This document shows positions 1-64,000 of a DNA stretch of 64,000 nucleotides, piece by piece. Every line of letters begins with the position of its first letter. Position 1 is the first letter of the stretch. This DNA is from Dehalococcoidia bacterium (GTDB lineage: Bacteria; Chloroflexota; Dehalococcoidia; UBA2979): contig CAXXDN010000001.1 of assembly GCA_963667465.2 (NCBI GenBank), positions 576,001 to 640,000 of the forward strand, read 5' to 3'. The position numbers were made by a program, and so were the translations under genes. Under the pieces are notes generated by a model. It did not search any database, was not told the origin of the DNA, and saw only the letters and a list, made by a program, of their open reading frames with translations.

Positions 1-1193
1 AAGCGCTCGGCGCGCGATCGCAGCTCCTCGGGGAGCTCCTGGCCGGCGTCGGCGTAGGCGCGGCGTGCCGCCGCGCCGCCGCGGCTAAAGGCGTGCTCGA
101 AGCTGCCCTCGAACCAGTCGCGGCTCTGCAGGACGCGCGGCATGTGGCCCTGGAACTGCGGCATCACGTAGCGCGCCAGCAGCTCGTAGCTGCGGAACGT
201 CGCCTGCGTGTCCGCCCACTCGTGCGCGAGGCAGAGGATCCCGCCGAGGCCGTCCGAGCGCTCCAGCACGCCCTCGATCTGCTCGATCACGTCGTCGGGT
301 GTGCCGATAGCGAGGCCGCCCTCATCGATCGCCGCGCGCACGTCCAGGCCGGTGGCGCCGAAGGCCTCGCCGAAGGCTTTGCTCTGGTGCTCGTCGGCGA
401 GGTCGCCGATGTAGGCGCGGCGGCCGTAGCCGTCCTCGACCTCGGCGATCGCCTGCTCGCGGCTGGTCGCGATGTGGATCGGCAGCACCACGCGCCAGGT
501 CCCGCGGTCGGCCTTATTGCCGGCCTCGGCCGCGGCGTCCTCGACCCAGCCCCAGGTGCGCGTGAAGCCGTCGTGGCTGGCCCCGGCGACGGAGAGCAGG
601 CCGATGCCGTAGCGGCCGGCCGCCGTCGCGCCCGAGGGCGTGAAGGTGGTGGTGACGGCCACCTCGAGGTGCGGCTTCGTGAAGTTGGGCAGCTGCAGCC
701 GCGCCTCGTTGAGCGTGAACCAGTCGGTCTCCACCGTGACCGGCTCGTTGCCGCGCAGCAGCCCGAGGATCGCCTCGATCGACTCGTACATCATGCGCCG
801 CTGCTCGGTCGGGTCGATGCCCAGCATGTAGGCGTCCGAGGTGAGCGCGCCGGGACCGACGCCGAGCATCGCGCGGCCGTGCGTGAGGTGGTCCAGCATC
901 TGCATCCGGTCGGCGACCAGCAGCGGGTGGTGGTAGGGCAGGCTGAGCACGCCGGTGCCGAGGCGGATGCGGCGCGTACGCTCGGCGGCGGCGGCGATGA
1001 AGGCGACGGGGTCCGCGATCGTCTCCCGCGCGCCGCTGTGATGCTCGCCGATCCAGGCCTCGTCGAAGCCCAGTTCGTCGAGGTGCTCGATCAGCCGCAG
1101 GTTGCGCTGCAGGCCGAGCGTGAGGTTCTCGCCGACCCGATGGAAGGGGGCGAGGAAGATGCCGAACTTCATGTGTTCCGGCCGGTAGGTCAT
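1..1193 (-). CDS. LLM-class flavin-dependent monooxygenase (3' end runs off the window)
   Basis: Not in the ORF track; translated by hand: MTYRPEHMKFGIFLAPFH...LGFDEAWIGEHHS...RIRLGTGVLSLPYHHP...GRAMLGVGPG, typical luciferase-like motifs. Alternative start at 1172. Confidence 0.9.
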   Translation of the reverse strand, partial: MTYRPEHMKFGIFLAPFHRVGENLTLGLQRNLRLIEHLDELGFDEAWIGEHHSGARETIADPVAFIAAAAERTRRIRLGTGVLSLPYHHPLLVADRMQMLDHLTHGRAMLGVGPGALTSDAYMLGIDPTEQRRMMYESIEAILGLLRGNEPVTVETDWFTLNEARLQLPNFTKPHLEVAVTTTFTPSGATAAGRYGIGLLSVAGASHDGFTRTWGWVEDAAAEAGNKADRGTWRVVLPIHIATSREQAIAEVEDGYGRRAYIGDLADEHQSKAFGEAFGATGLDVRAAIDEGGLAIGTPDDVIEQIEGVLERSDGLGGILCLAHEWADTQATFRSYELLARYVMPQFQGHMPRVLQSRDWFEGSFEHAFSRGGAAARRAYADAGQELPEELRSRAER

Positions 1194-1318
1194 GCCGCCC
1201 GCCTTCCGAATCTGGCTCGCACGCGCATCATAGCCTGCACCGCCGCTACCATCGGCCCCGACACATGACCCGGGGAGCCTGCCCGACCGCGACACGGGCG
1301 AGGGATGGAGGCGAGACG

Positions 1319-2227
1319 ATGCTGCAGCTTGGCGCGCACCTTCCACAGAACGAGTTCGGCGAAGACGTGCCCGCGCTCCGCGACTACGTCATCGGCGCCG
1401 AGGCGATCGGCTACGACTACATGATCATGGGCGAGCACATCCTCAGCCACGATGCCTCGACGCAGGCGCCGCAGACCCGCGAGGAGCCCCGCCCTTACAC
1501 CCCGGACTGGGTCTGGCACGAGCCGATGGTGCTGTTCGGCTACCTCGCGGCGGTCACGGAGCGCATCAAGTTCATGCCCAGCGTCATGGTGCTGCCGATC
1601 CGCCAGGCCACCCTTGTCGCCAAGCAGGCCGCCGAGGTCGACGTGCTCTCCGGCGGCCGTCTGATCCTCGGCATCGGCGTGGGCTGGAGTGGCCTCGAGT
1701 TCGAGGCGATGAACGAGGACTTCCGAACGCGCGGCCGCCGCGCCGAGGAGCAGATCGACCTCATGCGGCGGCTCTGGACCGAGCCGATCGTCGACTACGA
1801 GGGCCGCTTTCACCGCATCCAGGGCGGCGGGCTCAATCCTCGCCCGGCCGCATCGATTCCGATCTGGGCCGGGGGCATGAGCGAGCCGGTGCTCAACCGG
1901 ATCGGCCGCGTCTGCGACGGCTGGAGCATCCAGCGCACCTTCTACACCGAGCTCTCGCCCGAGGACGCCGACGCGCACTTCGCCGAGCGGCTGGAGCAGG
2001 TACACGCGGCTGCGCGTTCGGTCGATCGCGACCCCTCGGAGATCGACCTCGGCGCGGCGATCGACGTGGTCGGGAACACCGTGGAGCAGCAGGTTACGCT
2101 GGCGCGCCAGTGGGAGGCGCGCGGGGCGACGCACCTGGCGCTGCGCACCACCCGCGCGGGCATGGAGGACCTCGACGAGCACCTCGAGGCGCTGCGCGCC
2201 TTCCACGACGCGTACCACGCCGGATAA
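1319..2227 (+). CDS. LLM-class (probably F420-dependent) oxidoreductase
   Basis: GEH, AAVTERIKF, LVAKQAAEVDVLSGGRLILGIGVGW motifs; GGAGG upstream of ATG 1319. Confidence 0.88.
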   Translation: MLQLGAHLPQNEFGEDVPALRDYVIGAEAIGYDYMIMGEHILSHDASTQAPQTREEPRPYTPDWVWHEPMVLFGYLAAVTERIKFMPSVMVLPIRQATLVAKQAAEVDVLSGGRLILGIGVGWSGLEFEAMNEDFRTRGRRAEEQIDLMRRLWTEPIVDYEGRFHRIQGGGLNPRPAASIPIWAGGMSEPVLNRIGRVCDGWSIQRTFYTELSPEDADAHFAERLEQVHAAARSVDRDPSEIDLGAAIDVVGNTVEQQVTLARQWEARGATHLALRTTRAGMEDLDEHLEALRAFHDAYHAG

Positions 2228-2291
2228 ACACCGGGCGCCTCGCGTGTATCATCCGCGACCGGACGCATAGGACCCGACGGAGGATCGGCAC

Positions 2292-3065
2292 ATGCCCGTC
2301 GCCGAGGTCAACGGCATCGAGCTGTACTACGAGGAGCAGGGCGAGGGCCCCGGCCTCGTATTCCTGCACGGCGCGGCGGGTAACCACATCATCTGGTGGC
2401 AGCAACTACCTGTCTTTCGCGACCGCTTCCGCTGCGTCTCCATCGACCACCGCGGCTTCGGCCGCTCCACGGACCCCGAGGGCGAGAGCGCCGCGCGCTT
2501 CGTCGACGACCTCGAGGCGCTGCTCGACGTGCTCGGCATCGAGCGCACGGCGCTCGTCTCGCAGTCGATGGGCGGGCGCACGGCGCTCGGCTTCGCTGTA
2601 CGCCACCCGGAGCGCGTGAGCGCGCTCGTGCTGGCCGACACCTCGGCCTCGATCGACTGGCCCGAATTCAACGAGGAACTCGAACGCCAGCGCGCCGCGA
2701 TCGGGCTGGCGACCGGCCCGCTGGTGGTGGCGGCGCTCGGGCAGAAGTTCCAGCAGCGCGATCCGGAGCGCGCCTTCCTCTACCGCCAGATCTCCGGCCT
2801 CAACCCGCCTGACGCCGCAGCGACCGCCCGCACCGTCGCGCGGGGCCCGGCCACCCGCGCCGACCTCGACAGCTTCGAGGTGCCGACGCTGCTGATCGTC
2901 GGCACGGACGATCCACTGACGCCGCCCGCCTCGATCCGCCAGCTGCACGAGGCGATACCCGGCTCCGGGTACCGCGAGTTCGCGGACTGCGGCCACTCCG
3001 TCTACTTCGAGGACCCCGAGGGCTTCAACGCCGCCGTCGCGGACTTCCTCGCGCGGCATCCGTAG
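2292..3065 (+). CDS. alpha/beta-fold hydrolase
   Basis: VFLHG, DHRGFGRS, nucleophile elbow SQSMGG, catalytic His in CGHSVYFE. Confidence 0.9.
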   Translation: MPVAEVNGIELYYEEQGEGPGLVFLHGAAGNHIIWWQQLPVFRDRFRCVSIDHRGFGRSTDPEGESAARFVDDLEALLDVLGIERTALVSQSMGGRTALGFAVRHPERVSALVLADTSASIDWPEFNEELERQRAAIGLATGPLVVAALGQKFQQRDPERAFLYRQISGLNPPDAAATARTVARGPATRADLDSFEVPTLLIVGTDDPLTPPASIRQLHEAIPGSGYREFADCGHSVYFEDPEGFNAAVADFLARHP

Positions 3066-3087
3066 GAGATCGAGAGGGAGGACACCC

Positions 3088-3929
3088 GTGGGCCTGCTCG
3101 ACGGCAAGAGCGTGCTTGTGACCGGCGCCAGCCGCGGCATCGGCCAGACGATCGCCGAGCACCTCGGTGCGGCGGGCGGCCGCATCGCCTGCGCCGCTCG
3201 CACGCTCGGCGAGGGCGACCACATGCTCGAGGGCTCGCTGGAACGCACCGTCGGCGCGATCCGCGCCGCGGGCGGCGAGGCGACGGCGCTGACGGCCAAC
3301 CTCTCCGAACCGAGGAGTGCGCCGCCCTCGTCGAGCGCGCAGTCGAGGCCTACGGGCCGATCGACGTGCTGGTCAACAACGCCGTGCTTACCTACTTCAC
3401 GCAGCTCGTGGACTACCCGCCGCACCGCTGGATGCGCGCCTTCCAGGTCAACGTCCACGCGCCGTTCCTGCTCTGCCAGGCCGTGTTGCCTTCGATGATC
3501 GAGCGGGGCGGAGGGGCGATCGTGAACATCTCCTCCGGCTCGGCGATCGGGCCGGGGCGCGGGCCGTACCCCGGCCCGTCGCCGAAGGGTCGCGTCGAGT
3601 ACGGCGCGACGAAGGCGGCGCTCGAGCGCTTCACCCAGGGCCTGGCCGAGGAGGTGACGCGCTTCGGCGTCGCCGTCTCCGCCGTCGCGCCCTCGCTGCC
3701 CGTCGCGACACCCGGCACGGTGCTGCACAACGTGATCGCCGAGGGTGACCCGGACTCGGAGCCGGGCAGCCTGATGGCGGAGTGCGTCCTGCTGCTCGCG
3801 ACGGAGCCCGTCGAGCGCGTCGCCGGGCGGGTCTGCTACAGCCAGCAACTGCTCGCTGAGTACGGGCGGCTCGCCAACCCTCGAGGACACATGATCGACG
3901 AGTCCGGATCGGGCTACGCGCAGATCTAG
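3088..3929 (+). pseudogene. SDR oxidoreductase split by an apparent 1-bp deletion near 3310 (pseudogene or sequencing error)
   Basis: TGASRGIG is in ORF 3088; LVNNA, IVNISS and YGATKAA are in ORF 3366. Adding one C at GAACCGAGG joins them as ANLSEPEECAALVERAVEAYGPIDVLVNNA. Confidence 0.8.
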
Positions 3930-3979
3930 GCAGACAGATCCGGACGGATCCGGACGCCGCGTCGCGAAGGAGGCAGGCA

Positions 3980-4870
3980 ATGGACATCCAGCAGGACAGC
4001 GGGCTCTCGGCGCTCTTCGTCTCAACCGAAGAGGAGCGCGTCTGCACGGGCTTCGTCTTCACCGAGGGCCCGGTCTGGATCGCGAGCGACAACTGCCTCG
4101 TCTTCAGCGACATCCACTCCAACCGCACCTACCGCTGGCGGCCGGGCAGCGACAGCGCCGAGGTCTACCGCGAGCCCAGCAACCACGGCAACGGCAACAC
4201 GCTCGACCTCGACGGTAACGTGCTCACCTGCGAGCACTTCGGCCGCCGCGTCGCGAAGACGGCTTACGGAGGCGGCACCGAGACGCTGATCGACTCCTTC
4301 GAGGGCAAGAGCCTGCACAGCCCCAACGACGTCGTCGTGCATAGCTCCGGCGCGGTGTACTTCACCGACCCGGACTACGGCTACAACCGCAACCCCGAGC
4401 CCGTCGCCCGCGAGCTGGACTTCCAGGGCGTCTACCGCGTCGCCCCGGACGGCTCGGTCAGCGTCGTCGAGGACCGGCTCGAGAAGCCGAACGGTCTGAC
4501 CTTCTCGCCCGACGAGTCGCTGCTCTACATCGCGGACTCGAGCGCGCAGCGCAAGGTCTGGCGCTACGAGGTCAACGCGGACGGCAGCCTCGGCGATCGC
4601 ACGCTCTTCGCCGACATGGAACACGACGAGCGCCCGGGCGTCCCGGACGGGATGAAGGTGGACACGGACGGGCGGCTCTGGAGCACGGGCGCGGGCGGCG
4701 TCTGGGTCCTCACTCCCGAGGGCGAGCTTCTCGGCGTCTTCGAAACCGCCGAGCACGCCGCCAACCTCGCCTTCGGCGGCCCGGACTGGTCGACGCTCTA
4801 CCTGACGGCGAACACCTCGGTCTACCGCGTGGAGACCGCAGTCACGGGCATCGCCCCGCACTCCCGCTAG
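3980..4870 (+). CDS. SMP-30/gluconolactonase/LRE family protein
   Basis: FTEGPVW, SPNDVVV, PNGLTFSPD, PDGMKVD motifs. Confidence 0.92.
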   Translation: MDIQQDSGLSALFVSTEEERVCTGFVFTEGPVWIASDNCLVFSDIHSNRTYRWRPGSDSAEVYREPSNHGNGNTLDLDGNVLTCEHFGRRVAKTAYGGGTETLIDSFEGKSLHSPNDVVVHSSGAVYFTDPDYGYNRNPEPVARELDFQGVYRVAPDGSVSVVEDRLEKPNGLTFSPDESLLYIADSSAQRKVWRYEVNADGSLGDRTLFADMEHDERPGVPDGMKVDTDGRLWSTGAGGVWVLTPEGELLGVFETAEHAANLAFGGPDWSTLYLTANTSVYRVETAVTGIAPHSR

Positions 4871-4915
4871 CGTCGCTGAGCGGCGGGCTGCGCCCGCTCC
4901 CCCTCACCCCACCCT

Positions 4916-5138
4916 CTCCGGCCGGGGGAGAGGGGGCCGGAGCCGCGCTCGGGGGTCTGTTGCGCCATCGGGACTCCGGCCGGGGGAGAGGGGGCCGGAG
5001 CCGCGCTCGGGGGTCTGTTGCGCCATCGGGACTCCGGCCGGGGGAGAGGGGGCCGGAGCCGCGCTCGGGGGTCTGTTGCGCCATCGGGACTCCGGCCGGG
5101 GGAGAGGGGGCCGGACTGCGCTCGGGGTCTGTTGCGCC
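4916..5138. repeat. 58-bp tandem repeat (3 exact copies plus 1 degenerate partial) built on a CCCTCTCC..GGGAGAGGG hairpin arm
   Basis: Unit CTCCGGCCGGGGGAGAGGGGGCCGGAGCCGCGCTCGGGGGTCTGTTGCGCCATCGGGA at 4916, 4974, 5032; partial at 5090; no unique spacers. Confidence 0.93.
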
Positions 5139-5266
5139 CTGGAACCTCCGAGGGGGCGTGGGGGCGTAGCCCCCGCACAAGAAGAGTCCGAGGAGGGTGG
5201 GTGGGCCAGAGCCGCGCACAGCGCCCGCTCGTCCGGGATGGGGGTGTGATCGGGCGCAGCCCCCGC
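5133..5266. repeat. Dispersed ~130-bp GC-hairpin element, copy 1 (homologous to 11657-11790)
   Basis: Collinear blocks TGCGCCCT..TCCG.GGGGGCGTGGGGGC-nnn-GCCCCC..AGTCCGAG..GGGTGGGTGGGC..CCGGGATGGGG..GGGCGCAGCCC. Confidence 0.75.
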
Positions 5267-5268
5267 GG

Positions 5269-6801
5269 CTAGTCGCAGTCGAGCCAGACGCGGGCGATCT
5301 GGAGGCCGAGGTCGCCGGTGGCGTCGTAGAGGCGGAGGTTGCGCAGCCACGGCTGGTAGACCTCGAAGCGCAGCGCGCCCACCTTCTCGATCCGGTAGGC
5401 CCGCTCCAGCACGCGGTCCCAGATGCGGTGCAGCAGCTCGCGCCGCGCCTCCGGGTCCAGCTCGCGCGACTGGCGCTCCGCCCAGCCGTCGATCTGCGGG
5501 TCGCTGATGCCCCAGCGGTTGAGCGCGCCACCCGTGACCAGCGAGTCATGGAAGTAGGCGTCGGTGGTGAACCCGGCGGGCGCATAGCCGTCGGCGGCCG
5601 CGCCGTAGTCGTTGCCGCTCCAGGCGCGGTTGAAGGCGGCCATGTCCAGCTCGCGCAGCGTCATCGTCACGCCGAGGGCGGCGAATTGCTCGGCGATCCG
5701 CTCGTTGGCGCGCCGGTTCGTGACGTCGTGGTAGTTGCGATAGCGCAGCTCGAACTCGAGCGGCAGCGCGTCGGCCGCCTCGAGCATGCGCTGCGCCTCG
5801 GCCGGGTCGTGGCGCAGCCACGGCCCGAGGGCAGCGCCCTGCGGCTCCTCGTCGAAGGCGAAGATCCAGGGCGTGCTCGGCAGCACCTTCGCGAGGCCCT
5901 CGTGCAGCTCCCCGGCCAGTGCGTCGCGGTCGATCGCAAGCATCAGCGCCTGGCGCACGCGCTCGTCGGCGAAGCGCGCGTCTGCGAGGTCGAGCGCGAT
6001 CCCCCACTGCGAGGCGAACGCCGGCACGAGGTGCAGCCGCGTCTCCGGCAGCTCCTCGATCAGCGCCTGCGCCTCGCTCAGCCGCTCCAGCGGGTTGCTG
6101 ACGTAACCGAACTCACCGCTGCGGAAGCCCTCGAGGCGTCTCAGCGGGTCCGGCTCGATCTCGACATCGAGGCCGTCGAGGAGCACGGGGCCCTCCCAGT
6201 AGTCGGGGTTGCGGCGCAGCCGCAGGCGCTCGCCGGGCGTCGCCTCCTCGAGGATCAGCGGGCCGCTGCCGGCGAGGCCGCGCATGCCCTCGAGCGCGCC
6301 GCTCTCGTGCAGCTCGCGCGGGTAGATGCTGAACGAGCGGCTGCCCAGCGGCAGGTCGAAGTCGGCCTGCGGGCAGCGCAGCGTGATTTGCAGCGTGTGA
6401 TCGTCGAGCGCCTCGCAGTGCTCCATCGCCGCGAGGTAGCCGCGGTGCGCGCCCTCGCGCGCGTAGCGCTCGATCGCCCAGCGCGCGTCCTCGGCGAGGA
6501 GCGGGCGGCCGTCCAGTGGAGGCACGTCCTGCCAGCGCGCCTCGCCGGTGAGCCGGAAGGTGTAGGTCAGCCCGTCAGGCGATCGCTCCCAGGAGCGGGC
6601 CAGCTCCGGCTCCAGCCGCCGCTCGAAGGGATCGAAGGCGGACCCGCCCGCGAAGCGCAGCAGCCGGTTCGCGACCAGGTTGGGCAGCATCAGCGTGCCC
6701 GCGCTGGTCGAGAACGTCGGGTCGAAGGAGACAAGGTCCTGGTGCCAGCCGATGCGCAGCACGCCCCCCTCGAGCGGCTCGCCCGGCGGCTCGTCGAGCA
6801 C
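5269..6801 (-). CDS. ABC transporter substrate-binding protein, family 5 (DppA/OppA-like); start uncertain, no signal peptide seen
   Basis: GGVLRIG, SFDP, LEPELARSWERSPDGLTYTFRL, GSGP, RRNPDYW, FADERVRQAL; first GTG after the upstream stop is at 6801. Confidence 0.82.
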   Translation of the reverse strand: MLDEPPGEPLEGGVLRIGWHQDLVSFDPTFSTSAGTLMLPNLVANRLLRFAGGSAFDPFERRLEPELARSWERSPDGLTYTFRLTGEARWQDVPPLDGRPLLAEDARWAIERYAREGAHRGYLAAMEHCEALDDHTLQITLRCPQADFDLPLGSRSFSIYPRELHESGALEGMRGLAGSGPLILEEATPGERLRLRRNPDYWEGPVLLDGLDVEIEPDPLRRLEGFRSGEFGYVSNPLERLSEAQALIEELPETRLHLVPAFASQWGIALDLADARFADERVRQALMLAIDRDALAGELHEGLAKVLPSTPWIFAFDEEPQGAALGPWLRHDPAEAQRMLEAADALPLEFELRYRNYHDVTNRRANERIAEQFAALGVTMTLRELDMAAFNRAWSGNDYGAAADGYAPAGFTTDAYFHDSLVTGGALNRWGISDPQIDGWAERQSRELDPEARRELLHRIWDRVLERAYRIEKVGALRFEVYQPWLRNLRLYDATGDLGLQIARVWLDCD

Positions 6802-6863
6802 GTAGGGCAGTGGCAGGGCCGGGTCGTTGCGCCAGAGCGGCGCGGCGGCTGCAGGCTCGCCGG

Positions 6864-9314
6864 CTATTCGAGCACCCCCGCCTCCTCGAGGCGCCGCACC
6901 GCCGCCTCGGGCATGCCGAGGTATTCGCCGAGCACCTCGACGTTGTGTGCGCCGAAGACGGGCGAGGGCAGGCGCAGGCTGGGCGGGGCCTCGGAGAGGC
7001 TCCACGCGTTGCCGTTGAGCAGCTCGTCGCCGGGGTAGTCGTCGTGCAGCCGGAAGCGCCGCCGCCGCTCGGCGAGGTGCGGGTCGGTGATCACCTCGCG
7101 GGCATCGAGGACGGGGAATGCCGGGACGCCTGCTGCCTGCAGGGCTGCCGCGAGCTCGCGCTTGTCGTGCGAGCCGGTCCAGGCGTTGATCGCGCGGTCC
7201 AGCTCCGTGCGCGCGGCGATCCGCCCCTCGCGTGTCGCGAAGTCTTCGCGCGCCAGCCAGTCCTCACGGCCGGCGAAGCGGGCGAGGGCGCGCCACTCGG
7301 CTTCCTCGCCGCAGGCGATGGCGATCCACTGGTCCTCGCCGCTGCAGCGGTAGATGCCGTGCGGCGCGAAGTAGCGGTGCGAGTTGCCGACGGGGCCCGC
7401 GCCGCGGCCGTTCCAGCTGTAGTCGATCACCGCCTCGGCGAGTCCCGCGATCCCCGCGTCGCCCTGCGCGAGCTCGATGAACTGGCCGCGCCCCGTGCGG
7501 GCGCGCGAGGCGAGCGCGGCGAGGATCGCGAGCGTCCCGTAGGCGGAGGCGATCGGGTCCAGCTCGGCCGCCTCCTCCATCACCGATCCGTCCTCCGGGT
7601 AACCGTTGAGGCTCTTCATCCCGAACAGCGCGGACAGCGAGGGCCCGTAGGTGATGAGGTCCGCCCACGGCCCGTCGAGGCCCGCCGAGGGCATCGCCAG
7701 CATGATCAGCCGCGGGTGTTCGGCTGTCAGGCGTGCGTAGTCGACACCGAAGGAGCGCATCACCCTCGGCGCGTAGTTGTCGACCACCACGTCGACGGCC
7801 CCGCAGAGGCGCTCGAACAGCGCGAGCCCGCCGGGCTCCGTGAGATCGAGGGCGATCGAGCGGCGGTTGCGCAGGATCCACTCCCAGGCGAGCGGCTCGG
7901 TGGGGTCGAAGCTGCCGGGCACGCCGGAGCCCCAGGGGCGCTTCGTGGTCTGCACCTTCACCACGTCCGCGCCGTAGTCGGCGAGGTAGCGGCTGACCAG
8001 CGGCCCCGCCCAGACCTGGCCGAGGTCGAGCACGCGCAGCCCGGCGAGCGGGCCGTCGGCGGGGTCCGCCGCGCCCGGGAAGTCGGAGGCGGCGGCCGGA
8101 CGCCAGGCGTCGGCGCGCGCGGGTGGCCAGGGCGGCGTGGTCCAGCCCTCGGCGTTCGACTCGTCGAGGCGCGGCGGCGTGCCGGGCGGGATCCAGGGGG
8201 TGCGGGCCAGCCGGTAGGGCGCGCCGGGGACACGCAGCGGCGGTTCGACGCCCGGCGCCTCGACGAGCAGGTCTCGCTCGGCGGCGTAATCGGACTCGCA
8301 GACCTCGGGGACCGTCAGCACGGGCTGGAAGGGGATGCGCTCGCGGCGGGTGATCTCCCACAGCTCGGCCTTCGTCAGCTGCGAGAGGTGGGCGACCATG
8401 TCCTCGCGCAGCACGCGCTGCACCCGCTCCGCCTGCTCGGGATCGAGGTTGCGGCGGACCCGCGCCTCGCCGAGGCCCCGGATCAGCTCGTCTCGTGCCC
8501 ATTCGGGGTTGCCGAGGCCGTCGAGGAACGCGGTCCAGTGCCGGCCCATGTGCGTCATCGTCGAGAGGTGCCCGTCCTTGACGGGGTAAACGCCCCAGAC
8601 GCCGCCGCTCAGGTTCTGCCCGTTCCGTTGCGGGATCGCCTGGCCGAGGTAGGCCACCTGCGGGATGCCGTGCCCCCAGACGGCGACGTTCACCGCCTCG
8701 AGCGCGCTGATGTCGACGAGCTGGCCGCGCCCGCTGCGGTCGCGATGGTGCAGCGCGATCAGCGTCGCCACGGCAGCCTGCACCCCGGCGTGCTGCACGT
8801 CGGCAGCGTCGAGGGGCGCCGTCAGCGGCTCGCGTTGCGGATCGCCGAGGCGGTAGGCGACGCCTGAGCCGCAGTAGGCGAGCAGCGGCGCGCCCTTCCA
8901 CTCCGCGTACGGCCCGCTCTGGCCGAAGGTGGTGACGGCCGTCAGGACCAGCCCCGGGTGCGCCGCGCGCAGGTGCTCCTCGCCGAGGCCCAGCGCCCGC
9001 GCCTCGTGCGGGCGGAAGGAGTGCAGCAGCACGTCGGCGCCGGTGAGCAGCGCGTCGAGGGCGGCGCGGCCGTCCTCGCTCGCCAGGTCGAGGCGCGCCC
9101 CGTCCTTGCCGCCGTTGAGGTAGGTGAACTGGCCGCTGCACTCAGGGTCCGGCTCGTCGCCGGGGAAGGGGCCGTGCTCGCGGATCGCGTCGCCCCCGGG
9201 AGGCTCGATCTTGATGACGGCGGCGCCGAGGTCGCGGAGTTGCTTGCCCGCGTAGGCGATGGCCTTACCTTCGCCGGCCTCGACAACGCGCAGGCCGGCG
9301 ACGGCGCCCGTCAT
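6864..9314 (-). CDS. Family III (CaiB/BaiF) CoA transferase with two tandem domains
   Basis: Two AGLRVV(E)/LAGLRVLDL N-terminal motifs, LGAAVIKIE and YGADVVKV, GRGQLVDIS and GRGQFIELA. Confidence 0.92.
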   Translation of the reverse strand: MTGAVAGLRVVEAGEGKAIAYAGKQLRDLGAAVIKIEPPGGDAIREHGPFPGDEPDPECSGQFTYLNGGKDGARLDLASEDGRAALDALLTGADVLLHSFRPHEARALGLGEEHLRAAHPGLVLTAVTTFGQSGPYAEWKGAPLLAYCGSGVAYRLGDPQREPLTAPLDAADVQHAGVQAAVATLIALHHRDRSGRGQLVDISALEAVNVAVWGHGIPQVAYLGQAIPQRNGQNLSGGVWGVYPVKDGHLSTMTHMGRHWTAFLDGLGNPEWARDELIRGLGEARVRRNLDPEQAERVQRVLREDMVAHLSQLTKAELWEITRRERIPFQPVLTVPEVCESDYAAERDLLVEAPGVEPPLRVPGAPYRLARTPWIPPGTPPRLDESNAEGWTTPPWPPARADAWRPAAASDFPGAADPADGPLAGLRVLDLGQVWAGPLVSRYLADYGADVVKVQTTKRPWGSGVPGSFDPTEPLAWEWILRNRRSIALDLTEPGGLALFERLCGAVDVVVDNYAPRVMRSFGVDYARLTAEHPRLIMLAMPSAGLDGPWADLITYGPSLSALFGMKSLNGYPEDGSVMEEAAELDPIASAYGTLAILAALASRARTGRGQFIELAQGDAGIAGLAEAVIDYSWNGRGAGPVGNSHRYFAPHGIYRCSGEDQWIAIACGEEAEWRALARFAGREDWLAREDFATREGRIAARTELDRAINAWTGSHDKRELAAALQAAGVPAFPVLDAREVITDPHLAERRRRFRLHDDYPGDELLNGNAWSLSEAPPSLRLPSPVFGAHNVEVLGEYLGMPEAAVRRLEEAGVLE

Positions 9315-9365
9315 ACCCGGTTGCCCAACTCCTGCCCGATCGCCTCGTCGTTCGCGTACTTCGTG

Positions 9366-10694
9366 CTAGGCGATGTTCGCGAACATCGGGTCGTCCTCGA
9401 TCGAGTACTCGTAGGGCTTGAGGTCCTCGGGCGGGGTCGAGGCGAGGCTGATCGGCACGTCGACCTCGAAGGGGCTCTTGAGGTCGAGTTCCTCGGCCAT
9501 CTCGCGCATGGCGGGGATGACCTTCTCGCCGATCAATTCGATGTTGCGCATGTTGTCGCGGTGGCTGATGTGGCCGTCGGTGGCGTAGAAGCTGACGATG
9601 CCGGGCCGGGTCTGCTCGAGCACCTTGCGCAGCTGGTCGATCGCGTGGTCCGGGTCGCCCATGATCCAGGTCAGGTCGTCCAGGTGCTTCTGCAGCGTCG
9701 CGCCGGTGTCGGCGCCGCCGCCGGCGGAGCGGAGGCCCTTCGCGCCGGTGCGCTGGTTGTTGCGGGCCACGGCGCCGCGCCGCCGCGCGACCGCGGCCGG
9801 CGAGTCCGGCGCGCCCCAGAGGTAGCCCGAGGGCGAACTCCATACCGGGTGGCCGAGGCCGGTGAACTCGCCCGCCATCCACATGAACTCGCGCGCGTTG
9901 CGCATCGCGTGCTCCATCGTGTCCTGCACGTGGAAGTGGATGGTCTGGCCGAAGTTCCAGGTGCCGACCTCGTAGCCCTTCTCGGCGGCGACCTCCTTGT
10001 AGGTGCCCATGATCCGCTTCTGCGCCCGCTCGTCCGTGCCGAGGCCGATGTAGGGGTAGCGGTGGGCTGCCGCCCACTGCACGGTCTCGAGGCTGGAGGT
10101 GCCGGGCACCCAGATGCGCGGGTGCGGCTTCTGGACGGGCAGCGCCCACGGGTTGACGACGCGGAAGTGGTACTGGTCACCCTCCCAGCGGAACGGTCCG
10201 GGCTCGGTCCAGGTCTTGATGATCAGGTCGTGTGCTTCCTCGAGGCGGTCACGGTTGTAGGCGGGGTTTGCGTTCATCGCGAACTGCTCGGTGCCGCCGC
10301 CGCGGATCAGGCCGGGCACGAGGCGGCCCTGCGAGATCATGTCGATCATGCCGAGTTCCTCGGCGGTCGCGACGGGGTTGTCGCGCAGCGGGAGGGGTAC
10401 GCCGAGCAGGACGATCTTCACGTTGTTGGTGACCGCCGCGAGGATCGAGGCCCAGATCTGGATCTGCGGCTGCATGCAGAACGGCGCGTTGTGGTGCTCG
10501 TTGAGCATGATGCCGTCGAAGCCGACCTCGTCGACGAGTTGGTACTCGGCGAGGCGGTCCTGGTAGATCTGGCTGCCCGCGTCGGAGTCGTAGAACTCGT
10601 TGGAGAAGCGGAGCACGGTCAGGCCGTCGCGCTTGCGGGCCTCCTCCTCCGGGTAGGCGGACATCGGCTGCTCGGTGAAGTACATGATGAACAT
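9366..10694 (-). CDS. LLM-class flavin-dependent monooxygenase
   Basis: GFDGIMLNEHH, AEELGMIDMISQGRL, PVQKPHPRIW; start MFIMYFTEQ. Confidence 0.9.
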   Translation of the reverse strand: MFIMYFTEQPMSAYPEEEARKRDGLTVLRFSNEFYDSDAGSQIYQDRLAEYQLVDEVGFDGIMLNEHHNAPFCMQPQIQIWASILAAVTNNVKIVLLGVPLPLRDNPVATAEELGMIDMISQGRLVPGLIRGGGTEQFAMNANPAYNRDRLEEAHDLIIKTWTEPGPFRWEGDQYHFRVVNPWALPVQKPHPRIWVPGTSSLETVQWAAAHRYPYIGLGTDERAQKRIMGTYKEVAAEKGYEVGTWNFGQTIHFHVQDTMEHAMRNAREFMWMAGEFTGLGHPVWSSPSGYLWGAPDSPAAVARRRGAVARNNQRTGAKGLRSAGGGADTGATLQKHLDDLTWIMGDPDHAIDQLRKVLEQTRPGIVSFYATDGHISHRDNMRNIELIGEKVIPAMREMAEELDLKSPFEVDVPISLASTPPEDLKPYEYSIEDDPMFANIA

Positions 10695-10882
10695 CGTCGG
10701 ACCCCGTTCGGTGTTCGCCCGCGCCGCCCGCCGGGCCGCGGACCAGGCGCCCGCGCGCCGCTCCGGCGCATCCGGGGGAGCATACCAGCACATCGCCTTC
10801 CGATCGGCGACTGTTGAGCGGACGAGGCGGTGGAGCGTCCCTCGCGCGGTACCCTGTGCGTGGATGCGATTCGGGGTGCGGT

Positions 10883-11140
10883 GTGGCGAGCGTCTGGCAG
10901 CGGTTGCGTCGAGCCGTTGCCGACCGCTTCGTGGGCTTCCACACCGCTTACCTCAACTTCCGCAACTACGATGCGCCGCTGGCGGTGAAGTGGCGGCTCC
11001 TCTGGCGCAACAACTGGATCAAGGCGCGCACCTTTTCGCTGTGCTGCGGCAACCTCGGCGAACCCGGCTGCTGACGGGACTTCGAGGAGCCCCGTGAGGG
11101 CTCGGAAGACCATCACCACGAGCACCCGCACCACCACTAG
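10883..11140 (+). CDS. Putative small selenoprotein, paralog 1 (CCGNLGEPGC-U-RDFEEPREGSEDHHHEHPHHH); in-frame TGA at 11072-11074
   Basis: GTG start after GGGGTG. The TGA follows a Cys and the frame stays open 21 codons to TAG 11138. SECIS-like hairpin 12 nt downstream. Same layout in paralog 2. Confidence 0.75.
11080..11108 (+). promoter_or_regulatory. Candidate bacterial SECIS element 1
   Basis: Upper stem GAGCCC-CGTGA-GGGCTC (11087-11103), lower stem CTTC/GAAG, G-containing apical loop, no U-tract. Confidence 0.72.
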
Positions 11141-11169
11141 CGGCGGGTTCGAGGCGCTACCCTGTAGCG

Positions 11170-11205
11170 GCGAGCGGCGGACCGGAGGCGAGCGGCGGAC
11201 CGGAG
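11170..11205. repeat. 18-bp tandem duplication that duplicates the GGAGG ribosome-binding site of paralog 2
   Basis: GCGAGCGGCGGACCGGAG x2. Confidence 0.85.
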
Positions 11206-11214
11206 GTGAGCGTG

Positions 11215-11469
11215 GTGAATCCCTGGCAGTGGCTGCGCGGCCTCGTCCTCGGCACTGTGCGGAGCTGGCGCACGACCTACCTCAACTTCCGTGACTACGA
11301 CGCGCCGCTCCTGGTCAAGGTCCGGCTCTTCGCCCGCAACAAGTGGACCATGGCGCGCACGCTCTCGCTGTGTTGCGGCAACCACGGCGAGCCCGGTTGC
11401 TGAAACGACTCCGGTGAGCCCCGTGAGGGCTCGGAGCACCACCACCACGACCACCCGCACGCGCATTAG
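11215..11469 (+). CDS. Putative small selenoprotein, paralog 2 (CCGNHGEPGC-U-NDSGEPREGSEHHHHDHPHAH); in-frame TGA at 11401-11403
   Basis: GGAGGT SD before GTG (11212 or 11215). TGA after Cys, then 21 open codons to TAG 11467. Identical hairpin at the same spacing as paralog 1. Confidence 0.75.
11409..11436 (+). promoter_or_regulatory. Candidate bacterial SECIS element 2
   Basis: Upper stem GAGCCC-CGTGA-GGGCTC (11416-11432), lower stem CTCC/GGAG. Confidence 0.72.
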
Positions 11470-11540
11470 CCGGCGTAGCCCGCCGCCCCCGGACGAGCGC
11501 GCCGCTCGACGGTCCGAGGCATCCGACTCATCCGCACCCC

Positions 11541-11593
11541 CTGGATTCCGGCTTTCGCCGGAATGACGGGACGGGGCGAGCCCGGAATGACGG
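11541..11593 (-). repeat. CGTCATTCC-tagged REP-like palindromes (one full, one partial)
   Basis: Reverse complement reads CGTCATTCCGGCGAAAGCCGGAATCCAG, plus a second CCGTCATTCCGGGCTCGC. Confidence 0.75.
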
Positions 11594-11656
11594 TTCTGTG
11601 GAGGTATCGAGCGGGGAGCGAGGGCCGGAGGATGCCGAACGCCCTCGAGAGTCGGG

Positions 11657-11790
11657 TGCGCCCTTGATGGTTCCGGGGGGCGTGGGGGCTTCGCCCCCAC
11701 AGAAAGAAAGTCCGAGGGTGGGTGGGCGGGGCCGAGCGGCGCGGAGCGCGTGCTCGCCCGGGATGGGGTGTGGGGGGCGCAGCCCTCCAC
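11657..11790. repeat. Dispersed ~130-bp GC-hairpin element, copy 2
   Basis: Collinear similarity to 5133-5266; GGGGGC-TTC-GCCCCC hairpin. Confidence 0.75.
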
Positions 11791-11959
11791 AGCAGACCGC
11801 CGTCGTCGTCGCTGGCCGCGCGGCACCCCCTCACCCCTACCCTCTCGGCAAGGGGAGTAGGGTGCCGGATCGCTCTCGCGGGCCCCGCCGTGTGGCACCG
11901 GCGGGCGGCGTCGTGTAGCGTCCGCCCGCGCCCGATCGCGCGCATCGAGGGGGTACGGG

Positions 11960-13045
11960 ATGAAAGCAGCAGTCTTCCACGGCGTGAACCAGCCGCTCAC
12001 CATCGAGGACATCGACGTCGACGAGCCGCGCGACTACGAGGTGCTGGTGCGCACCGCGGCCGCGGGCGTCTGCCACTCCGAGCTGCACATGATCGAAGGC
12101 CACTCGCCTGTGCCCCCGCCCTCCGTGCTCGGCCACGAGTCCGCAGGCGTCGTCGAGCGCGTCGGCAGCCGCGTGACCTACGTCCAGCCGGGCGACCACG
12201 TGATCGCCCGCGGCACCTTCTGCGGCCACTGCGAGATGTGCCTGACCGGGCACCTCAACGTCTGCACGAACCGTCCCGGCCGCGCCCCGGACGACGCCCC
12301 GGTGATGTCCTGGAACGGTGAGCGCCTCAACCAGTGGGGCTCCAACATCTTCGGCTGGTCGGAGCAGATGCTGCTGCACGAGAACGGCGTGGTGAAGATC
12401 TCGCCGGAGATGCCGCTCGACGCCGCCGCGCTGCTCGGCTGCGCCGTGATCACCGGCTTCGGCGCGGTGATGCGTACCGCGCAGGTCGAGGCCGGCAGCT
12501 CGATCGCGGTCTTTGGCTGCGGCGGCATCGGCCTGTCGGCGATCCAGGGCGGCGCCGTCTCCGGCTGCCAGCGCGTGATCGCCGTCGATCTGCTCGACTC
12601 CAAGCTCGAGGTCGCGCGCGAGTTCGGCGCGACCCACACCGTGAACGGATCGACCGAGGACCCCGTCGCCGCGATCCGCGAGATCGCGGACGGCGAGGGC
12701 GTGCACTACTCGTTCGACGCGATCGGCCTGGCGAGCGTGGCGATGCAGGCGCTCGACTGCCTGCGCCCGCAGGGCACCGCGACGCTGATCGGCGTGATTC
12801 CCGAGGAGACGCCGCTCAACTTCGGCTGGCGGCGGCTGAGCGGCGAAAAGCGGATCCAGGGCTGCATGATGGGCTCGAACCGCTTCCGCATGGACCTGCC
12901 GATGCTCGTGGACCTCTACATGCAGGGCCGGCTCAAGCTCGACGAGATGATCACCACCCGCGGCTCGCTCGAGGACGTCAACGACTTCCTGGAGATCATG
13001 AAGGGCGGCGCCGTCACCCGGCAGGTGATGATGATGGACTCGTAG
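11960..13045 (+). CDS. Zn-dependent alcohol dehydrogenase (MDR family)
   Basis: GVCHSE, GHES, CGHCEMC..C structural Zn site, GCGGIG. Confidence 0.93.
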   Translation: MKAAVFHGVNQPLTIEDIDVDEPRDYEVLVRTAAAGVCHSELHMIEGHSPVPPPSVLGHESAGVVERVGSRVTYVQPGDHVIARGTFCGHCEMCLTGHLNVCTNRPGRAPDDAPVMSWNGERLNQWGSNIFGWSEQMLLHENGVVKISPEMPLDAAALLGCAVITGFGAVMRTAQVEAGSSIAVFGCGGIGLSAIQGGAVSGCQRVIAVDLLDSKLEVAREFGATHTVNGSTEDPVAAIREIADGEGVHYSFDAIGLASVAMQALDCLRPQGTATLIGVIPEETPLNFGWRRLSGEKRIQGCMMGSNRFRMDLPMLVDLYMQGRLKLDEMITTRGSLEDVNDFLEIMKGGAVTRQVMMMDS

Positions 13046-13220
13046 CGCCCTCGTAGCAGGCTGATCGCCTCGCCCCTGCTCGCGAGCTCCCGGGCGCTGG
13101 CGGGAAGGCTCCGGTCGGTCGCCGTGCCGGAGCTCAGGTCGCGCGCGCTGCTGAGCAGCGCCTCCGGATCGCGGTTGGCCCAGAGGCGCGCCGCCTCCTC
13201 GGCGACGTCGCCCTCGCGGC

Positions 13221-13817
13221 TCACGAGCCTGCGTCCTCCTCGTCGTCGAAGACGAGCGAGGGCTCGTGCACGCCGAGCACGACGATCTCGTCGCCGGCGG
13301 AGATGCGCCCGCCCTCGAGCACGCGTGCGCGAATCCCGCCGCGCCCGACGAGCGCGCGCAGTAGTCCCGGCCGCTCCAGCAGGTCCTGCAAGTAGTTGCA
13401 GGGGTCGCAGGGCAGCATCCCCGCCAGCCGCGCGCCGCCGATGCGGAACTCGAGACCGAGCAGGCCCTGCAGCTGCACACCGCGCGTCACGAGGTTGCGG
13501 CGCAGCAGGTGCGGCTCCAGCGCGAGGTCGTCGGCTGTTTCGGCCTCGATGATCGTGAGTTGCTGCTCGCGCCAGCGCGGGTCGCTCCAGTGGCCGCGGC
13601 GGGTCGCGTAGCGGTCGCCGAGGATTCCGGCGCCGGGCACGACCTCGACCCACTCACGCCGCTGCATCGGCGCGCCGGCCTCGGCCGCCACGAAGATGCC
13701 GATGATGCCCGGCTGGCTCCTGTCCGGTTGGTCGCTGCCCGGTTGGTCGCTGCCCGGTTGGTCGCTGTCCGGCTGATCGTTGTTGGCGCCGGAAGCGCCG
13801 CGTTCGGCGGTAGTCAT
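13221..13817 (-). CDS. MOSC-domain protein (YiiM-like) with N-terminal DQPGS repeats
   Basis: GILGDRY, LRRNLVTRG, PCDPC, GRGGIRARVLEGGRISAGD; AAAGGAG SD. Confidence 0.85.
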   Translation of the reverse strand: MTTAERGASGANNDQPDSDQPGSDQPGSDQPDRSQPGIIGIFVAAEAGAPMQRREWVEVVPGAGILGDRYATRRGHWSDPRWREQQLTIIEAETADDLALEPHLLRRNLVTRGVQLQGLLGLEFRIGGARLAGMLPCDPCNYLQDLLERPGLLRALVGRGGIRARVLEGGRISAGDEIVVLGVHEPSLVFDDEEDAGS

Positions 13818-13884
13818 CGCCGCTCCTTTGCGCCCGCGAATGCTACACCCGCAGCGCTCGTGGGAAGGCGCGGCGAGGCTGCCG

Positions 13885-14835
13885 CTACGGCGAGCCGGAG
13901 GCCGTCTCGCTCGGCGGGTGTTCGCTGTCCTCGGAGTCTCGCAGCTGGCGCAGGAACGACTCGACGTCCTCGACAAGCTCCGGCTCGGCTGGCGCCTCGC
14001 TCGTGTCGATCGAGTCGAGCGCGGGGTGCATGTCGTCGTAGTTCTGCTCGAGGGTCTCGACGAAGCGGGCGAACTCGTCGGAGCGTCCCCGGGCATCCTC
14101 GGCCTCCGCGGACAGCTCCGCGATCTGTTCGTCGTAGACGGCGCTGTCGACCTCGGCGTTGAGCCCCTGGCCGAGCGCCTGGATCAACGCGCGAGCGGCG
14201 AACGGGTGTGGCTCGACGGAGACGTAGAACGGGGCGGCGGCGAGCAGGCTGGAGCTGCTCCAGCCGCGCTCCTCGCAGGCCACGGCCAGCGGCGTCGTGA
14301 TGCCGGCCGGACCCTCGTAGCTCCAGGCCTCCGGCACGAGTCCGAACCGGGCGGCCAGCTGCGCGTCGCGCGAGTAGAGCTGAACGGGGAGCGGGCGCGA
14401 GTGCGGCGTGGCCGCGCGGTAGGCGCCGAGCATCAGCGACTCGCTGACGCCGAAGCGTTCCAGCGGCTCCATGAGGGCCTCGATGAACTCGCGCCAGCGC
14501 AGCTGTGGCTCGGAGCCAACCAGCAGCACGAGGTCGCGCTCGGCGCCCTCAGGGCGCGCGAGGTAGAGCTCGTTGGCGGGCCAGTCGATGGCGCGCACGC
14601 CCGCCTCGGGGCCCTCGCCATCGACGACGCGCACGCGCGGGCGGCGCACGGTGAAGTCGAAGAACGGCTGCGCGTCGACAGACGCGAGGGGCTGGGCTTC
14701 CCAGTGCTCGACCAGCTCGCGGAGCGCCTCGGCGGCGCTGGTGCCCCAGGCGCCACCGAAGCCGGCGATCAAAAGGGGATCGCGCAGCGCGGACGGATCC
14801 GGCAGTTGCTCTTCGTAGCGGACGAGGTCGCTCAT
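13885..14835 (-). CDS. PAC2 (proteasome assembly chaperone-like) family protein
   Basis: FFDFTVRRP, EPQLRW, TPHSRP, YEGPAGI, LEQNYD. Confidence 0.88.
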   Translation of the reverse strand: MSDLVRYEEQLPDPSALRDPLLIAGFGGAWGTSAAEALRELVEHWEAQPLASVDAQPFFDFTVRRPRVRVVDGEGPEAGVRAIDWPANELYLARPEGAERDLVLLVGSEPQLRWREFIEALMEPLERFGVSESLMLGAYRAATPHSRPLPVQLYSRDAQLAARFGLVPEAWSYEGPAGITTPLAVACEERGWSSSSLLAAAPFYVSVEPHPFAARALIQALGQGLNAEVDSAVYDEQIAELSAEAEDARGRSDEFARFVETLEQNYDDMHPALDSIDTSEAPAEPELVEDVESFLRQLRDSEDSEHPPSETASGSP

Positions 14836-14887
14836 GCCCCGATCCTAGCACTCTCAGGGGGAGAGTGCTAAGGGCTGGTTTGCACCG

Positions 14888-15601
14888 CTACCCCTCGGTC
14901 GTGCGCCGCCCCTGCGCGTACAGGAAAAACTCGGCCGTGGTCCGCACCGCGCAGTCCCAGCCGATCGCAGCCAGCCGCTCGCTCAGCTGCTGCGGCTCGT
15001 AGTAGCGCTTCACGATCTCGAAGCGGCGGCCCCCGGAGACCTCGCGTAGCTCCGTCTCCGCCGCCTCGCCGGCGCCGCTCGCGCCGCTCGAACCCTCGTC
15101 CGACGCGGAGTCGACAAAGAAGATGCGTCCGCCCGGCACGAGCGCCGCGTCGACCAGCGCCCAGAAGGCGTCGAAGCGCTCCTCCGGGACGTGGGAGAGC
15201 CAAAACCCGAAGAACACCTCGTCGTAGCGGCGCTCGGGAGTCCACTCCCAGAGGTCGGCCTGGACGTAGCGCACCCGCTCCGCGCCCAGCCCGGCGGTCT
15301 CGACTCGCGAGCGGCAGCGCTCGAGCATCTCGCTCGAGGCGTCGACGGCGGTGACTTCCTTGGCGCCCTCGGCGAGTTGCTGCGTCCACCAGCCCGTGCC
15401 GCAGGCGATCTCGAGGATGCGGCCGTAGGCGCCGAAGGCGGCGAGGGCGGCGCGCACCTCGTTGGTCTCTGCGATCCAGCGGCTGCGGAACTCGGGCCCG
15501 CGGTCGTGGCGGCCGCTGCGCAGCCACCACTCGTCGTACTCGGGCGCGCGTGCGGAGTAGTAGGCCTTCTGCTCTTCGAGCAGCCGCGAGGCGGCGGTCA
15601 T
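14888..15601 (-). CDS. Class I SAM-dependent methyltransferase
   Basis: YYSARAPEYD, ILEIACGTG, FWLSHVP. Confidence 0.9.
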   Translation of the reverse strand: MTAASRLLEEQKAYYSARAPEYDEWWLRSGRHDRGPEFRSRWIAETNEVRAALAAFGAYGRILEIACGTGWWTQQLAEGAKEVTAVDASSEMLERCRSRVETAGLGAERVRYVQADLWEWTPERRYDEVFFGFWLSHVPEERFDAFWALVDAALVPGGRIFFVDSASDEGSSGASGAGEAAETELREVSGGRRFEIVKRYYEPQQLSERLAAIGWDCAVRTTAEFFLYAQGRRTTEG

Positions 15602-15617
15602 CGCTGGCGTGCCCGGG

Positions 15618-16415
15618 TCAGGGCGCGCGCCGCTCGCGCACGGCCTCGACGAGCTGCGGCAGCACCTCGCCGGACGGTCCGCGCAGCGTCACCGTCGCCC
15701 AGTCGCTCAACGCCGTCGGCTCCGGGTCGATCTCGATCAGCGGTACGCCGCGCTGCGCGGCGAGCTGCGGGTAGTAGGCCACGGGGTAGACCACCGCCGA
15801 GGTGCCCGCGAGCATGAACACGTCCGCCCTCGAGGTTTCCAGCTCGCAGCGGTCCAGGTGCGCCGCCGGCACCGGTTCGCCGAAGCCGACGCTGTCCGTC
15901 TTCACGGGGCTGCCGCAGCCGGGCTCCGGGCACCAGGGGGGCAGTGCTTCCGGGTCCACGACGAGGCTGTCCTCGTGCCAGCGGCCGCCGCAGGCGGGGC
16001 AGCGCAGCCAGTAGATGTTGCCGTGCACCTCGGTGAGCGAGGTGGTGCCAGCCTGGCGGTGCAGGTCGTCGCCGTTCTGGGTGATGACGTGGCGCAGGAT
16101 GCCCATCGCCTCGAGCTCGGCCATCGCGTAGTGGCCGGGGTTGGGCTTGGCGGCGTGGAGCTTGTCCAGCAGGTCCTGGATGTCGGGATCGCGCTCGCCG
16201 AAGAGGCGCTCCTTCCACCAGCCCTCGGGGTCGCTGAGGAAGCGCTCGAAGCCGTCGGCGCGCGGCTCGCCGATCTTGGTCCAGAGCCCACTCTTGCCTC
16301 GGAAGGTGGGGACGCCTGATTCGTGCGAAACACCGGCGCCGGTGAGCGCGACCGCGTAGGAGGAACCGGCAAGAAGATCGGCGGCCTGCGCCAACGATCC
16401 GGCAGCGATTGTCAT
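15618..16415 (-). CDS. cobB: Sir2-family NAD-dependent protein deacylase
   Basis: TGAGVSHESGVPTFRG, PNPGH, ITQN, HG, CxxC..CxxxC, GTSAVVYP. Confidence 0.9.
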   Translation of the reverse strand: MTIAAGSLAQAADLLAGSSYAVALTGAGVSHESGVPTFRGKSGLWTKIGEPRADGFERFLSDPEGWWKERLFGERDPDIQDLLDKLHAAKPNPGHYAMAELEAMGILRHVITQNGDDLHRQAGTTSLTEVHGNIYWLRCPACGGRWHEDSLVVDPEALPPWCPEPGCGSPVKTDSVGFGEPVPAAHLDRCELETSRADVFMLAGTSAVVYPVAYYPQLAAQRGVPLIEIDPEPTALSDWATVTLRGPSGEVLPQLVEAVRERRAP

Positions 16416-16614
16416 GGGCGCTATCCTAACTGCTCGGGGCGATCGGCGCACGAGTTGATGTGAGTACTCACATTGATTGCAAAAGCGGAATCAGCACTGC
16501 CGGAATGCTTCGTTTCGCGACGCAAGATCCAGCGGTGCTCTGGATCGATCCATTGGATGCGGGTAGGATATGGTTATTCGGGACATGAACTGTTAACGAA
16601 AGGTGTGTTGGCAC

Positions 16615-16869
16615 GTGGCTATCTTTACCCCGAAAGAAGCATCCGAGGTACTCATTGGACGTGAGCGCGCATCGGCTCATGAACGACAGATGTACGTTGA
16701 GGCGTTGCAGGGCTCCGCTGCAGGCATGATCGAGTTGTCCCGTGGTGAGAAGGCATCCCGCGTCAAGCGCCTGCTTGCCGAGGCATCGAAGGAGACCGGG
16801 ATTCGTGTCCGCTCCACGTGGGAGGACAAGAACCAGAAGGTGCTGCTCTGGAAGCGGGTTGGCAGCTAA
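16615..16869 (+). CDS. Small basic hypothetical protein (84 aa)
   Basis: AAAGGTG SD, GTG start, lower-GC context, followed by a strong terminator. Confidence 0.7.
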   Translation: MAIFTPKEASEVLIGRERASAHERQMYVEALQGSAAGMIELSRGEKASRVKRLLAEASKETGIRVRSTWEDKNQKVLLWKRVGS

Positions 16870-16925
16870 CTACCGTTCTCCGCGCAGCGGACATCGAGCA
16901 GCGCCCTGACAGGTGCTTGAGACAC

Positions 16926-16968
16926 AAGAAAAGCCGGCCACCAATTGGTGGCCGGCTTTTCTTTGTTT
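16926..16968. terminator. Bidirectional intrinsic terminator
   Basis: Perfect 38-bp palindrome AAGAAAAGCCGGCCACCAATTGGTGGCCGGCTTTTCTT between convergent genes. Confidence 0.9.
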
Positions 16969-17001
16969 CCAGTGGCCCTCCCGGGCCGTGTCCGGAACCC
17001 G

Positions 17002-17787
17002 CTAGCGGCCCTTGAAGACGGGGGTCCGCTTCTCGGCGAAGGCCTTGGCGGCTTCCATCGTGTCGTCCAGCTTGCGAAGGCCGGCCATCGCCTGCGGGAA
17101 GCTGATCTCGGTCTGGTAGGTGTTCGGGCGCGGGCGCGCCATCATCAACTGCTGCTTGGTGACGCGCACGTGCACCGGCGGCAGCCCCGCGATCTCCTCG
17201 GCGAGGTCCATCGCCGTCGACTCCAGCTGGTCGGCCGGGACGACGTGGTTGGCGAGGCCCAGCTCGTACGCGCGCTGCGCGTCGAACTGGTGGCCGCGAA
17301 TCACGATCTCCGAGCCCGGCAGCCAGGGCAGGTTGTTCAGAATCGGGAACAGCGCCGGCCCGATGATGCCCGTCGGGATCTCCGACATCGCGAAGCGCGC
17401 GCCTTCGGCGGCGACGCAGATGTCCGAGGCGCAGACCATGTAGAAGCCGAGGCCCCAGGCCCCGCCCTGCACCGCGGTGATCAGCGGGATGTCGGTCTCA
17501 GGCACGCTGTAGAAGCCGAGGTCGGCGACCGGCTCGTCTGCGCCGACGATGTCGGGGGCGCCACCGGCCTGCTCGCGGATGTCGCGGCCCGCGCAGAAGA
17601 TGCGGCCCTCGCCGGAGAGCACCACCACGCGCACGTCCGGGTCGCTCATCGCCTCGTGCCAGGCACGCCGGCGGTCCCAGCTGATCTGCGCGCCCTGCGC
17701 GTTGAGGCGGTCGGGGCGGTTGAGGATCATCCGGAAGATGTGACCGATCTTCTCGGTCTTCACGAAGGTGTAGTCGGTCATTGGCAT
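17002..17787 (-). CDS. Enoyl-CoA hydratase/isomerase family protein
   Basis: LNRPDRLNA, FCAGRD, AVQGGAWGLG, FAEKRTPVFKGR. Confidence 0.92.
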   Translation of the reverse strand: MPMTDYTFVKTEKIGHIFRMILNRPDRLNAQGAQISWDRRRAWHEAMSDPDVRVVVLSGEGRIFCAGRDIREQAGGAPDIVGADEPVADLGFYSVPETDIPLITAVQGGAWGLGFYMVCASDICVAAEGARFAMSEIPTGIIGPALFPILNNLPWLPGSEIVIRGHQFDAQRAYELGLANHVVPADQLESTAMDLAEEIAGLPPVHVRVTKQQLMMARPRPNTYQTEISFPQAMAGLRKLDDTMEAAKAFAEKRTPVFKGR

Positions 17788-17956
17788 TCCTTACGCTGTC
17801 CCGTGTCGGCTGGCGGAATCTAGCACATCCTGCGCGCTGGTACGAATGTCCCCCGCGCCGAGCCGCCGTGGGGTTGTCAGCACGGCGGCGGTCGTACCAT
17901 CCTCGCAAGGGCTCGAGGCCGCGCTGAACTTTCAGCGGGCGGCGTGCGGAGGCGAG

Positions 17957-18715
17957 ATGATCAACAAGGTCGTCGGCTCGTTCGACGAAGCCGTGGCGGA
18001 TGTGCCAGCCGGGGCGATGGTCCACTTCGGCGGGTTCGCGAACCCGCACAACACCCCGAACTACCTCTTCGCCGCGCTCGCTCGCCAGGGCGCGGACCAG
18101 CTGACGGGCGTCAGCACCTTCGCCGGCTACGGCGAGGAGGTGCTGCGCGCCCTCACCGAACGGCGCGGCCTCCCCTTTCCGGTCGACGGCTGGGATCTGG
18201 GCCTGATCGCGGGGCTCGGTCGGCTCCGCAAGCTGATCACAAGCTTCCCCAACGGCAACTCGCGCGAGCTGCTCTATCCCTTCGAGCACGTGCTGTGGCG
18301 CGGGGATGCCGAGGTCGAGGTGCTGGGCCAGGGCTCGATCGCGGAGCGCATCCGTTGCGCGCGCGCCGGCATTCCCGCCTTCTACACCCCTGTCGGCGTC
18401 GGCACCTTCGTCGCCGAGGGCAAGGAGGTGCGGGAGTTCGACGGCGTCCCGCACGTCCTCGAGACGGCGCTGAAGGCGGACTTCGCCCTGATCCGCGCGC
18501 ACCGCGCCGACCGCTTCGGCAACCTCGTGTTCCGCGGGCCGCGCACCTTCAACCAGACGATGGCCGGCGCCGCCGGCGTCACCGTCGCCGAGGTCGACGC
18601 GGTCGTCCCCCTCGGCGAGCTCGGTCCCGATGAGATCCACACGCCCGGCGTCTACGTGCAGCGCGTGGTGGTGCGGCCCTCGGTGCCGCTCGACGACTGG
18701 AGGGCGCCCGCATGA
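17957..18715 (+). CDS. 3-oxoacid CoA-transferase subunit A (family I)
   Basis: QGSIAERIRC.RAGIPAFYTP, ADRFGNL, IHTPGVYV. Confidence 0.9.
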   Translation: MINKVVGSFDEAVADVPAGAMVHFGGFANPHNTPNYLFAALARQGADQLTGVSTFAGYGEEVLRALTERRGLPFPVDGWDLGLIAGLGRLRKLITSFPNGNSRELLYPFEHVLWRGDAEVEVLGQGSIAERIRCARAGIPAFYTPVGVGTFVAEGKEVREFDGVPHVLETALKADFALIRAHRADRFGNLVFRGPRTFNQTMAGAAGVTVAEVDAVVPLGELGPDEIHTPGVYVQRVVVRPSVPLDDWRAPA

Positions 18716-19389
18716 GCGACAGCCCGGAGTTCCTCGACGAGTCCGTGATGGCGATGGTGGCGGCGCGCGACCTGCCGGACGGCGCGGTCGTCAACCTCGG
18801 CCTCGGCCTGCCGCTCGCGATCTCGGACTGCATCCCGCCGGACCGCGAGGTGCTGCTGCACTCGGAGCAAGGCATCCTCGGCTTCGGTCCGCGCGCTGCC
18901 GATCCGTCCGAGGTGGATGTGCTGATCATGAATGCCGGCGGGGAGCCGGTCACGCGCCCGCCGGGCATCTGCTACGTGAGCCACGACGAGTCGTTTGCGA
19001 TGATCCGAGGCGGCCACCTCGATGTCTCCGTGCTGGGCGCGTTGCAGGTTGACCAGGAGGGGAACCTCGCGAACGCCCAGATTCCCGGCAAGCCCGCGCC
19101 CGGCCTGGGCGGCGGCCAGGATCTCGCGACCTGCGCGAAGCAGGTACTGGTGGTCATGCATCATCTCGCCCCCAACGGCGCACCGAAGATCGTGGAGCGC
19201 TGCGACCTGGTGCTGACCGCCCTCGGCTGTGTTGATCGCGTGGTGACGGACGTGGGGCTGTTCGAGATCGCGGACGGGCGCGTCACGCTGCTGGAGTACG
19301 CGCCCGGCTGGACCGTCGAGCAGATCCAGGCGATCACCGGCGCCGAGCTGGCGGTCGCCGAGGATGTACGTGAGATCGTACTGAGATAA
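18712..19389 (+). CDS. 3-oxoacid CoA-transferase subunit B
   Basis: VNLGLGLP, catalytic SEQG, MIRGGHLDV; ATGA overlap with subunit A. Confidence 0.9.
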   Translation: MSDSPEFLDESVMAMVAARDLPDGAVVNLGLGLPLAISDCIPPDREVLLHSEQGILGFGPRAADPSEVDVLIMNAGGEPVTRPPGICYVSHDESFAMIRGGHLDVSVLGALQVDQEGNLANAQIPGKPAPGLGGGQDLATCAKQVLVVMHHLAPNGAPKIVERCDLVLTALGCVDRVVTDVGLFEIADGRVTLLEYAPGWTVEQIQAITGAELAVAEDVREIVLR

Positions 19390-19406
19390 GATCGCAAAGA
19401 ACCAGC

Positions 19407-20330
19407 ATGCCGCCGTTCAGAAGGGCCGAACTCGTGATCGATCGCCTGCGCAAGACTCCGCTCGTCCGGGTGGCCGCCCTCGGCGCGACGCTCCTCGTGC
19501 TGCTCGCCGCAGCCTGTGGCGACGACGCGCCCTCCAGGGACGATCCCGACGATTACACCAAGCACGTCGTGCAGGAGGCGATCGACCGTTACGAGGACGA
19601 CGGCCGCCAGGCGGTGATCGACTACTACAACACGGCCGAGAGCGTCGACGGCCAGTGGTACGTCGTCATCGCCGACGAGGAGGGCGTGATCATTTCCCAC
19701 GCGCCGACGCCCGGGAACATCGGGCGGTCGCTCTACGGCGACCTCGGCGTCGACATCACCGGCTACGCCTTCGGACCGCACATGGCTGCGGCGACGGAGA
19801 GCGGCCGCTGGATCAGCTACGTCTTCCTCAACCCGCAGAGCGGCGCGGAGGAGACGAAGCACATGTGGGTGGTGCGCCGCGACGGTCTGCTCTTCGGCTC
19901 AGGCTGGTACGAGGTCACGCCGGACGCCGGCGAGACGCCGCCCTCCCAGGCCCAGCCCGACGTCTACACGAAGTACGTCGTCCAGCAGGCGCTCGACCGC
20001 CTCGACGCGGAGGGGGCGCAGGCGACGATCGACTACTACAACTCCGCCGCGAGCGTGGACGGCCCCTGGTACGTCTTCATCTACGGCGCGGACGGCCTCA
20101 TGGTGGCGCACCCGACCCGGCCGGAGCGGATCGGGACGCACATCCAGGATCGTGAGTGGCGGACCGATGTCACGGGCTACTACTACGGCGACGTGCTCGC
20201 GAGCACTTCGGAGACCGGGCGCTGGCTGACGTACGTCTTCCACAATCCGGCGACCGGCGAGGCGCAGACCAAGCACAGCTGGGTGATCCGGCACAACGGG
20301 ATGCTCTTCGGCTCTGGCTGGTACGAGTAG
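19407..20330 (+). CDS. Lipoprotein made of two tandem Cache-like domains
   Basis: Hydrophobic stretch and LAAAC lipobox; internal duplication YTK.VVQ.A.DR...DYYN...DG.WYV...GRW..YVF.NP..G....KH.WV.R..G.LFGSGWYE. Confidence 0.8.
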   Translation: MPPFRRAELVIDRLRKTPLVRVAALGATLLVLLAAACGDDAPSRDDPDDYTKHVVQEAIDRYEDDGRQAVIDYYNTAESVDGQWYVVIADEEGVIISHAPTPGNIGRSLYGDLGVDITGYAFGPHMAAATESGRWISYVFLNPQSGAEETKHMWVVRRDGLLFGSGWYEVTPDAGETPPSQAQPDVYTKYVVQQALDRLDAEGAQATIDYYNSAASVDGPWYVFIYGADGLMVAHPTRPERIGTHIQDREWRTDVTGYYYGDVLASTSETGRWLTYVFHNPATGEAQTKHSWVIRHNGMLFGSGWYE

Positions 20331-20346
20331 CGAGGACGCGGCAGCT

Positions 20347-21288
20347 TCAGCGCTGCCCGCGGAACCACTCCACCGTGCGCGCCATGCCCTCCTCCAGGGT
20401 GGTGCGCGGCGTCCAGCCCCAGACTTCGCGGGCGCGTGACGGGTCCAGGTAGATCGCCGCGTGGTCGCCGGGGCGCTCCTCCGCGTACACGGGGGGCTTC
20501 CCGTAGCCCGTGAGCGCGGCCAGCGTGTCGAAGATGCGCTGCGTGGACGTGCCCTCGCCGGTTCCGATGACGCAGGTGGCCGGCTCGCGCCCGGCGGCGC
20601 GCAGGGCGGCCTCGACCACGTCGTCGACGTAGACGTAGTCGCGCTGCTGGCTGCCGTCGCCGAAGATCGTCACCGCCTCGCCGGCGAGCATGCGCGAAGT
20701 GAAGATCGCGACCACGCCGGACTCGCCCGCCGCATCCTGCCCCGGCCCGTAGATGTTGCCCGGCCGCAGCACGGAGAGCTCCAGGCCGAGATGGCGGCAA
20801 AGCGCCCCCAGCTCGTGCTCGGCGGCGATCTTGGAGGCGCCGTAGACCGCGTCCGGCGCAATCGGCGTGTCCTCGTTCGCCGGGAGCGATTGCGGCGCTC
20901 CGTGGAGCGCCCCGCCGGTGGAGAAGAACACGATGCGGCGCGCGCCCGCCTCGGCAGCGGCCTGCGCGACGTGCACGCTGCCCAGCACGTTGGTCAGCAC
21001 GTCCGTCGCCGGGTCGCGCATCGAGACCGGCACCGAGGCCTGCGCCGCGAGGTGGAAGACAACCTCCGGCTGCGCCTCGGCGACGGTCGCGCGAGTGCCG
21101 GCGAGGTCGCGGATGTCGCCGAGGTACTCGCTGACGCCCTCGGGCGGCGGGTCCGCTGCGCCGCCCGGCGAGGCGAGCGAAAGACCGCTGACGCGCCAGC
21201 CGTCGCTGGCGAGCCGCCGCACAAGGTGGCGGCCGACGAAGCCCGACGAGCCGGTAACCAGCGCACTCCCCCGACGTTCCGTGCTCAC
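20347..21288 (-). CDS. NAD-dependent epimerase/dehydratase (GalE-like)
   Basis: VTGSSGFVG, FHLAAQ, STGGA, YGASK, NIYGPGQ, QRDYVYVDDV. Confidence 0.92.
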   Translation of the reverse strand: MSTERRGSALVTGSSGFVGRHLVRRLASDGWRVSGLSLASPGGAADPPPEGVSEYLGDIRDLAGTRATVAEAQPEVVFHLAAQASVPVSMRDPATDVLTNVLGSVHVAQAAAEAGARRIVFFSTGGALHGAPQSLPANEDTPIAPDAVYGASKIAAEHELGALCRHLGLELSVLRPGNIYGPGQDAAGESGVVAIFTSRMLAGEAVTIFGDGSQQRDYVYVDDVVEAALRAAGREPATCVIGTGEGTSTQRIFDTLAALTGYGKPPVYAEERPGDHAAIYLDPSRAREVWGWTPRTTLEEGMARTVEWFRGQR

Positions 21289-21459
21289 ATGTGCTCCCGG
21301 TCTTCGCGTTCGCCGCGTTCGTGTTCGCGCCGGACGGTCGCTACCCTGTGGGCCGCCGCGGCGTCGAGCCCACTCATCGCGCCCTCTAGCGTCATGGACG
21401 GGACGCGAACAGGGTAGGGTGTCGCGGCGCGGCGCGATGCAGGACGAGAGAGGGCGCGC

Positions 21460-22521
21460 ATGCTCGACGACCCGGCCCTGCGCGATCGCGTGGACCCGAG
21501 CGGCTTCTGGCAGCTGATCGCCGGTCTGCCCCGGCACGCCCGGGCGGCCCGGGCGCTGGGTCGCGACTGCCCGCTGCCCGATGACTTCAGCCGCCCCCGG
21601 CGCGTCGTCATCCTCGCGATGGGCGGGTCGGCGATCGGCGGCGACGTCGTCGCGACGGTCACGGAGCACCTTGGTTCGATACCGGCCGAGGTCGTGCGTG
21701 ACTACGCCGCGCCGCCGGTCGGGGAGGGTGCGTTGCTGGTGGCCTGCTCCTTCTCCGGAGACACGGAGGAGGTGATCTCGGCCTTCTCGGCGCAACTCGG
21801 CGGTCCCGGCATGCGGCTGGCGCTGACGACCGGTGGCCCGCTGGCCGCCATCGCCACGGCTCACGCGGTGCCGCTGATCACGTACGACTTCGAGGGTCCG
21901 CCGCGGACCGCGCTCGGCTACAGCGTGCTCCCGCTCCTGGAGGTGCTGCGCCGCCTCAGTGCGGTGACCCTGGACGACGACGCCATCGAGCGAGCGCTGG
22001 GCGCCCTCGAACGCTGTGGCGAAGTCTGGGGTCCGCAGCAGCCGACGCCGTCGAACACGGCGAAGCAGATCGCGCTGCGGGTGCGTGAGCGGCTGCCCTA
22101 CATCGTCGGCGGCGACGTGCTCGCGGTGGCGGCGCGCCGCTGGGCGGGGCAGCTCGCGGAGAACGCGAAACAGTGGGCCTTCGCCGGCGCGCTGCCGGAG
22201 GCCGACCACAACACGATCGTCGCGCTCGAGCGGCAGCAGGCGGCCTCTGGCGCGCTCCACGTCGTGCTCCTCGATGGTCCGGCCATGGACGCGCGGAACC
22301 GCCGGCGCGTGCAGCTGACCGCCCGGGAACTCGACGCGGCGGGCGTTGCGCACGAGATCGTCGCCATCGAAGCGCAGGACCCGCTGGGCGCGGTCCTCGA
22401 GGCCTGCCAGCTTGGCGACTGGGTGTCGTACTACGTCGCGCTGCTGCACGGCGTGGACCCCTTGCCCACGCCGATCCTCGAGCGCGTGAAGGTCGCGATG
22501 GCCAACGGGGCAGTGGAGTAG
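21460..22521 (+). CDS. Bifunctional phosphoglucose/phosphomannose isomerase (SIS)
   Basis: MGGSAIGGD, SFSGDTEE, PPRTA, ENAK, PEADHN, GDWVSYY. Confidence 0.9.
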   Translation: MLDDPALRDRVDPSGFWQLIAGLPRHARAARALGRDCPLPDDFSRPRRVVILAMGGSAIGGDVVATVTEHLGSIPAEVVRDYAAPPVGEGALLVACSFSGDTEEVISAFSAQLGGPGMRLALTTGGPLAAIATAHAVPLITYDFEGPPRTALGYSVLPLLEVLRRLSAVTLDDDAIERALGALERCGEVWGPQQPTPSNTAKQIALRVRERLPYIVGGDVLAVAARRWAGQLAENAKQWAFAGALPEADHNTIVALERQQAASGALHVVLLDGPAMDARNRRRVQLTARELDAAGVAHEIVAIEAQDPLGAVLEACQLGDWVSYYVALLHGVDPLPTPILERVKVAMANGAVE

Positions 22522-22728
22522 TCGTTCTCCCCCGCGACGCGCCCCCGGGTCGCGGCCGCTCGCGGCGTGATGGGGGCTGGCACGGCTGGGGCTGGACAAG
22601 TATGGCACTATGCGCGGGAAGGAACCGGGCGTCCTCGCGGCATGGGCGTCCGGAATCTGAATCCATGGGTCTGCCTGTGGCGGGGGTCTGCCTCTGGCGG
22701 GCTGATGCATCGTGCGAGGGGGGCGCGG

Positions 22729-22917
22729 ATGACATCAGAGGCAAGGAATGGGACCGGCACGAGTCACGTCCATCACTGGATGTTGTCCGAGCCTTCGGGT
22801 GGCGAAGTCCCGGGTCGCTGCAAGGGCTGCGGCGAGGAACGCGGATTCCCCGCGAACCCGTCCAACCCGTACTTGCGCGGTCTGGCCAAGAAACGCCCGA
22901 CGGGTCGCCCAAGCTAG
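22729..22917 (+). CDS. Small putative zinc-binding protein (HxHHW...CxxC)
   Basis: HVHHWML...GRCKGCGEERGF; GAGGGG upstream. Confidence 0.65.
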   Translation: MTSEARNGTGTSHVHHWMLSEPSGGEVPGRCKGCGEERGFPANPSNPYLRGLAKKRPTGRPS

Positions 22918-23210
22918 CGAGCCCGACGCCCGAACGCCCGGAAGTCGCGAGGCGCCCCGGCGCCCTTCGCGGACTCCGTCCCCAAATCGAGGCGCCTCGT
23001 GCGCCTCATCATGCTGCCCTGATCCCACGCCCGACCTTCGCCCCGAAGCGGTCCGTGCTGCGCCCGCTCCTCCTCACCCCCGGCCTCGGATTTGCCGCGC
23101 CGGGCTCCTCACACCCGTCGCTCCCGCATCCCGCCTCCCGTCGCCGCTGCCTCGCACCCGAGCCGGGCTGACCCGGGGCACTCAAACGCCGTAGCGCGCA
23201 CCCGAGGACA

Positions 23211-23262
23211 CCTGCGGCTTACACCCTCGCGAGCACGCGCAACGGCACGCTCTACATCGGCC
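23211..23262 (+). pseudogene. N-terminal remnant of a GIY-YIG nuclease
   Basis: Translates PAAYTLASTRNGTLYIG, matching the YILASxRNGTLYIG start of small GIY-YIG proteins; no start codon or continuation. Confidence 0.7.
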
Positions 23263-23355
23263 GCCCGCGCCTGGCGGGACCGCTAGCGGGAGATCCTGTC
23301 GGGCTGCGACGCAATCCTCGCCGATAGCGTCCGCCGCCGACCCGGCTGGATCCGG

Positions 23356-25686
23356 CTAGTCGAAGCGGAGGGCGCGCGCCCGGATCTCGTCGATGGAGAG
23401 CGCCAGCGCGCCCGGCGCGAGGTCGCCGGGCGTGTAGGTGACGGAGGTGAGCCGGCCGCTGTAGGGGAACGGGCCGTGCCGCTCGTACAGCTCCCACGAG
23501 ACGGGCGACCGCCGGTCGATGCCGATGTTGATGCCCTCGAAGGGCGCGAGCGGATGGAGCTGCACGAGGTCCTCGACCGTGCCGCGCGATTCCCCGTTGA
23601 CCCGAAGCTCGACGGCGCCGCGGTTCCGCGGCAGCGCGGTGAACTCGAACACCACCTCGAGCTCGCCCTCCGGCAGGGCGCCGCCGGCGATCTCCGACAT
23701 CGCGCTGTACCCGTTGTAGACGAAGAAGACCTCGTCACCCTCGACGTAGAGCACGTAGCCGCCGCCCTGCGCGCCGTGCGCGACGATCACGCCCGCGTCG
23801 CCTGCCGCGTAGCGGAAGCGCGAGCTGACCGTGAACGAGCGCCGGCCCGTGAGCTGCAGCGAGCGGTCGCGCTCGAGGGTCGGCGTGCCTGGGTAGATGG
23901 TCAGCGGTTCGGCCAGCAGCTCATCCTCGGGCGGCCGGAGCAACTGCTTCAGGCCGCTGTGGTCGTCGAGCGGGAAGACCTGGTTGTCGAGCGCTGCCCG
24001 TTCCCAGGCGTCGGCCAACTCGCGCAGCTTCTCCGGGTGCTCACCCGCGCGGTCGTGGAGCTCGGTCGGGTCGTCGCGGAGGTCGTAGAGCTCCCACTCC
24101 TCGTCGCTGTAGGGCTCGCCGCGCTGGTGCAGCGTGACCGCGCTCCAGCCGTCGCGGTAGTAGCCACGGTTGCCGACATTCTCGTAGAGCTGCTCCGGGT
24201 GCGCCGAGGCGGCCAACTCGTCCGCGAGGCTCTCCGCGAAGCTCGCGCCGGCCGGCGCGGGCGTGGACTCGTCCTCGGGCTCGGGCGGCGCCTCGGCGCC
24301 GGCCAGTTCGAGGATCGTCGGCAGGAGGTCGGTGACGTGGGCGTACTGCCGCCGCCGCTCGCCGCCGCCGCCGATGCCCTTCGGCCAGGAGATGATGAAC
24401 GGCACCTGGTGGCCGCCGGCATGCGTGGTGCTCTTGTAGAGCCGGAATGGCGTGTTCCCGGCCATCGCCCAGCCGCGCGGATAGTGCGGCCACGACCGCG
24501 GGCCGCCCAGCAGGTCCAGCTTCGCGTAATCGCGGTCGAGGTCGGCCGCGGCCCGCGCGAAGGCGGCCAGGTACTCGGTCGTGCCACTGGTCTCGCCCTC
24601 GCGCGAGGCGCCGTTGTCCGAGGTGAAGATCACCACTGTGTTTTCGCGCTCGCCCAGTTCCTCGAGCGCGGCCATCAGGCGCCCGAAGTTCTGGTCGATG
24701 TTGTCGACCATCGCCGCGTACAGCTCCTCGTAGCGCGCGAACAGTTCCTGCTCGCGGGGGTCGAGCTCGTCCCAGGGGCTCACGGCGTACTCGCGCTCGT
24801 GGTTCCTCGGCGCCAGCGCGGCGTCCTCGGGAATCACGCCGAGCTCGAGCTGGCGCCGGTAGCGCGCCTCGCGCACGGCGTCCCAGCCGCCGTCGAAGAC
24901 GCCCCGGTACTTCGCGATGTCGTCGGGCTTGGCGTGCAGCGGGGCGTGCGGCGCGCCGTGGGCGAAGTAGAGGAGGAACGGCTGGCCCGGGTTCGCCGCC
25001 TTCTGCTCGCGGATCATGCGGATCGCGCGGTCGGTCGCGTCGTCCGTGAAGTAGTAGCCGTCCGGGTAGCGATCGGTCTCGATGCGGGCGTTGTCCACCA
25101 TCAGCTCGTTGGGCATGTGCAGGTTGGTGAACGGGCCGAGGAAGCCGAAGTAGCGGTCGAAGCCGCGCTGCACCGGCCAGGAGTGCATCCGCTGGAAGGG
25201 CGAGAGCGCGGTGTCCTTGGCGAGGTGCCACTTCCCGACCATCATCGTCGCGTAGCCGGCGCCGCGGAGGATCTCGGCCAGCGTCGGCGTGTTCCCGGCG
25301 AGCTCCATCGCGTAGCCGGGGAAACCGGGGTCGGCGTGCGCCACCCAGCCAACACCGACTGCGTGGGAGTTGCGGCCCGTCAGCAGCGCCGCCCGCGTTG
25401 GCGAGCACATCGGCGTGACGTGGAAGTTCGTGTAGCGCAGGCCCTCGGCGGCGAGGCGGTCGAGGTGCGGCGTCTCGATCTCGGAGCCGTAGCAGCCGAG
25501 GTCGGCGAACCCGAGGTCGTCGGCGAGCATGATCACGACGTTCGGGGCGCCCTCGGGCGCCGTGCGGCGCGGCGGCCACCACGACTGCGACGCGGCGATC
25601 GTGCGGCCGATCGTGCCCTGGAATCCCGCGTAGGCACTGGCCCGCGGGCTGGCGTCCTGTTGTGTCCGGAGATCCTCGGTCGTCAT
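23356..25686 (-). CDS. Arylsulfatase (Cys-type, formylglycine-dependent)
   Basis: [36 protein letters not shown]. Confidence 0.95.
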
Positions 25687-26207
25687 GCTCGCCTCCTGTC
25701 GCCGGCCGGAGCCGCCTCGCAGAGACGGCGCAGGCTCCACATTGCCTCCAGGTCACGCTCATTGATCTCGTGGACAAACTGATCGAGCGGTAGCTCCCCG
25801 CGATGGCGGTGGACGCCGTGATGCTCCCAGGCTGGTCCGGCCCACTGCAGCGTCCACAGCAGCTCCTCGCGCAGCGAGGCGAACCCGTAGAGGAGATCGC
25901 GGAACTCCTCGAGGCGGTAGCGGCGCTCGCCCGGCCCCAGGTGCGCGCGGCGCTCCGGGAGCGGAGCGCCGGAGCGGTCGCAGATCGCCTGCACCGCGCG
26001 CAGGTCTTCCGCCTCCGAGTCCCGCAGGAAGCCGACGATCTCGAGGATCGACCAGTCCTCGCGCAGCCCGGCCTCCTGCGGCGGGCGGCGCGTCAGGATC
26101 GACTCGTCGAGTCCCCAGGTGAGTTGCTGGACCTCGTGCGCGACCTCGCGCAGGGCCTTCAGCAGCCAGCGCTGGTTCGAACCGTAACGCCTCGACGAGC
26201 TCGGCAC
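25683..26207 (-). CDS. DinB-like family protein
   Basis: [13 protein letters not shown] and HEINERDLE resemble DinB helices with the metal His residues replaced; 4-bp overlap with the sulfatase. Confidence 0.6.
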
Positions 26208-26325
26208 GGCGCGATCGTTGGCCGTGCCGATCGGCTTGTCAACCGCACTCGGGCGCGGGTGGCGCCGCCCGCGCGTTGACCGCGGGGGCGATCCGGGCGA
26301 GGCTCGCGCACGGGGCCCCAACGAC

Positions 26326-27159
26326 GTGAGCGCGGACTCGCTGCCATACACGGTCCTGATCCTGATCGCCGAACTGGCCGTCGGTTCGCTCGTCTTCGTC
26401 ACCTGGTTCGACGCGCGCGGGATGGTTACGCGCGGCTACGTGCAGACCGGCGCGGCGATCGTCGTGCCCTCTGCCGTGATCGCGTTGCTGATCGCCTTCA
26501 ACCTGGACCCGCAGGCGGGGATCGACGGTTACACGCTGCGCGGCGACACGCTCGAGGGCCTGCGCGTGGTGCTGGTGATCTTCACCGTCGTGGGTGGCGT
26601 GCACCTGGTAGCGGCGTTCACGGAGCGCGCCGCGCTGGCGCGCCTGCTCGGCTGGGGCGGTGGCGCGGTGGGCGTGGTCGCGATCGTGCTGCTTGCGGCG
26701 CTGGTCTCCGCGCCGGCCTGGTCCTACGCCGGTGTGCTGGCCAGCATGCTCGTCTCGGCGCTGGTCCTCGGCGGCTCGCTGATGGCGATGAGCTGGGGGC
26801 ACTGGTACCTGACGAACTCGGGGCTGCCCAAGGAGCCGCTCGAGCAGATGTCGCTGCTGGTCCTCGGGGCGCTGATCGCGCAGGCGCTGCTCATCGTGGC
26901 CGGGGCCGCCGCACCGGTGCGCGAGACGCCGCTGACGCAAGGTGCGTTCGGCGTCTCACTCGGCGAAAACCCGGCCTTCTGGTTCCGCGTCGGCGTGGGT
27001 CTGCTCTTCCCGCTCGTCCTCGCCTGGCTCGCCTGGAAGGCGGCGACGATCCGGGGAATGATGTCCGCCACCGGCTTGCTCTACATCGCCGTCGGCGCGG
27101 TCCTCGCGGGCGAGGTGCTCGCGCGCGGCCTGCTCTTCGCCACCGGCGCCGCCGTCTAG
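26326..27159 (+). CDS. Multi-pass membrane protein (GHWYL / SATGLLY motifs)
   Basis: About 8 hydrophobic segments; MSWGHWYL and MSATGLLY. Confidence 0.75.
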   Translation: MSADSLPYTVLILIAELAVGSLVFVTWFDARGMVTRGYVQTGAAIVVPSAVIALLIAFNLDPQAGIDGYTLRGDTLEGLRVVLVIFTVVGGVHLVAAFTERAALARLLGWGGGAVGVVAIVLLAALVSAPAWSYAGVLASMLVSALVLGGSLMAMSWGHWYLTNSGLPKEPLEQMSLLVLGALIAQALLIVAGAAAPVRETPLTQGAFGVSLGENPAFWFRVGVGLLFPLVLAWLAWKAATIRGMMSATGLLYIAVGAVLAGEVLARGLLFATGAAV

Positions 27160-27349
27160 TCTGTCCTTCGCCCCGGACCACCGCGCGGTCGCACCCTCGA
27201 GGCCTGCTCGTGGGGCATACAATCAGCGGCACGTCCGGCTGCGGATCGGAGGGGCTCCCCTTGGCCGACGCACACGTCGGCAGCGAGCCAGTCCCCCTGC
27301 GGCTCGGCCGTACCGAGGCGACGCGCCCGCGGGACGCCTCCTGCGCACA

Positions 27350-27500
27350 GGCCGTCGGCGATTCGCGCACGGAGCGGATGGCGCCGGGGGACGGCCGTGC
27401 GCTTGAGCAGCGCTACGACCGCTGGTACATCCTCGTCTACCCGGTCGCGCTGCGCGTCGTGCGCGACCAGCTGCTGGCGGAGGACGTCGTGCAGGCGTGA
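27350..27500 (+). pseudogene. ECF sigma factor (SigK-like) N-terminal remnant
   Basis: GDGRALEQRYDRW..LVYPVALRVVRDQLLAEDVVQ* matches ECF region 2 up to AEDVVQE, then stops. Confidence 0.7.
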
Positions 27501-27688
27501 ACGGGGTCTCGGCGGGCACGTTCCTGCACGTCGCCCTCGGGCGTCGGGCAGGTGTCCTGATCGAGGTGGGCGTCGCGTTAGCGCCGCGCATCGTGATCGT
27601 CACGCCCACGCAGCCGGACGGGGCGGATGGGCCGCAACCGCCGATCGTGCTGAGCGGCGACTCACGCCCTGACCTGTGCGTCGGGTGA
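27497..27688 (+). pseudogene. Possible anti-sigma (RskA-like) C-terminal remnant
   Basis: IVIVTPTQPDGADGPQPPIVLSG resembles the VTxEPxGGSxxPTxPIVLxG tail of RskA proteins. Confidence 0.4.
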
Positions 27689-27725
27689 GCCCGCACGCCG
27701 AGCTTGAACCTGCGGGAGGGTCGAC

Positions 27726-28046
27726 ATGGAGGCAGGTAACGTAGTGGCGATGTTCCTCGAGGAGACGCGGTTCACCTCGCGGGAAGAGTGGGAGCAGGCC
27801 TGCGCCGGCGTGTGGGATGACGCGCTGGCGGAGCTGCGGACGAACCCCGGCTTCAAGGGGCTTGCCGCGTTCTGGGCCGATGACGCTACGGCGCGCGGCG
27901 GCGTCATGGGCCTGTGGGATTCGCTGGAGCACCGGCTGCGCTACGAGGCCCGGTCGGCTGGTACCGTGCGCGCGCTCTTCGATCCGTTCTTCACACGCGG
28001 CCCGCGCCGCCCCCGCCTCCACGTCACCAACGCCACGCTGGAGTAA
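27726..28046 (+). CDS. Small hypothetical protein, possibly ABM/dimeric alpha-beta barrel
   Basis: GGAGGG SD; PGFKG...GLWDSLE pattern. Confidence 0.65.
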   Translation: MEAGNVVAMFLEETRFTSREEWEQACAGVWDDALAELRTNPGFKGLAAFWADDATARGGVMGLWDSLEHRLRYEARSAGTVRALFDPFFTRGPRRPRLHVTNATLE

Positions 28047-28071
28047 CCGGGCCGCCCGGCGACGACCAGCG

Positions 28072-29271
28072 CTAGTCCGAAGACGCCGCCGCCGCGCCCT
28101 CCGCGGGCTCGGCGGCAGGTGGTTCGTCCGGCGGCTCGCCGGATGATTCGAGGCCGAAGTGGCGGGCGGCGTGGGACTGGGCGAGGGCAGCGTCCGGGTC
28201 CAGTCCACGGAGACGGCTGTCGGCGTACCAGAAGAGCTCCCGCAGCAGCGCCGTGAGCGGCACGATTACCAGCAGCCCGATGAAGCCGAAGACTGCGCCG
28301 GCAGCGACCAGCAGCAGGATGATGATCGCGGGGTGCAGGTCCACCGCCTGGCTCTGGATGCGCGGCACCAGCAGGTTGTTCTCCAACTGCTGCACCATCA
28401 CGAAGAGCAGCGCTACCCACAGGATCTTCTCCGGGTCCCCGCTTGCCGCCGCCATCAGCAGCGCCGGCAGCGCCCCGATCCATGGCCCGATGATCGGGAT
28501 CAACTCCGTGATGCCCGCGAAGATCGCGAGCGCGATCGATAGCTCCACGTCGATCAGCGTGAGCCCGATGAATGTCAGCACGCCGACCACCGCGCCCAGG
28601 ATGAGTTGCCCGCGCAGGTAGCGGCCGAGCAGGGCGTCGGCAATGCGAACGCTGTTGAAGAGGTCGGGCCGCGCGATGGCCGGCACCGCGGCTCCGAAGT
28701 TGTCCTCGAAGCGGTGGCGGTCACGCAGGGCGTAGAACAGCCAGAAGGGGACGATCGCGAAGCCGAACAGCACCGCGAGCGTCCTGGTCAGAACCGAGAA
28801 CGAGTCCGTCGTGTGGCTCGCGAGCTCGACGCCGATCCGGTCCGCGTTCTCCGCGATGGTCGTGTCGATGCGTTCGCGCACGTTGTCCGGGACGCGCTCG
28901 CGGTACTGGTCGAGCCAGGAGTTGATCTGGTCCTGCGCGCGCTGCCGCAGATCGGGGAACGAGTCGATGAACTCGGTGGCCTGATCGATCGCGACGGGCG
29001 CCACCAGCAGGCCGAGCCCGATCAGGATCGCGAGGATCACGAGGTACACGAGCAGGACGGCGAGGCCCCGCGAGATGACGTTCCTCTCCGGTGTGCCGCC
29101 CGGCAGGAACGAGGCGAGCGAGGCGATGTGGTCCACCGCCGGCGTCAGCACGTAGGCGAGGAGCCCGCCGACCGCGAACGGGAAGAGCGCCCAGCGCGCG
29201 CTCCACGCAATCCAGAGCACCACGCCTACCATCAGCAGCCAGAGCGCAACCCGCACCCGGGGTCTGGTCAT
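28072..29271 (-). CDS. AI-2E family transporter
   Basis: LAYVLTPAV, YLRGQL, ELIPIIGPWIG, QQLENNLLVPRI, LHP; start could be 29286. Confidence 0.92.
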   Translation of the reverse strand: MTRPRVRVALWLLMVGVVLWIAWSARWALFPFAVGGLLAYVLTPAVDHIASLASFLPGGTPERNVISRGLAVLLVYLVILAILIGLGLLVAPVAIDQATEFIDSFPDLRQRAQDQINSWLDQYRERVPDNVRERIDTTIAENADRIGVELASHTTDSFSVLTRTLAVLFGFAIVPFWLFYALRDRHRFEDNFGAAVPAIARPDLFNSVRIADALLGRYLRGQLILGAVVGVLTFIGLTLIDVELSIALAIFAGITELIPIIGPWIGALPALLMAAASGDPEKILWVALLFVMVQQLENNLLVPRIQSQAVDLHPAIIILLLVAAGAVFGFIGLLVIVPLTALLRELFWYADSRLRGLDPDAALAQSHAARHFGLESSGEPPDEPPAAEPAEGAAAASSD

Positions 29272-29464
29272 GACGTGCTCACTCACCCTCGTGCGTCGCT
29301 GGCCCGGCACGGACCGCCGGTCCGTTCGCCCATTGTGCCTGATACGCGCGGCGCAGGGAGACGCTCCAGTGTTCGCGACCATTGGCTCGCCATTGACATC
29401 TCGTGATGCGCGCAAGACGATAGCCGTGGCTGGGCCCCCCGGGGCCCGGTCACGAGGGAACGCG

Positions 29465-29893
29465 ATGGTCTCCAGGCAAACGCTCGAGCGACGAATCGCC
29501 GACAGCGGACGCCGCCTTACCGAACCGCGTCGCCAACTGATCGAGGCGATGCGCAACCTTGGCGACCACTTCACCGCCGACCAGGTCGTGCAGGAAGCTC
29601 CCGGCGTCGGTCGCGCAACCGTGTTCCGGACGATGCGGCTGCTGCAGGAAGTCGGCGTGCTCTGCCAGGTCGTGCTCGATGACGGCGCCGTCGGCTACCG
29701 GCTCACCGACAACGCGCGCCACCACCACCACCTGATCTGCTCCCAGTGCGGCGCCACCGACGATTTCGCGAGCGCCGGTATCGAGGACCAACTCGCCGAG
29801 CTGGGCCGTCAGAGCGGCTTCGACATCCACGGCCACCGGCTCGAGATCTACGGCGTCTGCGCCGCCTGCAACGAGGAGCTCGGCTGCCACTGA
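29465..29893 (+). CDS. Fur-family regulator, probably Zur
   Basis: RLTEPR, RATVFRT, HHHHLICSQCG, LEIYGVCAAC; adjacent to a metal ABC operon. Confidence 0.9.
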   Translation: MVSRQTLERRIADSGRRLTEPRRQLIEAMRNLGDHFTADQVVQEAPGVGRATVFRTMRLLQEVGVLCQVVLDDGAVGYRLTDNARHHHHLICSQCGATDDFASAGIEDQLAELGRQSGFDIHGHRLEIYGVCAACNEELGCH

Positions 29894-29930
29894 CGTGACT
29901 GCCGTAAGCCTGGGCGTCCACCCTCCAGAC

Positions 29931-30038
29931 TGATATCCCGGGCTGATACTGATATCCGGTATCTTGCGCGTCTTGCTGATACGGGGTATCGTGCCGCGGA
30001 TCAGCTGAGACGGGGTATCAGGATGATACCGGGTATCA
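29931..30038 (+). promoter_or_regulatory. Array of four 15-bp palindromic operators (TGATAC-nnn-GTATCA) overlapping a sigma70-like promoter
   Basis: Boxes at 29950, 29977, 30006, 30024; half-site at 29931; TTGCGC(29964)-17bp-TATCGT(29987). Confidence 0.75.
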
Positions 30039-30051
30039 GAAGAGGGTTGTG

Positions 30052-31284
30052 ATGCGTTACCTGTTCCCGCTGCGAGCGTTCTGGACGGCGCTCCTTCTCG
30101 TGCTCGCGCTCGCCGTTGCGGCAGCGTGCACCAGCGATGATGACGATGACGGCGACGGCGCTGCCGGCGGCGAGAGCATGCAGGTGGCCACCGCAGTGGC
30201 CACCCCGGCCGAACCCCTGCAGGTGGTCGCCTCGACCGGCATTATCGCCCACTTCGCCGAGCAGATCGCCGGCGACAACGCAGACGTCGTGTCCGTGATC
30301 CCGCCGGGCGCGGACGCGCACAGCTTCAGCGCCTCCACCACCGACATCCGCAACATCACGGCCGCCGACCTGGTGATCGTCAACGGCTACAACCTCGAGG
30401 AGGGCGCCCTCGCGACCATCTTCGAGCACCTGCCCGAGGACACCCACCTCGTGATCGCCGCCGCGGGGATCTCCCCGCTCGAGGGCGGACACCACGAGGA
30501 GGAGGAAGGCCACGGCGACGAGGACGAAGAGGGCGACCACGGCGACGAGGACGAAGAGGGCGAGGACCACGGCGACGAGGACGAAGAGGGCGAGGACCAC
30601 GGCGACGAGGACGAAGACGGCGACCACGGCGACGAGGACGAAGAGGGCGAGGACCACGGCGACGAGGACGAAGAGGGCGAGGACCACGGCGACGAGGACG
30701 AAGAGGGCGACCACCACGACGAAGAGATCGAGGTCGACGCGGAGCACGAGCTTGCCGTCGCCGATGGCGACCCGCACATGTGGCTCACCGTCTCGAACGC
30801 GATGGTCTACGTGCGCAACATCACGGACGGTCTGGTCGCGGCCGACCCGGCCAACGCGGCCGCCTACCGCGAGCGCGAAGCGGCCTACCTCGGCGAGCTG
30901 CAGGCGCTCGACGAGGAGGTCCGGGCGGCCATCTCCGGTATCCCGCAGGAACGCCGCGTGCTGATCGTCTACCACGACGCGTTCCAGTACTTCGCTGCCG
31001 AGTACGGGCTCGAGCTGGCCGCCGCCGTGCTGCCGGCCAGCCCCTCGCAACAGGCAAGCGCGGCGGCCGTCGCCGAGATCATCGATATCGTCGGCGATCG
31101 CGAGGTCGGCGCGGTGTACCGTGAGCCGCAGTTCGCCGCGGCCGCCCTCGATGCGATCGCCGGGGAGGCGGGCGTGCGTGTGCTGACGCTCTACACGGGC
31201 GCCTTCACGGACGAGGTCGACAGCTACGTCGAGTTGATGCGTGAGAACGCGAAGGCTCTGGTCGACGGGCTCGGCGGAGGGTAA
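30052..31284 (+). CDS. znuA: Zn/Mn ABC transporter substrate-binding lipoprotein with a His/acidic loop
   Basis: AAAC lipobox, DAHSF, NGYNLE, DPHMW, YHDAFQYF. Confidence 0.9.
   Translation: MRYLFPLRAFWTALLLVLALAVAAACTSDDDDDGDGAAGGESMQVATAVATPAEPLQVVASTGIIAHFAEQIAGDNADVVSVIPPGADAHSFSASTTDIRNITAADLVIVNGYNLEEGALATIFEHLPEDTHLVIAAAGISPLEGGHHEEEEGHGDEDEEGDHGDEDEEGEDHGDEDEEGEDHGDEDEDGDHGDEDEEGEDHGDEDEEGEDHGDEDEEGDHHDEEIEVDAEHELAVADGDPHMWLTVSNAMVYVRNITDGLVAADPANAAAYREREAAYLGELQALDEEVRAAISGIPQERRVLIVYHDAFQYFAAEYGLELAAAVLPASPSQQASAAAVAEIIDIVGDREVGAVYREPQFAAAALDAIAGEAGVRVLTLYTGAFTDEVDSYVELMRENAKALVDGLGGG
30511..30714 (+). repeat. In-frame 27/30-bp tandem repeat, HGDEDEEG(E)D x7
   Basis: CACGGCGACGAGGACGAAGAGGGC(GAG)GAC units. 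Confidence 0.92.
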
Positions 31285-31312
31285 CGTGCGCGGGCGGGGA
31301 ACGGAGCGACCG

Positions 31313-32242
31313 ATGACGTCTCGCCCCGAGCACGCGCACCATGGACACGACGCCCACGGGCCCGTCGGGCATGAGGATCCGACGCACATCCACGACGCCG
31401 TAGAGCTCGACGGCGCGGGCCATCGGGCCGCGCGCGCGAGGCTGGCGCCGGGACACATGCACGGCCCGCTCGCCCTCGAGGTCAAGGGCCTCTGGGCCGG
31501 CTACCCCGGCAAGCCTCCCGCGCTCGAGGACGTCAGCTTCGTTGTCCCCGAGGGCGAGATGGTCGGTCTCGTCGGACCGAACGGGGCCGGCAAGTCGACG
31601 CTGTTCAAGTCGATTCTCGGCGTCGTGCGGCCGTTGCTCGGCGAGGTGCGCGTCTTCGGGCGCCCCGTCTCGGAGACGCGGGCGGATGTCGCCTATACCC
31701 CGCAGGTCGAGGAGGTCGACTGGGAGTTCCCGGTCAGCGTCCGCGACGTGGTGCTGATGGGCTGCTGGCGCGGGAGCAGCCCGTTCCGCCGCTGGTCGCG
31801 GCAGGACCGCGAGGCCACGGAGGACGCGCTTGAGCGGGTCCAGCTCTCCGATCTCGCCAACCGCCAGGTCGGCGAGCTTTCGGGCGGCCAGCGCCGCCGC
31901 GTGCTGATCGCCCGCTCGATTGCGCGCGGCGCTCGGCTGCTTCTGCTCGACGAGCCCTTCGCCGGCCTTGATGCCGCCGTCGAGCACGACCTGCTCGCGA
32001 TCCTCGACGAGCTCACCCACGAGGGCTGCAGCATCCTGATCGCCACGCACGATCTCGCGTGCGTGGCCAGCGCCTGCGACGAGGCGTGCTGCCTCAACCG
32101 CCGCGTGCAGGGCTACGGCCCGCCCGCCGACGTGCTCACGGAGGACGTGCTCTCGCGCACCTTCGAGCGCGCGCTCGTCCCGGTCGGCGCGGAACGGGAG
32201 TTCATTGTTCCGGAGGGCAACGGGAGCGCCGGAGCGAGCTGA
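31313..32242 (+). CDS. znuC: Metal ABC transporter ATPase with a His-rich N-terminus
   Basis: GPNGAGKS, LSGGQRRR, LLLDEP, ATHD. Confidence 0.9.
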   Translation: MTSRPEHAHHGHDAHGPVGHEDPTHIHDAVELDGAGHRAARARLAPGHMHGPLALEVKGLWAGYPGKPPALEDVSFVVPEGEMVGLVGPNGAGKSTLFKSILGVVRPLLGEVRVFGRPVSETRADVAYTPQVEEVDWEFPVSVRDVVLMGCWRGSSPFRRWSRQDREATEDALERVQLSDLANRQVGELSGGQRRRVLIARSIARGARLLLLDEPFAGLDAAVEHDLLAILDELTHEGCSILIATHDLACVASACDEACCLNRRVQGYGPPADVLTEDVLSRTFERALVPVGAEREFIVPEGNGSAGAS

Positions 32243-32254
32243 GGGCGGTCGAAG

Positions 32255-33106
32255 GTGGAGCTTGCGGAATGGCTGATTGAGCCGTACGAGTACGAGTTCA
32301 TGCAGCGCGCGTTGGCCTCGCTGCTGATCGTCAGCCTGGTCGGCTCGGTGGTCGGGACGTTCGTCGTGCACAAGGGGCTGGCGGCCTCGGGCAGCGGGCT
32401 CGCGCACGCGACGCTGGCGGGCGTCGCGATCGCCTTCGTCAACGGGGCGAGCGTGGCGCTCGGCGCGCTCGCCGCGGCCGTCGCGACGGCGCTCGGGATC
32501 GGCTACGTACGCCGCACCTCGCGCGTCAGCTACGACACGGCGATCGCGATCTTCTTCGTCTCCGCCTTCTCGCTCGGCATCCTCGTGATCTCGCGCCGCT
32601 CGAGCTACACGCCGGACCTGGTGTCCTTCGTATTCGGCGACATCCTCGGCGTCTCCCGGGCCGACCTGCTGGGCGAAGTGATCCTGGCCGTCGTCGTGGT
32701 TGGCTTCGTGCTCGCCTTCTACCGCGAGCTGGTAATGGTCGCCTACGACCCAGCGATGGCGGCGGCGGCCGGGGTGCGGACGGCGTTCTTCGAGTTCTCG
32801 CTGCTGGTGCTGATCGCCCTCGCGGTGGTGGTGGCATTGCAGGCGATCGGCATCGTGCTGGTCACGGCGACGCTGATCATCCCGCCGGCGACGGCGAGCC
32901 TGCTGTTCCGGCGGATTCCGCGGATCATGGCGGCGAGCTTCCTGATCGGGGTGGCCAGCTCGGTGTTCGGGTTGTACGCCTCGTTCCACGCGGGCGTCGC
33001 CGCCAGTCCCGCAGTCGTGCTCTCTGCCACGGCCGCCTTCGCCGTCGTCCTCGTCGCCACCTCGCTGCGGCGTACGCGCCTCCCGGCTGCCGCGACCGCC
33101 GAGTAG
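32255..33106 (+). CDS. znuB: Metal ABC transporter permease
   Basis: YEFMQRAL, LAHATLAG, FGDILGV, YDP..A, IIPPATA. Confidence 0.9.
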   Translation: MELAEWLIEPYEYEFMQRALASLLIVSLVGSVVGTFVVHKGLAASGSGLAHATLAGVAIAFVNGASVALGALAAAVATALGIGYVRRTSRVSYDTAIAIFFVSAFSLGILVISRRSSYTPDLVSFVFGDILGVSRADLLGEVILAVVVVGFVLAFYRELVMVAYDPAMAAAAGVRTAFFEFSLLVLIALAVVVALQAIGIVLVTATLIIPPATASLLFRRIPRIMAASFLIGVASSVFGLYASFHAGVAASPAVVLSATAAFAVVLVATSLRRTRLPAAATAE

Positions 33107-33291
33107 GGTGGACCACCTTCGTGGAGGCGCCCGCGCGCTCCCTCACACGCCCGTAACAAGGCCATGCGACGCTGGATGCACCGTCACCGCCGCCGGTTGA
33201 GCGGCGGGAGGGGTATACGTAGGCTGAGTGTGCTCCCCGATTCCGGCGAGCGAGCGCTCGAGGCCGCTCGATCGGGACAGCTGGCGAGGCG

Positions 33292-34785
33292 ATGGTCGCA
33301 GAACTTGTAGGCAGCGAGGCGGAGCCGTCACCCGTGGCGGAGCCCGCGCCTCGCAAGCGACCGGAACGCCCGAACGTCGACCGCAAGGCGCGGCTGCAGC
33401 TGGAGCCGAAGCTGCCCGCCAAACAGCCGCCCGAGGTCCGCACCGGCAACTGGGACGAGACCTTCCACCTCTTCGATCCGGAAACCGCCAAGGCCGAGGC
33501 GCTGCGCTGCATCCAGTGCCCCGCCGCCCCCTGCCAGGTTGCCTGCCCCGTCGGGAACGACATCCCCGCCTCGTTCTGGCTGCTCGAGCAGGGCGACTTC
33601 GACGGCGCCGCCAACGTCTTCCGCGAGACCAGCGAGCTGCCCGAGATGTGCGGGCGACTCTGCCCCCAGGAGCGGCTCTGCGAGGGCCACTGCGTCGTCG
33701 GCAAGAAGGGCGAGCCGGTCGCCATCGGGAAGCTCGAGACGTTTGTCACGGAGTGGCAGCTGGCCAACGGCAACCCGCCGCCCGCGACGGTCGCTCCCGC
33801 GAGTGACAAGAGCCTCGCGATCATCGGATCGGGGCCGGCCGGCATCGGTGTCGCCGAGCGCGTCGCGCGGTCCGGCCATCGCGTCGTCGTGTACGACGCC
33901 TGGCCGGTGGCGGGCGGGCTGCTGCACTACGGCATCCCCAACTTCAAGCAGAACAAGGCCAGCGTCGCCGACCGCATCGAGCGCCTGCGCGACCTCGGCG
34001 TCGAGTTCGTGCTCGGCGTACGCGTCGGCGAGGACATCGCCTTCGAGGAGCTCGAGCGCGAGTACGATGCCGTCTTCGTCGCGGCCGGGGCGATCGAGGG
34101 CGTGCGACTGGGGCTGGAACACGAGGATGCGCCCGGCGTCTACGAGGCGACGGAGTTCCTGGTGCGCGGCAACCTGCCCCCCGAGGATCTGCCGGAGCAG
34201 CTGCGCGATCCGCTGCCGCCGCTGCGCAGCGTGGTGGTGGTCGGCGGCGGCGACACCTCGATGGACTGTGTGCGCACGGCGGTGCGGCTTGGCGCGGAGG
34301 AGGTGCGGCTCGTCTATCGCCGCACGGAGCAGGAGATGCAGGGCCGCGAGGAAGAGCGCATGCACGCCCACGAAGAGGGCGTGATCTTCGAGTTCCTCAC
34401 CTCACCCACGGCGATCCTCGCGGATGCCGAGGGCGCGTTCCGCGCGCTGCGCTGCCAGCTCATGGAACTCGGCGAGCCCGACGAGAGCGGGCGCGCCCGC
34501 CCCGAACCGATCGGCGGCAGCGGCTTCGAGATCGAGGCCGACGCGCTCGTGCTCGCCATCGGTTACAACGTCGAGGACGGCTGGGGCGAGGTCGCACCCG
34601 CCGTCGAGCGCGACCCCTGGGGCCGCTTCACCGTCGACCCCCGCACGATGCGCACGAACCGCCCGGGCGTCTTCGCCGGCGGCGACGACGTGAACGGCGC
34701 CGACCTCGTCGTCACCGCCCTCGCCGACGCCCACGTCGCCGCCGCCAGCATCGAGGAGTGGCTGAGCGCCGGCGGGGACTGGTAG
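33292..34785 (+). CDS. GltD/SudA-like NAD(P)-dependent Fe-S flavoprotein
   Basis: RCIQC..APCQVACP, CGRLCPQERLCEGHC, IGSGPAG, YGIP, GGGDTSMD, FAGGD. Confidence 0.9.
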   Translation: MVAELVGSEAEPSPVAEPAPRKRPERPNVDRKARLQLEPKLPAKQPPEVRTGNWDETFHLFDPETAKAEALRCIQCPAAPCQVACPVGNDIPASFWLLEQGDFDGAANVFRETSELPEMCGRLCPQERLCEGHCVVGKKGEPVAIGKLETFVTEWQLANGNPPPATVAPASDKSLAIIGSGPAGIGVAERVARSGHRVVVYDAWPVAGGLLHYGIPNFKQNKASVADRIERLRDLGVEFVLGVRVGEDIAFEELEREYDAVFVAAGAIEGVRLGLEHEDAPGVYEATEFLVRGNLPPEDLPEQLRDPLPPLRSVVVVGGGDTSMDCVRTAVRLGAEEVRLVYRRTEQEMQGREEERMHAHEEGVIFEFLTSPTAILADAEGAFRALRCQLMELGEPDESGRARPEPIGGSGFEIEADALVLAIGYNVEDGWGEVAPAVERDPWGRFTVDPRTMRTNRPGVFAGGDDVNGADLVVTALADAHVAAASIEEWLSAGGDW

Positions 34786-34810
34786 GCGGGACCGTCGGCC
34801 ACAGGGTGCG

Positions 34811-34864
34811 GGGTGGGAGTCCGGTAGCGCGTTCGCTGTGCGCATCGTTGACTATCGCGCGTAG
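34811..34864 (+). pseudogene. C-terminal remnant of a HigB toxin
   Basis: WESGSAFAVRIVDYRA* resembles the HigB tail (F.W.xG.A.xV.IVDYH), directly upstream of higA. Confidence 0.65.
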
Positions 34865-34875
34865 GAGCGATTGAC

Positions 34876-35163
34876 ATGTTGCCGGAGCAGCGCATCCCGA
34901 CCCACCCCGGCGAGATCCTCGCGGAGGAGTTCCTGAAGCCACTCGGCCTCACGCAGGTCGCGCTGGCGGATCACATCGGCGTGCCCGTGCAGCGGGTGAA
35001 CGAAGTCGTGCGCGGGAAGCGCGGGATCACGGCGGAGACGGCCTGGCTGCTCTCCGGCGCGTTCGGGACGACGCCGGGCTTCTGGATCAACCTCCAGACG
35101 AGCTACGACCTTGCCACGAGGCGGCCCGACCGGCAGGTGGAGCCACTGGGCCTGACCGGGTAG
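34876..35163 (+). CDS. higA: HigA-family antitoxin
   Basis: PTHPGEIL.EEFL.PLG, GKRGITAETA..L...FGTTP.FW.NLQ..YD. Confidence 0.93.
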   Translation: MLPEQRIPTHPGEILAEEFLKPLGLTQVALADHIGVPVQRVNEVVRGKRGITAETAWLLSGAFGTTPGFWINLQTSYDLATRRPDRQVEPLGLTG

Positions 35164-35302
35164 CGCCACGGAGCCACACCTGCGTCCAGCCCCTGGCGCC
35201 GATCGCAGAGATGCGGCTCGGATCGCCTCGCGCTAGAGTGCGGAGACGAACCGATCAACGAGGACAGGGCGCCCTCGCGGCGCAATGACGAGGGGGATTG
35301 AG

Positions 35303-35755
35303 ATGGCGATCGCAGTGGGCCAGGAGGCCCCGGACTTCACGTTGCCCAACGAGGACGGCGAAGAGATCACGCTCTCCGCACTGCGCGGGTCGCCGGTGGT
35401 GCTGGTCTTCTACACCTTCGACTTCTCCGGCATCTGCACCGGCGAGCTGTGCGAGATCCGCGACGACTACAGCGAGTGGATGGACCTCGGCGCGCAGGTC
35501 TTCGGCATCAGCCGCGACAGCCGCTTCTCGCACGCGGCCTACAAGGAGGCGCACCAGCTCCCGTACTCGCTGCTCGCGGACATCAAGGGCGAGACCGCGA
35601 AGGCCTACGACACCTGGAACGAGGGTCTCTGGGCCGCCGAACGGCTGACCGTCGTGATCGACAAGGACGGCTCGATCGGGCACATCGTCAAGAACCCGAT
35701 CCCGGACGCGCGCGACCACTCGGCGATCGGCGAGGCCGTCAAGGCCGCGCTCTAG
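35303..35755 (+). CDS. Peroxiredoxin (AhpE/BCP-like)
   Basis: VGQEAPDFTL, FSGICTGELC, GISRD, ER.TVVIDKDG. Confidence 0.88.
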   Translation: MAIAVGQEAPDFTLPNEDGEEITLSALRGSPVVLVFYTFDFSGICTGELCEIRDDYSEWMDLGAQVFGISRDSRFSHAAYKEAHQLPYSLLADIKGETAKAYDTWNEGLWAAERLTVVIDKDGSIGHIVKNPIPDARDHSAIGEAVKAAL

Positions 35756-35774
35756 CAGCCACCACGGCGCGCAC

Positions 35775-36185
35775 GTGGCCCTCGATTTTCACTCGCTCGC
35801 GCGAGGCGACGCGCTCGGGCCATTCGCGCTCAGCGTGAGCGCGGACGAGGCGCGCGCCTACCTCGACGCCACCGGCGAGCCGGCCGAGCGCTGGACGGAC
35901 GCCGTCCCGCCGCTCGCGCAGGGTGCGCTCCTGCTCGGCGCGCTGCTGGAGCGGATGGCGCTGCCGGCCGGCGCGCTGCACACCGGCCAGGAGTTCGCCT
36001 TCCTCCGCGCCGTCGCCCCCGGCGAGCCGCTCGAGGGGCGCATCGCGGTCGCGCAGCACAGCGAGCGCCGGGGCTCCGTGATCGCCGCCTTCGACCTCGA
36101 GCTGCGCGACGCGGACGGCGAGCCGGTGCTGCGCGGCCGCAGCACCGTGATCGCGCCCGCCCGCGAGGAAGGCGCGGCCTCGTGA
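35775..36185 (+). CDS. Hotdog-fold MaoC N-terminal-type (non-catalytic) subunit
   Basis: VPP..., LHTGQEFAFLRAV.PG; coupled to the next MaoC gene. Confidence 0.75.
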   Translation: MALDFHSLARGDALGPFALSVSADEARAYLDATGEPAERWTDAVPPLAQGALLLGALLERMALPAGALHTGQEFAFLRAVAPGEPLEGRIAVAQHSERRGSVIAAFDLELRDADGEPVLRGRSTVIAPAREEGAAS

Positions 36186-36577
36186 GTGCCGAGGCGCCCA
36201 CCGTCGCGCCCGTGACGCGGCTGATCGACCAGGATCGCGTCGATCGCTACGCGGTCGCGGCGCGCGACCCGAACCCGATCCACACCGACGCCGAGTTCGC
36301 CGCCGCCAGCGACTTCGGCGGCCGCATCGCGCACGGGATGCTCGTGCTCGCCCTCGTCTCCGAGGCTTTGGCCGGCGCCTTCGGACGGCGCTGGGCGGAA
36401 AGCGGCTCGCTGCGCGTGCGCCTGCGCGCGCCCGCGGTGCAGCCGGTCGAGGTCACCGCGCACGCCGAGCCTCGCGGCGTCGCCGACGGCGTCGCCAGCT
36501 ACGACGTGCGCTGCGAGACGGCGGACGGCGCCGTGCTGCTGAGCGGCACGGCCACGGTCGCCCTTGGCGACGCGTGA
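36182..36577 (+). CDS. MaoC-family dehydratase
   Basis: YA....DPNPIH.D..FA, IAHGM. Confidence 0.88.
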   Translation: MSAEAPTVAPVTRLIDQDRVDRYAVAARDPNPIHTDAEFAAASDFGGRIAHGMLVLALVSEALAGAFGRRWAESGSLRVRLRAPAVQPVEVTAHAEPRGVADGVASYDVRCETADGAVLLSGTATVALGDA

Positions 36578-36598
36578 GCGTGAGCGCGCGCGTGCCGC

Positions 36599-36772
36599 AT
36601 GCTGATCGACCACGGCTTCGGGTCGCCTGGCCTGCAGCGCATCGTGATCCAGGCGGGACACGACAACCTCCAAAGCCGCGCGGTCCCGGAGCGCCTCGGC
36701 TTCCGTCTGGAGGAGGAAGCGGAAGTCGCCCGCTACGCCCTCGACAGCAGCGAATGGTCGCCCGATGACTGA
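36599..36772 (+). pseudogene. C-terminal remnant of a RimJ/RimL GNAT acetyltransferase
   Basis: LIDHGF..PGLQRIVIQA..DNLQSRAVPERLGFRLE; N-terminal two-thirds absent. Confidence 0.7.
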
Positions 36773-37247
36773 CGATCGCAGCGAGGAGGGCATCGACCCG
36801 GCGCTGCGCGAGCAGTACTGCTTCGGCTGCGGGCGGCACAACCCGCTCGGTTTCCACCTCGAGTTCGAGCGCGACGGCGGCGACGTCGTCGCGAGCTATA
36901 CGCCGCGACGCGAGGACAGCGGCTACCCCGGTCTGATGCACGGCGGCCTCGCGACGCTGCTGCTCGACGAGGCGATGGGTTGGGCGATGTACGCCGACCG
37001 CGTCTTCGCCGTGACCGCGCGCATGGCGACGCGCTTCCGCAGCCCCGTCACGCTCGACCGCCCGCTGCTGGTGCGCGGCCGCATCGACCGCCAGCGAGGA
37101 CGCCGCATCGAGGTCAGCGCGGAGCTCTACGACGAGGACGGCGCGCGCATCGTCGAGGCCTCGGGCCTGTTCCTGCGCATGGATGCCGAGGCGGAGGCGC
37201 AGGCCCGCGAGGTGATGCGCAGCGAGTTCGGCACGACGCTGGACTGA
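36765..37247 (+). CDS. PaaI-family thioesterase
   Basis: CFGCG..NP.G, HGGLATLLLDEAM. Confidence 0.9.
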   Translation: MTDDRSEEGIDPALREQYCFGCGRHNPLGFHLEFERDGGDVVASYTPRREDSGYPGLMHGGLATLLLDEAMGWAMYADRVFAVTARMATRFRSPVTLDRPLLVRGRIDRQRGRRIEVSAELYDEDGARIVEASGLFLRMDAEAEAQAREVMRSEFGTTLD

Positions 37248-37375
37248 GTGGTCCGGCTCTGCGGGGGGCTGCGCCCCCACGCCCCTGCCGGAGCCCCGAG
37301 GCCACACCCGCGCCCCGAGGCCTGTCCGGCCCTCTGCGCTTTGGGGAGGGTTCTTGGTAGGGACAGGGCGTCGGA

Positions 37376-37551
37376 CTACAGGCCGATTCTGCCTTCACGA
37401 TCTCCCACGAGACGGTGCCCTCAACCTTGGCGAGCCGAAGGCGCTCAAGGCCAATCCGCAGGTCTTCGGCGTCCTCGCAAGCCTCGCAGACCTCGTCGCC
37501 CTCGCAGGCGTCGTGGTTGGCGGGGTCGCGGCGGTCGTGTTCGGCGGGCAT
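37376..37551 (-). pseudogene. Degenerate antitoxin-like C-terminal remnant
   Basis: EDAEDLRIGLERL...TVSWEIVKAE, then IGL* after a 1-bp shift; no toxin adjacent. Confidence 0.45.
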
Positions 37552-37579
37552 GCTCGTCCAGTTGTGCACGCGCTCGTAC

Positions 37580-38218
37580 TCACGCCTCCGGCGTGATCGT
37601 CTCCACGGCGCGCCACATGTACCAGGAGGCGACGGTGCGGTACGGCGACCAGGGGGCGCCGATCTCGCGAGCCCGTGCGGGCGTCGGCGTCTCCGGCAGG
37701 CCGTAGGCCGCCTGCATGCCGTTGCGCACGCCGAGATCGCCCGTGGGCAGCACGTCGGGGCGGCCCAGCTCGAACATCAGGAACATGTGCGCCGACCACT
37801 CGCCGATGCCGCGCACGGCGGTCAACCGCTCGATCACCGCGGCGTCGTCGAGGTCCTCGAGGGCGGCGAAGTCGATCGAGCCGTCCAGGCAGTGCTGCGC
37901 GAGGTCGCGCAGGTAGCTCGCCTTCTGGCGCGAGACGCCGGCGCCGCGGAACTCCTCGTCGCTGGTCGCGAGGATGGCATCCGGCTCGGGGGTGCGCTGC
38001 TCATCGCCGTGGAGGGCGAAGAAGCGGCGCTGGATTGCCCGGGCAGCCGCGCCCGCGAGCTGCTGGAAGAGGATCGAGCGCACCATCGAGGCGTACGGGT
38101 CGCCGCCGGGGCGTGGCCGGTAGGGCCCGTGCTCCTCGATCAACGCTCCCACGACCGGGTCGGCCTCGCGCAGGTGCGCGTAGGCGGCTCGAAGCGAGAA
38201 GCGCATGCGGCGTGGCAT
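37580..38218 (-). CDS. alkA: DNA-3-methyladenine glycosylase II (HhH-GPD)
   Basis: SILFQQL, LTAVRGIGEWSA.MFLMF.LGRPDVLP.GDLGV, WSPYRTVA. Confidence 0.9.
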   Translation of the reverse strand: MPRRMRFSLRAAYAHLREADPVVGALIEEHGPYRPRPGGDPYASMVRSILFQQLAGAAARAIQRRFFALHGDEQRTPEPDAILATSDEEFRGAGVSRQKASYLRDLAQHCLDGSIDFAALEDLDDAAVIERLTAVRGIGEWSAHMFLMFELGRPDVLPTGDLGVRNGMQAAYGLPETPTPARAREIGAPWSPYRTVASWYMWRAVETITPEA

Positions 38219-38483
38219 CGGCGCATCCTACGCCGCGTCAGGAGCGTGCGCCCTCGCGGCGGTCGGGAACGCGGGCGAGCCAGTGCTCGGCCGCGCGTGG
38301 GGAGCGCAGGCGCACGCGCAGCATCGTGCGCCGCCGCCAGCCGCGGACGAGGAAGGGGTAGTCGAGCCAGACGACCGTCGCCGACCGCGTCGCTCATTCC
38401 GCCTGGGCCCCTCCGCGGCGCTTCACTAGACGACGCCGTCCCAGGTAGACCCTGCGCCGCCGACCCCCTGTCGTGGGAGCGAC

Positions 38484-39230
38484 CTACATGTATTGGCCGC
38501 CGTTGGGGCTGAGCTGGGCGCCGGTGAACCAGCCGCCCTCGGTGCAGAGAAAGCGCACCACGGCCGCGACCTCCTCGGGCTCGCCGAAGCGGCCGAGGGG
38601 AATCTGGGCCTTGATGTTGTCCTGGATGTTCTCCGGCAGCGCGGTCACCATGTCCGTCGCCACGAAGCCGGGGCAGACGGCGTTGACGGTGATGTTGTTG
38701 CGCGCCAGTTCGCGGGCGGCCGTCTTGGTGAAGCCGATCATGCCCGCCTTCGTCGCGCCGTAGTTGGCCTGCCCGATGTTGCCCATCTGCCCGATCACCG
38801 AGGAGATGTTGACGATCCGGCCGTAGTTCGCTTCGCGCATGTGCGGCACCGCGGCGCGCGTGCAGTAGAACATCCCCGAGAGGTTCGTCCCGATCACCTC
38901 GTCCCACTCCTCCACGGAGAGCCGCGAGAGCGTGCGGTCGCGGTTGATGCCCGCGTTGTTGACGAGGATGTCGACCTTGCCGAGCTCCTCGACCGCGGTC
39001 TCGATCAGGTCCGCTGCCGAGTCGGCGTCGGAGATGTCGGCCTTGACGAGGACCACCGTCCCGCCGAGCTCGTGGATCGCGTCACGCGTCTCCTCGGCAG
39101 CGTCGGCGTTCGAGACGTAGTTGACGACCACGCTGGCGCCCTCGCCCGCCAGTTCGAGGGCGCACGCGCGCCCGATGCCGCGGCTCGCGCCCGTCACCAC
39201 TGCCACCTGTCCGTCGAGTGCACCGGCCAC
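38484..39230 (-). CDS. Beta-ketoacyl reductase, acetoacetyl-CoA reductase (PhaB)-like SDR
   Basis: TGASRGIG, NNAGI, GQMGNIGQANYGATKAG, C-terminal NGGQYM. Confidence 0.88.
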   Translation of the reverse strand: MAGALDGQVAVVTGASRGIGRACALELAGEGASVVVNYVSNADAAEETRDAIHELGGTVVLVKADISDADSAADLIETAVEELGKVDILVNNAGINRDRTLSRLSVEEWDEVIGTNLSGMFYCTRAAVPHMREANYGRIVNISSVIGQMGNIGQANYGATKAGMIGFTKTAARELARNNITVNAVCPGFVATDMVTALPENIQDNIKAQIPLGRFGEPEEVAAVVRFLCTEGGWFTGAQLSPNGGQYM

Positions 39231-39337
39231 GTCACACCTCCCGTCGCCGCACGCGGCGATCCGCCGCAGCGTGCGGCGTGGACTCGCCAACAGGCGTGTT
39301 GTAACGCAGGAACGGCTTGCTGACGACCGCTACGCGC

Positions 39338-41014
39338 CTAGACGGCGGTCGGCGGGACGTATTCGCCCCACTCCTCGCGCAGCACGCCGCACATCTCGCC
39401 GAGGGTCGCGTAGCTGCGCACTGCGTCGAGCACCGGCTCCATCAGGCCGGCGTCGCCTCGCGCCGCCGCGCGCAGCCCGGCCAGCGAGGAGCCGACGGCC
39501 GCCTCGTCGCGAGCGCCGCGGACCTGCGCGAGCCGCGTGAGTTGCGCGTCGATCACGGTGGTGTTGGGGCGGAAGATCGGCGTCGCGTCCTCGTCCTCGT
39601 CGATGTACTGGTTGACGCCGACGACGATGCGCTCGCCACTCTCCACCTCGCGCTGGTAGGCGACCGAGGCCTCCTGGATCTCGGACTGCATGTAGCCGCC
39701 CTCGATCGCCGCGACGGAGCCGCCGATGTCCTCGACGCGGTCGAGGATGGACTGCGCCTGCACCTCCAGCTCACCGGTCAGCCACTCGACGTAGTAGGAG
39801 CCGGCGAGCGGGTCCACGGTGTCGGCCGCTCCGGTCTCCTCGGCGATGATCTGCTGCGAGCGCAGCGCGAGCTGCTGCGCCTCCTCGGTGGGTAGCGCCA
39901 GCGCCTCGTCGTAGCAGGAGAGCGCGAGCGACTGGACGCCGCCGAGCACGGCGGCGAGCGCCTGCACGGCGGAGCGGGTGAGGTTGTTGAGCGGCTGCTG
40001 CGCGGTCAGCGTGGAGCCGCCGGTCTGCGTGTGCGTGCGCAGCGTCATCGCGTTCGGGTTGGTCGCGCCGTAGCGCTCCTTCATCGCGCGCGCCCACATG
40101 CGGCGCAGCGCGCGGAACTTCGCGACCTCCTCGAAGAAGTAGTTGTGCGTGTTGAAGATCCAGGAGATGCGCGGCGCCACCTCGTCCACCGTCGCGCCCT
40201 GCGCGATGCTGCGATCGAGGTAGGCGAAGGCGTTGGCGAAGGAGAAGGCGACCTCCTGCGCGGCGGTCGAGCCGGCCTCGCGGATGTGGTAGCCGGAGAC
40301 GGAGATCGAGTTGAAGCGCGGCGCCTCGCGTGCGCAGTAGTTGATCAGGTCCGCCGCGAAGCGGACGGAGGGGCCGGGCGGGAAGATGTAGGTGCCGCGC
40401 GCGACGTACTCCTTGAGCACGTCGTTCTGCGCGGTGCCGGTGATCACGCTCGGCTCATGCCCTTGCTTCTCAGCCGCCACGATGTACATCGCGACGATGA
40501 TCGGCGCGGGCGCGTTGATCGTCATCGAGGTCGAGATGCCATCCAGCGGGATGCCCTCGAACAGCGTCTCCATGTCCGCCAGCGAGTCGACGGCGACGCC
40601 GACCTGGCCGACCTCGCCGGCGGCCATCGCGTGATCCGAGTCGTAGCCGGTCTGGGTGGGCAGGTCGAAGGCGACGGAGAGGCCGGTCTGGCCGTTGGCG
40701 AGCAGCTCGCGGAAGCGCTCGTTGGTCTCCTCGGGTGTGCCGAACCCGGCGTACTGGCGCATCGTCCAGAGCCGCCCGCGGTACATCGTCGGCTGCACGC
40801 CGCGCGTGAACGGGTACTCGCCGGGGAAGCCGAGGTCGTCGAGGTAGTCGACGTCGGTCACGTCGTTCGGGGTGTAGAAGCGGCGGGCGCCGGCGGACGA
40901 GGTGCGGAACTCCTCGCGGCGCTCGGGGAAGCGCTTCAGAACCTTGGCCAGCGCGCCCTGCTCCCAGGCGTCCTGGGCCTCGGCGATGGCGGTCTGCTGC
41001 TGAGGCTTCATCAT
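39338..41014 (-). CDS. Methylmalonyl-CoA mutase, substrate-binding (large) subunit
   Basis: [45 protein letters not shown]; no B12-binding domain. Confidence 0.92.
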
Positions 41015-41054
41015 CGGCCTGCTCCGTTGCTGTCGCTCGTCGCCTCTCGCGCGG

Positions 41055-41477
41055 TCAGGCGAGCGCCTCGACCATCACGAGGGCGTCGCCGCGGATCACG
41101 TCGACGCCGTCCTGGTTGCTCACCGTCGTGTTCAGCGCGACGGAGCTGCGGTCCGTGTCCACCGCGGTCGCCTCGACGGTCGCGGTCAGCGTGTCGCCGG
41201 GCTTCACCGGGGCGCGGAAGCTCAGGTTCTGCCGCAGGTAGATCACGGCGCTGTCCGGCGCGAGCCTGGTCCCGAGCGCGGCCGAGATCACGCCTGCAGC
41301 GAGGATACCGTGTGCGATCGGCTCCTTGAAGCGGGTGCGCGCCGCGTAGTCCGGATCGCTGTGCAGCGGGTTGGTGTCCCCGGAGACCGCGGTGAACATG
41401 GCGATGTCCTCCGCGGTCACGGTCTTCTCGTAGCTCGCGGTCGTACCCTCGACGATGCCCTGGACGCCGTCGGCCAT
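41055..41477 (-). CDS. MaoC/PhaJ-like (R)-specific enoyl-CoA hydratase
   Basis: F..VSGDTNPLH.D..YA..TRF..PIAHG. Confidence 0.9.
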   Translation of the reverse strand: MADGVQGIVEGTTASYEKTVTAEDIAMFTAVSGDTNPLHSDPDYAARTRFKEPIAHGILAAGVISAALGTRLAPDSAVIYLRQNLSFRAPVKPGDTLTATVEATAVDTDRSSVALNTTVSNQDGVDVIRGDALVMVEALA

Positions 41478-41616
41478 CTCGCCCCCTCGCTCGCTCGCCG
41501 GCGCGCGGACCGGCGCGGCGGCATCGTACGAGGGCGGCTCGGGGGTCGTCCAACGCCTGCCTCGGAGTCGCCGCGGGAGAATTGCGTGAGTTATTGACCA
41601 AAAATGTGAAAGAAAG

Positions 41617-41644
41617 TTGACGCTGCCCGCCGGTCGGCGATAAT
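41617..41644 (+). promoter_or_regulatory. Candidate sigma70 promoter of the suf operon
   Basis: TTGACG-16bp-GATAAT in an AT-rich patch. Confidence 0.5.
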
Positions 41645-41764
41645 GGATATACGGAGCGCACCCGCTTGCGGCGAGCAGGAACGAGCGCTCCAGTTGACCG
41701 CGACACAACTGCAGAGGGGCCGTGGGCAGCCGCCGCGGGTGCGCACGGGGCAGGAAGGCGCAGA

Positions 41765-42445
41765 GTGGTCCAACGGGTCGTGCAGCGAGCGCGCGATGAA
41801 GTGGCGCGAATCCTCTACGAGCGCGGCGACCGCAGTGTTGCCGAACTGGCGCTCGAGCTGGGCGTCTCGCAGGGCTCGGTCCGCCGTCACCTCGACATCA
41901 TGGTCGCCGAGGGCCTGCTCGAGACGACGCTCGTGCGGCAGCCGCGCGGGCGGCCCGTCACCCGCTACTCGCTCAGCGAGGCGGGCGAGGATCGCTCCGG
42001 CGCGGACCACTACACGAGCCTGATCGGGCGGCTGCTGCCCGCCCTCGCCAGCCTCGGCGAGGACGAGGTTTCCGGCCGCGACGGCGAGGCGATTCTGGAG
42101 CAGGTCTACAGCCGCGTCGCCGAGGACATCGCGCGCGAGCGCGGCGGCGCCGTGCGCAGCACGGAGCTGGGACCGCGCCTGGAGGAGGTCGTCGCCGCGC
42201 TCAGCGCCGAGGGCATCCTCACCGAGGTCCGGGACGAGGGCGAAGTCTACCGGCTGAGCAACGTCGGCTGCCCCTGCCCCTCGACCACGAGCGAGACGAA
42301 CGCGGCCTGCGAGGCAGACCGCTACAGCATCGAGCTGCTCGTCGGCAGGCCCGTCGAGCAGGTGGCAACGATCGCGGGAGGCGGAGCCTGCTGCGAGTAC
42401 CAGGTGCGCAAGCCGGCTGAGCCGGCCGGCGTCGTAGTGCAATGA
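41765..42445 (+). CDS. sufR: SufR-like HTH transcriptional regulator
   Basis: ELGVSQGSVRRHL, RGRP...Y.L, C-terminal CPC..C..CC; first gene of the suf operon. Confidence 0.82.
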   Translation: MVQRVVQRARDEVARILYERGDRSVAELALELGVSQGSVRRHLDIMVAEGLLETTLVRQPRGRPVTRYSLSEAGEDRSGADHYTSLIGRLLPALASLGEDEVSGRDGEAILEQVYSRVAEDIARERGGAVRSTELGPRLEEVVAALSAEGILTEVRDEGEVYRLSNVGCPCPSTTSETNAACEADRYSIELLVGRPVEQVATIAGGGACCEYQVRKPAEPAGVVVQ

Positions 42446-43266
42446 GTGGAGCACCAGTGAGCGAAACCGTGAGCGAACCGATCCTCGAGGTACGCGATCT
42501 GCACGTCAGCATCGCCGATGCACCCGACGTGCAGATCGTCAAGGGCGTCAACCTGACCGTGCGCGCCGGCGAGGTGCACGCGTTAATGGGGCCCAACGGC
42601 TCCGGCAAGAGCACGCTCGCCAACGCGATCGCCGGCAGCCCCGCCTATGTGGTGGACTCCGGCGAGGTGCGCTACCGCGGCGAGGACGTCACCACGCTGA
42701 CGGCGGACGCGCGCGGGCGCCTCGGCATGTTCCTCTCGTTCCAGTACCCGACGCCGATTCCCGGCGTGACGATGGTCAACCTGCTGCGCATGGCGATTAA
42801 GTCGCGGCGTGGCGAGGAGCCCTCGGCGCGGGAGTTCCTGGCCGAGCTGCGCGAGACGCTGCAGACGCTGCGCATGGACGAGGACTTCGCCCGCCGCTAC
42901 GTCAACGACGGCTTCTCCGGCGGCGAGAAGAAGCGCGCCGAGATCCTGCAACTGGGGATGCTCAAGCCGGAGCTCGCGATCCTGGACGAAACGGACTCCG
43001 GGCTTGACGTGGACGCGCTGCGCACCGTCGCCGAGGGCGTCAACACGCTGCACCACCCGGGGATGGGCATCCTGCTGATCACGCACTACCAGCGGATCCT
43101 CAACTACATCACGCCGGACCACGTGCATGTGCTGTTCGACGGGCGCATCGTGCGCTCCGGCGGCCCGCAGCTCGCGCACGAGATCGAGACAGGCGGATAC
43201 GACCCAATTCTCGAGGAGATCGGTCTCAAGGAGATCGGCGCGGAGACGGCGGCCGCCGCCTCCTGA
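42442..43266 (+). CDS. sufC: Fe-S cluster assembly ATPase SufC
   Basis: [37 protein letters not shown]. Confidence 0.96.
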
Positions 43267-43306
43267 ACGTCGATCGGAAACCAGGCTCACACGAGGGAGC
43301 AAGTCC

Positions 43307-44725
43307 ATGGCCACCGTGAATCCGGCAGCGCGCGACGCAGTCGGCGAGTACCAGTGGGGCTTCCATGACGATGAAGCGCCGCTCTTCCGCGCCGACAAGG
43401 GCCTGACCGAGGAGGTCGTGCGCAAGATCTCGGAGTTCAAGGACGAACCCGAGTGGATGCGCGAGTTCCGCCTCGAATCGCTGCGCACCTTCCTCGAGAA
43501 GGACGACCCGACGTGGGCCGGCAGCCCCGAACTGCTCGAGGCGATCGACTTCGACGACATCACCTACTACGTGCGCGCCACCGATACGGACGCCAGCAAC
43601 TGGGACGACGTGCCGGAGTACATCAAGGACACCTTCGACAAGCTCGGCATCCCGGAGGCGGAGCGCCAGTTCCTCGCCGGGGCGGGCGCGCAGTACGACT
43701 CGGAGGTCGTCTACCACAACATCCGCGAAGATCTCGCGAAGCAGGGCGTCGTCTTCCTCGGCATGGACCAGGGTCTCGAGGAATACGAGGAGCTGGTGCG
43801 CGAGTACTTCGGGACGGTGGTGCCGCCGGGGGACAACCGCTACTCGGCGCTGAACAGCGCGGTCTGGTCAGGCGGCTCGTTCATCTACGTGCCGCCGGGT
43901 GTCCAGGTGGACGTCCCGCTGCAGGCCTACTTCCGTATCAACACGGAGAACATGGGCCAGTTCGAGCGCACGCTGATCATCGCGGACGAGGGCAGCTACG
44001 TGCACTACGTCGAGGGCTGCACCGCGCCGATCTACAGCTCCGACTCGCTGCACTCGGCAGTCGTCGAGATCATCGTCAAGAAGGACGCGCGGGTCCGCTA
44101 CACGACCATCCAGAACTGGTCGAACAACGTCTACAACCTGGTGACCAAGCGCGCGGCCGCCTACGAGAACGCCGTCATGGAGTGGGTCGACGGCAACATC
44201 GGCTCCAAGCTGACGATGAAGTACCCGTCGGTCTACCTGATGGAGCCGGGCGCGCACGGCGAGATCCTCTCGCTCGCCTTCGCCGGCGACGGACAGCACC
44301 AGGACGCGGGCGGCAAGATCGTCCACGTGGCGCCGCACACTTCCTCGGCGATCGTCTCCAAGTCCGTCTCGCGCGGCAGCGGGCGCACCTCCTACCGTGG
44401 CCTGCTCAAGGTCCACGAGGGCGCCGAGGACTCCAGCTCCACCGTGCGCTGCGACGCGCTGCTGCTCGACGAGCACTCGCGCTCCGACACCTACCCGACG
44501 ATGGAGGTCGACGAGGAGCAGGTGACGATCGGGCACGAGGCCTCCGTTTCCAAGCTCGGCGACGACCAGCTCTTCTACCTGATGTCGCGAGGCATCACGG
44601 AGGAAGAGGCCTCCAAGATGGTCGTCAACGGCTTCGTCGAGCCGATCGTCAAGGAGCTCCCGATGGAGTACGCGATCGAGCTGAACCGGCTGATCGAGCT
44701 ACAGATGGAAGGCTCCGTCGGCTAG
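43307..44725 (+). CDS. sufB: Fe-S cluster assembly protein SufB
   Basis: [31 protein letters not shown]. Confidence 0.97.
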
Positions 44726-44753
44726 CGCTCCTCGCGAGCTGCAAGGGATCACG

Positions 44754-45986
44754 ATGAGCGAACCCACAACCCCGGTCGCCCCGGCCCACGCGGAGCAGGC
44801 CGTGCTCGCCGCCGCCGTACAGCGCGGCGAGCCGGAGTGGCTGCTGGAACGCCGCGCCGAGGCCGCGCGTGCCTTCGCCGCGCTGCCGCTGCCCACACCG
44901 GCGCTGCGCCCCTGGCGCTACACCGACGTGACCCGGCTCGACCTCGCTGCGTTCGCCCCGGCGGAGACGCCGATCGCCATCGAGGGCGGCACTGACGAGG
45001 GCGGCGCCTACGCCGGGACGCTGGCCGGCGCCCTCGAGGGCCGCCGCGCGCTCGTCGCCGATCGCCTCGGCGCGCTCGTCCCGGCGACCGAGGGCAAGTT
45101 CATCGCCGCCAACGCCGCGCTCTGGAGCGGCGGCGCGCTCGTGCACGCGCCCGCCGGCCACGCCTTCGCGGAGCCCGTCGTCGTGACCGTCGATGCGAGC
45201 GACCTCGCGGATGCGGCAGTGCACCCGCGGCTGCTGATCGAGGCCGGCGAGCAGGCCGAGGTCACGGTTGTGCTGCGCACTCGCTCCGGCGACGCTCCGC
45301 TGCTGGCGGCGGGCGTGATCGAGATCGCGGTCGCGCAGGCCGCGCGCGTGCGACTGTTGATCGACGACCGCTGGGGGGCGGCGACACAGGACTTCACGAC
45401 GATCCGCGCGCGCCTCGGACGCGACGCCGACCTGCGGGTCGCCTCGCTTGCCATCGGCGCCGCGATCCTCAAGCAGACCGTCGAGGTCACGCTCGAGGGT
45501 GAGGGCGCAAACTCCTCGATCCGCGCGGTCGCCCTCGGCGACGAGGACCAACACTTCGACTTCGTGACACTGCAGGACCACGTCGGGCCGCGCTCGACCT
45601 CTGATGTCGAGGTGAAGGCCGCCCTCGCCGGGGCCTCGCGCTCGATCTACTACGGCATCACCCGTGTCGAGGAAGGAGCGGCGGGGTCCGAGGCGAACCA
45701 GCAGAACCGCAACCTGCTGCTCTCCGGGGACTCCAAGGCGGACTCCGACCCGGTCCTCGAGATCCTCACTGCCGACGTGATCCGCTGCGGCCACGCCGCG
45801 ACGGTCGGGCCGGTCGACCAGGACGCGCTGTTCTACCTGCAGAGCCGCGGGCTCGACCGCCGCACGGCACTGCAGTTGCTGGTCAGCGGCTTCTTCCAGT
45901 CCGTCGCCCGCGACCTCGCGGTCGAGGGCATGGCCGACGATCTGGAGCGCACGGTCTTCGCCAAGCTGGCGCGGGCCGTGCTCTGA
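44754..45986 (+). CDS. sufD: Fe-S cluster assembly protein SufD
   Basis: WRYTD, NRNLLLS, P.LEI...DV..CGHAATVG, LFYLQSRG. Confidence 0.92.
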   Translation: MSEPTTPVAPAHAEQAVLAAAVQRGEPEWLLERRAEAARAFAALPLPTPALRPWRYTDVTRLDLAAFAPAETPIAIEGGTDEGGAYAGTLAGALEGRRALVADRLGALVPATEGKFIAANAALWSGGALVHAPAGHAFAEPVVVTVDASDLADAAVHPRLLIEAGEQAEVTVVLRTRSGDAPLLAAGVIEIAVAQAARVRLLIDDRWGAATQDFTTIRARLGRDADLRVASLAIGAAILKQTVEVTLEGEGANSSIRAVALGDEDQHFDFVTLQDHVGPRSTSDVEVKAALAGASRSIYYGITRVEEGAAGSEANQQNRNLLLSGDSKADSDPVLEILTADVIRCGHAATVGPVDQDALFYLQSRGLDRRTALQLLVSGFFQSVARDLAVEGMADDLERTVFAKLARAVL

Positions 45987-45996
45987 TGGCGCTCGC

Positions 45997-46317
45997 GTGA
46001 GCCCCGAACGCGTTGCCGCCGCCGCCGACGTCCCCGAGGGCGAGGTCCGCGTCGTCGAGTGTGGTGGGCGTTCACTGGCCCTCAGCAACATCGACGGCGA
46101 GCTGTTCGCGATCGACAACGTCTGCACGCACGACGGCGGCCCGCTGGGCGAGGGACGACTGCGCCAGGGGCGCGTGATCTGCCCGCGCCACGGCGCCGCC
46201 TTCGACGCGCGCACGGGCCGCGCGCTCACGCTCCCCGCCGTCCGGGGCGTCAGCGCCTACCACGTCAACGTCGAGGACGGCGACGCCTACGTCGAGTGCG
46301 AGGAGGCGTCCGCGTGA
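45997..46317 (+). CDS. Rieske-type ferredoxin
   Basis: CTH...CPRH. Confidence 0.93.
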   Translation: MSPERVAAAADVPEGEVRVVECGGRSLALSNIDGELFAIDNVCTHDGGPLGEGRLRQGRVICPRHGAAFDARTGRALTLPAVRGVSAYHVNVEDGDAYVECEEASA

Positions 46318-47564
46318 ATTCCGACGGCGGCTTCGACATCGAGCGCATCCGGCGCGACTTCCCGATCCTCAAGCGCGAGGTCAACGGCCATCCGCTCGTC
46401 TACCTCGACAACGCCGCGACCTCGCACCGGCCCGTCCAGGTGATGGCCGAGATCACGCGCTTCTACCGCGACACCAATTCCAACATCCACCGCGGCGTCC
46501 ACACCCTGTCCGTCGAGGCGACCGAACGCTTCGAGGCCGTGCGCGAGCGGATGCGCGCCTTCCTCGGCGCGCCCGACGCCTCCGAGATCATCTTCACGCG
46601 CAACACGACCGAGTCGATCAACCTCGTCGCGCACGCCTGGGGCCGCACCTTCCTCGAGGCGGGGGACGAGGTGCTGATCAGCGAGATCGAGCACCACTCC
46701 AACATCGTGCCCTGGCAGCTGCTGCGCGACGCGCGCGGCATCGTGCTGCGCCACATCCCGATGCTCCCCGACGGCACGCTGGACCTCGCCGAGGCGCGGC
46801 GGCTGATCGGCCCGCGCACGCGGCTGCTCTCGATCACGCTGATGTCGAACGCCCTCGGAACGATCGTCCCGGTGGCCGAGCTGGCGGAGCTGGCGCGGGC
46901 GCAGGGCGCGCGCGTGCTGGTGGACGCGGCGCAGGCGGCGCCGCACATGCCGATCGACGTCGGCGAGCTGGGCGCGGACTTCCTCGCCTGCTCCGCGCAC
47001 AAGATGCTCGGCCCCACCGGCGTCGGCGTGCTCTGGGGCCGCCGCGAGCTGCTGGAGGAGATGCCGCCCTTCCTCGGCGGCGGCGACATGATCGCCAGCG
47101 TCAGCCTCGAGGAGTCGACCTGGAACGAGCTGCCCCACAAGTTCGAGGCGGGCACCCCGAACATCGCCGGCGTGATCGGCTTCGGCGCCGCGCTCGACTA
47201 CCTCGAGGCGGTCGGCATGGACGCGATCCGCAGCCACGAGGTCGACCTCACGACGTACGCGCTGGACCGGTTGATCGACGTGCCCGGCGTCACGCTCTAC
47301 GGGCCGCTCGACCCCGAGCTGCGCGGCGGCGTGGTCTCGTTCGGCCTCGATGGCGTGCATCCGCATGACATCGGGCAGGTGCTGGACGGCGAGGGTGTCG
47401 CGATCCGCGCCGGGCACCACTGCGCGCAGCCCGTGATGCGGCGGCTCGACATTGCCGCTACCGCGCGCGCCTCGTTCTATCTGTACAACACCCGCGAGGA
47501 GGTGGACGCGTTGGAGGCGGCGGTGCGCGAGACGTCGGACTTCTTTGGAGGCTTTGGTGGCTGA
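46314..47564 (+). CDS. sufS: Cysteine desulfurase SufS
   Basis: YLDNAAT, EHHSNIVPW, SAHKMLGP, RAGHHCA. Confidence 0.96.
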   Translation: MNSDGGFDIERIRRDFPILKREVNGHPLVYLDNAATSHRPVQVMAEITRFYRDTNSNIHRGVHTLSVEATERFEAVRERMRAFLGAPDASEIIFTRNTTESINLVAHAWGRTFLEAGDEVLISEIEHHSNIVPWQLLRDARGIVLRHIPMLPDGTLDLAEARRLIGPRTRLLSITLMSNALGTIVPVAELAELARAQGARVLVDAAQAAPHMPIDVGELGADFLACSAHKMLGPTGVGVLWGRRELLEEMPPFLGGGDMIASVSLEESTWNELPHKFEAGTPNIAGVIGFGAALDYLEAVGMDAIRSHEVDLTTYALDRLIDVPGVTLYGPLDPELRGGVVSFGLDGVHPHDIGQVLDGEGVAIRAGHHCAQPVMRRLDIAATARASFYLYNTREEVDALEAAVRETSDFFGGFGG

Positions 47565-48045
47565 CCTCGACGATCTGTACCGCGAGATCCTGCTCGACCA
47601 TTACCGCCAGCCGCGCAATCGTGGCCCGCTCGAGGCCGCGAACGCCAGCGCCGAGGGCTCCAACCCGCTCTGCGGCGACGAGATCACGCTGGAACTGCAA
47701 CTCGACGCCGACGGCCGCATCGCCGACGTGGCGTTCAGCGGCCAGGGCTGCTCGATCTCGCAGGCCTCGAGCTCGCTGATGACGGAGCACGTCAAGGGCC
47801 GCAGCAGCGGCGAGGCGTCAACCGCGATCGACGCGTTCCAGGCGATGATGATCGACGGCGAGGAGGCCGCGATCGACCTCGGCGACATCGAGGCGCTGGC
47901 CGGGGTACGCAAGTTCCCGATGCGGGTAAAGTGTGCCTCGCTTGCCTGGAAGACGCTGGAGCTCGCGCTCGCGCAGCATGACCGCGCCGGCGACGCGCCT
48001 CGCGCCACCGTCACGACCGACGAAAGGAGCACTCCCAATGGCTGA
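47557..48045 (+). CDS. sufU: SufU (NifU-like) protein
   Basis: LYREILLDHY, NPLCGD, GCSISQAS, RVKCA. Confidence 0.94.
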   Translation: MADLDDLYREILLDHYRQPRNRGPLEAANASAEGSNPLCGDEITLELQLDADGRIADVAFSGQGCSISQASSSLMTEHVKGRSSGEASTAIDAFQAMMIDGEEAAIDLGDIEALAGVRKFPMRVKCASLAWKTLELALAQHDRAGDAPRATVTTDERSTPNG

Positions 48046-48385
48046 AGCCGCAGCCGACGCCCCCGAGGCAGCCGCCGAACGGCCGAGCGAGGAGCAGCTC
48101 TGGGAGGTGCTCCACCAGATCGAGGATCCCGAGCTGCGGATGGGAATCGCTGAGCTGGGCCTCATCTACTACGTGAACATCGACGACGAGGGCCTCGTCA
48201 CCATCGACATGACGCTGACCAGCCCGGCCTGCCCCGTGGGGCCGATGCTGCAGGGGCAGGCCTACCACCTGCTCACGCAGATGGACGGCGTCGAGGACGT
48301 CGAGGTGAACCTGGTCTGGGATCCGCCCTGGGATCCGAAGACGATGGCCTCCGAAGAGGTGCGGATGCAGCTCGGCATCTGGTAG
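48038..48385 (+). CDS. sufT: DUF59/SufT metal-sulfur cluster biosynthesis protein
   Basis: DPEL...ELGLIY, MTLTSPACP, VWDPPW. Confidence 0.9.
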   Translation: MAEAAADAPEAAAERPSEEQLWEVLHQIEDPELRMGIAELGLIYYVNIDDEGLVTIDMTLTSPACPVGPMLQGQAYHLLTQMDGVEDVEVNLVWDPPWDPKTMASEEVRMQLGIW

Positions 48386-48475
48386 CCGCGAGCGGCGCGC
48401 AGCCCGCGTACCATCTTCCGCGCCGGACGGCGGCTGCCGCCTAGCGCGACAGCCGGACCGAGTGAGCGCCGCCGC

Positions 48476-50242
48476 ATGACCAAGCCACAGCGATCTTCTC
48501 CCCCCTCGTACAGCCGCCGCGCTGCCCTGCGCTCCGGCGCCTGGGCCGCGGGCGGCCTGCTGCTCGCCGCCTGCGTCCTCGATGGTGACGAGAGCGGGGA
48601 CGACGCCGCAATCGAGGGCGGCGCTGTTGACGCGGAGCGCGGCGGCGGCGGCGGCGCGCCTGCACCGTCGCAGGTGGCGCCCCGGTCGACCGCTACTGCG
48701 ACTCCGACGCCCTCGCTGCTTGCGCCGGAGTCGCCCGCGCCGGACGGCGATCGCGGGACCATGCGGCGGGGCGTCGTCGGTGAGGCCGTACCGCCTCTGG
48801 CGTTGACCCAGGCGCGCCTGGTCGCCGTCGATCCGCGCAACGGCGAGGTCTACGGCGATCTCGCGCTGCACATCGAGCAGGCGGGACCGCTCGAGCTGGT
48901 CGTCCGGCTGCGCCCCGGCGCTTCGTTCCACCCCGCGCCCGGGGAGCGGGATGGCGGACCCCTCGACGCCGCTGCGGTGGCGGTCGACTTCGCCCGCCGC
49001 GCGGACGCGCGGGAGTTCCTCTTCGCAGCGGCGATCGGCACGGTCGAGACGCCGGACATGGACACGCTGCGGCTCAGTCTGAACGCTCCCTTCGCGCTGC
49101 TCTTCGAGCTGCTCGGCGACACCGCGAGCGCCGCCGTACGAGCGGAGGGTCGCTCCGACTTCGGGCAGCCGATCGGGGCCGGGCCATTCATCGCCGAGCG
49201 GCGCGCGGACGGCGGCGTCTCGCTGCGGCCGCACGCGCGTTACCACCAGCGAGGGTTGCCGCTGCTCGACGAGGTGCGGATGGTCTCCGCCGAGCGAGCG
49301 GAGTCCCTCGACGCCGCCTTCGAGGGCGGCGCGCTCGACATCCATCTGCTCGATCAGCCGGACAGCGTGGCCCGCGCCGAGCAGCGCGCGGGTGCACGCA
49401 CGCTGACGCGCTCCACCCGGCGGATGCGCGGCCTCGGCCTTTCGCTGGTCGGCGCGAAGGCGGGGAAGCGCGTGCGCTTCCACCCGGCGTTCCAGGACGA
49501 GCGCGTCCGTCGCGCGCTCTTCCTGGCTCTCGACCAGCGGCGGATCGCGCTGCGGGAGGGCGCCGGGGCTGAGTATCCGACGGGTCCGGTCGGCCCGGCG
49601 TTCGCCGCCGACGCCCTCCCCCGCTTCGAGCTCGCCGCGCATCCGCTGTTCGCCCACGACCCCGCCGAGGCACGGAAACTGCTCGCCGCGGCGGGCGCCC
49701 CCAACCTCGCGTTCTCGCTCGAGGCGCCGGACCGGGCGCCGTTCACCATCCTGGTCCGCGCGCTGGTCCAGCAGCTGCAGGAAGGCGGCTTCAGCCCAAG
49801 GTTGAACACCGTGAGCGACGGCCAGTGGCGGCGGAACCTGACCGGCGGCGACTTCGAGGCGATCCTGTTCGAACTGGAGGAGGTGCGCACGCCGGATGTC
49901 GGACTGCGGCTGCACACCTCCGCGGGCCTCAGCGGCTTCTCGCCCTGGGGCTACTCAAACCCGCTCTACGACCTCGCGGTCGAGGAGGCGATGACGGCTC
50001 TCGATCCCGCCGCTCGCGGCCGCCTCGCCCGCGACGCGCAACGCCTGCTGCTCGACGACGTGCCGGCGCTGATTCCGCTCACCGAGCCGATCGAGCGGGT
50101 AGCCGTCTCGGCGCGCGTCTCCGGCTACTCGTGGGACGCGCACGAGTTCAACGAGACCTGGCAGGCCGCCCGCTGGCGCATTCGCGACGCTGCGGCGCGC
50201 CGCGCGCCGGATGGGGACGCCGCCACGGTGACCGCGCTGTGA
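48476..50242 (+). CDS. Family 5 ABC substrate-binding protein with Tat-lipoprotein signal
   Basis: SRRAALR, LLAAC, IGAGPF, FQDERVRRAL, DPAEARKLL. Confidence 0.82.
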   Translation: MTKPQRSSPPSYSRRAALRSGAWAAGGLLLAACVLDGDESGDDAAIEGGAVDAERGGGGGAPAPSQVAPRSTATATPTPSLLAPESPAPDGDRGTMRRGVVGEAVPPLALTQARLVAVDPRNGEVYGDLALHIEQAGPLELVVRLRPGASFHPAPGERDGGPLDAAAVAVDFARRADAREFLFAAAIGTVETPDMDTLRLSLNAPFALLFELLGDTASAAVRAEGRSDFGQPIGAGPFIAERRADGGVSLRPHARYHQRGLPLLDEVRMVSAERAESLDAAFEGGALDIHLLDQPDSVARAEQRAGARTLTRSTRRMRGLGLSLVGAKAGKRVRFHPAFQDERVRRALFLALDQRRIALREGAGAEYPTGPVGPAFAADALPRFELAAHPLFAHDPAEARKLLAAAGAPNLAFSLEAPDRAPFTILVRALVQQLQEGGFSPRLNTVSDGQWRRNLTGGDFEAILFELEEVRTPDVGLRLHTSAGLSGFSPWGYSNPLYDLAVEEAMTALDPAARGRLARDAQRLLLDDVPALIPLTEPIERVAVSARVSGYSWDAHEFNETWQAARWRIRDAAARRAPDGDAATVTAL

Positions 50243-50247
50243 GCGGC

Positions 50248-51054
50248 ATGTCAGCTGCGGAGCTGCGCGACGCCCTCGAGGACGCGGTGCGCGCCGCGGG
50301 CGAGGCGATCAGCGCGATCGTCGCCGGCGGCAGCGTGCGCGTGGGAATGAAGTGGGGCGAGGGCCCCGTCACCGAGGCCGACCACGCCGCCGACGAGGTG
50401 CTGCACGAGCGCCTGATGCCGCTGATCGAGGGCGCGCACTGGCTCTCCGAGGAGTCCGAGCAGTCCGAACCCATCGTTCCCGGCGAACCGACCTGGGTGG
50501 TCGATCCGCTGGACGGCACGCGCGAGTTCCTGCTGGGGCTGCCCGAGTTCGGAGTCTCCGTCGGGCTGTTCCGGGGCGGCGGGCTTGCGCTCGGCGCCGT
50601 CGCGCTGCCGCCGCCGCCTGGCGGCGGCGAGTGGGTGGTGCTCTCGGGTCTCCTCGATGGCGACAACGCCGGCGCCCGCCGCGACGGCGAAGCGCTGCCG
50701 CCGATCGAGGACGGCCCGGAGGTCGGGCGCGTCGTGGTCTCGCGGCACGACTACGAGCGGCGGCGCCTGCAGTACCACATCCCGTTCGACGTCTATCCGG
50801 CGGGGTCCTCGGTGCTGAAGCTGGCGCAGGTCGCCCTCGGCGGGGCGGGCGTCTACCTCTCGACGCGCCCGCGCTCGGTGTGGGACGTGGCGGGCGGCAC
50901 GGCCGTAGTCGAGGCCGCCGGAGGCGCGTTGCTCAACGCGCGAGGCGAGCCACTGCAACTCTCGCCGCAGCAGATCCAGATCCCGCCCTTCGTCGCCGGT
51001 ACCCCGGAACGAGGGCGCGCGCTGCTGCTGGCGATCGGCGCGGGTCCGCAGTAG
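50248..51054 (+). CDS. Inositol monophosphatase/CysQ family protein
   Basis: PVTEAD, LSEE, WVVDPLDGTREF, WDVAGG. Confidence 0.9.
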   Translation: MSAAELRDALEDAVRAAGEAISAIVAGGSVRVGMKWGEGPVTEADHAADEVLHERLMPLIEGAHWLSEESEQSEPIVPGEPTWVVDPLDGTREFLLGLPEFGVSVGLFRGGGLALGAVALPPPPGGGEWVVLSGLLDGDNAGARRDGEALPPIEDGPEVGRVVVSRHDYERRRLQYHIPFDVYPAGSSVLKLAQVALGGAGVYLSTRPRSVWDVAGGTAVVEAAGGALLNARGEPLQLSPQQIQIPPFVAGTPERGRALLLAIGAGPQ

Positions 51055-51067
51055 GCGACGGGCCGGA

Positions 51068-52456
51068 CTACGGCGCGGCTCTTCGCCTCGTGGCCGCGCT
51101 GCGCACGCCGGCCGCCGTGTGGCGGCGGCTGCCTGGCTCGGCGGTCGGCACGCTGGCGCCGATCACGGTGCGGCGGAAGCGGCGGGCGAAGATCAGGATC
51201 GCGAGCGCGCCGATGATCACGAGCGTCGCGTAGACGATTTGCGCGCGCTGCACCCCGATCGCCTCGGCGATCGCGCCGCCCGCCGCCGCGCCCATCAGCA
51301 TCGTGGCGCGGTCGAAGGCGAGCAGGCCCATCAGGCGGCCTCGCATCTGGTCCGGCGCGGCGTCCAGCACCACCACCTGCACGAGCGCGAAGATGCCCGA
51401 CTGGAACAAACCAACGCCGAACACCAGCACCAGGGGCAGCACCAGCCAGGGACGTCCGAGGGCGCCCGGCACGTAGCTGCTGAGCGAGAAGGCGATCAGC
51501 AGCGCGCCCATCGCGGCCATCATCAGCGGCAGCAGCTGCCCGAGGTTGCGTGGCGAGCGCGAGGCGATGATCAGCGCCCCGGTCAGCGACCCGAGCCCCG
51601 TGATCGACATCATGATCCCGAACCCGAAGGGGCCGATGTCCAGCACCTCGAGGGCGAACAGCGCGGCGAAAAGGTGCAGGAAGGAGAGCCCGAATGCGAA
51701 GTGGATGAGCGCGAGCGAGATCGCCCCGCGGATCGCGGGTGTGCCGATCGCGTAGCGCATCGCGTCGCCGAGGCCGGCGAGCATCGCGCCCGCGCCGCTC
51801 TCCTCGGGACGGGTGTGCGTCGCCACGCGCAGCAGCGCGGTGGAGACCACCGCGCCGACGTAGATCAGGGCGATCGCGACGAACGCCCCGGTCACGCCGA
51901 TGGCAAAGATCGTGAAGCCGGCGACCGCGGTACCGAAGATGCGCATCGAGTTCTGCGTAGCGCTCAGCAACGCGATCGCGTTGGTGACGCGGTCCGCGGG
52001 CACGACGGTCGGCACCAGTGCCTGGCGTGCCGGCTGATCGAACGCCATCGTCGTTCCGCGCACCGCGGCGGCCGCGTAGATGTGCCACAACTCGAGCAGG
52101 TCGAAGATCAGCAGCGCCGCGAACACCACATTGAGCAGCAACGCCCCGTACTGCGAGAGTTGCAGTACCAGCTTGCGGTCGTACCAGTCGATCATCACCC
52201 CGGCGAGGACGCCGAAGCCGAACTGGGGCAGCGTCCGCGCCACGATCACGCCGCCGAGCTGGAGCGGCGATTCGGTCAGCTCGTAGATCAGGTAGGGGCG
52301 GGCGATCTGCTCCATCCAGAGCGCCAGCGCGTGACTGACGATCCCGAACCAGAGCAGGCGGAAGTTGCGGATCCGCAGCGAGGAGAAGACGCCCTCGCCG
52401 GAGCCGGGCGCGTCCGGGCCGGGCGCCTCCCCGTCCTCCTCGCGCACGCCAGCCAT
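51068..52456 (-). CDS. MFS transporter
   Basis: RNFRLLW, FDQPARQALVP, 12-TM pattern. Confidence 0.92.
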   Translation of the reverse strand: MAGVREEDGEAPGPDAPGSGEGVFSSLRIRNFRLLWFGIVSHALALWMEQIARPYLIYELTESPLQLGGVIVARTLPQFGFGVLAGVMIDWYDRKLVLQLSQYGALLLNVVFAALLIFDLLELWHIYAAAAVRGTTMAFDQPARQALVPTVVPADRVTNAIALLSATQNSMRIFGTAVAGFTIFAIGVTGAFVAIALIYVGAVVSTALLRVATHTRPEESGAGAMLAGLGDAMRYAIGTPAIRGAISLALIHFAFGLSFLHLFAALFALEVLDIGPFGFGIMMSITGLGSLTGALIIASRSPRNLGQLLPLMMAAMGALLIAFSLSSYVPGALGRPWLVLPLVLVFGVGLFQSGIFALVQVVVLDAAPDQMRGRLMGLLAFDRATMLMGAAAGGAIAEAIGVQRAQIVYATLVIIGALAILIFARRFRRTVIGASVPTAEPGSRRHTAAGVRSAATRRRAAP

Positions 52457-52638
52457 GCCCCGACGCTACCCCGGCCCGGCGGGCGAGTCTAGCGAGCGTT
52501 CGGTGTCAGAACATGTGACGCTCAGCCATGGGTCCCCGAGTCGAAGACCGTGCCACAGCGAGGCGGGAGGCGCTGGCGCTCGCACGGACTTGCATTAGCC
52601 CGCATGTTAGCTAGACTGCAAAAAGTCGGGGGATGCGA

Positions 52639-52872
52639 ATGACGACAGTCAACGTTCACGAGGCGAAGAGCAATCTGTCGCGCCTCCTTGCGCAAGTCGA
52701 GGCGGGCGAGGACGTCGTAATCGCGCGGAACGGCAAGCCGGTGGCGCGCCTGGTGGCCTGCGAGCCACCGGGCAAGCGCCAATTCGGCGCACTCCGGGGG
52801 CGAATCAAGCTCGACGATAGCTTCTTCGATCCTCTTCCCGAGGCGGAGCTCGCTGCCTGGGAGGGCACCTAG
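52639..52872 (+). CDS. Phd/YefM-family antitoxin
   Basis: VNVHEAKSNLSRLL..VEAGE.VVIARNGKPVARL. Confidence 0.92.
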   Translation: MTTVNVHEAKSNLSRLLAQVEAGEDVVIARNGKPVARLVACEPPGKRQFGALRGRIKLDDSFFDPLPEAELAAWEGT

Positions 52873-52875
52873 GCC

Positions 52876-53262
52876 TTGCGCCTCCTCCTCGACACCCACG
52901 CATTCATTTGGTGGTTCGAGGGCAGCGGTCGTTTGCCGCCGCCGGCTCGGGCGGCGATCTCGGACGAGTCGAACGACGTACTGGTCAGCGCTGCATCTGC
53001 TTGGGAGATCGCCACCAAGCACCGGCTCGGGCGGCTGATCGGCGTGGATACATTGGCTCTCAACATTCCCGAGTACATCGCCAGTCAGCGCTTCGAGCGG
53101 CTGTCTGTCACCGTCGAGGACGGTGTGCGCGCCGGGGCCCTCCCGGGTCCAATCCGCGACCCATTCGACCGAATGCTCATCGCACAGGCGATCAGTCGCG
53201 AGCTTGTAGTTGTCTCCAACGAGGCCTTCTTCGATAGCTACGGTGTGATGCGTCTCTGGTGA
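52876..53262 (+). CDS. vapC: PIN-domain toxin
   Basis: LLLDTH, SAASAWEI, DPFDRMLIAQA. Confidence 0.92.
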   Translation: MRLLLDTHAFIWWFEGSGRLPPPARAAISDESNDVLVSAASAWEIATKHRLGRLIGVDTLALNIPEYIASQRFERLSVTVEDGVRAGALPGPIRDPFDRMLIAQAISRELVVVSNEAFFDSYGVMRLW

Positions 53263-53287
53263 GGTCGCAACTTGAGGTGGGTGAGTC

Positions 53288-53851
53288 TCAGCCCTCGTCG
53301 CGGAGCAGCGCCGCCAGCGCCCCGAGGTCCCCGATGCGCCGCACGCGCTCGTCGTAGGGCAGCGCGCGGTTGCGGGGCCAGTCGCGCAGGTAGGGCTGCG
53401 CCTGCGAGCGCTGCGCGAGCAGCTGGATCGTCCGCCCGTCGTCGTCGATGTGCTCGGCGGCGCCGAGCTCGGCGATCGCCTCGAGCTTGAAGTGCGGGCT
53501 GCGCAGCGGCGTCTCGTTGATCACGACGCCGTCGAGCAGCGGGGCGAAGCCGTGCCGCCGCAGCCAGCGGTCGGGAGGACTGCGGCGCCCCGTGAGCAGC
53601 AGCAGCGTGCGCAGCGCGCGCAGCTCCGCCAGCGCCTCGCGCGCGCCGGGCAGCGGCCTGCGCAGCTCGAAGCGCACGGGGTCGGCGATGCGCGAGAACC
53701 AGCGGCGCGGCACGCGCGCGACGGGCGGTGGCGCGTCGGGATCGAGGAAGGCGCGGTGGATGCCGAGGTTACGGCCGAACGGCGGCTCGCAGATCACGCC
53801 GTCCATGTCGATGGTCAGCAGCGGCAGCCCGTCGCGCAGTGTCGCCGCCAT
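53288..53851 (-). CDS. HAD-superfamily protein
   Basis: IDMDGVI, LTGR, K, IDD motifs. Confidence 0.78.
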   Translation of the reverse strand: MAATLRDGLPLLTIDMDGVICEPPFGRNLGIHRAFLDPDAPPPVARVPRRWFSRIADPVRFELRRPLPGAREALAELRALRTLLLLTGRRSPPDRWLRRHGFAPLLDGVVINETPLRSPHFKLEAIAELGAAEHIDDDGRTIQLLAQRSQAQPYLRDWPRNRALPYDERVRRIGDLGALAALLRDEG

Positions 53852-53862
53852 CGCGCTGCCGG

Positions 53863-56379
53863 TCAGACCTCGATCGGTGGTTCGGGCGGCGCCGGCGGGA
53901 TGCCCGGCGGCGGGATCTGCGCCGCACGCTCGACCGGGATCACGGCGGGTTCGCCCCCGCCGGCCGCGCCGCCGGGGAGCGCGCGCGCGTGGCGCTCGAG
54001 GGTGGCCTGCACCTTCCCGAAGACCGTATCTGGCGGGTAGCTCCCGTCCCCGCCCGGCTCGCCGGCGGGCTCGCCGGTCAGCACCTCGATGCCTTCCTCG
54101 ATTGTCTCGACGGCCCAGACGTGGAACTCGCCCCGCTCGATCGCGTCCGCCACGTCCGGGCGCAGCACCACGTTGTGGACGTTGGCCCGGGGGATCATCA
54201 CGCCCTGCGTGCCGTCCAACCCGCGCGAGCGACAGACCTCGTAGAAGCCCTCGATCTTCGCCGTCGCCCCGCCGATCGGCTGCACTTCGCCGCGCTGGTT
54301 GAGCGAGCCGGTGACGGCGATCGATTGGTCGATCGGCGCGCCGGAGAGCGAGGAGAGCAGCGCGTACAGCTCCGTCGAGGAGGCCGAGTCGCCGTCGATG
54401 TCGCCGTAGAGCTGCTCGAAGGTGAGGCTGGCGTGCAGCGCCAGCGCCTTGTCCTGCCCGAAGCGGTCCGCGAGGAAGCCGCGCAGGATCAGGAACCCCT
54501 TGTTGTGTGTGCGCCCCGCCATGTCCGTCTCGCGCTCGATGTTGACGATCGAGCCCCGCCCCGCCGAGGTGATGCAGGTGATGCGCGAGGGCCGCCCGAA
54601 GGTGATGTCGCCCAGGTTGTAGACGGAGAGGGCGTTAATCTGTCCGACCTTGTAGCCCTCCGTGTCGATGTAGATCGCGCCGTCGTCGATCAGCTGCTGC
54701 ATGCGGTCGCGGACCAGCGACGAGCGGTACTCGCGCTCCTCGAGGGCGCGGTCGACGTGCTCGTGCCACACCTCCTCCGCGCCGTCCTGCCCGGCCCAGA
54801 AGTCCGCCTGGCGGGCGATGTCGAGCAGCTCGCCCATGTTGCCGGAGAGCCGCCGCTGGTCCTCGACGCGGCGCGAGGCGTGCTCGATGACTCGCGCCGC
54901 CGCCTCGTCGCGGAAGCGGCGCATCCCGGCCAGGTGGCATTGGCGGCGGATGACCGAGGCGATCCCCAGCATGGTGTGCGTGTTGCGCTCGACGTCCACC
55001 TCGAAATCCGCCTTCACGCGGAACAGCTCGCGGAAGTCCGGGTCCAGCCGGAACAGGTAGGCGTAGGGCCCGGGGTCGCCGACGATCACGACCTTCGTCT
55101 CGATCGGGGAGGGCGCCGGGCGCAGGCCGGCGGGCGGCACGACGCCGAGCGCCTGTGCGCGTGATTCCGGCATCAGTTCGCCTGAAGAGAGCGCGCGCTT
55201 GAGGCCCTCGTAGGCCGCGGGATCCTGCAGCAGGTCGCGCATTCGCAGCATCAGGTAGCCGCCGCTCGCGCGGGCGAGCGAGCCGGGGCGGATCAGCGTG
55301 TGATCCGTGACCACCGTGCCGAACTGGCCGGCGTACTCGATGCGGCCCAGCAGGTTCGCGTAGTTGGGGTTGGGCTCGCTGATCACCGGCGCGCCGCTGC
55401 CCGGGTCGTTGCTGATGAAGACGTTGACCTCGTAGCGGCGGATCAGCGCCTCGCGCTGTTGTACCGGCCCCGGCAGGCCCGGCGGCTGCGAGGCGACCGG
55501 CTGCGCCGCGCCCTGCTGCTCGCGGAAGCGGTCGCGCTCGCTCTGCATGTCGGCGCAGACCGCCTCGATGAAACGCAGTGGCTCGGGCGCATCCTGCCAG
55601 CGCTCGCGCAGCGGCTCGAAGAGGTGTTCGATCGCGAAGCGCGCCACCTGCTCGTCAACCGCCCCGAGGCGTTCCTGCGTCTCCCGCTGCACCCCGCGCA
55701 TCGTGAGCAGCGAGTCCTGGACCAGCGGTTCCAGCTGCACGCGCGCGCGCTCCAGGATCTGCTCGCGTTGCTCCGCCGGCAGCGCAGCCAGCACCTCGTC
55801 GTTCGCCGGCTGGCCCTCGATGATCGGCGCGGAGACGACGCCGCCCGGCGTCAGCTGCAGCGCGAAGCCGAGCTGCCCGGCCTGCTGCTGCAACTCCTCG
55901 AGCATCGAGGCGCGGCGTTGCTCCTGTTCCTGCAGCACGGCGGAGCGCTGGCGGATGTAGGAATCGGCATCGAAGGCCTCGCGCAGCTCGGCGCTCGCGT
56001 GCTCCACGGCGCCGCGCATCGCCTCGGCGAAGGCGCGGCCTTCGCCGGCTGCGAGGGCGAGGCCGTCGGGGCGGTCGGGATCCTCGAAGTTGTGGACGTA
56101 GACCCAGTCCGGCGGCGCCGGGCACGTCTCCGCGTAGCGCCGCAGGTAGGACTCGACGATCGAGGACTTGCCGATGCCGTCGGGCCCGGAGGCGTAGAGG
56201 TTGTAGCCGCGGGCCTCCATACCGAGCGCGAACTCGATCGCGCGGACCGCGCGCTCCTGGCCGAACACGGCGTCCATCGCGTGGAGATCCGCCGTGCTCG
56301 CGAAGGGCAACGAGGCGGGGTCGCAGCGGGCAGTCAGCGCCTCGGCGCTTACCTCGCAGGCGTCTCGCCGCTCGCTCAT
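53863..56379 (-). CDS. Lon-like (S16, LonB/LonC-type AAA) protease
   Basis: GQERA, GPDGIGKS, DWVYVHNF, VGQINAL, catalytic DGDSAS, IGGATAKIEGF. Confidence 0.92.
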   Translation of the reverse strand: MSERRDACEVSAEALTARCDPASLPFASTADLHAMDAVFGQERAVRAIEFALGMEARGYNLYASGPDGIGKSSIVESYLRRYAETCPAPPDWVYVHNFEDPDRPDGLALAAGEGRAFAEAMRGAVEHASAELREAFDADSYIRQRSAVLQEQEQRRASMLEELQQQAGQLGFALQLTPGGVVSAPIIEGQPANDEVLAALPAEQREQILERARVQLEPLVQDSLLTMRGVQRETQERLGAVDEQVARFAIEHLFEPLRERWQDAPEPLRFIEAVCADMQSERDRFREQQGAAQPVASQPPGLPGPVQQREALIRRYEVNVFISNDPGSGAPVISEPNPNYANLLGRIEYAGQFGTVVTDHTLIRPGSLARASGGYLMLRMRDLLQDPAAYEGLKRALSSGELMPESRAQALGVVPPAGLRPAPSPIETKVVIVGDPGPYAYLFRLDPDFRELFRVKADFEVDVERNTHTMLGIASVIRRQCHLAGMRRFRDEAAARVIEHASRRVEDQRRLSGNMGELLDIARQADFWAGQDGAEEVWHEHVDRALEEREYRSSLVRDRMQQLIDDGAIYIDTEGYKVGQINALSVYNLGDITFGRPSRITCITSAGRGSIVNIERETDMAGRTHNKGFLILRGFLADRFGQDKALALHASLTFEQLYGDIDGDSASSTELYALLSSLSGAPIDQSIAVTGSLNQRGEVQPIGGATAKIEGFYEVCRSRGLDGTQGVMIPRANVHNVVLRPDVADAIERGEFHVWAVETIEEGIEVLTGEPAGEPGGDGSYPPDTVFGKVQATLERHARALPGGAAGGGEPAVIPVERAAQIPPPGIPPAPPEPPIEV

Positions 56380-56503
56380 CGTCTCGTCCATTCCATGAGC
56401 CCGGCGACGCCGCACGATCGCGGGGGATCGTAGCACGGCGGGAGGCCTGACCCGTGCTAGCCTTCGCGCCAGCGAGAACGACGCGGGTGGAGGGAGCCAG
56501 GCG

Positions 56504-57490
56504 ATGCGCGCTGCCGTCGTGACCGAACCGGGTGGACCGGAAGTGTTGCAGGTCGCCGAGATCGAGGATCCGGTCCCCGGACCCGACGAGGTGCTGGTCG
56601 CGGTCCACGCGAGCGCCCTCAACCGCGCCGACCTGATGCAGCGGCGTGGCGGCTACCCCGCGCCTCCGGGCATCCGCCCGGACGTGCCCGGCCTGGAGAT
56701 GGCCGGCGTCGTCGAGGCGGTGGGCGACCGCGTCCAGGCCTGGAACCCGGGCGATCGCGTGATGGCGCTGATGGGCGGCGGCGGCTACGCCGCGAAGGCG
56801 GTCGCGCACGAACGCCAGCTGATGGCGGTCCCGGAGGGCCTGAGCTTCGAGCAGGCCGCCGCGATCCCGGAGGTCTACCTCACCGCCTTCGACGCGCTGT
56901 TCGGCCACTGCGAGCTGGCGTCCGGCGAGTCCGTGCTGATCCACGCCGCCGGCTCCGGCGTCGGCACCGCCGCGGTGCAACTCGCCGCCCTCGCGGGCTG
57001 TCCCAGCTACGGCACCGCGAGCAGCGACGAGAAGCTCGCGAGCGCCGCCGGGCTCGGCCTCGACGTCGGCATCAACTACCAGCGCGAGGACTTCGCCGAG
57101 GTGATCGCGGAGCGCACGGGCGGGCGCGGCGTGAACGTGATCCTCGACGTCGTCGGGGCGCCCTACTGGGACCGCAACATCGCCTCGCTCGCCGTGCGCG
57201 GGCGCATGGTGCTGGTCGGCACGATGGGCGGCGGCAAGCTGGAGACGAACATCGGCGCGCTGATGCCGAAGCGGCTGCGCGTGCACGGCACGGTGCTGCG
57301 CGCGCGACCCCTCGAGGAGAAGCTGACCCTCAGCCAGCAGTTCGCCGCCCGCTACCTGCACCACTTCGAAACGGGCCGCCTGCGGGCGGTGATCGACCGC
57401 GTCTTCCCCCTCGATGATGCGGCGGGCGCGCACGCCTACATGGAGAGCAACGCCAACTTCGGCAAGATCATCCTCAGCGTCGAGCAGTAG
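56504..57490 (+). CDS. NADPH:quinone oxidoreductase, PIG3 family
   Basis: LNRADLMQR.G.YP, PGLE, HAAGSGVG, NFGKIIL. Confidence 0.93.
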   Translation: MRAAVVTEPGGPEVLQVAEIEDPVPGPDEVLVAVHASALNRADLMQRRGGYPAPPGIRPDVPGLEMAGVVEAVGDRVQAWNPGDRVMALMGGGGYAAKAVAHERQLMAVPEGLSFEQAAAIPEVYLTAFDALFGHCELASGESVLIHAAGSGVGTAAVQLAALAGCPSYGTASSDEKLASAAGLGLDVGINYQREDFAEVIAERTGGRGVNVILDVVGAPYWDRNIASLAVRGRMVLVGTMGGGKLETNIGALMPKRLRVHGTVLRARPLEEKLTLSQQFAARYLHHFETGRLRAVIDRVFPLDDAAGAHAYMESNANFGKIILSVEQ

Positions 57491-57581
57491 CCCTCCCGTC
57501 CCCTCTCCTGGGGGAGCGGGCGAAGGGAGAGGCCCCCGGCCGGACCTTCGAGGGCGCAACGTCGCTCCGCGCGCGATCCGG

Positions 57582-58179
57582 CCCCCTCTCCCGGGGGAGA
57601 GGGTGAGGGTGAGGGGGCGCGCCGGCCTGGCTGCTGCCTCGATGGATTGTTGCGCCGATCCGGTGCCCTCTCCCCGCGGGAGAGGGTGAGGGTGAGGGAG
57701 GAGCCGACGCGAGGCGGCGAGAGGGACCGCGGTGGCAGGCGACAACCGCAGAGACTGGGCTCGCCGGCTACGGCGGGAGACTACAGAGGCCGAGCGACTA
57801 CTCTGGGCCAGACTCCGAAACCGCCGCCTTCGGGGTGCGAAGTTCCGCAGGCAGAAGCCTATGGGTTGTACGTCGTCGACTTCGTGAGCCCGGAGCACAA
57901 CCTGATCGTCGAGCTGGACGGTGGGCAACACAGCGACCAGCAGGGCTACGACGACAGAAGAACGCGGTGGCTGGAGTCCCGAGGATTCACACTTCTGAGG
58001 TTCTGGAATAGCGATGTTCTCGCCAGCCTGGACCTGGTACTCGATGCGATCTGGGTGGAGGTTGAGAAGCGATCCCCGGACGCTCCCTCACCCTAGCCCT
58101 CTCCCGCGGGGAGAGGGCACCGGAAGTAGCCCCGCCGTGCGTACGCCTCCCTCACCCTGGCCCTCTCAGGAGGGCAGAG
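57582..58179. mobile_element. DUF559 nuclease gene bracketed by inverted CCCTCACCC..CCCTCTCC/GGAGAGGG palindromes (REP-associated unit)
   Basis: Palindromes at ~57582 and ~57666 in one orientation, ~58085 and ~58148 in the opposite orientation. Confidence 0.6.
57732..58096 (+). pseudogene. DUF559 (Vsr-like) endonuclease, frameshifted near 57865
   Basis: ARRLRRETTEAERLLWARLRNRRL.GAKFRRQKP in one frame; YVVDF...LIVELDGGQH...D..RT.WL...GF.LLRFWN in another. Confidence 0.8.
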
Positions 58180-58184
58180 CGCCG

Positions 58185-58385
58185 TTAGGCGTACTTGTCC
58201 GGGTCCGCCATGAAGCGCACGCGCGAGTCCAGGCTGGCGAAGTAGTACCACTGGCCGTTGTAGAAGTACTTCGTGCCCTTGTCCGGGTCCGACTGACCGG
58301 CCCCGGAGGCGGTCTCGCTGACCGCGCGGTTTACCTCGTCCGTGTCGACCTCTTCGCCCGAGACCGGATCCAGCACCTTCGCCAT
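58185..58385 (-). CDS. YHS-domain protein
   Basis: DPVSG...YNGQWYYFAS...F.ADPDKY; GGAGGG SD. Confidence 0.82.
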   Translation of the reverse strand: MAKVLDPVSGEEVDTDEVNRAVSETASGAGQSDPDKGTKYFYNGQWYYFASLDSRVRFMADPDKYA

Positions 58386-58413
58386 GGTTCGCCCTCCGCG
58401 TTCGTTCCGGTGA

Positions 58414-59493
58414 CTAGTTGAAGACCGCCGCCGCCACCGCGCCGAGCGACTCGCGAGGGTCGCCCCAGCGCAGCGATGCTTCCTTGCCGCGGCGCGTGTG
58501 GAACTGCAGGTCGTACTCCGCCATGAAGCCGACGCCGCCGTGCAGCACGTGCCCCCAGTTGGTGGCGTCCACCACCGAGCGTGAGACCACCGACTTCACC
58601 TTCGCGGCGTGCAGCGCGTCCAGCTCACCCTGGTCCAGCTTGTAGAGCTGCTCGTAGGCGAGGAAGCGCGAGGCGGTGACGCCGACCGCGGCGTCCGCGA
58701 CGCGGCCCTGCACCGCCTCGAATGTCCCGATTGGCCGCCCGAAGGCGACGCGCACCTGGACATAGCTGACGGTCATGTCGAGCGCCTTCTGTGCGTGCGC
58801 GTAGCACTCCAGCGAGGAGATCGCCGAGCCCAGCACGCGCAGGTAATTGACGGCGTCGGCGCCGCCGATCCAGCCCTCGACGCTCGCGCCGTCATAGGTC
58901 GCCTCGACCTGAGGGGTAAGCCCGATGCCGGTCAGCGAGCGCGTGGTGACGCCCGGCTGGTCCCGCGCCACGAGGGCGAGCCCGGGCTCACCCTCGCGCG
59001 TCGCGGCCACCAGGTGGAGGTCGCTCGTCGCGCCGAACTCCACGTAGCGCTTCGAGCCGCTCAGCGTCGCGCCGTCCGTCGTCGTTGCGATCTCGCCGTA
59101 GGGTCCACCGTTGCCCTCGACCAGCGCCGGGGCGCAGGTCGCGCCGGCGACGATGCGCGGCAGCAGCGAGGCCTGCAGCGCCGCGTCGCCGTGGCGCTGC
59201 ACCGTGGCCGCCGCCAGCATCGTCTGCTGGTACGGCGAGAGCAGGGCGTGGCGGCAGAGTTGCTCGATCAGCACACCGAGGTCGACGAGCTCCGCGCCCT
59301 GTCCGCCGTGCTCCTCGGCGATCGGCAGGCCGGTCCAGCCCAGCTCCACCAGCTGGCTCCACAGCTCCTCGTCGGGCTCGCCCGCCCACTCGATCTGACG
59401 CATCCGCGAGGCGGGCGCCTCGCGCTCGAGGAAGTCGTCCGCGCTGTCGCGGATCAGCTCCTGCAGGTCGCTCAGCCGGAGGTCCATTGCCAT
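58414..59493 (-). CDS. Acyl-CoA dehydrogenase, short partner subunit
   Basis: LGWTGL...E.GG.G, R.AFGRPIG.F.AVQ, HGGVGF..EYDL. Confidence 0.9.
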   Translation of the reverse strand: MAMDLRLSDLQELIRDSADDFLEREAPASRMRQIEWAGEPDEELWSQLVELGWTGLPIAEEHGGQGAELVDLGVLIEQLCRHALLSPYQQTMLAAATVQRHGDAALQASLLPRIVAGATCAPALVEGNGGPYGEIATTTDGATLSGSKRYVEFGATSDLHLVAATREGEPGLALVARDQPGVTTRSLTGIGLTPQVEATYDGASVEGWIGGADAVNYLRVLGSAISSLECYAHAQKALDMTVSYVQVRVAFGRPIGTFEAVQGRVADAAVGVTASRFLAYEQLYKLDQGELDALHAAKVKSVVSRSVVDATNWGHVLHGGVGFMAEYDLQFHTRRGKEASLRWGDPRESLGAVAAAVFN

Positions 59494-59504
59494 CGTGAAA
59501 CCTC

Positions 59505-60704
59505 CTAGCCTCTCGGCAGCCCGAGGCCGCGCGACGCGATGATGCGGCGCAGCACGTCGTTGGTGCCTCCGGCGAAGCGATGCACGGAGGAGCCGCGGTA
59601 GTTCTCCTCGAGCTTGCCGCCGGCCGGCGCGTCCTCGTTCTCGCGGCGCAGGCCGCCCTCGGGACCGAGCAGGTCGAGGGCGAGGCTGTCCATGCGGTAG
59701 CGCGCCTCGGAGCCCCAGACCTTGACCATCGCGCCTTCCATCGTGGGGGTGATGCCGTTCTGCACCATGATCGCGTTGGTCATCGCGAGCGCGCGCGAGA
59801 CCTCGCTGTCGACGGTCGCCTCGGCCAGCCTGGTGCGCACGACGATGTCGTCCTTCAGCTCCGGACGGTTGTCCTCGATGTGCTGCACGAGGGCGTCGAC
59901 GCGGCGCTGGTAGAGGCTTTGCGGCTCGATCATCACGCGTTCGAGGTCGAGCGCGTTGGTCATGTAGTACCAGCCGCGGTTGAGCTCGCCGAAGAGCGCG
60001 TCGGCGGGCAGCCTGACGTTATCGAAGAAGGTCTCGCTGGTGATGATCCGCCCCATCGTGCCCATCGGCCGGACGGTGATGCCGGGCAGGTTGGTGGGGA
60101 AGATGAAGACGGAGATACCCTGGTGCTTGGGGGCGTCGGGGTCCGTGCGGGCGGCCAGCCAGCCGTGCGTGGCCCCGCCGAAGCCGCCGTAGATCTTCTG
60201 CCCGTTGATCACCCACTCATCGCCGTCGCGGGTGGCCCTCGTCTGTAGCGAGGCGAGGTCGGTCCCGGCGTTCGGCTCGGTGTAGCCGAGCGCGAAGGTC
60301 ATGTCGCCGCTGACGATCTCGGGCAGCCACTCGCGCTTCTGCTCCTCCGTGCCGAAGCGCATGATCGTACGCCCCACGGAGCCGACGCTGAGGTGATCCT
60401 GCGGGATGCCGAGGTACCACAGCTCCTCGGCGAGGAGGAAGGCGTGGAGGGCGTCCTTGCCCTGGCCGCCGTACTCCACCGGCCAGCCCATGTTGGTGTA
60501 GCCGGCCTCGTTCATCGCCTTGCGGAAGGCGCGCAATTCGGGGCCGCGGCCTTCGCCGAACTCGCCTTCGCCGGCCTCGCGTGCCAGGCCGTCGCGCTCC
60601 GCCTCGCGCAGCTCCTCGAACAGCGCGGGCGTGGCGTGTTCGTCCAGAAAATCCCGCACCTGCTGGCGGAATGCCGCGTGCTCCTCGGTCCAGCCGTACT
60701 CCAT
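59505..60704 (-). CDS. Acyl-CoA dehydrogenase, long (catalytic) subunit
   Basis: WPVEYGG, LGYTEPNAGTDLASL.TRA, NGQK, KHQGIS, LDLER, GGTN. Confidence 0.92.
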   Translation of the reverse strand: MEYGWTEEHAAFRQQVRDFLDEHATPALFEELREAERDGLAREAGEGEFGEGRGPELRAFRKAMNEAGYTNMGWPVEYGGQGKDALHAFLLAEELWYLGIPQDHLSVGSVGRTIMRFGTEEQKREWLPEIVSGDMTFALGYTEPNAGTDLASLQTRATRDGDEWVINGQKIYGGFGGATHGWLAARTDPDAPKHQGISVFIFPTNLPGITVRPMGTMGRIITSETFFDNVRLPADALFGELNRGWYYMTNALDLERVMIEPQSLYQRRVDALVQHIEDNRPELKDDIVVRTRLAEATVDSEVSRALAMTNAIMVQNGITPTMEGAMVKVWGSEARYRMDSLALDLLGPEGGLRRENEDAPAGGKLEENYRGSSVHRFAGGTNDVLRRIIASRGLGLPRG

Positions 60705-60871
60705 CCAGCACCTCCCCGAGGTCGCCGCCGGTCCGCGCCGCGCATCCTACCACCAGCGGCCCGGCGCGGCGGAGCATCGCAGCGTGCGGTACGGTGCGCG
60801 CGACGGGGATGGGAGTGGCCTGTGATGTTCGCCAGCAGCGACAGCGCCGTGAGCGCGACGGGACGCCGTTG

Positions 60872-61978
60872 ATGGCCGCCCCGCGCGCGCTCTCGCCGGC
60901 TGCGCGCGAGTCCGTCGAGGCTGTCGCGCGCGCTCATCTCGAGCAGGGGCTGCATGCCGCCTCGCAGCTCGCGGTCTACCGCGACGGCGAGCTGCAGATC
61001 GACCTGCGGCTCGGGGCTGCCGTGCAGCCCTCGGCGCGCATGGTCTGGTTCTCCGCCACCAAGCCGCTGGGGGCCGTCGCCGCGCTGATGATGGTCGAGC
61101 GTCTCGCCTTCGACCTTGATCAGCCGATCGCGGCGGCCTGGCCGCAGTTCGGGGAGGGCGGCAAGGCGGCCTGCACGCTGCGGCACGTGCTCACCCACCG
61201 CGGCGGCTTTCCCGTCTTCCCGGTCGACTTCGACTGGGCGGCGATGGACGACTGGAGCGCGGTTACCGCCGCGACCGCGGAGATCGAGGCCGAGTGGCCG
61301 CCCGGCACGGCCACCGGCTATCACCCCGTCACCTACGGCTTCGCGATCGGCGAGCTGGTGCGCCGCCTCGATGGGCGTGAGCCGCGCCAGTTTCTCGCCG
61401 ACGAGATCATCGGACCACTCGGCATGGACGCCTCGCTCGGCGTGCCGGAGGAAGAGCTCGGCAACGTCGTGCCGCTCGAGGCGATGTCCGAGGTCACGCT
61501 GCTCGATCCCGAGGGCCGCGAGGGCCGTACCTCGGACATCGTGAACCGCTTCAACGACCCGCCGCTCTTGCGCGGCCAGCTCCTCGCCGCGAACGGGATT
61601 GGGACTGCGGAGTCGCTGGCGCGCTTCTACGACTGCCTGCTGCAGGGCGGCGCGCGCGAGGGCGTGCGCCTGCTCCAGCCCGAGACCGTCGCGCTGGCGA
61701 CGAGCGTGCAGTGGACCACGGAGTACGACCGCACCTTCACGCTGCCCGCCTCGTACGGCCTCGGGTTCATCGCCGGGGGCGTATTCGAGCCCTTCGACGA
61801 GCCGGGCGTGTACGGGCACCCCGGCGCGCAGTCGACCATCGGCTACGCGGATCCGGCGCGCGGGCTGGCCGTCGCCTACCTGACCAACGGGCTGCACGGC
61901 CCGGTCGAGGTGCAGCAGCGCTACCGCGAGGTCGCCGAAGCGCTGATCGCGGCCTGCGCGGCCTCGGACCGCCCCTAG
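60872..61978 (+). CDS. Serine hydrolase, beta-lactamase class C/esterase family
   Basis: FSATK, LTHRGG, GYHP, YGHPG. Confidence 0.9.
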   Translation: MAAPRALSPAARESVEAVARAHLEQGLHAASQLAVYRDGELQIDLRLGAAVQPSARMVWFSATKPLGAVAALMMVERLAFDLDQPIAAAWPQFGEGGKAACTLRHVLTHRGGFPVFPVDFDWAAMDDWSAVTAATAEIEAEWPPGTATGYHPVTYGFAIGELVRRLDGREPRQFLADEIIGPLGMDASLGVPEEELGNVVPLEAMSEVTLLDPEGREGRTSDIVNRFNDPPLLRGQLLAANGIGTAESLARFYDCLLQGGAREGVRLLQPETVALATSVQWTTEYDRTFTLPASYGLGFIAGGVFEPFDEPGVYGHPGAQSTIGYADPARGLAVAYLTNGLHGPVEVQQRYREVAEALIAACAASDRP

Positions 61979-62268
61979 CCGCGTCCCCGGCCGCCGCGCG
62001 GGCGGCGGCGTCTGCGGCGGCGCTGTGCGTGCTCCGGGCGCTTCGAGCTCGGCTCGGTGGGCTGGTGCACTATGGGCTCCGGCGCTTTCACGAAGCGGCG
62101 CGTGATCCAGCGCGAGAAGAGGATCGACCAGAAGGCGAACGTCGCGAAGAGGGGGAACGCGATCAGCGTGGAGACCCAGTCGCCGCGGCTCGTCACGAGC
62201 GAGACGAGCGACGCCACGCCGGCGACGACGACGGTCATCACGAGCAGCTGGCGGTCCGGCATTCGCAT
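61975..62268 (-). CDS. Small 2-TM membrane protein with an Arg-rich C-terminus
   Basis: Two hydrophobic segments, then RPEHAQRRRRRRRPRGGRGRG. Confidence 0.55.
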   Translation of the reverse strand: MRMPDRQLLVMTVVVAGVASLVSLVTSRGDWVSTLIAFPLFATFAFWSILFSRWITRRFVKAPEPIVHQPTEPSSKRPEHAQRRRRRRRPRGGRGRG

Positions 62269-62324
62269 GGTGGCAGTATGCCACCGCCATGGCGGAAATC
62301 GCGCGGATCCCGGGACGTACAATG

Positions 62325-62363
62325 ATTGTCAGGCAGAACTCGGAATTGTCAGGCAGACCTCGG
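62325..62363. repeat. 20-bp-period direct repeat in a divergent promoter region
   Basis: ATTGTCAGGCAGAACTCGG and ATTGTCAGGCAGACCTCGG, just after TACAAT (62318). Confidence 0.75.
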
Positions 62364-62392
62364 CACGACGACGCGGTCGGCTATCGGGGGCG

Positions 62393-64000
62393 GTGCGTAC
62401 GGTGCTCAAGCAGGGAGTGCGGCACGTCGCCCCGTGGCTGGCAGCGCCGGTCGCCCTGGCGCTCATCGTGCTGCTGCCCGCCGCCGCCCAGCCGTCGCCC
62501 GTGCATGCCGACGGTGGCGAGGCGCCGGGCGGCTTCGGACACCTCGCGTACTCCCGCGATGCAGCGGTGCATGACGTGCCGGTCGAGCCTGCGATCGCCT
62601 TCTTCACGGACTGCTCGGAGGTGCCCGAGCTGTCGCCGCCGCGCTGCGGCTCGCCGCCCGCGAAGTGGTCGGCGGATTCCAATCCGATCGCGATCTGCAC
62701 CTCGCACACCAACCGTCCGGGCTGGCTCACGGCCACCGCCTTCCGCGACGCGGTCAGGCAGAGCGCGAGCGCCTGGAATCAGGTCGCGGCGGCCGTCGGC
62801 ATTCGCTACACGGGAGACTGTCCCGACGCCGCGTGGGCGGAGGGCAACGGGCGCAACGAGATCGCCTTCGACGACGCGCGCAACATCGTGCGGGGGCCAG
62901 ATGTCGCGCTGACCAGCGCGATCTGGGAGTCCCGCTACGAGGACCAGTCTCGCCGGGTCGTCACCGACCGGGTGTTCCTCGAGGCCGACATCGTGATGGA
63001 CGCGGACCGCGCGGACACGGGCGCCTGCTTCAGATCGACGGTCGTCCACGAGCTGGGGCACATGCTCGGCCTCGGGCACAGCGACGACCCGCGCGATCTG
63101 ATGTACCCCAGCTACAAGCCCGGGGCGCCCGCCTCCTGCCTGCTGCGGCCGGGGCGCGCCGAGATCGAGTTGCTGCGCTCGCTCTATGGCCGTAACGAGG
63201 CGCCCTCGGTCGACGCCGGTCCGGACCAGGCAGTCGGCCTCTTCGAGGAGGTCGTCCTGAGCGCGGCTGCCGGCGATCCGGAGGACGATGCGCTCACCTT
63301 CAAGTGGGTGCAGACCGGCGGTCCGCGGCTGTGGCTGCCGCGCGGAAGCGTGTCGGCCGAGCTCTCGTTCCGGGCTCCGGCCGAGCCGGCGGTCCTGTTC
63401 TTCGAGGTCACCGCCACCGATCGCTACCTGCACAGCGCAACCGACCGCGTGGCGATCGACGTGGCGGCCGTCGGCAGCCGCCCGCGGCGGTTCCCGGTCT
63501 TCGAATCGCACCTCGCGGCGCGCTACGTGCCGGGAGCTCCCGAGGGGACGACGGTGCTCGGCTGGAGCGTCGTGGAGGACGCGCTGCTCTACGAGTTCTG
63601 CTCCTCGCCGGTCGAGGCCACCTTCGCGAGGCTCTGTACACGCAACCTCACGGAGCCGGCGGTCCCGATCACCTGGGAGACGCTGCTCGGGGAGGCGGAC
63701 GAGGCGAGCGACCGCGTGCTGCTGACCGGTGGTTGGCGCACCACGAGCATCCGGGCCTGCAACGCGGGCGGCTGCTCGCGGGTTGCCGAGGGCCCACTCG
63801 CCGGCGGGGTGCGCTGGGACGAGCGGAATATCGACTACGACTTCATCGTGCTGATCTACGACGTATCCGGCGTGCAGTTCACGTTCGCCGCCGCCATCAA
63901 TCTCTCCGGGACGACGCGCCGCTTCGAGTTCGGGAACGGGCCGCCCGAGGATCCCTTCCAGACGACCATGGGCACGTGCAGCAGGCTCGGACGTAACGGG
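62393..64000 (+). CDS. Secreted matrixin (M10)-like metalloprotease with a PKD/Ig-like domain; runs off the window
   Basis: Not in the ORF track; translated by hand: signal-like N-terminus, HELGHMLGLGHS with Met-turn LMYP, then NEAPSVDAGPDQ...DPEDDALTFKW.QT.GP. Confidence 0.85.
   Translation, partial: MRTVLKQGVRHVAPWLAAPVALALIVLLPAAAQPSPVHADGGEAPGGFGHLAYSRDAAVHDVPVEPAIAFFTDCSEVPELSPPRCGSPPAKWSADSNPIAICTSHTNRPGWLTATAFRDAVRQSASAWNQVAAAVGIRYTGDCPDAAWAEGNGRNEIAFDDARNIVRGPDVALTSAIWESRYEDQSRRVVTDRVFLEADIVMDADRADTGACFRSTVVHELGHMLGLGHSDDPRDLMYPSYKPGAPASCLLRPGRAEIELLRSLYGRNEAPSVDAGPDQAVGLFEEVVLSAAAGDPEDDALTFKWVQTGGPRLWLPRGSVSAELSFRAPAEPAVLFFEVTATDRYLHSATDRVAIDVAAVGSRPRRFPVFESHLAARYVPGAPEGTTVLGWSVVEDALLYEFCSSPVEATFARLCTRNLTEPAVPITWETLLGEADEASDRVLLTGGWRTTSIRACNAGGCSRVAEGPLAGGVRWDERNIDYDFIVLIYDVSGVQFTFAAAINLSGTTRRFEFGNGPPEDPFQTTMGTCSRLGRNG

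Follow-up and report, generated by a model that had tools for sequence, protein, structure and literature searches.

Hairpins downstream of in-frame UGA codons as probable SECIS elements in a family of small selenoprotein genes with histidine-rich tails

Two tandem genes in the window, which is the whole 64-kb stretch of DNA analysed here, each carry an in-frame TGA followed at the same distance by the same hairpin. The question raised by this locus is whether these TGAs end two short proteins or whether the hairpins direct their decoding as selenocysteine. An earlier note on this DNA had favoured the latter, with a SECIS-like hairpin after both UGAs, and our analysis supports that reading through the conserved TGA, the open His-rich frame beyond it, the existence of Cys forms, the covariation of the stem, the loop GU and the agreement with criteria described for bacterial SECIS (bSECIS). 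Judged on this evidence, each hairpin is very probably a bacterial SECIS that lies within the coding sequence of a small selenoprotein gene.

The two tandem genes and their hairpins

The features on which the argument rests are the following, with translations made by reading TGA as U.

10883..11140, + strand: paralogue A, predicted small selenoprotein gene, M-ASVWQRL...SLCCGNLGEPGC-U-RDFEEPREGSEDHHHEHPHHH; stop codon TAG at 11138-11140
11212..11469, + strand: paralogue B, predicted small selenoprotein gene, M-VNPWQWL...SLCCGNHGEPGC-U-NDSGEPREGSEHHHHDHPHAH; stop codon TAG at 11467-11469
10935..11470, + strand: tandem duplication with both genes, two 207-nt copies that are 79% identical and 329 nt apart
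11072-11074, + strand: UGA of paralogue A, proposed Sec codon, directly after GEPGC
11401-11403, + strand: UGA of paralogue B, proposed Sec codon, an in-frame TGA
11087..11103, + strand: putative SECIS hairpin A, stem 11087-11092 with 11098-11103, loop CGUGA at 11093-11097
11416..11432, + strand: putative SECIS hairpin B, stem 11416-11421 with 11427-11432, loop CGUGA at 11422-11426

The start of paralogue A (GTG, 10883) was chosen by homology to 63-aa database homologues, and that of paralogue B (11212) was assigned from the orthologue P0003 together with a GGAGG at 11202-11206. Both window copies share the layout ...CCGN[LH]GEPGC-U-linker-His-rich tail with a TAG end, and past the UGA the frame runs for 21 codons to that TAG. 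Besides one ordinary adjacent gene pair, these two are the only in-frame TGAs in the window that link coding-like frames.

As read directly from the sequence, and as the earlier note had described, each TGA is followed by 12 nt (11075-11086 in A, CGGGACTTCGAG; 11404-11415 in B, AACGACTCCGGT) and then by the 17-nt hairpin GAGCCCCGTGAGGGCTC (GAGCCC-CGTGA-GGGCTC), whose only exact matches on both strands of the window are these two. Counted from the U of UGA, positions +23/+24 fall in the loop and are occupied by G11094 and U11095 in hairpin A and by G11423 and U11424 in hairpin B. The hairpin encodes the linker EPREGS in both copies. The 20-nt stretch reported to be the same in the two paralogues, GAGCCCCGTGAGGGCTCGGA, was confirmed and is their longest identical run, the runner-up having 14 nt; over the 150 nt 5' of the site the paralogues are 74% identical, with third codon positions alike at 33 of 50.

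How far these two copies depart from chance was addressed by two checks that had been suggested with the original observation. Folding each UGA with the following 60 nt gave z values of -1.02 and +0.35 for the 63-nt segments, and the 41-nt segments gave -2.08 and -1.56, which is suggestive only. In the scan of the window for TGA-N11-13-stem, 62 of 1107 TGAs were followed by a hairpin with 6 bp or more, and at 3 of 1107 such a hairpin also had GU at +23/+24 in its loop, two of these being hairpins A and B. The third such site (19758, minus strand) lies antisense to a Cache-domain gene and was rejected. The deciding evidence beyond chance is comparative and does not come from the two copies alone.

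Conservation of the hairpin across the gene family

The family set used for this comparison consisted of 80 related loci and the window, which together yielded 86 copies. Of these, 81 have a perfect stem of 5 bp or more that begins 11-17 nt past the UGA, with stems of 5-8 bp and loops of 3-5 nt; 47 copies have a 12-nt spacer and 18 an 11-nt one. GU is present in the loop of 79 of the 81 hairpins; it lies at +23/+24 in 64 hairpins and at +26 in 11. The alignments show no variation at G23 and hardly any at U24, in alignment A3 by construction, since A3 was chosen for GU at 23/24.

Pairing and covariation were compared with shuffled controls on 59 distinct sequences, ungapped and uncorrected for relatedness. 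In this set the paired cells amount to 87.7%, shuffling giving 76.3 +/- 1.0, and the covariation score of 0.329 compares with 0.143 in shuffles; in either case 0 of 500 shuffles reached the observed value. In the control slid by -1, 62% were still paired, owing to a second register in which the loops are 4-nt GGUC. Base pair 17-31 occurs as AU (29), GC (12), CG (11) and GU (5), and pair 19-29 as CG (35), UA (12) and UG (11). RNAalifold with default scoring returned no hairpin on either alignment (A2, A3); with ribosum scoring it returned a 7-bp hairpin at -18.3.

These data bear on the possibility that the UGA is indeed recoded and that the hairpin is not the recoding signal, having arisen as a by-product of selection on the linker peptide or of gene conversion. 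Such an origin would fit the identical EPREGS in both window copies, the short distance of 329 nt over which the paralogues could exchange sequence, and the modest statistics obtained from two copies alone. It is nevertheless very unlikely, given how the family has varied. Across nt 16-33, 65 copies encode 33 different hexapeptides and use 24 different pairs of inner 5-bp arms, and pairing is preserved, pairs 17-31 and 19-29 having changed at both bases. Where the earlier note had envisaged homologues that keep EPREGS and lose the stem, the opposite was found, EPREGS being present in 13 of the 65 copies. Moreover, in four copies (L040, L048, L049 and L079) the stop codon of the ORF is the UGA within the CGUGA loop, and the 3' arm, which lies past this stop and is untranslated, is still complementary. 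The tandem gene pair is also found in five other loci (L001-L005), in which the 17-mer persists in both paralogues, unchanged or with a G-U wobble, despite diverged flanks. Read as a SECIS, the hairpin would provide a natural example of an RNA structure that constrains a coding sequence more than the protein does.

A lower stem had been proposed in the flanks of the two copies (CTTC/GAAG and CTCC/GGAG), and these segments can pair, but not beyond chance. The CUUC/GAAG and CUCC/GGAG registers lie a one-base bulge apart, and among 84 distinct homologous sequences the lower-stem register is paired in 31.5% of cells. With the upper hairpin held fixed, flank pairing in 78 distinct sequences gave a mean z of +0.31, with 5.0 enclosing pairs against 4.95 in shuffled flanks. 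On the low pairing and the shuffled-flank comparison, the lower stem was rejected as a selected feature.

A covariance model of the family (R1) scored hairpin A at 46.6 bits and hairpin B at 42.7 bits, both of them belonging to its training set, and at E <= 1 it matched 74 of 85 locus copies, with indel and short-tail variants missed. No non-family site was matched, either in the window (64 kb) or in the related loci (799 kb), and the E. coli fdhF element gave no match at E <= 1. As a finder of other selenoprotein genes the model was set aside, having matched family copies alone, and in the absence of an fdhF or non-family match it is silent on a general lineage SECIS. The data support a SECIS that belongs to this family and recurs in several phyla, and not demonstrably a lineage consensus; beyond the two family genes, the window contains no selenoprotein gene for comparison.

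The UGA codon and comparison with known SECIS elements

The codon right after GEPGC is TGA in 85 of the 86 copies and TAA in one (L020), and a Cys codon is found there in none. An additional copy in L005, beyond the 86, also has TGA. In 82 of 86 copies the frame past the TGA runs on for 12 residues or more without a stop. Three or more His are present in 73 of the 86 tails, and His makes up 24% of tail residues. In the databases, all 30 homologues retrieved by word search end exactly at ...GEPGC, as do 141 among the best 150 of 424 profile matches. Three representatives (P0044, P0082 and P0093), the only ones among these best 150, have Cys in place of U (...PGC-C-) and continue into a His-rich tail, so that the Sec/Cys pairing is present in the family through Cys-form homologues that are rare.

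Under a second explanation, the TGAs are ordinary stops, the His-rich frame is untranslated, and the hairpin serves as an element of the 3' RNA, such as a terminator, stabiliser or repeated palindrome. In nearly every database record the gene caller does stop the protein at GEPGC, and GC-rich hairpins are common after TGAs in this GC-rich DNA, with a stem of at least 5 bp at 264 of 1107 window sites. Nor was Sec machinery seen in the window: its 64 kb contain no tRNA gene and hence no tRNA-Sec, and selA, selB and selD are absent among the 50 window ORFs scanned. An untranslated frame is, however, hard to reconcile with the openness and His content of the tails, with Cys-form homologues that continue into the same tail, with a site that is always TGA or TAA and never a Cys codon, and with a loop GU at the position it has in fdhF. 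The claim that no terminator is present also held, as the stem is followed by GGAAGACC or GGAGCACC, the GC-rich hairpin followed by a U-tract that characterises intrinsic terminators is absent, and terminator-like sites in 10700-12000 number 0. We regard ordinary stops as highly improbable. A reading of UGA without Sec, by genome-wide reassignment (TGA = Trp or Gly) or by SECIS-independent read-through, is almost certainly wrong: the one homologue called with W at the TGA site (P0045) has a second W near its end, about where Actinomycetota tails stop at TGA, and was thus probably called under a TGA = W table, a second TGA ends the tail in 42 of 86 copies and so speaks against global reassignment, TGA ends 14 of 43 Pfam-supported window ORFs, and read-through homologues carry Cys at the site, the usual counterpart of Sec.

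With the hairpin taken as a SECIS, the following course of events can be proposed. As the ribosome approaches, the hairpin 12 nt past the UGA would offer its apical G23-U24 to SelB carrying Sec-tRNA(Sec) and GTP, and the UGA in the A site would be decoded as selenocysteine, giving the C-terminal CCGN[LH]GEPGC-U. The ribosome would then melt the hairpin, reading it as a short linker (EPREGS in the window), and translation would proceed through the His-rich tail up to the TAG. From these sequence features we infer that SelB would bind the hairpin and that Sec would actually be inserted, and the Sec machinery is presumably present in the source genome.

SelB reads G23/U24 of the E. coli fdhF SECIS, and a bulged U17 is important in elements of this type. 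In the K-12 element the spacer is 11 nt long, the hairpin is the 17-nt GGUUGCAGGUCUGCACC, and its loop contains G23 U24. The window hairpins resemble it in lying within the coding region after the Sec-UGA, in forming a 17-nt apical stem-loop and in the equal spacing of G23/U24; its GGUC loop is also found in 10 family copies. They differ from it in the spacer of 12 nt instead of 11, in the perfect 6-bp stem, which leaves no bulged U17, and in the 5-nt CGUGA loop, most relatives having GUN triloops.

The bSECIS model of bSECISearch, as given in the Fig. 2 legend of PMC13188914, sets four constraints: a loop of 3-9 nt with a stem of 4-16 bp; a G as first or second loop base, with G or U usually next to it on the 3' side; a UGA-to-loop distance of 16-37 nt; and an MFE <= -7.5 kcal/mol. 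Set against these published ranges, both window copies have a stem-loop just 3' of the in-frame UGA within the coding region, with a 5-nt loop and a 6-bp stem. In the loop, C-G-U-G-A, the second base is G and is followed by U. The loop begins 18 nt from the UGA in both window copies and 16-22 nt from it family-wide, and the MFE, in kcal/mol, is -9.8 when the hairpin is folded by itself and -16.8 and -15.5 for the 41-nt folds. Nothing structural differs from the model as set out there, and the family lies at the tight, short-spacing end of its range. An Rfam scan of 10500-12000 gave unrelated families as best matches, at 16-19 bits and far under the cut-offs; bacterial SECIS are poorly represented in Rfam, according to a preprint.

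In addition, two related loci (L033 and L062) contain an AhpC/TSA (Prx-like) gene with the motif W-U-A-[YF]-C and its own in-frame TGA, followed by GCAGCUC-GUG/GUU-GAGCUGC. This UxxC element is similar to that of the small family in its GC-rich 7-bp stem and GUG/GUU triloop, and both genomes in which it is found carry the small-protein family as well; its loop triplet is that of the neighbouring family gene, GUG in L033 and GUU in L062. It differs in a 14-nt spacer, which places GU at +25/+26, and in an unrelated arm sequence. The earlier note had raised the prospect that bona fide selenoprotein genes of the genome use an unrelated structure; the Prx-like gene uses the same kind of hairpin, in two related genomes and not in that of the window. 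A Prx-like neighbour was seen in only 2 of the 81 sources. The compact SECIS of the small family (6-8 bp stem, GU at +23/+24) could seed selenoprotein searches in Dehalococcoidia and Acidimicrobiia.

The protein family and its neighbourhood

The SECIS mechanism itself is already textbook, and the small protein family is absent from Pfam and NCBIfam. Neither window protein had a match in these collections at E <= 1, scans of 53 members gave just 1-2 compositional His-rich matches, and the PDB held no relative at E <= 1. The profile search retrieved 424 representatives at E <= 0.001, and the family, widespread in uncultured Chloroflexota and Actinomycetota and present in others, comprises at least 424 clusters at 50% identity. 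On balance we lean towards viewing it as an undescribed, widespread and almost obligately Sec micro-protein family (CCGNHGEPGC-U and a His tail, ~65-90 residues), probably metal-binding or engaged in thiol/selenol redox, with a linker shaped by the SECIS RNA and dispensable in some lineages. With the hairpin taken as its SECIS, a gene recorded as ending ...GEPGC is ~20 residues longer, gaining a Cys-Sec dipeptide and the His-rich tail.

As to function, the CC...CU cysteines and selenocysteine predicted here, together with the His residues, suggest metal binding or thiol/selenol redox chemistry. The family shares with SaoC, KCU-star/DUF466 (YbdD), SaoL and HgcA a vicinal Cys-Sec near the C-terminus and the truncation at TGA in databases. 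CC and CU motifs have been argued to bind heavy metals in a preprint (bioRxiv 10.1101/2022.07.06.499078). No sequence relationship to the CU/CC-motif selenoproteins was found, and the small family differs from them in a His-rich tail, ~18 residues long, past the Sec. Models of known selenoprotein families, including KCU-star/DUF466, SaoC and MbdU, gave no significant match, and kinship with YbdD/DUF466 was rejected (hhalign probability of 0.5% against E. coli YbdD; no Pfam match).

In the literature, the family was not recognised among the 119 families inventoried in Table 1 of a 2026 review. An Actinomarina preprint refers to an uncharacterised 78-aa selenoprotein family, which may or may not be the small family described here. 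BSepDB, as presented in PMC13326102, contains Dehalococcoidia MAGs with 46-49 selenoprotein genes.

Several further candidates were discarded. Two 'longer' matches that might have been fusions are probably artefacts, one lying on a contig of 675 bp and the other being a frameshifted ORF; an apparent tRNA of 99 nt in L052 is not tRNA-Sec by Rfam, and a candidate at L047:1918 is a spurious Arg-rich frame. Among the adjacent genes, the most widely shared cluster is found at 19 of the 81 loci. Judged from representative sequences, the recurrent neighbours, which we take to be undecaprenyl-diphosphate synthase, endonuclease IV and orotate phosphoribosyltransferase, look like housekeeping genes of an Acidimicrobiia subset, and their association with the family was attributed to synteny, not to a functional link.

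Tandem small genes and their hairpins

The window carries on its + strand a tandem duplication of 207 nt (79% identity, copy distance 329 nt) that comprises two paralogous small genes, each with an in-frame TGA and a hairpin downstream of it:

10883-11140, + strand: paralogue A, start predicted; product with TGA read as U, ...SLCCGNLGEPGC-U-RDFEEPREGSEDHHHEHPHHH*
11212-11469, + strand: paralogue B, start predicted; product with TGA read as U, ...SLCCGNHGEPGC-U-NDSGEPREGSEHHHHDHPHAH*
11072 and 11401, + strand: in-frame TGAs
11087-11103 and 11416-11432, + strand: hairpin GAGCCC-CGUGA-GGGCUC, 17 nt

The earlier note had described a TGA, a 12-nt spacer, a 17-nt hairpin and a 20-nt identical stretch in both copies, and its coordinates and sequences were accurate when checked. 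The spacers differ in sequence between the copies, the exact 17-mer occurs just twice within the window, and the longest run identical between the paralogues, those 20 nt, lies at the hairpin, the paralogues being 74% identical elsewhere. Neither a U-tract nor a terminator-like site was found at the hairpins, in agreement with the claim that they are not terminators.

The two window copies alone do not prove recoding or SECIS function. The window DNA is 71% GC, and 62 of its 1,107 TGA sites are followed, after a spacer of 11-13 nt, by a hairpin with 6 bp or more; GU at +23/+24 (counted from the U of UGA) is also present in the loop at three of these sites, two being hairpins A and B and the third lying antisense to a Cache-domain gene. 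Folds of 41 nt gave z = -2.08 and -1.56, and the longer fold proposed at the outset, UGA plus 60 nt (63 nt), gave z = -1.02 and +0.35. Elsewhere in the window, no tRNA gene and, among 50 ORFs, no sel gene was found, and no further in-frame TGA joins coding-like frames, except in one ordinary adjacent gene pair. The window thus offers no established selenoprotein gene of this genome for the comparison that the earlier note had proposed.

Conservation of the TGA and of the frame beyond it

Neither window protein had a Pfam or NCBIfam match at E <= 1. A word-based search returned 30 homologues, all 30 ending at ...GEPGC, and a scan that covered each species with a single genome yielded 142 relatives, from which 80 loci were retained in Dehalococcoidia, other Chloroflexota, Acidimicrobiia, other Actinomycetota and a few other taxa. 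The codon right after GEPGC is TGA in 85 of 86 copies (80 loci plus the window), TAA in one (L020) and Cys in none; one more copy, with GQPGC in locus L005, has TGA too. In the sole TAA copy (L020:6139, Pelotomaculum sp. UBA4789) the hairpin is still there, as is the His-rich tail in frame; possible explanations are an assembly error, a truncated form or a pseudogene of recent origin. Past the TGA the frame runs on without a stop for 12 or more residues in 82/86 copies, and 73/86 tails have at least three His, a residue that makes up 24% of the tails.

A second TGA terminates the tail in 42/86 copies, so TGA remains a stop in those genomes. In the window, the 43 Pfam-supported ORFs end in TAG (26, the commonest), TGA (14) or TAA (3); TAG ends both selenoprotein genes, and in all Dehalococcoidia-type copies the stop is TAG or TAA. 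TGA is usually the dominant stop in high-GC bacteria.

A profile search of 1.84 billion representatives matched 424 proteins at E <= 0.001. Among the best 150 of these, 141 terminate at ...GC preceding the TGA, three carry Cys in place of Sec and continue into a His-rich tail (P0044, P0082, P0093), one has W assigned to the TGA (P0045), and five are truncated or aberrant. In sequence terms, Sec/Cys pairs together with a conserved frame past the TGA are the usual signature of a selenoprotein family.

Covariation of the hairpin and comparison with known SECIS elements

In 81/86 copies a perfectly paired stem of 5 bp or more begins 11-17 nt past the UGA; 47 have a spacer of 12 nt and 18 one of 11 nt. 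Loop sequences comprise GUU (21), CGUGA (20), GUC (14), GGUC (10) and a few others; GU is present in 79/81, at +23/+24 in 64/81 and at +26 in 11. In a MAFFT alignment of the 86 copies, the two parts of the upper helix are 91.4% and 80.5% paired.

Covariation was measured on an ungapped alignment of 59 distinct sequences, selected for GU at 23/24 and not for pairing. The 7-pair helix was 87.7% paired against 76.3 +/- 1.0 in shuffles, with a covariation score of 0.329 against 0.143 (0/500 shuffles as high in either case, the shuffles ignoring kinship). Pairs shifted by 1-3 columns scored lower; the -1 shift retains 62% pairing because a minority of copies pair in a shifted register with a GGUC loop of 4 nt. 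RNAalifold gave no hairpin on either alignment with default scoring, and exactly the 7-bp hairpin with ribosum scoring.

Pair 17-31 occurs as AU (29), GC (12), CG (11) and GU (5), and pair 19-29 as CG (35), UA (12) and UG (11). Since positions 17 and 31 are second and first codon positions, compensatory changes swap two amino acids jointly (E..S, G..P, A..A), and thus 65 copies encode 33 different hexapeptides over nt 16-33, EPREGS accounting for 13, with 24 different inner arm pairs. In four copies (L040:6139, L048:6139, L049:6097, L079:6136) the ORF stops at the UGA inside the CGUGA loop, 6-7 codons past the Sec codon, so that the His-rich tail would seem dispensable in some Chloroflexota; their 3' arm is untranslated and keeps its complementarity. 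The variable hexapeptide and the untranslated but complementary 3' arm are both the opposite of what the earlier note had named as evidence against the element, namely EPREGS kept while synonymous changes destroy the stem.

In the lower stem proposed for both copies, CUUC/GAAG and CUCC/GGAG can pair, but their registers differ between the copies. We rejected this lower stem as a selected feature because only 31.5% of family cells are paired in its register and because, with the upper hairpin fixed, the flanks pair no better than shuffled ones (mean z = +0.31; 5.0 vs 4.95 enclosing pairs; 78 distinct sequences).

The SECIS mechanism is textbook knowledge. In E. coli K-12 fdhF the UGA is followed by an 11-nt spacer and GGUUGCAGGUCUGCACC, with loop GGUC; its G23 and U24 lie at the same distance from the UGA as the family GU, whereas the window hairpins lack the bulged U and have a spacer 1 nt longer. 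The consensus bSECIS model, as given in a 2026 review, sets limits of 3-9 nt for the loop and 4-16 bp for the stem, places a G among the first two loop bases, as a rule with G or U next, allows 16-37 nt between UGA and loop, and asks for an MFE <= -7.5 kcal/mol (PMC13188914). The window hairpins agree with the model on all four points (5-nt loop and 6-bp stem; C-G-U in the loop; 18-nt spacing; MFE of -9.8 kcal/mol for the hairpin on its own and -15.5/-16.8 for the 41-nt folds). No Rfam match was found.

Taken with the conserved TGA and frame, the Cys homologues, the covariation and the GU position, the agreement with the bSECIS model supports the reading in the earlier note: the hairpins are very probably SECIS elements that recode both UGAs to selenocysteine. 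A covariance model built from 59 sequences (R1) matched only the two family copies in the window (next best 16 bits, E = 0.16, out of frame). In 799 kb of related loci all of its 74 matches at E <= 1 were family copies, and it had no match in E. coli fdhF. The hairpin would thus be the SECIS proper to this one gene family in several phyla, and a candidate probe for the lineage as a whole.

In two of 81 sources (L033:5077-5949, L062:1802-2662) the small selenoprotein gene is immediately preceded by an AhpC/TSA-fold gene whose in-frame TGA falls at W-U-A-[YF]-C, a match to the Prx-like UxxC type already known. The TGA of this AhpC/TSA-fold gene is followed by 14 nt and GCAGCUC-GUG/GUU-GAGCUGC, a hairpin of the same style but with GU at +25/+26. 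The arrangement may reflect a redox-linked operon, or coincidence.

Protein family and genomic surroundings

With unusually clean comparative evidence behind it, the hairpin points to a large, apparently unannotated selenoprotein family. A PDB search gave no relative at E <= 1, and 53 members matched no family model, save compositional His-rich matches in one or two. Comparison with YbdD/DUF466 found no kinship, no credible gene fusion was found, and the gene neighbourhood was uninformative. Three Cys, one Sec and one His in CCGNHGEPGC-U, plus the His-rich tail, hint at a role in metal binding or in thiol/selenol redox chemistry; a preprint argues that CC and CU motifs bind heavy metals (bioRxiv 10.1101/2022.07.06.499078).

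We did not recognise the family among the 119 in Table 1 of the review (PMC13188914), most of which have Pfam or NCBIfam models, none matching the window proteins, and found no description of it in the literature searched. Automated predictors may nevertheless have detected it before, because an Actinomarina preprint refers to a 78-aa selenoprotein family, uncharacterised and with no sequence given; the same preprint describes Sec machinery as universal in that Acidimicrobiia order. Dehalococcoidia MAGs are among the most selenoprotein-rich bacteria in BSepDB, with 46-49 genes (PMC13326102).

The window also holds a Fur-family regulator with a ZnuA/ABC/ABC-3 metal-uptake cluster (29156-33106) and a SUF Fe-S assembly cluster (42421-48385); no link of either to the His-rich selenoprotein was established. 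Between the paralogues, an exact 18-nt tandem duplication (GGCGAGCGGCGGACCGGA, x2, 11169-11204) ends in GGAGG just 5' of the paralogue B start. An out-of-frame ORF (11094-11294, + strand) starts at GTG inside hairpin A (MRARKTITT...) and extends into paralogue B; database protein P0005 carries this artefactual extension at its N-terminus as well, an error of gene calling that arose because the Sec codon was unrecognised. Between paralogue B and a zinc-type alcohol dehydrogenase gene lie about 490 nt (11470-11959) with no convincing ORF, where a sub-threshold Guanidine-III match (18.6 bits, cut-off 36) is probably due to chance and CCGGAATGACGG is repeated twice.

Follow-up and report, generated by a model that had tools for sequence, protein, structure and literature searches.

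Two tandem genes of a Dehalococcoidia bacterium probably encode Cys-Cys/Cys-Sec selenoproteins of a widespread family

Results

Two tandem genes share a Cys-rich motif followed by TGA

In the genome of a Dehalococcoidia bacterium, two adjacent small reading frames each run into a TGA directly behind the same Cys-rich motif, and each stays open beyond it. The TGA could simply end two short genes, or it could be read as selenocysteine (Sec) in two small proteins whose function would then have to be explained. We addressed this question in the window, a 64,000-nucleotide stretch of one contig of this organism (assembly GCA_963667465.2, contig CAXXDN010000001.1, positions 576,001 to 640,000), and in relatives of the two genes from other genomes. 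The features are as follows, with Sec assignments predicted:

10883-11140, + strand: copy A gene (63 codons from the GTG start, then the Sec codon, a His-rich tail of 21 codons, and TAG)
11072-11074, + strand: copy A UGA, predicted Sec codon of a Cys-Sec dyad
11075-11137, + strand: copy A post-Sec tail, RDFEEPREGSEDHHHEHPHHH, then TAG at 11138-11140
11080-11108, + strand: copy A SECIS-like hairpin (lower stem CUUC/GAAG; 6-bp upper stem GAGCCC/GGGCUC; loop CGUGA at 11093-11097; MFE -18.4 kcal/mol)
11212-11469, + strand: copy B gene (63 codons from the GTG start, then the Sec codon, a tail of 21 codons, and TAG)
11401-11403, + strand: copy B UGA, predicted Sec codon
11404-11466, + strand: copy B post-Sec tail, NDSGEPREGSEHHHHDHPHAH, then TAG at 11467-11469
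11409-11436, + strand: copy B SECIS-like hairpin (lower stem CUCC/GGAG; upper stem GAGCCC/GGGCUC; loop CGUGA at 11422-11426; MFE -15.5 kcal/mol)

A first, sequence-only reading of this DNA had described two adjacent paralogs with the motif CCGNxGEPGC, a TGA behind it, and 21 open codons from there to TAG, and this is what both frames contain: 63 codons finishing in CCGNxGEPGC, TGA, 21 in-frame codons, and TAG. The core of copy A ends in YLNFRNYDAPLAVKWRLLWRNNWIKARTFSLCCGNLGEPGC and that of copy B in YLNFRDYDAPLLVKVRLFARNKWTMARTLSLCCGNHGEPGC, each directly 5' of its TGA. We placed the start of copy A at GTG 10883 because the resulting 63-codon spacing is common to the orthologs. For copy B, the start is most likely GTG 11212, since homologs start MVNPWQW, with GTG 11206 as the alternative; GGAGGTGA lies 8-9 nt upstream of the copy B start. 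A 207-nt direct repeat (10935-11141 versus 11264-11470, 79% identity) covers core, TGA, and tail, and the two proteins are 62% identical. An Rfam search of positions 9000-13000 returned nothing above the gathering score; a Guanidine-III match at 11466-11523 reached 18.6 bits against a cut-off of 36 and was taken as chance.

The window pair is a tandem duplication limited to one subclade of the organism's genus. Among 19 genomes of the genus that were searched, 18 contained hits and six of these (own genome included) had two copies. Outside the genus, nearly all genomes carry a single copy.

The codon after PGC behaves as a Sec codon across several phyla

The sequence-only reading had proposed tabulating the codon behind EPGC, on the reasoning that an ordinary stop should appear as TAA or TAG as often as TGA. 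In a set of 121 unique copies of the gene, drawn from several phyla, this codon was TGA in 117, TGC in three, TAA in one, and TAG in none, so that TGA accounts for 117 of the 118 stop codons at this site. Recurrence in 117 of 121 unique copies from other genomes also places the arrangement beyond chance. By comparison, the final stops of 85 copies were distributed as TAG 41, TGA 33, and TAA 11, and TGA makes up 42% of the stops of long ORFs in the organism's own genome. We judged the family by the selenoprotein criteria in the available text of Haft and Gwadz (bioRxiv 10.1101/2022.07.06.499078), together with the bSECIS model in that of PMC13188914. By these criteria an in-frame TGA should recur at one site throughout or almost throughout the family, in ten or more examples, and homologs should align Cys with the UGA; both are found here.

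These Cys homologs are rare. Nine of 148 cluster representatives continue as ...GC-C-... into His-rich tails; the genomic TGC forms are at loci L131/L155, L160, and L162, and the Cys form of genome G047 ends in ...GCCD-TAA. In the Cys forms the tail is free of any SECIS constraint, yet it is His-rich.

Standard gene callers had been expected to cut these proteins at PGC. They do so consistently, with 105 of 109 database matches and 129 of 148 cluster representatives stopping there.

A conserved hairpin downstream of the UGA resembles a bacterial SECIS element

Numbering from the U of UGA, the apical loop of each window hairpin comprises nt 22-26, with G23 and U24 inside the 5-nt loop. The bacterial SECIS constraints available from PMC13188914 (Fig. 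2) are a loop of 3-9 nt, an upper stem of 4-16 bp, a UGA-loop distance of 16-37 nt, and an MFE of -7.5 kcal/mol or lower, with G at loop position one or two and then G or U. Both window hairpins fall within these limits (loop CGUGA of 5 nt, stem of 6 bp, spacing of 18 nt, MFE of -18.4 and -15.5 kcal/mol). The SECIS of the organism's own FdhA, with loop GGUCU, likewise occupies nt 22-26 and so has the same geometry, and the loop of its selD SECIS differs from that of the window hairpins.

The hairpin is conserved as RNA. The lower stem of copy B (CUCC/GGAG) is compensatory relative to that of copy A (CUUC/GAAG), and across the family 94% of 168 cells were paired, 21 cells were compensatory, and both-sided changes occurred in four of six pairs, compared with at most 52% pairing in slid controls. 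Hairpins with 5 bp or more and a GU in the loop at nt 19-26 were present in 80 of 85 copies versus 62 of 1651 control TGA sites. It is kept even in members whose frame closes after 2-7 codons, and it was not found in L131, the TGC form examined. Its folding energy is unremarkable against shuffled GC-rich sequence (z of -1.6 and -0.74), and a terminator scan of the hairpin found none, nor is there a T-run.

The tail is under protein-level constraint within the genus

If the UGA is read through, then the 21 codons behind it should evolve as coding sequence, and conservation 3' of the TGA had been put forward as a check. Within the genus the tail is conserved, with pN/pS of 0.54 for copy A and 0.11 for copy B (pS 0.26, versus 0.21 in the core), and a relative's contig carries an in-frame 9-nt insertion in the copy A tail. 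The in-frame indels and the low pN/pS of the copy B tail argue that the tail is translated; the hairpin itself accounts for part of the conservation, and across genera the sequence of the tail is variable.

Family-wide, the tail extends for 2-37 residues after the Sec position. At least two His were found in the tail of 68 of 118 unique members, some members have a His-rich N terminus in place of a His-rich tail, and 47 of 118 have fewer than two His at either end. The His-rich tail that had been described is thus real in both window copies, but it is not general, and its absence from 47 unique members makes it an accessory feature.

The genome encodes Sec machinery

We searched the organism's own genome for the Sec genes, as had been suggested, and found all four: selA (517 bits), selB (299 bits), selD (358 bits; interrupted by one in-frame TGA), and tRNA-Sec (selC; 77 bits, anticodon tca). 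It also has an FdhA-like gene with an ...NRTUHAPS motif. In two sets of family-carrying genomes, selA scored above the cut-off in 31 of 33 and 42 of 45. Three genomes with TGA forms had no selA over the cut-off (G053, G303, and G382); all are fragmented (160-230 contigs), congeners of G303 and G382 have selA, and G053 is only 85% complete. Among four genomes with Cys forms, selA was not found in two (G047 and G197). Because selA is common in the phylum anyway (308 of 401), its co-occurrence with the family discriminates only weakly.

Taken against these data, an alternative is that UGA is an ordinary stop, that the product is a 63-residue protein ending in PGC, that the hairpin is an mRNA-stabilizing or terminator structure, and that the tail is incidental. 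The public gene calls and the unexceptional hairpin energies agree with it, and since Sec insertion in bacteria is inefficient, a truncated product probably coexists with the full-length one. An ordinary stop, however, does not account for the near-exclusive use of TGA at this site in genes that end on all three stops, for homologs with Cys at the exact position that continue into His-rich tails, for a hairpin without a T-run whose loop G23/U24 and spacing agree with those of the organism's FdhA SECIS, or for in-frame indels and low pN/pS in the tail, and we consider it very improbable. On the comparative evidence, both genes almost certainly encode Sec-containing proteins of a widespread family, and we hold with high confidence that this is a genuine selenoprotein family.

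The family is large and is probably undescribed

The family comprises 477 clusters at 50% identity, with relatives in at least 423 species genomes; carriers belong to Chloroflexota, Actinomycetota, Dormibacterota, and Firmicutes-like MAGs. Members have 46-65 residues before Sec. Those of Dehalogenimonas appear in GenBank/RefSeq as 47-aa "hypothetical protein" entries, and a search of the ESM Atlas with the table-11 ORF returned clusters of about 56-60 aa, all of them unnamed "hypothetical protein" entries. Comparison with selenoprotein HMM collections, another of the proposed checks, gave no match: Pfam and NCBIfam searches came back empty, at E up to 10 with the two window proteins and at E up to 1 with 25 members. 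In the PDB no relative was found by sequence (one chance match, E 0.86) or by fold (Foldseek, 0 matches). A search for longer or fused forms scored nothing, which is weak evidence.

We also compared the family with published selenoproteins. None of the 119 families in the available Table 1 of a 2026 review (PMC13188914), all with domain IDs, fits it, the model searches covering those with a Pfam or NCBIfam entry, all but the few listed under cd or PTHR models alone; the families of Haft and Tolstoy 2025 were compared through their NCBIfam models and the available table of the same review. Neither the motif strings nor the accession numbers occurred in the papers searched, and a listing of the family in the supplementary tables of selenoprotein surveys is possible. 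In all likelihood the family has not been described before.

Several known proteins come closest to it. Mammalian thioredoxin reductase (TrxR) has a C-terminal Gly-Cys-Sec-Gly redox center. The likeness lies in a Gly-Cys-Sec dyad on a flexible C-terminal stretch, with a nearby dithiol able to reduce it; the window family, in contrast, is a stand-alone module with no flavoprotein domain and with a His-rich tail, and its reducing partner would be the vicinal Cys pair of the same loop. In the desulforedoxin-type Fe(Cys)4 center, two adjacent cysteines bind one iron. It sets a precedent for very small proteins that build a mononuclear metal site from a vicinal Cys pair plus two further thiolates, although there is no sequence or fold relation (no Pfam match, 0 Foldseek matches) and the window motif has two vicinal pairs, one of them with Sec. 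The HdrB-type CCG domain (PF02754; C-Xn-CCG-Xm-CxxC) has only the CCG tripeptide in common and gave no Pfam match.

KCU-star/DUF466 proteins (PF04328, NF033934) are alike in being about 60 aa long, in having a vicinal Cys-Cys/Cys-Sec dyad near the C terminus, in comprising Sec and Cys forms within one family, and in being truncated by gene callers. Escherichia coli YbdD and YjiX end in Arg-Cys-Cys, and the Campylobacter forms in Lys-Cys-Sec. There is no homology with the window family, which has no Pfam or NCBIfam match: an hhalign comparison with YbdD aligned only two Cys (probability 0.5%), and a PF04328 search found nothing in 101 genomes of the class, own genome included. Unlike KCU-star proteins, the window family has a second CC dyad seven residues upstream and a tail of 2-37 residues after Sec, and no CstA-type transporter neighbors the family loci examined.

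MbdU (NF045648), a metal-binding double selenoprotein, is said to have been described originally by Haft and Tolstoy in 2025. Its row in the available Table 1 of PMC13188914 lists a CU motif, and it resembles the window family in this motif and in predicted metal binding; compared by NCBIfam model and table row, it differs in having two Sec rather than one, and its model gave no match. SaoC (NF040734) belongs, in the available text of bioRxiv 10.1101/2022.07.06.499078, to the SAO organometallic system as its Cys-Cys-COOH (seleno)protein, about 158 aa long with a signal or lipoprotein peptide and a nine-gene SAO neighborhood. The points of likeness are a "dark matter" protein with a terminal CC/CU motif, a SECIS loop with GGU, and a proposed soft-metal contact. 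In contrast, the window family has 46-65 aa before Sec, no hydrophobic leader, no SAO neighbors, and no HMM match.

Metal binding is the most likely function, with a redox relay as the main rival

From the sequence and a structural model, we propose the following pathway. The ribosome would reach the UGA immediately after ...CCGNxGEPGC, and the 3' SECIS hairpin, whose apical loop of 5 nt contains G23 and U24, would recruit SelB with Sec-tRNA(Sec). Sec would be inserted and translation would continue for 21 codons to TAG, giving a product of about 85 aa. This protein is modeled, at moderate confidence, as a basic amphipathic helical hairpin followed by a loop and an acidic His-rich tail (AlphaFold2 pLDDT of 72.7, moderate, for copy B and 56.1, low, for a Cys form). 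The invariant Gly/Pro-rich loop would bring the vicinal Cys-Cys and the vicinal Cys-Sec together (CC-x7-CU), and this loop may hold a metal ion in a four-chalcogen (S3Se) site. The His/Asp tail, which roughly 60% of members have, both window copies among them, may act as a metal-capturing arm. A hydrophobicity scan found no segment at transmembrane level and no hydrophobic leader, which speaks against the membrane association that had been suggested; we picture instead a small cytosolic selenoprotein that may bind, buffer, or deliver metal.

Metal binding is the most likely function, and we put it forward tentatively. The His-rich tails of 68 members, their retention in the Cys forms, and the His-rich N termini of others all point to it. 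Haft and Gwadz (bioRxiv 10.1101/2022.07.06.499078) argue, in the available text, that CC and CU motifs signal heavy-metal interaction. A nickel chaperone for hydrogenase or urease is unlikely, because the organism's own genome (93.6% complete) was found to have no NiFe hydrogenase, no ureG, and only a weak hypB-like match.

The main rival is a redox relay, in which CC and CU would be redox-active vicinal dichalcogenides and Cys-Cys would reduce a Cys-Sec selenenylsulfide, as the N-terminal dithiol does for the GCUG arm of mammalian TrxR. This small basic protein would then shuttle electrons as a free-standing module, or serve a partner enzyme by reducing peroxides or disulfides. Where Sec is kept almost exclusively, it is more typically a catalytic redox residue than a structural metal ligand, and the Sec form dominates here (117 of 121 copies). 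The motif is near-palindromic (CCG...GCU), and the core is conserved without a His segment in 47 of 118 members. Gene neighborhoods offer further hints. In two Dehalogenimonas genomes a class-I pyridine-nucleotide-disulfide oxidoreductase lies at least 13 nt downstream on the same strand; 21 of 80 loci sit directly behind leuCD, which encodes an oxidation-sensitive [4Fe-4S] dehydratase, and three more have the order leuD-X-leuB; and one locus adjoins a ferredoxin-thioredoxin reductase beta chain. The oxidoreductase adjacency, however, occurs in only two of 158 scanned loci, which are closely related, and the proteins have neither a thioredoxin-like fold nor a CxxC/CxxU motif. A pure relay also offers no obvious role for the His-rich arms, which about 60% of members have at one terminus or the other and which Cys forms have too. 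We regard a redox relay as possible but rather unlikely.

No neighbors are shared across genera except for the leuCD link, which belongs to one large subgroup. In the window itself the neighbors are a luciferase-like monooxygenase, a CoA-transferase III, and a Zn-dehydrogenase, and these are genus-specific.

The two window paralogs had also been suggested to act as a heterodimer. The copies are adjacent and 62% identical, six species of the genus have retained both, each group of orthologs being conserved, and an independent tandem pair occurs in G058, a genome of another family, all of which would suit an obligate A-B pair. However, just one copy is present in 12 of the 18 genomes with hits inside the genus and in nearly all others, and the two window copies have separate starts and upstream regions. 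The single copy in most genomes means that the family functions without a paralogous partner, so the heterodimer does not hold as a general mode, and for the window pair we consider an obligate one improbable. Finally, a precursor of a ribosomally made, post-translationally modified selenopeptide of the selenobacteriocin kind, which the small size and the Cys/Sec-rich region near the C terminus might recall, is scarcely credible given that no maturase, radical-SAM partner, or transporter recurs (a HemN-like radical SAM enzyme is present at one locus only), that the TIGR04081 selenobacteriocin model gave no match, and that the conserved part is a 50-residue helical core rather than a leader plus core.

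Discussion

A Sec-containing family with a possible metal site, duplicated in tandem in the window, is very probably the best explanation of this locus as a whole. Of the sequence-only reading, the Cys-Cys...Cys-Sec selenoproteins cut short at PGC stand; the heterodimer as a general mode and the membrane association are not supported, and the His tail is an accessory feature.

The family would be a large and phylogenetically broad addition to the roughly 119 known prokaryotic selenoprotein families, in lineages (Dehalococcoidia, other Chloroflexota, and Acidimicrobiia) whose selenoproteomes have mostly been inferred by homology to known families. The authors of deep-Sep note, in the available text (PMC12013277), that selenoproteins without Cys homologs may escape current predictors at their homology step. 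This step, together with the rarity of Cys homologs, may partly explain why the family was overlooked. The truncated 47-63-aa "hypothetical proteins" carried by RefSeq and GenBank make the annotation correctable, and because cultured Dehalogenimonas strains carry the family, the product of read-through can be tested for directly, as can the metal it contains and its redox behavior. As a very compact four-chalcogen motif, the CC-x7-CU loop may also interest protein engineers.

Our boldest reading, which we consider doubtful, is that the core of about 50 residues is a self-contained active site in which Cys-Cys faces Cys-Sec on a helical hairpin, either as a free-standing selenenylsulfide arm or as an S3Se metal center. 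If true, it would be the first free-standing equivalent of the selenenylsulfide arm of thioredoxin reductase, or a new S3Se mononuclear metal center with a Sec ligand, and the placement behind leuCD would hint at a role in the protection or repair of oxygen-labile [4Fe-4S] dehydratases.

Tandem genes for probable selenoproteins and the Sec machinery of the source genome

Translation of window positions 10500-11800 with TGA as Sec gave two tandem paralogs on the plus strand, copy A and copy B, and re-reading the window bore out the sequence-only reading's description of the pair, its TGAs, and its 21-codon tails in all details.

Features of copies A and B in the window
GTG at 10883, plus strand: start of copy A
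11072-11074, plus strand: in-frame TGA of copy A, after 63 codons ending ...SLCCGNxGEPGC
21 codons past that TGA, then TAG, plus strand: copy A tail, RDFEEPREGSEDHHHEHPHHH
GTG at 11212, plus strand: most likely start of copy B (database homologs begin MVNPWQW; GGAGGTGA lies just upstream)
11401-11403, plus strand: in-frame TGA of copy B, after 63 codons ending ...SLCCGNxGEPGC
21 codons past that TGA, then TAG, plus strand: copy B tail, NDSGEPREGSEHHHHDHPHAH

A 207-nt direct repeat with 79% identity spans the core (the part before Sec), the TGA, and the tail; the two proteins are 62% identical. The spacer contains an exact 18-nt tandem direct repeat of two units (11169-11204) ending just before the copy B start, and one unit is missing in a relative's contig (18 nt left out at 11169). 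Near-identical DNA to window positions 10800-11427 occurs in runs labelled sponge metagenome, and one contig from these matches over 628 nt without a difference. At 6864-9314, on the minus strand, an 816-aa protein comprises a pair of CoA-transferase family III domains. Sister species of the genus have two separate genes for CoA-transferases (~400-440 aa) directly upstream of the selenoprotein gene.

The source genome (2.97 Mb, 70.7% G+C, two contigs, 93.6% complete) was searched for selA, selB, selC, and selD, the check that the sequence-only reading had proposed, and all were found: selA (517 bits), selB (299 bits), selD (358 bits), and, for selC, a tRNA-Sec with anticodon tca (ARAGORN, 77 bits). 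The selD gene is itself a selenoprotein gene, with one in-frame TGA near the N terminus (L010:1531-1533, C1:106777), and an FdhA-like molybdopterin oxidoreductase on the minus strand of contig C2 has an in-frame TGA (L184:1831-1833) in the classic ...CNRT-U-HAPS... context. At 70.7% G+C, TGA is expected as the dominant stop codon; long ORFs of this genome stop at TAG in 52%, TGA in 42%, and TAA in 6% (566, 466, and 66, respectively), and TAG as the commonest stop could reflect TGA avoidance in a Sec-decoding lineage.

A conserved SECIS-like hairpin follows both TGAs

The same hairpin lies 3' of both TGAs: above a 4-bp lower stem, an upper stem of 6 bp (GAGCCC/GGGCUC) closes the 5-nt loop CGUGA, at nt 22-26 from the U of UGA. 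The lower stem is CUUC/GAAG in copy A and CUCC/GGAG in copy B, a compensatory change. The bacterial SECIS model in the Fig. 2 legend of a 2026 review (PMC13188914) allows loops of 3-9 nt and upper stems of 4-16 bp, places G within the first two loop positions, as a rule with G or U next, and sets a UGA-to-loop distance of 16-37 nt and an MFE of ≤ -7.5 kcal/mol; both hairpins lie within every constraint of that legend (MFE -18.4 in copy A and -15.5 in copy B). The FdhA SECIS of the source genome has the loop GGUCU, also at nt 22-26 and closed by a C-G pair as in copies A and B, so that G23 and U24 coincide between the two. In E. coli fdhF, SelB binding likewise depends on these positions. The loop of the selD hairpin is unlike either.

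Since the energies of both hairpins are unremarkable against shuffles of GC-rich sequence (z -1.6 and -0.74), the argument for the hairpin rests on conservation and not on stability. In an alignment of 28 copies (27 genomes) over the 55 nt that begin at the TGA, 94% of the 168 cells of the upper stem paired, with both-side changes in four of its six pairs and 21 compensatory cells, versus at most 52% pairing in controls whose partner was shifted by 1-3 columns. The covariation score was reached by 0 of 500 column shuffles, a comparison that related sequences can beat without any structure. Of 85 copies on 80 named contigs, 80 have a hairpin with 5 bp or more in which a loop beginning 19-26 nt after the U contains GU, versus 62 of 1651 other TGA trinucleotides of the same loci. 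The hairpin is kept at loci L040 and L046, where the frame closes after only 2 or 7 codons, which indicates that it is not a by-product of protein conservation. A terminator scan found no T-run at the hairpin.

TGA follows PGC in nearly all copies

The sequence-only reading had named the codon after PGC as the decisive test, and the outcome supports Sec. Among 121 unique copies (duplicates removed, one TGA locus from an unpublished genome left out), it is TGA in 117, TGC in 3, TAA in 1, and TAG in none. When 61 relatives were searched in six frames, 33 genomes had matches, with an in-frame TGA in 37 of 39 match rows. Scanning one genome per species for the peptide pattern CCG[NR]xG[EQ]PGC, which is blind to the next codon, yielded at least 580 stretches and at least 423 confirmed relatives; the best 80 loci of these hold 85 copies (TGA 83, TGC 1, TAA 1), whose final stops are TAG in 41, TGA in 33, and TAA in 11. 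An even phylum sample of 401 genomes contained a family match in 45 (unpublished genomes G201 and G327 counted in), and 28 loci with the motif had TGA (25, one from an unpublished genome) or TGC (3). The sole TAA case, L114, looks like a mutated Sec codon, because a tail homologous to the one at locus L089 still follows in frame.

selA exceeded the cut-off in 31 of the 33 family-bearing relatives and in 42 of the 45 family-bearing genomes of the phylum sample; since it is present in 308 of all 401 (the sample's selA counts include the unpublished G201, G327, G283, G097, and G229), this association is weak evidence. No selA passed the cut-off in the TGA-form genomes G053, G303, and G382, assemblies of 160-230 contigs.

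At an E-value limit of 0.001, a HMMER search of 1.84 billion proteins gave 477 hits. Among 148 cluster representatives, 129 stop exactly at ...GC; others read on with Cys (9), Trp (4), or Arg (1) at the Sec position, the Trp cases probably coming from gene prediction with TGA read as Trp. At the DNA level, Cys forms have TGC at loci L131 and L155, end TGC-GAA-TGA at L160 and L162, and end ...GCCD-TAA in genome G047. No hairpin was found in the TGC form L131, and in two of the four Cys-form genomes, G047 and G197, the search for selA found none. Because Cys forms carry His-rich tails (e.g., ...DAHPHDHQH or ...GHHHGEEEDVEK), the tail is a protein feature that persists where there is no SECIS. 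Several Cys forms (P0134, P0253, and L131) have an extra Cys 5-6 residues past a Cys-Cys that replaces Cys-Sec (GCC-x4,5-C-[SQ]-I), which may be an added ligand in these sulfur-only versions.

Tails within the genus are separated by in-frame indels, e.g., of HPD repeats, and in a relative's contig the copy A tail is longer by a 9-nt insertion, with both TGAs unchanged. In summed ortholog pairs, which are not independent, pS is as high in the copy B tail (0.26) as in its core (0.21), with a tail pN of 0.028 (pN/pS 0.11); the copy A tail has pN/pS 0.54.

Distribution and novelty of the family

Among the matches listed, named contigs come from Dehalococcoidia, Anaerolineae, Thermoflexus, Tepidiformales, Chloroflexia, Acidimicrobiia and other Actinomycetota, Dormibacterota, a Pelotomaculum MAG, and an Eubacteriales MAG; one database entry is labelled Deltaproteobacteria. 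Exact look-up identified the cultured carriers Dehalogenimonas alkenigignens (KTB47551.1, WP_186007569.1), strain WBC-2 (AKG54121.1), and D. lykanthroporepellens BL-DC-9 (ADJ26490.1), and all of these entries are 47-aa "hypothetical proteins" stopping at PGC.

Neither the window proteins (E up to 10) nor 25 diverse members (E up to 1) matched Pfam or NCBIfam release 20, the sole marginal rows reflecting the composition of His tails. Table 1 of PMC13188914 (May 2026) lists 119 selenoprotein families and subfamilies with a domain model in every row, and comparison with the whole table found no row corresponding to this family. BSepDB (PMC13326102) gives 111 as its count of known families, and deep-Sep (PMC12013277), by its own account, may miss selenoproteins without Cys homologs. 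The motif strings and Dehalogenimonas accessions appear in no paper of the literature searched; supplementary tables may hold a prior listing. It is nearly settled that copies A and B are selenoproteins of a new family.

Protein architecture and possible function

AlphaFold2 (149-row alignment) predicted for copy B helices at 6-30 and 35-52, then the CCG...GCU loop, and beyond it a tail without order (pLDDT 72.7 on average; helix 2, 86-89; loop, 74-79); a natural Cys form gave the same topology at low confidence (56.1). The predicted helices are amphipathic (hydrophobic moment 0.41-0.56), and no 19-residue window comes near transmembrane hydrophobicity. The copy B core has a net charge of +6 and its tail, with seven His, -4. 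Across 149-150 sequences, CC, the Gly, and the last Cys are invariant, and the columns N, K, N, G, G, and P nearly so. Among 118 unique members, 68 have at least two His in the tail, 3 at the N terminus only, and 47 fewer than two at either end; 15 begin with Met-Cys. No relative by sequence or fold was found in the PDB, and a search for a fused longer form, which is weak evidence, found none. The heterodimer suggested in the sequence-only reading fails as an explanation for the whole family: of the 18 hit-bearing genomes of the genus, only 6 carry two copies, and outside it there is one independent tandem pair, in a genome of another family of the class (G058:C5:231436-231826).

We found no conserved gene neighbourhood across genera. 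The sole recurrent link is with leucine genes: at 21 of the best 80 loci, LeuC and then a LeuD-type aconitase small subunit are encoded on the same strand immediately upstream. In many Chloroflexota the family gene follows leuC-leuD after a very short spacer (e.g., L117:1-1500), and at L136, L153, and L066, with a different LeuCD type, the order is leuD, family gene, leuB. At two Dehalogenimonas loci (L163:685-3177 and L164), the gene is flanked by a DUF1295 membrane protein and, directly after it on the same strand, a class-I pyridine-nucleotide-disulfide oxidoreductase (489 aa). A DUF1295/ERG4-like gene also adjoins the family gene in genome G056. NiFe hydrogenase and ureG were not found in the source genome, where the hypB-like match was weak only.

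The main rival reading of the CC-x7-CU loop is a redox relay between its vicinal Cys-Cys and Cys-Sec pairs, and it is favoured by the near-exclusive retention of Sec, by the existence of members without His, and by neighbouring genes whose products are oxidation-sensitive or are disulfide reductases. Haft and Gwadz (bioRxiv 10.1101/2022.07.06.499078) argue that a CC or CU motif is a sign of contact with soft metals. Because of this argument and the His-rich arms at either terminus, Cys forms included, we favour a putative metal site in which the four chalcogens of the loop would bind metal supplied, where present, by the His/Asp arm.
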